The notes: generated by a model from the sequence alone, not told the origin. 13,958 nt of DNA from Promethearchaeota archaeon (GCA_018238625.1 JABCSY010000106.1:1-13958), one strand, 5' to 3'. Numbered from the stretch's first letter, positions 1 through 13,958 are shown. Numbers and translations: made by a program.

Positions 1-1
1 T

Positions 2-586
2 AATTTTTTGCTGATGCCTTTCAATGTGCTATTACCTTATATAATAGAAGCACCTCATATTCACGCGGGATCAGCTTCAGATTTTGCGTTTATAATGGTT
101 TTTCTCCATGTTGGCATGGTGTTGGGAGCGTTACTCACCAGCGTAAAAAAAGAGTGGAAACATAAGATATTTACTTACTTTGGTGGTTTGGTGGTGTTAA
201 CGGGATTACTTTCAGTATTTGCTTTCGCACCTAATGGTTTTTTCCTAATGATGGGAGTCGCAACATTTGTAGTAGGCTTTTTACTACCCATTGGTAATAC
301 AATATACATGACAGTTATACAAACAATTGTTCCACACGATAAAATGGGTAGAGTGAGTTCTATAGATCACTCAATCTCAGCAATGATATCTCCTTTTGGT
401 GCTTTAATTGCGGGACCTTTAGCTGAAGCCATAGGCGCTAGGATAGTGTTCCTTTTAGCTTCGATAATAGGGGTAGTAGCTACAGCTTACACATGGCGCG
501 TAATGAAAGTTAAAAAGATTGATTACAACGATAAAGCTACTCTTGATGAAGTTGCTGAAAAAATTAACAATATCAATGGTGAATAA
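2..586 (+). CDS. MFS transporter (DHA3/MefA-like), C-terminal half; 5' end lies outside the window
   Basis: The frame is open from base 2 (NFLLMPFNVLLPY), which aligns with NFLIRPMDTLMPY of the downstream MFS. It has about six hydrophobic segments. QTIVPHDKMGRVSSIDHS matches QTVVPPDKIGRVTSMDHS in the neighbouring gene. Confidence 0.9.
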   Translation, partial: NFLLMPFNVLLPYIIEAPHIHAGSASDFAFIMVFLHVGMVLGALLTSVKKEWKHKIFTYFGGLVVLTGLLSVFAFAPNGFFLMMGVATFVVGFLLPIGNTIYMTVIQTIVPHDKMGRVSSIDHSISAMISPFGALIAGPLAEAIGARIVFLLASIIGVVATAYTWRVMKVKKIDYNDKATLDEVAEKINNINGE

Positions 587-587
587 G

Positions 588-653
588 ATGGAAGTAATAC
601 CAACTAAGACAACCATTACTCTAATTGAAAGAACATTGAAAGAAGAAATGTAG
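588..653 (+). CDS. Possible 21-aa small ORF (MEVIPTKTTITLIERTLKEEM)
   Basis: ATG at 588 lies 1 nt after the MFS stop and is preceded by GGTGA at 578-582; the stop is TAG at 651-653. No homology evidence. Confidence 0.2.
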   Translation: MEVIPTKTTITLIERTLKEEM

Positions 654-680
654 AAAAAATATAAAAAAAATGTAGAAAAA
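624..680 (+). repeat. Short direct repeats in a purine-rich intergenic tract
   Basis: ATTGAAAGAA occurs at 624-633 and 635-644. AAATGTAGAAAAA occurs at 646-658 and 668-680. An almost purely A/G run follows to about 720. Confidence 0.6.
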
Positions 681-714
681 TAAAAAAGAGAAAGAAAGGA
701 AAAAAAAAGTAAAA

Positions 715-719
715 GGTGA
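715..719 (+). promoter_or_regulatory. Archaeal-type Shine-Dalgarno (GGTGA) for the MFS at 729
   Basis: AAGGTGAAG, with GGTGA ending 9 nt upstream of ATG 729. Confidence 0.6.
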
Positions 720-728
720 AGATTAAAA

Positions 729-2015
729 ATGGAAGAATTAGCAAATCAAGCAAACCAAAAAACTTTTAGAAGTTATTTGATGTTTTGGTCGGGCCAATTA
801 TTTTCTTTGTTTGGCTCGATGGTCGTTTATTTTGTAATTATATGGTGGATTACGGAGGAAACTCAGAGTCCCATGTACCTGGCAATCGCTTCATTTTTGT
901 TTATAATTTGTCAAGTAATCGTTCTGCCAATTGCAGGGGTACTTGCTGACAGATTGAATAGAAAAGTAATAATTCTCGTTGCGGACTCGTTGCAAGCAGT
1001 TTCCACTCTCATTTTGCTCGTTTTATTTCAGTTGAATCTGGCAAATATATGGATTGTCTTTATCTTTATTAGTATCCGTAGCGTATTTCAAGCGTTTCAT
1101 TTACCAACGGTGAATTCTATTATACCAATTATGGTTCCAAAAGAAAGTTTATCTAGAATTAACGGAATCAATTTTTTATTTACGGGAGTCGTACAGATTC
1201 TAGCCCCATTAATAGGAGCAACTCTTATGATCTTTCTACCGATAAATACAATTTTGTGGGTTGATCTTATAACATTTTGCATAGCTGTAATCCCATTAAT
1301 ACTCATTGAGATTCCATCAGTTAGGAATCCTAAGGAAGCGGTTGAAAAAAATTCATTTATTAAGGAATTTAAACTTGGAATTAAAACCATTAAGGTTATC
1401 CCTGGATTAATCACAGTAATTTTCTATTCAATGTTGCTTAATTTTCTAATAAGGCCAATGGATACTTTGATGCCATATTATATTAACGTCATTCATGGCG
1501 GTTCTGCGACGCATTTAGCAATAGTTTTTGTATTTTTTCAAGGTGGTATGATTGGTGGCGCTCTTATTACTTCAATAAAGAAAACTTGGAATAATAAACT
1601 AAAAGTCATATTTGGTAGTGTTATTATTACTATGATTGGATATGCGATAATGGCTGTTGCTCCTGCGGGAGAATTCTTAATAATAGGTATAGGTGGTGTT
1701 ACGATGGGTTTAACCTTGCCAATTATAAATTCTTTGTACCAAACAATTATGCAAACAGTTGTACCTCCGGATAAGATAGGTCGGGTTACTTCCATGGATC
1801 ATTCATTATCTATGTCAATCTCTCCAATTGGGACATTAATTTCAGGACCATTGGCGGAAATGTTAGGCGTTGGAAATTTGTTCTTATATTGTGCCTTGCT
1901 CGGGATAATCGTAACCGTTTCAGTCTGGAGTTTTACAAGCATTAGAACCGTAAACTATGAGACAAAAAGCGAATTAGATGTAATTACTGATAAGATAAAT
2001 AGTATAAAAATTTAA
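729..2015 (+). CDS. MFS transporter, DHA3/MefA-like efflux family, about 12 TM
   Basis: 428 aa with about 12 hydrophobic segments. It has the N-terminal FWSGQLFSLFGS, MFS motif A (GVLADRLNRK), and a repeat-half motif VPPDKIGRV. Confidence 0.93.
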   Translation: MEELANQANQKTFRSYLMFWSGQLFSLFGSMVVYFVIIWWITEETQSPMYLAIASFLFIICQVIVLPIAGVLADRLNRKVIILVADSLQAVSTLILLVLFQLNLANIWIVFIFISIRSVFQAFHLPTVNSIIPIMVPKESLSRINGINFLFTGVVQILAPLIGATLMIFLPINTILWVDLITFCIAVIPLILIEIPSVRNPKEAVEKNSFIKEFKLGIKTIKVIPGLITVIFYSMLLNFLIRPMDTLMPYYINVIHGGSATHLAIVFVFFQGGMIGGALITSIKKTWNNKLKVIFGSVIITMIGYAIMAVAPAGEFLIIGIGGVTMGLTLPIINSLYQTIMQTVVPPDKIGRVTSMDHSLSMSISPIGTLISGPLAEMLGVGNLFLYCALLGIIVTVSVWSFTSIRTVNYETKSELDVITDKINSIKI

Positions 2016-2029
2016 TTTTTTTTTCTCTT
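2016..2029 (+). terminator. Oligo-T archaeal-type terminator between the convergent MFS and SDR genes
   Basis: T9 (2016-2024) followed by CTCTT sits immediately after the MFS TAA stop. Confidence 0.5.
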
Positions 2030-2833
2030 TCAGAAAGGACTTTTTACGAATCCTCCATCCACTTGGATGACGGTACCAGTTATATAGCTAGCTTTTTCAG
2101 AGGCTAAAAATACTATTAAGTTAGCTAATTCCTCAGGCTTTCCTAATCTTCCTAAAGGGATTTGATTGGTCCACGCTTTTTTAACTTCTTCTTCGGATTT
2201 ACCCGTTTGTGTGACTGTTGTATTAATTAATTCTTTCATTCTATTTGTAAGCGTCGGACCAGGGCACACAACGTTGACTAATATGTTGTCTTTAGCGTAC
2301 TCGTTTGCTAGCGTTTTTGCAAAACCCACAACTCCAAGACGAATGGTGTTTGATAAGACTAAATTATCTAAGGGTTGTTTCACCGAAACTGAAGTAATCG
2401 CAATTATCCTTCCAAACTTTTGCTGTTGCATGATTGGTACAACCAATTCAGAAGCTCTTACGAAGGAAAGAAGATTTAAATTAATCGAATTTTGCCAATC
2501 GCCTTTACTAATCTTATTGATTGGTGCCGAGGGTGGTCCACCGGCGTTATGAACCAGTATATCTATTCTTCCAAATTTCTTTACGGTCTCGTCTACTAAG
2601 GATTTAATTTGAGCCTCCTCATTTAAATCCGAAACTAAAGAAATTATTTTATTATTTGAATTTTTAGGCTTATACTTGCCAATTTCTTCTTTAGCTCGCT
2701 CGAGATTCTCCATAGAGCGACTACTAATTATTACATTTGCTCCTTCGCTATAAAATACCTTAGCACAGGCTAAGCCAAGTCCTTTACTTGAAGCTAAAAT
2801 TAAAGCAACTTTTCCATTTAAACCTAAATTCAT
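2030..2833 (-). CDS. Short-chain dehydrogenase/reductase, atypical 3-oxoacyl-ACP reductase-like subfamily
   Basis: Rossmann motif KVALILASSKGLG plus GRIDILVHNAGGPP, VNVVCPG and IPLGRLGKPEE...ASYITG...VDGG. The catalytic YxxxK is replaced by SNTIR. SD AGGTG at 2843-2847. Confidence 0.93.
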   Translation of the reverse strand: MNLGLNGKVALILASSKGLGLACAKVFYSEGANVIISSRSMENLERAKEEIGKYKPKNSNNKIISLVSDLNEEAQIKSLVDETVKKFGRIDILVHNAGGPPSAPINKISKGDWQNSINLNLLSFVRASELVVPIMQQQKFGRIIAITSVSVKQPLDNLVLSNTIRLGVVGFAKTLANEYAKDNILVNVVCPGPTLTNRMKELINTTVTQTGKSEEEVKKAWTNQIPLGRLGKPEELANLIVFLASEKASYITGTVIQVDGGFVKSPF

Positions 2834-2866
2834 ATTTTATTACACCTAAAATTCTTGTTCCTTGTT

Positions 2867-3037
2867 TTAATTTATTTTTTTAGAGTCGTTAATATAAATG
2901 CGACATTTTTTATAAAAATCATCGCATCTCCTGCAATTTTCTGCTTGGCTGCAATTTTCAGAGAGGGGGCACATAATTTCTTTATGCCCAAGAGTTATTT
3001 TGACTCTGTGTAATCTTTTTTCAATTTCGAATCTCAT
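2867..3037 (-). CDS. 56-aa Cys-rich putative metal-binding small protein (not in the ORF track)
   Basis: Manual translation gives MRFEIEKRLHRVKITLGHKEIMCPLSENCSQAENCRRCDDFYKKCRIYINDSKKIN*, with the pattern C-x5-C-x5-C-x2-C-x6-C. It fills the gap between two same-strand genes and is less AT-rich than its flanks. Confidence 0.65.
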   Translation of the reverse strand: MRFEIEKRLHRVKITLGHKEIMCPLSENCSQAENCRRCDDFYKKCRIYINDSKKIN

Positions 3038-3177
3038 AATTTTTTTTCATTATTAACTAACTTGCTCTGACAATGCAAATTCAAGATTAAATAAGTTAAT
3101 TATGTAATAAATAAGTTTAAGAAAAATATAATTCAACACAAATAATGTGGCAATAAGGAGTTGAAAAAATGTTAAAA

Positions 3178-3633
3178 TTAATCTGGAGTGAGTTCGTCCA
3201 AGTCGCTTAAATCCAGTCCAGAGTCGAAGGATTCAGGTATATCTGATAAAAATTCGTCTAAAATTTCCTTTAATTCGTCTCCTGAACGCTTAAGTATTAA
3301 TCGAATTAAACCAATATTTATGTCAGGATCTGAAATAAGAGTTAGTACGCCTTTTGGACCACAACTTGAGGCGAAAATTTTACCCCCGAGAAATTCGCTC
3401 GTAACAATCTCCAAACCGCCTAATTCCAGGTTCTTACCTTGTTCCTCTGACGCGCAGAAAACCGCTGAAGCTATTGCGCCAATCCCGTCGACATCAGCTG
3501 GAAAATAGGAAAACTTCGAAACGCTCGCAATTGTTAAACCAGTTCTATCAACCAAAATTACCTTCTTGATTCCGCTCTCGGACTTTATAATCTTCGAAAG
3601 AATATTATCAAAACTTTTTGTATCAATTGACAA
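3178..3633 (-). CDS. Roadblock/LC7 (MglB/LAMTOR-like) domain protein with an acidic C-terminal tail
   Basis: Roadblock pattern: helix, GIKKVILVDRTGLTIAS, DGIGAIASAVF helix, LEIVTSEFLGGKIFASSCG, VLTLIS, NIGLIRLILKR. TTG start with GGTG at 3640-3643. Confidence 0.9.
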   Translation of the reverse strand: MSIDTKSFDNILSKIIKSESGIKKVILVDRTGLTIASVSKFSYFPADVDGIGAIASAVFCASEEQGKNLELGGLEIVTSEFLGGKIFASSCGPKGVLTLISDPDINIGLIRLILKRSGDELKEILDEFLSDIPESFDSGLDLSDLDELTPD

Positions 3634-3803
3634 TTACTACACCACTCTTATTTTAATAACTTAACTTATAATTATATTAGATTTTTAGATTTAAATTTGT
3701 TATTATTATAAAAAAAGTATATGTTTATAAAAATATGCTTTTCCTAGTCGTTTTCAAATTAGGCAAGGGAAAAGTAGGAAAAGTAATTAAGCGTAGAAAA
3801 TCA

Positions 3804-5021
3804 TTATAGGAGATTATTTTCTTTAACAATTTTTTTATAATGATCTCTTTCTCGTCTTAATACTTTGACTTCCTTTTTAAGATCTAACGATTGATCTTTT
3901 AACTTCTTTTTTTCTTCATCTCCACTTGAGATTTTAGATTTAAGGTTTTTGGCGTCAAGTTTTAAATTTGTTATCGTGTCAATATGGAGTGCAATTTGGT
4001 TTTGGGATTTCTCAACTTCGTTTTTTGAATTTTTAATTTCTTTTTCTAGGCTTTCTACTTCAGAATTTAAACTAACGTTAATAGTTATTAAATCTTCTTT
4101 TTCTCGAATCATTACTTCGGCTTTTTCATCAAATTCATCTACACTTGTCAATTTTATCGAAAGCTCTTCGATTTTCCTCTCTTTTTCCTTTAAGAAGTCA
4201 TCCCTTTCAATTATTTTCTGATTTAAATTTTTTACATCGTTCATTAATTTCGCGTTGTTTTCGTTAAGATCCGCCATTTGCTGGCTCCATTTCTCAAGTT
4301 TTATGTATTGTTCGCTTATTTCCTCTTTGAGAGCTTGAATCTCCTCGATTTTTGTTGTATTCTCCGATGTAAGTTCGGTAAACTTTCTAGTTAATTCTCT
4401 AATTTTACTCTTTTTTTCCTCTATAAGACTTTGAAATTCTGTAATTTCACTTTTTAAATCTTCGTTTTCTTGCAGAAAATCTGCATTACTAACCTCGCTC
4501 ATCTGTTCTTCAACCATTTCACTCTTGACATCTTCAATCTCTTCAGTATCTTTTTTTTCATCTTCTTTTTTAACAACAATTACGCTTGTTTCTCCCTCAA
4601 TGATTTCTTCCCAGTAGGAAGTTAATTCTTCCTTCTTTAACATTTCATAATATTGACCTAAAATATCGTCGAAATTCAGCGCTTCCCTTTTCGGTAATAA
4701 TTCGTGAGCAATTCGTCGCATCATTCCTTCAAACTCGTTAGAAAGAACATCATCTTGAGATAAGAAAATGATTATCGAGAAATTAGGTTTTCCCACATAG
4801 TGTCTAAATGAAAATCCCGAATAGAAACTTGCTACGCTAATCTCGTCGTCTAATTTCATTTCGATGTAATTAGGTTCCATCTTTTTGTTCAGGTGGTGTT
4901 CGATTAAATCTTTTAAGAGATTTGGGGTCACTCCTAAGAATTCACATATATTAATTGGGAATTGCGTATCTATATGTGTTTCAGAATTTTCTTCAAACCC
5001 TACAATTATAATACCTTTCAA
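3804..5021 (-). CDS. N-terminal longin/uDENN-like domain fused to a long coiled coil
   Basis: aa 1-130 form an alpha/beta domain starting MKGIIIVGFEENSETHIDTQFP, which parallels MAIGIALFGWDKKIGSVIEVKYP at 5774. An acidic linker follows. aa ~180-405 are an E/K/L-rich heptad coiled coil. TTG start. Confidence 0.7.
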   Translation of the reverse strand: MKGIIIVGFEENSETHIDTQFPINICEFLGVTPNLLKDLIEHHLNKKMEPNYIEMKLDDEISVASFYSGFSFRHYVGKPNFSIIIFLSQDDVLSNEFEGMMRRIAHELLPKREALNFDDILGQYYEMLKKEELTSYWEEIIEGETSVIVVKKEDEKKDTEEIEDVKSEMVEEQMSEVSNADFLQENEDLKSEITEFQSLIEEKKSKIRELTRKFTELTSENTTKIEEIQALKEEISEQYIKLEKWSQQMADLNENNAKLMNDVKNLNQKIIERDDFLKEKERKIEELSIKLTSVDEFDEKAEVMIREKEDLITINVSLNSEVESLEKEIKNSKNEVEKSQNQIALHIDTITNLKLDAKNLKSKISSGDEEKKKLKDQSLDLKKEVKVLRRERDHYKKIVKENNLL

Positions 5022-5225
5022 TATTCTACAACTTCACAATTTAAATTTAAAAAATTTATTTCTCCAAAACAAATCACACGTTTCATTAAAGAATAATGTT
5101 TTGCGCTTTATCTATATTTCAATCTAAATTTAGTTTTTGTAAACAATTTAAACAATAAGAAGTAATTTATTTCTTTAAACATCTTTTTTTCCGATTAAGC
5201 AATAAATAGGGCAAAAATTAGGTAT

Positions 5226-5591
5226 TTATTGCAGTAGTTTTTTTACTAATTCTCTGAATTCTTGCACTTTAATTGGTTTAGAAATGTATTGTTCGAAGCC
5301 AGCAGCTAATATCCTTTCTTTATCTCCCTTCATGGCAAAAGAAGTAACCGCAATAAATGGAATATCTTTGAATTTATCTAATTTTTTTAATTCTGAGCAA
5401 ATTTCTATTCCATTCATTTCAGGTAATTGAATATCCAGAATAACTAAATTGGGATTGCTGGATTTAATTAGCTCAAATCCTAAATCTCCCCGAGTTTCCT
5501 CAAAAATCTCGATATCTGGAATCAATTTTAAAATCGCCCTAAATAATTTCATATTTTTTTCGTTATCCTCTACAACATAAACACTTTTCAT
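5226..5591 (-). CDS. Stand-alone response regulator receiver, DivK-like (121 aa)
   Basis: VVEDNEKNMKLF, ILD53IQLPEMNG, AVT83SFAMKGD and YISK105P are present, with no output domain. ATG 5591 is preferred to the ORF-track start 5618 because GAGGT lies at 5596-5600. Confidence 0.95.
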   Translation of the reverse strand: MKSVYVVEDNEKNMKLFRAILKLIPDIEIFEETRGDLGFELIKSSNPNLVILDIQLPEMNGIEICSELKKLDKFKDIPFIAVTSFAMKGDKERILAAGFEQYISKPIKVQEFRELVKKLLQ

Positions 5592-5695
5592 AAGGACCTC
5601 ACTTTTTCGAAGACACAATTATTTATTTTAGTAAATGTAAAGAGTTTTTAATCTAATATATCCTCTTTATTTAGATATGTTTATATGTATCATTT

Positions 5696-5703
5696 TTTAT
5701 AAA
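5696..5703. promoter_or_regulatory. Candidate palindromic TATA box (TTTATAAA) in the divergent receiver / GTPase intergenic region
   Basis: TTTATAAA reads the same on both strands and lies between divergent starts at 5591 and 5774. The region is very AT-rich, so a chance match is possible. Confidence 0.3.
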
Positions 5704-5773
5704 TTATTTAAATTTGCTTCTTTACAAAAATACAAAAATCAACATTAGAATAAATTAGAACAAGGCTTTTAAT

Positions 5774-7090
5774 ATGGCTATTGGAATTGCTCTATTTGGT
5801 TGGGATAAAAAAATTGGTTCTGTGATTGAGGTTAAATATCCTAAAAGCCTCGATTTAACCGCGGATCTAATAAACAAAATCTATATGACTTTTGCGTATA
5901 GCGAAGACTTTGATAAAGAAGAATTAATTGAGACTAGCTATAAAGAGCAGACAATTCTATCTTATTGCGATAAAACCAGAGTAGCTAAAGTAGGATATGA
6001 AATCGTAACCCTTATTTTGGAAGAAAAAGAGAATGTAAATATTTTCAAGATAAAAAAACAGTTATTAGAATTTGGGAAAAATACATTTAAAAAAGAAAAA
6101 AGCGAGCGTAATCAATTTTTTCTCGATAACGTTGGAATCTTTTTTGAAACAAGTTCAGCAAAGAAAATCTTATTATTGGGGCGAGCTGGTACTGGTAAAA
6201 CAAGTATTAAAAAGATTATATTTGAAGGTGTGGATCCGAAAGATTTGCTATATAACCCTCTTGAGCCAACACGGGGTATAACACCTTCTGTTTATTCATG
6301 GTTAGATTTAAAACTAGGTTTATTTGATTCTTCAGGGCAAGAATTAAGCTTTTTATTAGAAAACGAAGAAGATCGCGAACATATTTTAGCTTTTGATAAT
6401 ACAGATTATATCGTTTATTTATTTGATTACCCAGGCTGGATTTCACAATCTCAAGACCTTGTTACCGAAATTCAAAAAATTCAAAAAATACTTAAAAAAA
6501 ATTCTTATAGCACAAAGCTATTGCTATTCTTTCATAAAATTGATTTAATTGGAAAAGATATTGATAATAAAATTATAGATGAAATTTCAGCTAACATAAA
6601 AAAACATTTTGATATCCCGCTATACTTTACAAGCATACATCCCGATTTGATTTATAGTTTATACAATGCTTTTTATGAAATCTTAAGTATATCGTCTAAT
6701 GAAAATATCAAATTAAAAGAAATTTTAGAGAGTGAAATTAAATATTTTCAAAAAACAATGTTTTTTATTACAAATACGCATAATAGTATTGTCGTTCAAG
6801 TTATGTCGAAAGATTTTAACACGACAATTATAAATCATACACATAAACTTGTGGCGCAGTTAAATCAAACTTTTGAAGATATGACAAAAAGCGGAAACAT
6901 AGATCATCTTATACTTTCGAGTTATGATAATCTAAATATTATTATGAACAATACTAACTTGCCTAAATTTAGTCTTAAATATTTAATTTGCATTTCAGAA
7001 ACAGCGACAGCAAACAAATTGATTTGGTTAGTTGGTCAAATAAGAAGCAAACTTAAGGATCTTTATTATTTTAATAAATCAAACAAATAA
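5774..7090 (+). CDS. Rag/Gtr-like small GTPase with an N-terminal uDENN/longin-like domain and a C-terminal roadblock-like domain
   Basis: G1 GRAGTGKTS, G2 LEPTRG, G3 DSSGQ, G4 HKID and G5 TSI; HKxD and TSI are Rag/Gtr-type. The N-terminal 125 aa carry the WD-x3-G-x6-YP hairpin typical of uDENN longins. The C-terminal ~130 aa show a helix-strands-helix-strands-helix pattern like the Rag roadblock domain. Confidence 0.85.
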   Translation: MAIGIALFGWDKKIGSVIEVKYPKSLDLTADLINKIYMTFAYSEDFDKEELIETSYKEQTILSYCDKTRVAKVGYEIVTLILEEKENVNIFKIKKQLLEFGKNTFKKEKSERNQFFLDNVGIFFETSSAKKILLLGRAGTGKTSIKKIIFEGVDPKDLLYNPLEPTRGITPSVYSWLDLKLGLFDSSGQELSFLLENEEDREHILAFDNTDYIVYLFDYPGWISQSQDLVTEIQKIQKILKKNSYSTKLLLFFHKIDLIGKDIDNKIIDEISANIKKHFDIPLYFTSIHPDLIYSLYNAFYEILSISSNENIKLKEILESEIKYFQKTMFFITNTHNSIVVQVMSKDFNTTIINHTHKLVAQLNQTFEDMTKSGNIDHLILSSYDNLNIIMNNTNLPKFSLKYLICISETATANKLIWLVGQIRSKLKDLYYFNKSNK

Positions 7091-7094
7091 TAAA

Positions 7095-8630
7095 ATGAGT
7101 AAAAAAGTAATTTTTGTGGGCCCATCTGGAGCCGGGAAGACAACGCTACGAAAAATCTTTTTTGAAGGCGAGAATTCTTCAAAATTATTAGAATATGCCT
7201 TAGAACCCACATTTGGGGAAGAATCGCTAATATTACGATTACCCAAGTTAAGTGAAGATGTTGGGATATTCGATTTAGCAGGGCAAGAAAATGAGAGATG
7301 GCTTGAAACTGAAGAGAGATCAATTTTCAATAATACTAAAGTAATTTTAGTCATAATTGATGTAACTGCAAGTCTTGATTTCATTCTTGACTTTATAAAA
7401 AAAGTTTTAGAAGTTCGAAGCTCAGCAACCCCTGATTCGTTTATTTATGTTTTGCTTCATAAAATAGATTTAGTTGGTCAAAAAAAAATTAGAGATATAA
7501 AAGCGGGAATAAAAGGTGCTTATTCTGAAGTAAAATCAATAAAGTTCCTATTTACAAGTTTAAAAAAGCAATATATTACTCAAACTTTTTCTTACTTTAT
7601 TGATATTATGAAAAAATGCTTAGATGATGTTATTCCTGAAGACGGTTTAATGTTTAATGTAATTGACGAATCAATTAAAATCGTAAGTATCATTGATACA
7701 GAAGTTTCAATTTCTAAAAAAGAAATTCAAGAAAAGTTAAATCGCCCAGAAAAATTAATCGATTACTTACTTGAAAGTTTAGTAAATAAGGATCATGTTG
7801 AAATAACATATGTAAAAAGTCAAGAAATCCTTAGTTTAACAGAAAAAGGTAAAGATTATTTTAAAGATATTTTAAAACCGTTGTCTACGGGATATCTTAA
7901 AGAATCTGAAAAAGGGACTACTATCTTAGAACCTCCTTACGAAGAAAAGATTCCCTCGTTTATCGGAGCTTTTATAGCCGATAAGGATGGGAGGACATTA
8001 CTGTCGATCGAATTGTTTGAAAACGCACTTGAAAAGTTTATAGGTAGCATTCCAAACAATGAAGATACTATTCCGATTGATCTTGATCTAATTCCGATGT
8101 TTATTAGTGCCTTAGAAAAATTTTCTTTAGAATTGAATATTAAAGATTTAAGTGGTTTTAGTCTGAAAGGAAGCAACTTAAAAATGAATATTTTTGGTTA
8201 CGAGGATTTTACTGTTACATTTTTTATGAATCCTGATATAAACATAGACCCAGTCCAAAATAAAATATATAACTATTTTAAAAATATTTTTGAAGAATAT
8301 GAAAAAGATTTTGAAAATGCGCTTACTTCAGGGCAAATAGACGGCCTTTTCCCCGTAATTGATCAAGGAAGAAAATGGTTAGAAGAACTAAATCAATCGT
8401 ACGAAGAAATGATAATTAACTTGGAAATTTTCGATACGGAACATGCAAAAATTCTGTACAGTAAAATGGATGAGTTGTATAAAAGAGTAAACATTAAATT
8501 TTCGATGACTCTTGAAAAAATTAAAAAATTAAAAGTGAATCTAATGAAAGCAATAATCGAAAACGATGTAGAAGAGCTCAAAAAGATCGCAGAATCAACA
8601 AAAAATTTAAGCGCAAATTATACTATTTAA
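7095..8630 (+). CDS. Rag/Gtr-like small GTPase fused to a winged helix, a longin/roadblock-like domain and a helical tail
   Basis: G1 GPSGAGKTT, G2 LEPTFG, G3 DLAGQ, G4 HKID and G5 TSL. aa ~190-260 look like a wHTH (SKKEIQEKL...IDYLLESLVNKDHV...LSLTEKGKDYF). aa ~288-410 (FIGAFIADKDGRTLL...LIPMFISALEKFSLEL) look like a longin/roadblock fold. It starts 4 nt after the previous stop. Confidence 0.85.
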   Translation: MSKKVIFVGPSGAGKTTLRKIFFEGENSSKLLEYALEPTFGEESLILRLPKLSEDVGIFDLAGQENERWLETEERSIFNNTKVILVIIDVTASLDFILDFIKKVLEVRSSATPDSFIYVLLHKIDLVGQKKIRDIKAGIKGAYSEVKSIKFLFTSLKKQYITQTFSYFIDIMKKCLDDVIPEDGLMFNVIDESIKIVSIIDTEVSISKKEIQEKLNRPEKLIDYLLESLVNKDHVEITYVKSQEILSLTEKGKDYFKDILKPLSTGYLKESEKGTTILEPPYEEKIPSFIGAFIADKDGRTLLSIELFENALEKFIGSIPNNEDTIPIDLDLIPMFISALEKFSLELNIKDLSGFSLKGSNLKMNIFGYEDFTVTFFMNPDINIDPVQNKIYNYFKNIFEEYEKDFENALTSGQIDGLFPVIDQGRKWLEELNQSYEEMIINLEIFDTEHAKILYSKMDELYKRVNIKFSMTLEKIKKLKVNLMKAIIENDVEELKKIAESTKNLSANYTI

Positions 8631-8635
8631 ACAAA

Positions 8636-10783
8636 TTAATTGTTCTCTAATTTTGCTTTATTCTCTAATTCTTTTGGAATGTTAAACGTAAACGTTGACC
8701 CTACTCCTAAAACGCTAAAAAAACTAATTTCCCCTCCATGCAGTTCTATTAGGCGTTTCGTTAAGGATAAACCTAAACCAGTGCCTGGTACAGAACGTAC
8801 ATAAGTAGACTCCACTCTTTGAAATTCCTTAAAGATTAACGGGAAATCTTTATTAGCAATTCCAATACCCGTGTCTCTTACCTTAAAAATCCAATTATAG
8901 TAATCCCCTTTAATTACTAAAGTTATTTTTCCATCTATGGTGAATTTTATTGCATTACTTAAGAGATTTATTAAGACCTCCTTAAATCTAATAGGATCAG
9001 CATAAATGAATTCTTCTTCTTCTAATCCTTTCACTTCCAAATCGAGATTTTTTTTAGAATAAAGAGGTTTTAGGTTTGATTTGATTTGCTCAACCATCGA
9101 ATTTAACGAGAACTTTTGAATATTAAGGTTTAATTGTCCAGATTCAATTTTAGAGATATTTAAAATGTGTTTGATCATGTCAAATTGGTGTTCTGCAGAG
9201 TCTTTAATATCTGCGATAAATTCGTTTTGTTCTTTATTTAATTCTCCATAAACACCCTCTAATAAAAGGTCGGCAAAACCGATAATTGCGTTTAAGGGCG
9301 TTCTTAATTCGTGAGACATCGTTCCCATAAATTCGGTTTTAAATTGAGACGATTTTGCAATTTGATCCAAAAACAATTTTTGCTGCTCAAGAGCCATATT
9401 CAACTCTTTTGTTCTTTTTTGAACTTCGATCTCCAATTCTTCTTTAAATTTTTCTTTTAAAAGTTCTCCATTTTTCTTTTCTGTAATATCTTGGAAAAGA
9501 AATTGTATCAAGGTTTTATTATTATGTTTGATTATCGATGCTTGGAGGGTTACCCAAATATGTATTCCATCTTTTACTTTAACTTGAATTTCAATTGGCT
9601 CGGGAAAATCTTTTTTAAAAGACGCTTGAAAAATTAATTTAAAAAACCCCTTGATTTCCTCTGGAAATACTTCTGCTAAATCGTTGATAGATTTACCGAT
9701 AAAATATTTTTTATCATATCCAAAGACTCTTTTAGTCGTTGAATTGGAATCGATAACCATTCCCTTAAAATCAATTAATATTATCGCATTGGGTGAATTT
9801 TCAAACAAATTCTTATATCTCTCTTCAGCAAACTTGCGATCGGTAATATCTCTTGAAACTATTAATCTTTTTAATTCTCCGTCTTTATTACGAAATGCCT
9901 GTCCTCTACATTCAAAACTTATCCAACGACCTTCTTTATGTTTAAACCTTAATTCGACAGGCGATATTCCTGTTTTAAAGCTTGTTTTCAGAGCTTCAAT
10001 TGCTCTTTCAGTATCTTCTGGATGTACAAAATCCAAACATGATCTTCCAATTATTTCTTCTTTTAAATAACCTAATAATTTTAAAGCAGTTATGTCGTTG
10101 ATATATTCAAATTTAAATTTAGAATCAACTATTGAGATCAAATCGTTTATATTTTCAATAATTAATCTATATTTTTCCTCCGAATCTATCAACAATTGCT
10201 CTGTAACATCTCGTTCAAGAGCATTTCCTATGATTTGTGAAGAAATTCGTAATAACGAAAAGTCTTCTGTTTTCCATTCCCTCGTATTTTCAACGTTATC
10301 GAAGCCAATAAATCCTGCCAAAACTCCTTTAACATATAAGGGGTATGTAATAACAGATTTTGTATTTTGTATTTTTAGCAATTCTTTCGTTGATTTAGCT
10401 TCTTCAGGTAACTCAGAAACATCGTTAATGTGAATTATATTTCCACTTTTAAGTTGTTCCATCCCCCAAGGAAGCGTCGCAAATTTTAAATCCTGAAAAA
10501 TATGGATTTGCGAAGATACGCCTTCAGCACACCATTCATGAGTGTTATTCATAATTTTCTTTTCTTCGTTAAAAAGAAAAAGATAAACACGACTTGCACC
10601 ACTTACAATGCCCATATCACGCAGCGACGCGTTAATATCCTCGTCTAAATCTAAATTAACAAGGAATCTAGACGAAATTGTTGAAATTAGTGTCTCTAAA
10701 TCAGACCAATTTTTAATCGTTTTTTCAACTTGTTTAATTTTCGCCATATTTTCTTCCAAAATTTCTTTTTCGTTACATATCAT
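8636..10783 (-). CDS. Soluble sensor histidine kinase, GAF-PAS-PAS-HisKA-HATPase
   Basis: GAF (RVYLFLF...NTHEWCAEG...GFIGFD) and two PAS domains (VHPED...RDITDRK; QDITEKK). H-box MSHELRTPLNAIIGF with the His codon at 9311-9313, N box NLLSNAIKFT, G1 DTGIGI, G2 GTGLGL. No TM segment. An alternative ATG lies at 10747. Confidence 0.96.
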   Translation of the reverse strand: MICNEKEILEENMAKIKQVEKTIKNWSDLETLISTISSRFLVNLDLDEDINASLRDMGIVSGASRVYLFLFNEEKKIMNNTHEWCAEGVSSQIHIFQDLKFATLPWGMEQLKSGNIIHINDVSELPEEAKSTKELLKIQNTKSVITYPLYVKGVLAGFIGFDNVENTREWKTEDFSLLRISSQIIGNALERDVTEQLLIDSEEKYRLIIENINDLISIVDSKFKFEYINDITALKLLGYLKEEIIGRSCLDFVHPEDTERAIEALKTSFKTGISPVELRFKHKEGRWISFECRGQAFRNKDGELKRLIVSRDITDRKFAEERYKNLFENSPNAIILIDFKGMVIDSNSTTKRVFGYDKKYFIGKSINDLAEVFPEEIKGFFKLIFQASFKKDFPEPIEIQVKVKDGIHIWVTLQASIIKHNNKTLIQFLFQDITEKKNGELLKEKFKEELEIEVQKRTKELNMALEQQKLFLDQIAKSSQFKTEFMGTMSHELRTPLNAIIGFADLLLEGVYGELNKEQNEFIADIKDSAEHQFDMIKHILNISKIESGQLNLNIQKFSLNSMVEQIKSNLKPLYSKKNLDLEVKGLEEEEFIYADPIRFKEVLINLLSNAIKFTIDGKITLVIKGDYYNWIFKVRDTGIGIANKDFPLIFKEFQRVESTYVRSVPGTGLGLSLTKRLIELHGGEISFFSVLGVGSTFTFNIPKELENKAKLENN

Positions 10784-10795
10784 AATTTAAATGGT

Positions 10796-12829
10796 TTATA
10801 ATTTACTCAAAAAGGATTCTACTTTTTTTTCTCCGCTAACTTTATTTTTCAAATTTTTAGGGATTGTAAAAGTAAAAGTTGTACCTTTTCCTAATTCACT
10901 AGTAAATAAGATATTTCCTCCATGTAGGTTAACTAATCTCTTAGTTAAAGCTAATCCTAACCCTGATCCTAGTATAGAATCGACGTAAGCAGACTTGACT
11001 CTCTTAAAATCTTTAAATATTATACTAAAATCCTTTTCTGCGATTCCTATGCCTGTATCTTTTACAATGAAGCCCCATGTATCTTTATTATCCCTAAATT
11101 CAAAAGTTACCTTTCCTTTCTCAGTGAACTTAATAGCATTACTTAGTAGATTATAAATTATCTGTTTAAATTTTATCCTGTCTGCAAATATTAATTGCTC
11201 TTTTTTTAAGCCCTTTTTTTTAATAATTAATCCTTTTTCATTGTATAATGGCATAAATGTTGAGATTACATGATTAACCAGGTTATTTAAATTTATTTCT
11301 TCAACTGTTAAAATAACCTTACCCGCTTCAATTTTTGAGATATCTAAAATGTCAGTTATCATTTCTAAAAGATGGTTAGAAGATTCATCAATATCTTTTA
11401 CGAATTCTTTCTGTTCTTCGTTTAATTTACCAAAAGCACTTTCTGAAAGCAAATCTGTAAAACCAATAATTGCGTTCAAAGGGGTTCTCAATTCATGGGA
11501 CATAGTTGCCATAAATTCAGTTTTAAATCGAGAGGATTTTTCGATCTGATCCAAATATAACTTTTGTTTCTCTAAAACTTCCATTATGTCTTTCGTTCTA
11601 GATTGTACTTCTTCTTCTAACCGTTCAGTGAATAATCTTTTTAAACTTTCTCCCTTTTTTCGCTCTGTAATATCTATTGACGTTCCAATAATTCCTATAA
11701 CATCCCTATTTACATCAATAAGAGGAATTTTACTGGTTAATGCCCATCTCAAACCATCCTTAGTTTTCCATGGCTCTTCATAGTTTATTTTAGGTTTTCC
11801 ACTGTTAATTACTTCTAAATCGTCGTTCCAATATGCTTGTGCCTGTTCTTTAGAATAAAGCTCAAAAAGGCTTTTGCCGACTAACTCTTCTTTTTTCATA
11901 TTATGGGCATCAGCAATATATTTATTTACACGAATAAATTTATTTTTAGTATCCTTATAAAATATTAATGCTGGGATATTGTCCAGAATTAATTCTAACT
12001 CTTTGCTCAGATTTTTGTATTTCTTTTCAGATTCTTTTAATTGCTGTTCTGCTATTTTACGGCTTGTAATATCTCGAGAGACTGCAATAATAGCGGGCTC
12101 ATTTTGATAAAGACTTTGCTTGTCATATATTTCTACTGGAATCCTTTTACCACTTTTTGTTACATGCACAGTTTCGATAATATCTTTTTTTATCCATATT
12201 TTTTCATCAATTAATTGAGGATTTTCAACAATCAACTCTGGTGCAATAATATCACGTACATGCATTTGTAAAAATTCTCTTCTCTCATAACCTAATCGTT
12301 TGCATGCTGTGGCATTGACATCTATAAAATTACCGTCTAAATCAAGAATATATATTGCGTCGTTAATATTATTAAATAAAGTCAGTAATTTTTCTTCAGA
12401 ATCTCTTAGTTTTTGTTCTATTTTTTTCCGTTTTGTAATATCTCTTATGATTCCTATCGCATTCCATTCGCCTTTTACTCGAACTGCTGAAAGAGATAGT
12501 TCTACTGGAAATTCTGCACCATCTTTTCTTATTCCTTCTAATTCAAGTATTTTATTAATAGCAGCACCTTGACCAGACTTTTTGAATTTAGAAAAACCTA
12601 TTTTATGAGCTTTCTGATAACGCTCAGGAGCAATGAGGGAATGAAAATTCTTGCCTAACACCTCTTTTTCAGTATACCCAAATAATCTCCCTGCAGATTT
12701 ATTCCAATAAGTAATTAAACCATCGCTATTCATTTGAATTATTGCATCTTGAGCATACTGGCTCAATAATGTTAATTCTTCTTCTATTTTCTTCTGCTCT
12801 TTAATGTTTGTTGATGAAACAGTTTTCAC
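10796..12829 (-). CDS. Soluble sensor histidine kinase, PAS-PAS-PAS-HisKA-HATPase; the first PAS is FixL-like
   Basis: Three PAS/PAC units end in RDITKRK, RDITSRK and IDITERK. H-box MSHELRTPLNAIIGF with the His codon at 11495-11497, then NLLSNAIKFT, DTGIGI and GSGLGL. GTG start with AGAGGA at 12838-12843. No TM segment. Confidence 0.96.
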   Translation of the reverse strand: MKTVSSTNIKEQKKIEEELTLLSQYAQDAIIQMNSDGLITYWNKSAGRLFGYTEKEVLGKNFHSLIAPERYQKAHKIGFSKFKKSGQGAAINKILELEGIRKDGAEFPVELSLSAVRVKGEWNAIGIIRDITKRKKIEQKLRDSEEKLLTLFNNINDAIYILDLDGNFIDVNATACKRLGYERREFLQMHVRDIIAPELIVENPQLIDEKIWIKKDIIETVHVTKSGKRIPVEIYDKQSLYQNEPAIIAVSRDITSRKIAEQQLKESEKKYKNLSKELELILDNIPALIFYKDTKNKFIRVNKYIADAHNMKKEELVGKSLFELYSKEQAQAYWNDDLEVINSGKPKINYEEPWKTKDGLRWALTSKIPLIDVNRDVIGIIGTSIDITERKKGESLKRLFTERLEEEVQSRTKDIMEVLEKQKLYLDQIEKSSRFKTEFMATMSHELRTPLNAIIGFTDLLSESAFGKLNEEQKEFVKDIDESSNHLLEMITDILDISKIEAGKVILTVEEINLNNLVNHVISTFMPLYNEKGLIIKKKGLKKEQLIFADRIKFKQIIYNLLSNAIKFTEKGKVTFEFRDNKDTWGFIVKDTGIGIAEKDFSIIFKDFKRVKSAYVDSILGSGLGLALTKRLVNLHGGNILFTSELGKGTTFTFTIPKNLKNKVSGEKKVESFLSKL

Positions 12830-12877
12830 TTATTAATTCCTCTTTAAACCTTGTTTTCCTTAAAATTTTGACATAAA

Positions 12878-13759
12878 TTACCCATTCTGTTTATTCAGAT
12901 ATAAAAAAATATGGAAAAGTTCAATGTTTTTATTCTCTTTGCTCTCTTCAGTATTTAGCTGCTCTTTTTCCCAACCAACTTTAAAATAATAAGCTTGATT
13001 TGTTAATTTAAAAAATTTGAAGTTGTCGAAGTTATTTATAAGTCCTAAATGCTCAAGTCTTTGCATATGAAGGTGAGCTTTTTCTAAATCTAAATCAAAT
13101 TTATCTACTAAATAATCTGAGTTATATTTTGAAGTGTGATCAGTCTGTAAAATAATTGAAAGTTCTTTCTTTAAGAATAAAATTTCTTGTTTGCTAATTG
13201 GAATTAAATCACGATGAATTATCGAATTTAAAACGTTTAAAATGATGTTATAAGTGTCATAAAAGAAATCCTTTCCGATTGATGTTTTAAATATTTCAAA
13301 ATCTCCTCCTCTTGGATGCTGAATAGTGATAAACTTTTTTATTGCTTTAATTTTTTGATCAACATATGAGAGGCTTACGAGATCTATTTTGTGCAAAAAG
13401 GCTATTATTTTACATGAGTGTAGATTGAGTTCCTTTATTATTTGATAAATATTCACTAAAAACCTTATTATTGATTCTGTAGAATTCATGATATCAAAAA
13501 TGCAAATAATAATGCTACTTTCGTTAAAAACTTCCTTACCACTCTTAGAAAACCAAATATTGTTTTCTTGCCCTGCTAAATCAAAAATTCCTAAGTTAGA
13601 ATTAAATAAAGAATATATACTTGAATTTACCCCTCTTGAAGGAAGTAATGGATTCTCTAAAAGCGTTAATGGATCACTTTTATCAAAATAGATTTCCTTT
13701 ATTGTAGTTTTACCAACACCAGGAGGCCCTACAAACATTACTTTTTTATCGCTAATCAT
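12878..13759 (-). CDS. Rag/Gtr-like small GTPase with a C-terminal winged helix
   Basis: G1 GPPGVGKTT, G2 LLPSRG, G3 DLAGQ, G4 HKID and G5 TSI. aa ~195-262 look like a wHTH (LVDKFDLDLEKAHLHMQRLEHLGLI...FKLTNQAYYF). Confidence 0.87.
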   Translation of the reverse strand: MISDKKVMFVGPPGVGKTTIKEIYFDKSDPLTLLENPLLPSRGVNSSIYSLFNSNLGIFDLAGQENNIWFSKSGKEVFNESSIIICIFDIMNSTESIIRFLVNIYQIIKELNLHSCKIIAFLHKIDLVSLSYVDQKIKAIKKFITIQHPRGGDFEIFKTSIGKDFFYDTYNIILNVLNSIIHRDLIPISKQEILFLKKELSIILQTDHTSKYNSDYLVDKFDLDLEKAHLHMQRLEHLGLINNFDNFKFFKLTNQAYYFKVGWEKEQLNTEESKENKNIELFHIFLYLNKQNG

Positions 13760-13780
13760 ATCATCCCTTTTACATTACTT

Positions 13781-13957
13781 TTAATTAATTGTTGACGCTT
13801 TTGGTTTTTCAAGAGCTTCAATTATTTCTTTACATGAATCTAACATCATTTCAATGTAATTCATTAAATCCTGTTCAGAAACCTTTCCACTTCTTTTTTG
13901 CTCTTGAATTAATTCACAAAAACCTTGAATGGTATTAACTCCACTTCGTATTTGCAT
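13781..13957 (-). CDS. Degenerate HisKA/DHp-like protein, probably the 3' part of a gene running off the window edge (not in the ORF track)
   Basis: Manual translation gives MQIRSGVNTIQGFCELIQEQKRSGKVSEQDLMNYIEMMLDSCKEIIEALEKPKASTIN*. It aligns with HELRTPLNAIIGFxDLL...EQxEF..DI.DS..H...MI of the adjacent kinases and stops before any HATPase domain. Confidence 0.7.
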   Translation of the reverse strand: MQIRSGVNTIQGFCELIQEQKRSGKVSEQDLMNYIEMMLDSCKEIIEALEKPKASTIN

Positions 13958-13958
13958 G

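Follow-up and report, generated by a model that had tools for sequence, protein, structure and literature searches.

A candidate signalling cassette of histidine kinases, a stand-alone receiver and Rag-like GTPases in the Promethearchaeia

In a Promethearchaeota archaeon, the genes for two soluble histidine kinases, a stand-alone receiver and several Rag-like GTPases are neighbours. This module had been pointed out in a sequence-only reading of the same DNA, and synteny in relatives and the phyletic pattern identified it as a conserved neighbourhood which is inherited together. On the basis of sequence comparisons, we give an even chance to the reading that it represents a lineage-specific signalling cassette of one Loki-type order, the Promethearchaeia, in which a cytoplasmic two-component phosphorelay would work together with Rag-like GTPases.

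The genomes of Asgard archaea contain dozens of genes for Rag-, Arf- and Rab-like GTPases, together with genes for longin and roadblock proteins. For Promethearchaeum MK-D1, the available text of Tran et al. 2024 (PMC10933270) describes GTPase genes that generally lie outside operons with regulators, a genome layout that rarely pairs a regulator with a GTPase, and an unknown role for these GTPases. The cassette is an exception to this uninformative layout, with two kinases, a receiver, a Rag-like pair, a third GTPase and a longin-hairpin fusion named as candidate partners. The general idea, the protein architectures and two Loki Rag-like structures were already known, and the cassette is a variant thereof.

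Organization of the locus

The window, which is the whole stretch of 13,958 bases analysed here, corresponds to a complete contig, and its last gene, g9, is broken by the contig end. Ten consecutive signalling genes had been claimed; the run itself was found, while the number was corrected to nine (g1 to g9). ORF calling and Pfam bore out the positions and domain assignments given before, and the intergenic distances of 21 nt (g9 to g8), 48 nt (g8 to g7) and 12 nt (g7 to g6) were exact. The receiver gene g3 is, as described, divergent to the GTPase pair g4-g5, with a spacer of 182 nt measured from the ATG at 5591. In an alignment of 23 orthologous spacers (MAFFT), columns with at least 80% identity concentrate in an A+T-rich block at 5670..5716, which contains two TATA-like elements, and not elsewhere in the spacer. 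In the window, the g4-g5 pair is convergent with the kinase genes g6 and g7 and is not cotranscribed with them.

The kinases and the receiver

The gene g6 (8636..10783, minus strand) codes for a soluble histidine kinase of 715 amino acids with the Pfam domain order GAF-PAS-PAS-HisKA-HATPase_c, and g7 (10796..12829, minus strand) for a soluble histidine kinase of 677 amino acids, in which three PAS domains precede HisKA and HATPase_c. Together, five PAS/GAF sensor domains are present. The H-box HELRTP is located at residue 491 in g6 and at residue 445 in g7. The hydrophobicity maximum of g6 is a KD19 of 1.36, and g7 is devoid of any 19-mer above a KD of 1.02.

The receiver g3 (5226..5591, minus strand) consists of 121 amino acids when counted from the ATG used by its orthologues, with the open reading frame reaching to a TTG at 5618. 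It matches Response_reg in Pfam (E 2.9e-23) and has no output domain. Across 31 receiver sequences, the residues E8, D9, D53, T83 and K105 do not vary. With the HisKA H-box and HATPase_c in g6 and g7, and the acidic pair, phospho-Asp, Thr and Lys in g3, these proteins are two-component proteins.

The Rag-like GTPases

The gene g4 (5774..7090, plus strand) encodes a protein of 438 amino acids with a longin domain (1-123), a Rag G domain (129-305) and a roadblock domain (309-433), and it ends 4 nt upstream of g5. The g5 protein (7095..8630, plus strand; 511 amino acids) is composed of a Rag-like G domain (1-176), a winged helix (208-248), a roadblock/longin-like domain (289-401) and a helical bundle (403-508). 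For g8 (12878..13759, minus strand; 293 amino acids), a Rag-like G domain (1-180) was identified, followed by a winged-helix-like tail in place of the C-terminal roadblock domain.

All three proteins contain GxxxxGKT, DxxGQ and HKID, the last being a G4 motif of the type HKxD in place of NKxD, at residues 254 (g4), 122 (g5) and 123 (g8). The scores with the Pfam model Gtr1_RagA (cut-off 22) were 78.7 bits for g4 (E 5.7e-22), 53.8 bits for g5 (E 2.3e-14) and 53.0 bits for g8 (E 4.2e-14), with a model that also fires in the E. coli and M. jannaschii controls. Matches of g4 and g8 to PDB sequences are limited to RagA, Gtr1, RagC and Gtr2; g4 matches Gtr1 with an E-value of 5.2e-14 (phmmer), and for g8 only RagA/Gtr1 were found, at a best E of 2.5e-6 and with HKID opposite the HKMD of RagA. 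In G-domain match and HKxD, g4, g5 and g8 agree with the Rag/Gtr GTPase family.

The AF2 model of g4 (pLDDT 85.2) has domains with the topologies bbabbbaa and abbabbba, the latter corresponding to the roadblock domain at 309-433. Foldseek aligned this model over its full length to RagA, RagC, Gtr1 and Gtr2 (E ~1e-17, TMt 0.61-0.64), and residues 129-431 align with RagC and with 8yl2. By VIA, 8yl2 was the best structural match (Z 21.0), followed by RagC (Z 20.0, 278 aligned). Two Loki Rag-like structures are in the PDB, 8yl2 and 9m28, with the entry titles "LokiRagO" and "LokiRagM"; a literature search found no publication for either. The AF2 model of g5 (pLDDT 72.7) matched, by VIA, RagD (Z 19.4, rmsd 2.7, 167 aligned) and, over residues 2-402, also 8yl2 (Z 18.9), but with an rmsd of 14.5. 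The C-terminal part of g5 contains a bb-a-bbb-a domain related to roadblock after the inserted winged helix, for which the Pfam matches are weak (TrmB 0.0068, HTH_34 0.028). Proteins of the g8 type align to residues 2-261 of g5, with the g5 winged helix included.

A putative folliculin-type longin fused to a histidine-less hairpin

In the window, g9 (13781..13957, minus strand) is represented by its C-terminal 58 amino acids, with a weak Pfam match to HisKA (E 0.0069), and the rest is lost at the contig end. An N-terminal portion was found on another contig, C122 (L079:2204-2629), and full-length orthologues have 210-242 amino acids. Five of six orthologues match PF11704 Folliculin with E-values of 5.7e-5 to 9.6e-4, and the C122 fragment matches it as well; only one of these matches reaches the cut-off. 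The GP motif and the arginine of ARG are each present in 35/35 homologues and the R that follows GP in 33/35, and from these motifs and the mostly sub-threshold Pfam matches a longin fold is predicted. When the g9 profile was compared to PDB sequences, no FLCN or NPRL2 chain was matched.

At the H-box position, none of 34 g9 homologues has a His. With the phospho-acceptor missing, binding would be possible for this hairpin, while relay would not. In relatives, g9 would combine a GTPase-regulator fold and a two-component fold in one chain, and it is the strongest of the candidates for a physical link between the kinases and the GTPases. The sequence-only reading had missed that g9 is, in relatives, a putative fusion of a folliculin-type longin with a His-less DHp.

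Conservation in related genomes

Synteny in relatives had been set beforehand as the refuting test and was found to be conserved. It was analysed for the 33 loci, at species level, in which a g4 orthologue is present, with a neighbour window of 8 kb. A g5 orthologue adjoins g4 in 29 of these, which is suggestive of a predicted heterodimer. A histidine kinase is located within 8 kb of g4 in 29/33 loci as well, and in the other four the contig extends no further than 3.7 kb past g4. Next to g4 and in divergent orientation, the receiver orthologue is found in 21 loci, and it lies within 8 kb in 25, the corresponding numbers within 8 kb being 12 for g9 and 13 for g8. A kinase gene directly adjoins the g4-g5 pair on the same strand in six loci, and in four (L027, L030, L031 and L039) the order g9>g8>HK>HK>g4>g5 is found on a single strand throughout. 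At protein identities of 53-93%, the association outlasts inversions and changes in gene order, while the SDR, MFS, roadblock and coiled-coil genes at its flanks drop away. A looser related arrangement is present in another genus, including the cultured strain MK-D1 (L068).

Within the genus, orthologues of g4, g5 and the receiver occur in the identical 10 of 24 genomes and in none of the remaining 14, six of which are at least 98% complete. The g6 sensor region follows g3 in this distribution (9/10 module genomes, 0/14 others), g9 is likewise present in 9/10 and 0/14, and g8 orthologues are found in 7/10 module genomes. Beyond the genus, orthologues of the receiver (E<=1e-35) were identified in 4 of 16 genomes, only those with a g5 orthologue (E<=1e-70), with all cut-offs for orthologues and paralogues being author-chosen and that for g5 set after inspection of the data. 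From synteny and co-inheritance, the kinase-GTPase association is beyond chance, with counts that overstate the support, since neither orthologous loci nor sister genomes count as independent cases. Genome-wide, two-component genes lie near no more than 5 of the 15 strongest Rag-like genes, so that the link is specific to a subfamily.

Proposed circuit

Four steps are proposed, ranked from the most to the least likely. The soluble PAS/GAF kinases g6 and g7 would sense an intracellular cue and phosphorylate g3 at D53. Since g3 is devoid of an output domain, it is proposed to act by protein binding, and the best candidates for its partners would be the co-inherited pair g4-g5, with which it shares a divergent promoter region. 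Thereafter, g9 might dock via its dead hairpin on the kinase DHp or on the receiver, with its folliculin-type longin acting as a GAP or platform for the adjacent g8. At the end, the winged helices of g5 and g8 might provide the output, either through DNA binding or through protein docking.

A further-reaching version, which we regard as a rather unlikely extension, is that of a prokaryotic counterpart of the Rag-folliculin/GATOR nutrient switch. Here, the phosphorelay would replace TOR, the g9-type longin, tethered to the kinases by its dead DHp hairpin, would be the GAP of a Rag-like GTPase, the phosphorylated receiver would set the state of a Rag-like heterodimer, and the winged helix built into the latter would convert this directly into a transcriptional output. 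If true, regulators would for the first time be matched with defined clients among the Asgard Rag-like GTPases. Should the coupling exist, Rag-type switching and a longin GAP would have been wired first to a prokaryotic phosphorelay, which would bear on the origin of eukaryotic nutrient signalling.

Flanking genes and alternative explanations

The gene g1 (3178..3633, minus strand) codes for a Roadblock/LC7 protein of 151 amino acids (Robl_LC7 E 1.5e-9, MAPKK1_Int 4.6e-6). Its orthologues are present in 33 of 41 genomes with 75-99% identity, among them nine same-genus genomes without the module; it is a strongly conserved gene of the entire order and merely flanking here. The g2 protein (3804..5021, minus strand; 405 amino acids) consists of a conserved N-domain of ~140 amino acids and a long coiled coil. 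This N-domain occurs in 17 of 24 same-genus genomes, seven of which have no module, and in four module genomes it is located on a separate contig from the module. Of the earlier designation of g2 as "longin-coiled-coil", the coiled coil was retained, with the longin as a candidate at most: its Pfam/NCBIfam matches are to coiled coils only, no longin match was obtained in Pfam for 10 of 10 orthologues or by a PDB sequence search, and hhalign against the g4 longin gave E 0.004 with a probability of only 8%. An Atlas lead (0.86) pointed to a cluster in which 19% of the members carry NPR2.

Roadblock proteins regulate small GTPases, as in MglA/MglB and Ragulator. The original model, a Ragulator- or GATOR-like assembly in which g1 and g2, acting downstream of the receiver, would control the Rag-like GTPases, builds on this and on the common orientation of g3, g2 and g1 in the window, and g2 and g1 do lie within 8 kb of g4 in 13/33 and 8/33 loci. 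The gaps between g3, g2 and g1 are however 204 and 170 nt, both flanking genes occur in many module-less genomes and travel as their own pair elsewhere, and in G038, a genome in a single contig, ~0.29 Mb lie between the orthologues of g1 and g5. Together with the missing longin match for g2, this makes the model highly improbable, and the role of g1 and g2 as dedicated regulators was given up; neither is co-inherited with the module, and they are therefore considered flanking genes.

Alternatively, a mobile or plastic island might have gathered separate signalling systems, with shared inheritance resulting only from movement or loss of the block. The patchy presence of the module in 10/24 genomes of one genus fits such gain and loss, and both classes of genes abound in Asgard genomes, the matches in the present one numbering 40 for PF04670, 30 for receivers and 36 for HATPase_c. 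Against this, the association survives rearrangement while flanking genes are lost, a related arrangement recurs in another genus, and g9 would unite both systems in a single polypeptide, so that we judge separate systems to be quite unlikely. A further alternative is reverse wiring: the Rag-like GTPases would be sensors or timers whose nucleotide state governs the kinases, with g9 as a GTPase-controlled kinase inhibitor or activator inserting its His-less hairpin into the kinase dimer, and the receiver as final output or phosphate sink. The missing phospho-acceptor in 34/34 g9 sequences and the position of g9 at the head of the g9>g8>HK>HK array are in its favour, and according to the available text of PMC13343842, the kinase of the actinobacterial G protein systems has an accessory protein as its modulator. 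The kinases, however, have their own five PAS/GAF sensor domains, which makes an external sensor unneeded, and this direction of signalling appears unlikely compared to the phosphorelay acting on the GTPases.

Comparison to known systems

The claim of novelty made before was too strong, since Liu et al. 2020 (10.1101/2020.10.19.343400) had the concept and Tran et al. 2024 the GTPase architectures, as far as their available texts go. In the former, Asgard growth signalling was proposed around two-component systems with longin and eukaryote-like regulators, NPRL2/FLCN-like longin domains were described as fused to two-component domains, and TOR kinase was reported as absent. In the available text of PMC12290439 (Traffic 2025), GP-motif "GAP longins" of Asgard archaea are characterized by a GP motif ahead of strand 2 and by a catalytic arginine, and the client GTPase is left open; here, the neighbouring genes supply candidates. 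With its invariant GP motif, arginine and HisKA-type hairpin, g9 resembles the fusions of the former and the longins of the latter. Their available texts cover fusions and motifs, and contain neither the cassette, the receiver, the Rag-like partners nor the co-inheritance; an entry for the cassette may be present in Fig. 5c or the supplements of Liu et al. For MK-D1, Tran et al. catalogued longin-GTPase-roadblock and GTPase-roadblock layouts as in the cassette and modelled one operonic Rag-like pair as a heterodimer, while "histidine kinase", "response regulator" and "two-component" have 0 occurrences in the available text.

With eukaryotic Rag/Gtr proteins, g4 shares the Rag G domain with HKxD, the C-terminal roadblock and the full-length structural match, and the second adjacent Rag-like gene and the gene for a putative folliculin-type longin likewise recall Rag/Gtr with FLCN-FNIP. 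In contrast to these, an additional longin is present in g4 and an additional winged helix in g5 and g8. Compared to Ragulator/EGO, the cassette has no dedicated Ragulator-like roadblocks, and the proposed input would be a histidine-kinase phosphorelay.

The actinobacterial conservons, with a core of membrane HK-like CvnA, MglB-type roadblock CvnB, DUF742 protein CvnC and MglA-type GTPase CvnD, also place a histidine kinase with a small GTPase, with a winged-helix-type partner and a roadblock protein nearby and with a signal path that is unresolved in the available texts of PMC13343842 and PMC4316618. A conservon was ruled out for this locus: the kinases are soluble PAS/GAF rather than membrane HAMP proteins, and the GTPases are of the Rag and not the MglA type. 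No window protein matched DUF742 in Pfam at E<=0.1 or E<=1. In addition, the cassette contains a true receiver, its roadblock protein is not co-inherited, and it belongs to another domain of life. In Myxococcus, the available text of PMC4316618 describes receiver-domain proteins that meet a small GTPase and a roadblock GAP (MglA-MglB with RomR, FrzS and AglZ), whereas the GTPases here are Rag-like, g1 scored only 24.5 bits with the MglB model (cut-off 200), and the polarity and motility context is absent. A second operon in the same genome, on C57, consists of genes for an ArsR winged-helix protein, an Arf/Rag-like GTPase, a MASE3-PAS kinase and a receiver protein, in this order.

Gene content of the signalling cluster

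ORF and domain calling identified nine genes between positions 3178 and 13958, where the sequence-only reading had counted ten consecutive signalling genes. The window is one complete contig (C90) of a genome of 4.29 Mb (201 contigs, about 30% G+C), and the closest homologues are from Promethearchaeota/Promethearchaeia, i.e. Loki-type Asgard archaea. The gene g1 (3178-3633, minus strand) codes for a Roadblock/LC7 protein and g2 (3804-5021, minus) for a protein with a conserved N-domain of about 140 amino acids and a long coiled coil. A stand-alone receiver is encoded by g3 (5226-5591, minus), followed on the plus strand by two Rag-like GTPase genes, g4 (5774-7090) and g5 (7095-8630), which are separated by 4 nt. 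The remaining genes are located on the minus strand: g6 (8636-10783), a GAF-PAS-PAS histidine kinase; g7 (10796-12829), a histidine kinase with three PAS domains; g8 (12878-13759), a third Rag-like GTPase; and g9 (13781-13957), truncated at the end of the contig and reduced to a HisKA-like tail. The intergenic gaps of 21, 48 and 12 nt given earlier were exact. Genes g3 to g9 are referred to here as the cassette, which is real, conserved and lineage-specific. To the left of the cluster (2-2833), two MFS transporter genes (2-586, partial, and 729-2015) and a short-chain dehydrogenase gene (2030-2833, minus) were identified, the latter being found beside the cluster in closer relatives only.

Both kinases contain the motif HELRTP, and since neither has a hydrophobic segment, g6 and g7 are considered to be soluble. 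In the g3 receiver all five catalytic residues are present, and they are invariant across 31 sequences. In the divergent spacer between g3 and g4, two TATA-like elements lie in an A+T-rich block (5670-5716) that is conserved across 23 orthologous spacers, the remainder of the spacer not being conserved. This block probably serves as a core promoter region shared by g3 and g4, and possibly as a regulator site. A complex prediction for g3 and g4, run without controls, gave a score of 0.00 against a mark of 0.32 and is evidence neither way.

The Rag-like GTPases

The motifs GxxxxGKT, DxxGQ and HKID are present in each of g4, g5 and g8. The AF2 model of g4 (pLDDT 85.2) consists of three domains, a longin with the topology bbabbbaa (residues 1-123), a G domain (129-305) and a roadblock with the topology abbabbba (309-433). 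The best solved Foldseek matches were full-length RagA, RagC, Gtr1 and Gtr2 (E about 1e-17, TMt 0.61-0.64), the best VIA-align match was the Lokiarchaeal structure 8yl2 'LokiRagO' (Z 21.0, 278 residues aligned; RagC, Z 20.0), and the best PDB matches by sequence were Gtr1 and RagA (5e-14). For g5 (pLDDT 72.7), the G domain is nearest to RagD (VIA-align Z 19.4, rmsd 2.7) and is followed by a winged helix (208-248) with weak Pfam matches to TrmB and HTH_34, a roadblock/longin-like domain (289-401) and a helical bundle. The g8 protein is the counterpart of g5 residues 1 to about 260, comprising the G domain and the winged helix. Searches of Pfam with the isolated N- and C-terminal domains of g4 and the C-terminal domain of g5 gave nothing meaningful, so that these folds are assigned from the AF2 topology and the structural alignments to Rag and LokiRagO; because G domains filled the VIA-align match lists, these scarcely probed the longin of g4 or the helical bundle of g5.

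A putative folliculin-type longin joined to a hairpin lacking histidine

In relatives, g9 codes for a full-length protein of 210-242 amino acids. The N-terminal half of the orthologues matches Folliculin (PF11704) in five of six cases, the matches being weak with one reaching the cut-off, and the C-terminal half is a hairpin of the HisKA type, the dimerisation and phospho-acceptor hairpin of histidine kinases. A GP motif and the later arginine of an ARG motif were each found in 35 of 35 homologues, and the position of the H-box histidine is occupied by L, M, V or I, with histidine in none of 34. According to the accessible text of PMC12290439, the GP motif and an arginine finger mark the GAP longins FLCN (folliculin), NPRL2, SMCR8 and C9orf72, and are shared by a class of Asgard longins, the client GTPases of which are described there as unknown. 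The g9 profile found neither FLCN nor NPRL2 in the PDB, where the best matches were two receiver chains over 30 residues (E 0.021) and a kinase DHp hairpin (0.77), and it showed no relation to the g4 and g5 profiles. All 288 homologues are labelled 'hypothetical' and are without Pfam annotation. In a phylum-wide sample the family was identified in 30 of 301 genomes, in the families f1 (27/68) and f2 (2/7) only, with none in the 225 genomes outside these two.

In the genome under study, the N-terminal 142 amino acids of g9 are encoded on contig C122 (2204-2629, plus), running off the end of this 2,629-base contig, which is the continuation of the window's locus. Divergent from g9, a fourth Rag/Arf-like GTPase of 493 amino acids is encoded (C122, 465-1946, minus; Gtr1_RagA 1.6e-20), and a GTPase of about 490 amino acids is located at the equivalent place beside g9 in relatives. 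Past this gene, relatives contain a protein of 281-287 amino acids with a weak HisKA-like hairpin and then a receiver domain (L027:432-1295, L036:19155-20000; also L030 and L031), which might be an additional relay protein or an output; no counterpart was located in the genome to which the window belongs.

Conservation and co-inheritance of the cassette

Synteny was compared at 57 loci, from one genome per species, by ORF calling and phmmer labelling. At the 33 loci with a g4 orthologue (protein identity 53-93%), g5 is adjacent to g4 in 29, and the g3 orthologue is divergent and adjacent in 21. Within 8 kb of g4, a histidine kinase is present in 29 loci, the g3 orthologue in 25, g8 and g2 in 13 each, g9 in 12 and g1 in 8. 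Where no kinase was found (four loci), the contig extends 3.7 kb or less past g4. In six loci g4 and a directly adjoining kinase share a strand, and in L027, L030, L031 and L039 the order is g9>g8>HK>HK>g4>g5 on a single strand. By our estimate, a 17-kb span chosen at random has a chance of about 13% of containing a HATPase_c match, of which the window's genome has 36 in 4.29 Mb.

Within the genus, g3, g4 and g5 were found in the same 10 of 24 genomes (G003, G006, G008, G015, G016, G018 and G020-G023; best E at most 1e-35, 1e-128 and 1e-97, respectively), thresholds that we set ourselves on sister genomes that are not independent. The other 14 genomes, among them six with a completeness of at least 98%, contained none of the three genes. 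The g6 sensor orthologue and g9 are each present in 9 of the 10 module genomes versus 0 of the 14 others, and g8 in 7 of 10, with one paralogue elsewhere. Among 16 genomes outside the genus, g3-type receivers were identified only in G031, G036, G038 and G040, the four genomes in which g5 has an orthologue at E<=1e-70, a threshold chosen after a paralogous g5 subfamily had been seen; these receivers and the g5 orthologues share their loci. This paralogous subfamily (30-34% identity; L013, L014, L016, L017, L018 and L020) has as neighbours an ABC ATPase, a 955-aa FtsX-type permease and a protein of about 1,300 amino acids with TRAP_beta/CARDB-like repeats, and no two-component genes were found near it at these six loci. 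Of the 15 strongest Rag-like genes in the window's genome, only 5 have a kinase or receiver gene within 10 kb, which indicates that the link belongs to particular subfamilies.

At one locus (L019, G018:C346, 9336-10846) a TAA codon divides the g5 orthologue into two ORFs, reflecting a pseudogene or an error of sequencing. A contig titled Odinarchaeota (L025) contains g3, g4 and g5 orthologues 72% identical to the Loki-type cassette, which probably stems from binning or labelling and not from a true occurrence in Odinarchaeota.

The flanking pair g1 and g2

The g1 roadblock was identified in 33 of 41 genomes, sharing 92-99% identity among members of the genus and 75-81% over the order as a whole, including nine same-genus genomes without the module; no match was found in G021. 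Of the 24 same-genus genomes, 17 have the N-domain of g2, including seven that lack the module, and in four module genomes it is located on another contig than the module. In three of these four (G016, G018 and G023), g1 adjoins g2 on the same contig. Sites of the pair, which also occurs in genomes without the cassette, are window 3178-5021, G013:C161 and L024:4461-7904. The two genes thus form a conserved pair of their own that merely flanks the cassette in this sub-lineage, and the proposal of g1 and a 'longin'-coiled-coil g2 as its regulators was not supported. A g8-like paralogue (37-42% identity) adjoins the pair in some genomes, pointing to a possible separate module of GTPase, roadblock and coiled-coil proteins.

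No longin fold could be established for the g2 N-domain: no match was obtained in the PDB by sequence or in Pfam (10 of 10 members), hhalign gave probabilities of 5% to g9 (E 0.0073) and 8% to g4 (E 0.004), and the Atlas gave only a lead of 0.86.

Proposed mechanism and comparison to known systems

On the observed gene content, folds, motifs, synteny and co-inheritance of the cassette, a mechanism can be proposed in which the soluble PAS/GAF kinases g6 and g7 would phosphorylate the receiver g3, which has no output domain and may act on the co-inherited Rag-like pair g4-g5. The dead hairpin of g9 might dock on either a kinase or the receiver and present the putative folliculin-type longin to the adjacent g8, and the winged helices would supply the output. 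For a functional coupling of phosphorelay and Rag-like GTPases of this kind, we consider the chances to be about even. The same partners could be connected in the reverse direction, with the GTPases and g9 controlling the kinases, which appears unlikely to us.

A mere co-location in a plastic island is a still fainter prospect; gene order varies between the loci, and the cassette partners persist. The fuller model of the sequence-only reading, with g1 and g2 as regulators, is the least probable; its kinases, receiver and Rag-like GTPases proved to be conserved and co-inherited, and the part assigned to g1 and g2 was not supported. With the cassette, Asgard Rag-like GTPases and a putative folliculin-type longin are given candidate partners that can be tested.

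In the accessible text of the preprint by Liu et al. (2020), NPRL2-like longin domains are described as fused to two-component domains, and it is proposed that Asgard growth regulation remains two-component-centred, with 'eukaryotic' regulators. For the cultured Promethearchaeum strain MK-D1, Tran et al. (2024) presented longin-GTPase-roadblock layouts and modelled one Rag-like pair encoded in an operon as a heterodimer. They state that GTPase genes in general do not share operons with the regulators, and the accessible parts of that paper say nothing of kinases or receivers. The PDB contains two Lokiarchaeal Rag-like structures, 8yl2 and 9m28 ('LokiRagM'), for which no paper was found among open-access papers and bioRxiv. 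Searches of the same sources, with the accessible text of Liu et al. and Tran et al., gave no description of this cassette. Bacterial links of small GTPases to two-component proteins, as far as the available texts describe them, include MglA with RomR, FrzS and AglZ, conservons and Rup neighbourhoods (PMC4316618; PMC13343842). Assignment of the cassette to the conservons or to MglA/MglB was rejected. Both the concept and the types of protein involved have already been published.

A second operon that combines a GTPase gene with a kinase gene was identified in the same genome (L080, C57, 9705-13833, minus). It codes for an ArsR-type winged helix protein (111 aa), an Arf/Rag-like GTPase (183 aa), a MASE3-PAS histidine kinase (739 aa) and a receiver protein (298 aa), in this order, with gaps of 29, 31 and 64 nt. 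Here, winged helix and GTPase are encoded by separate genes, whereas both are fused in g8.
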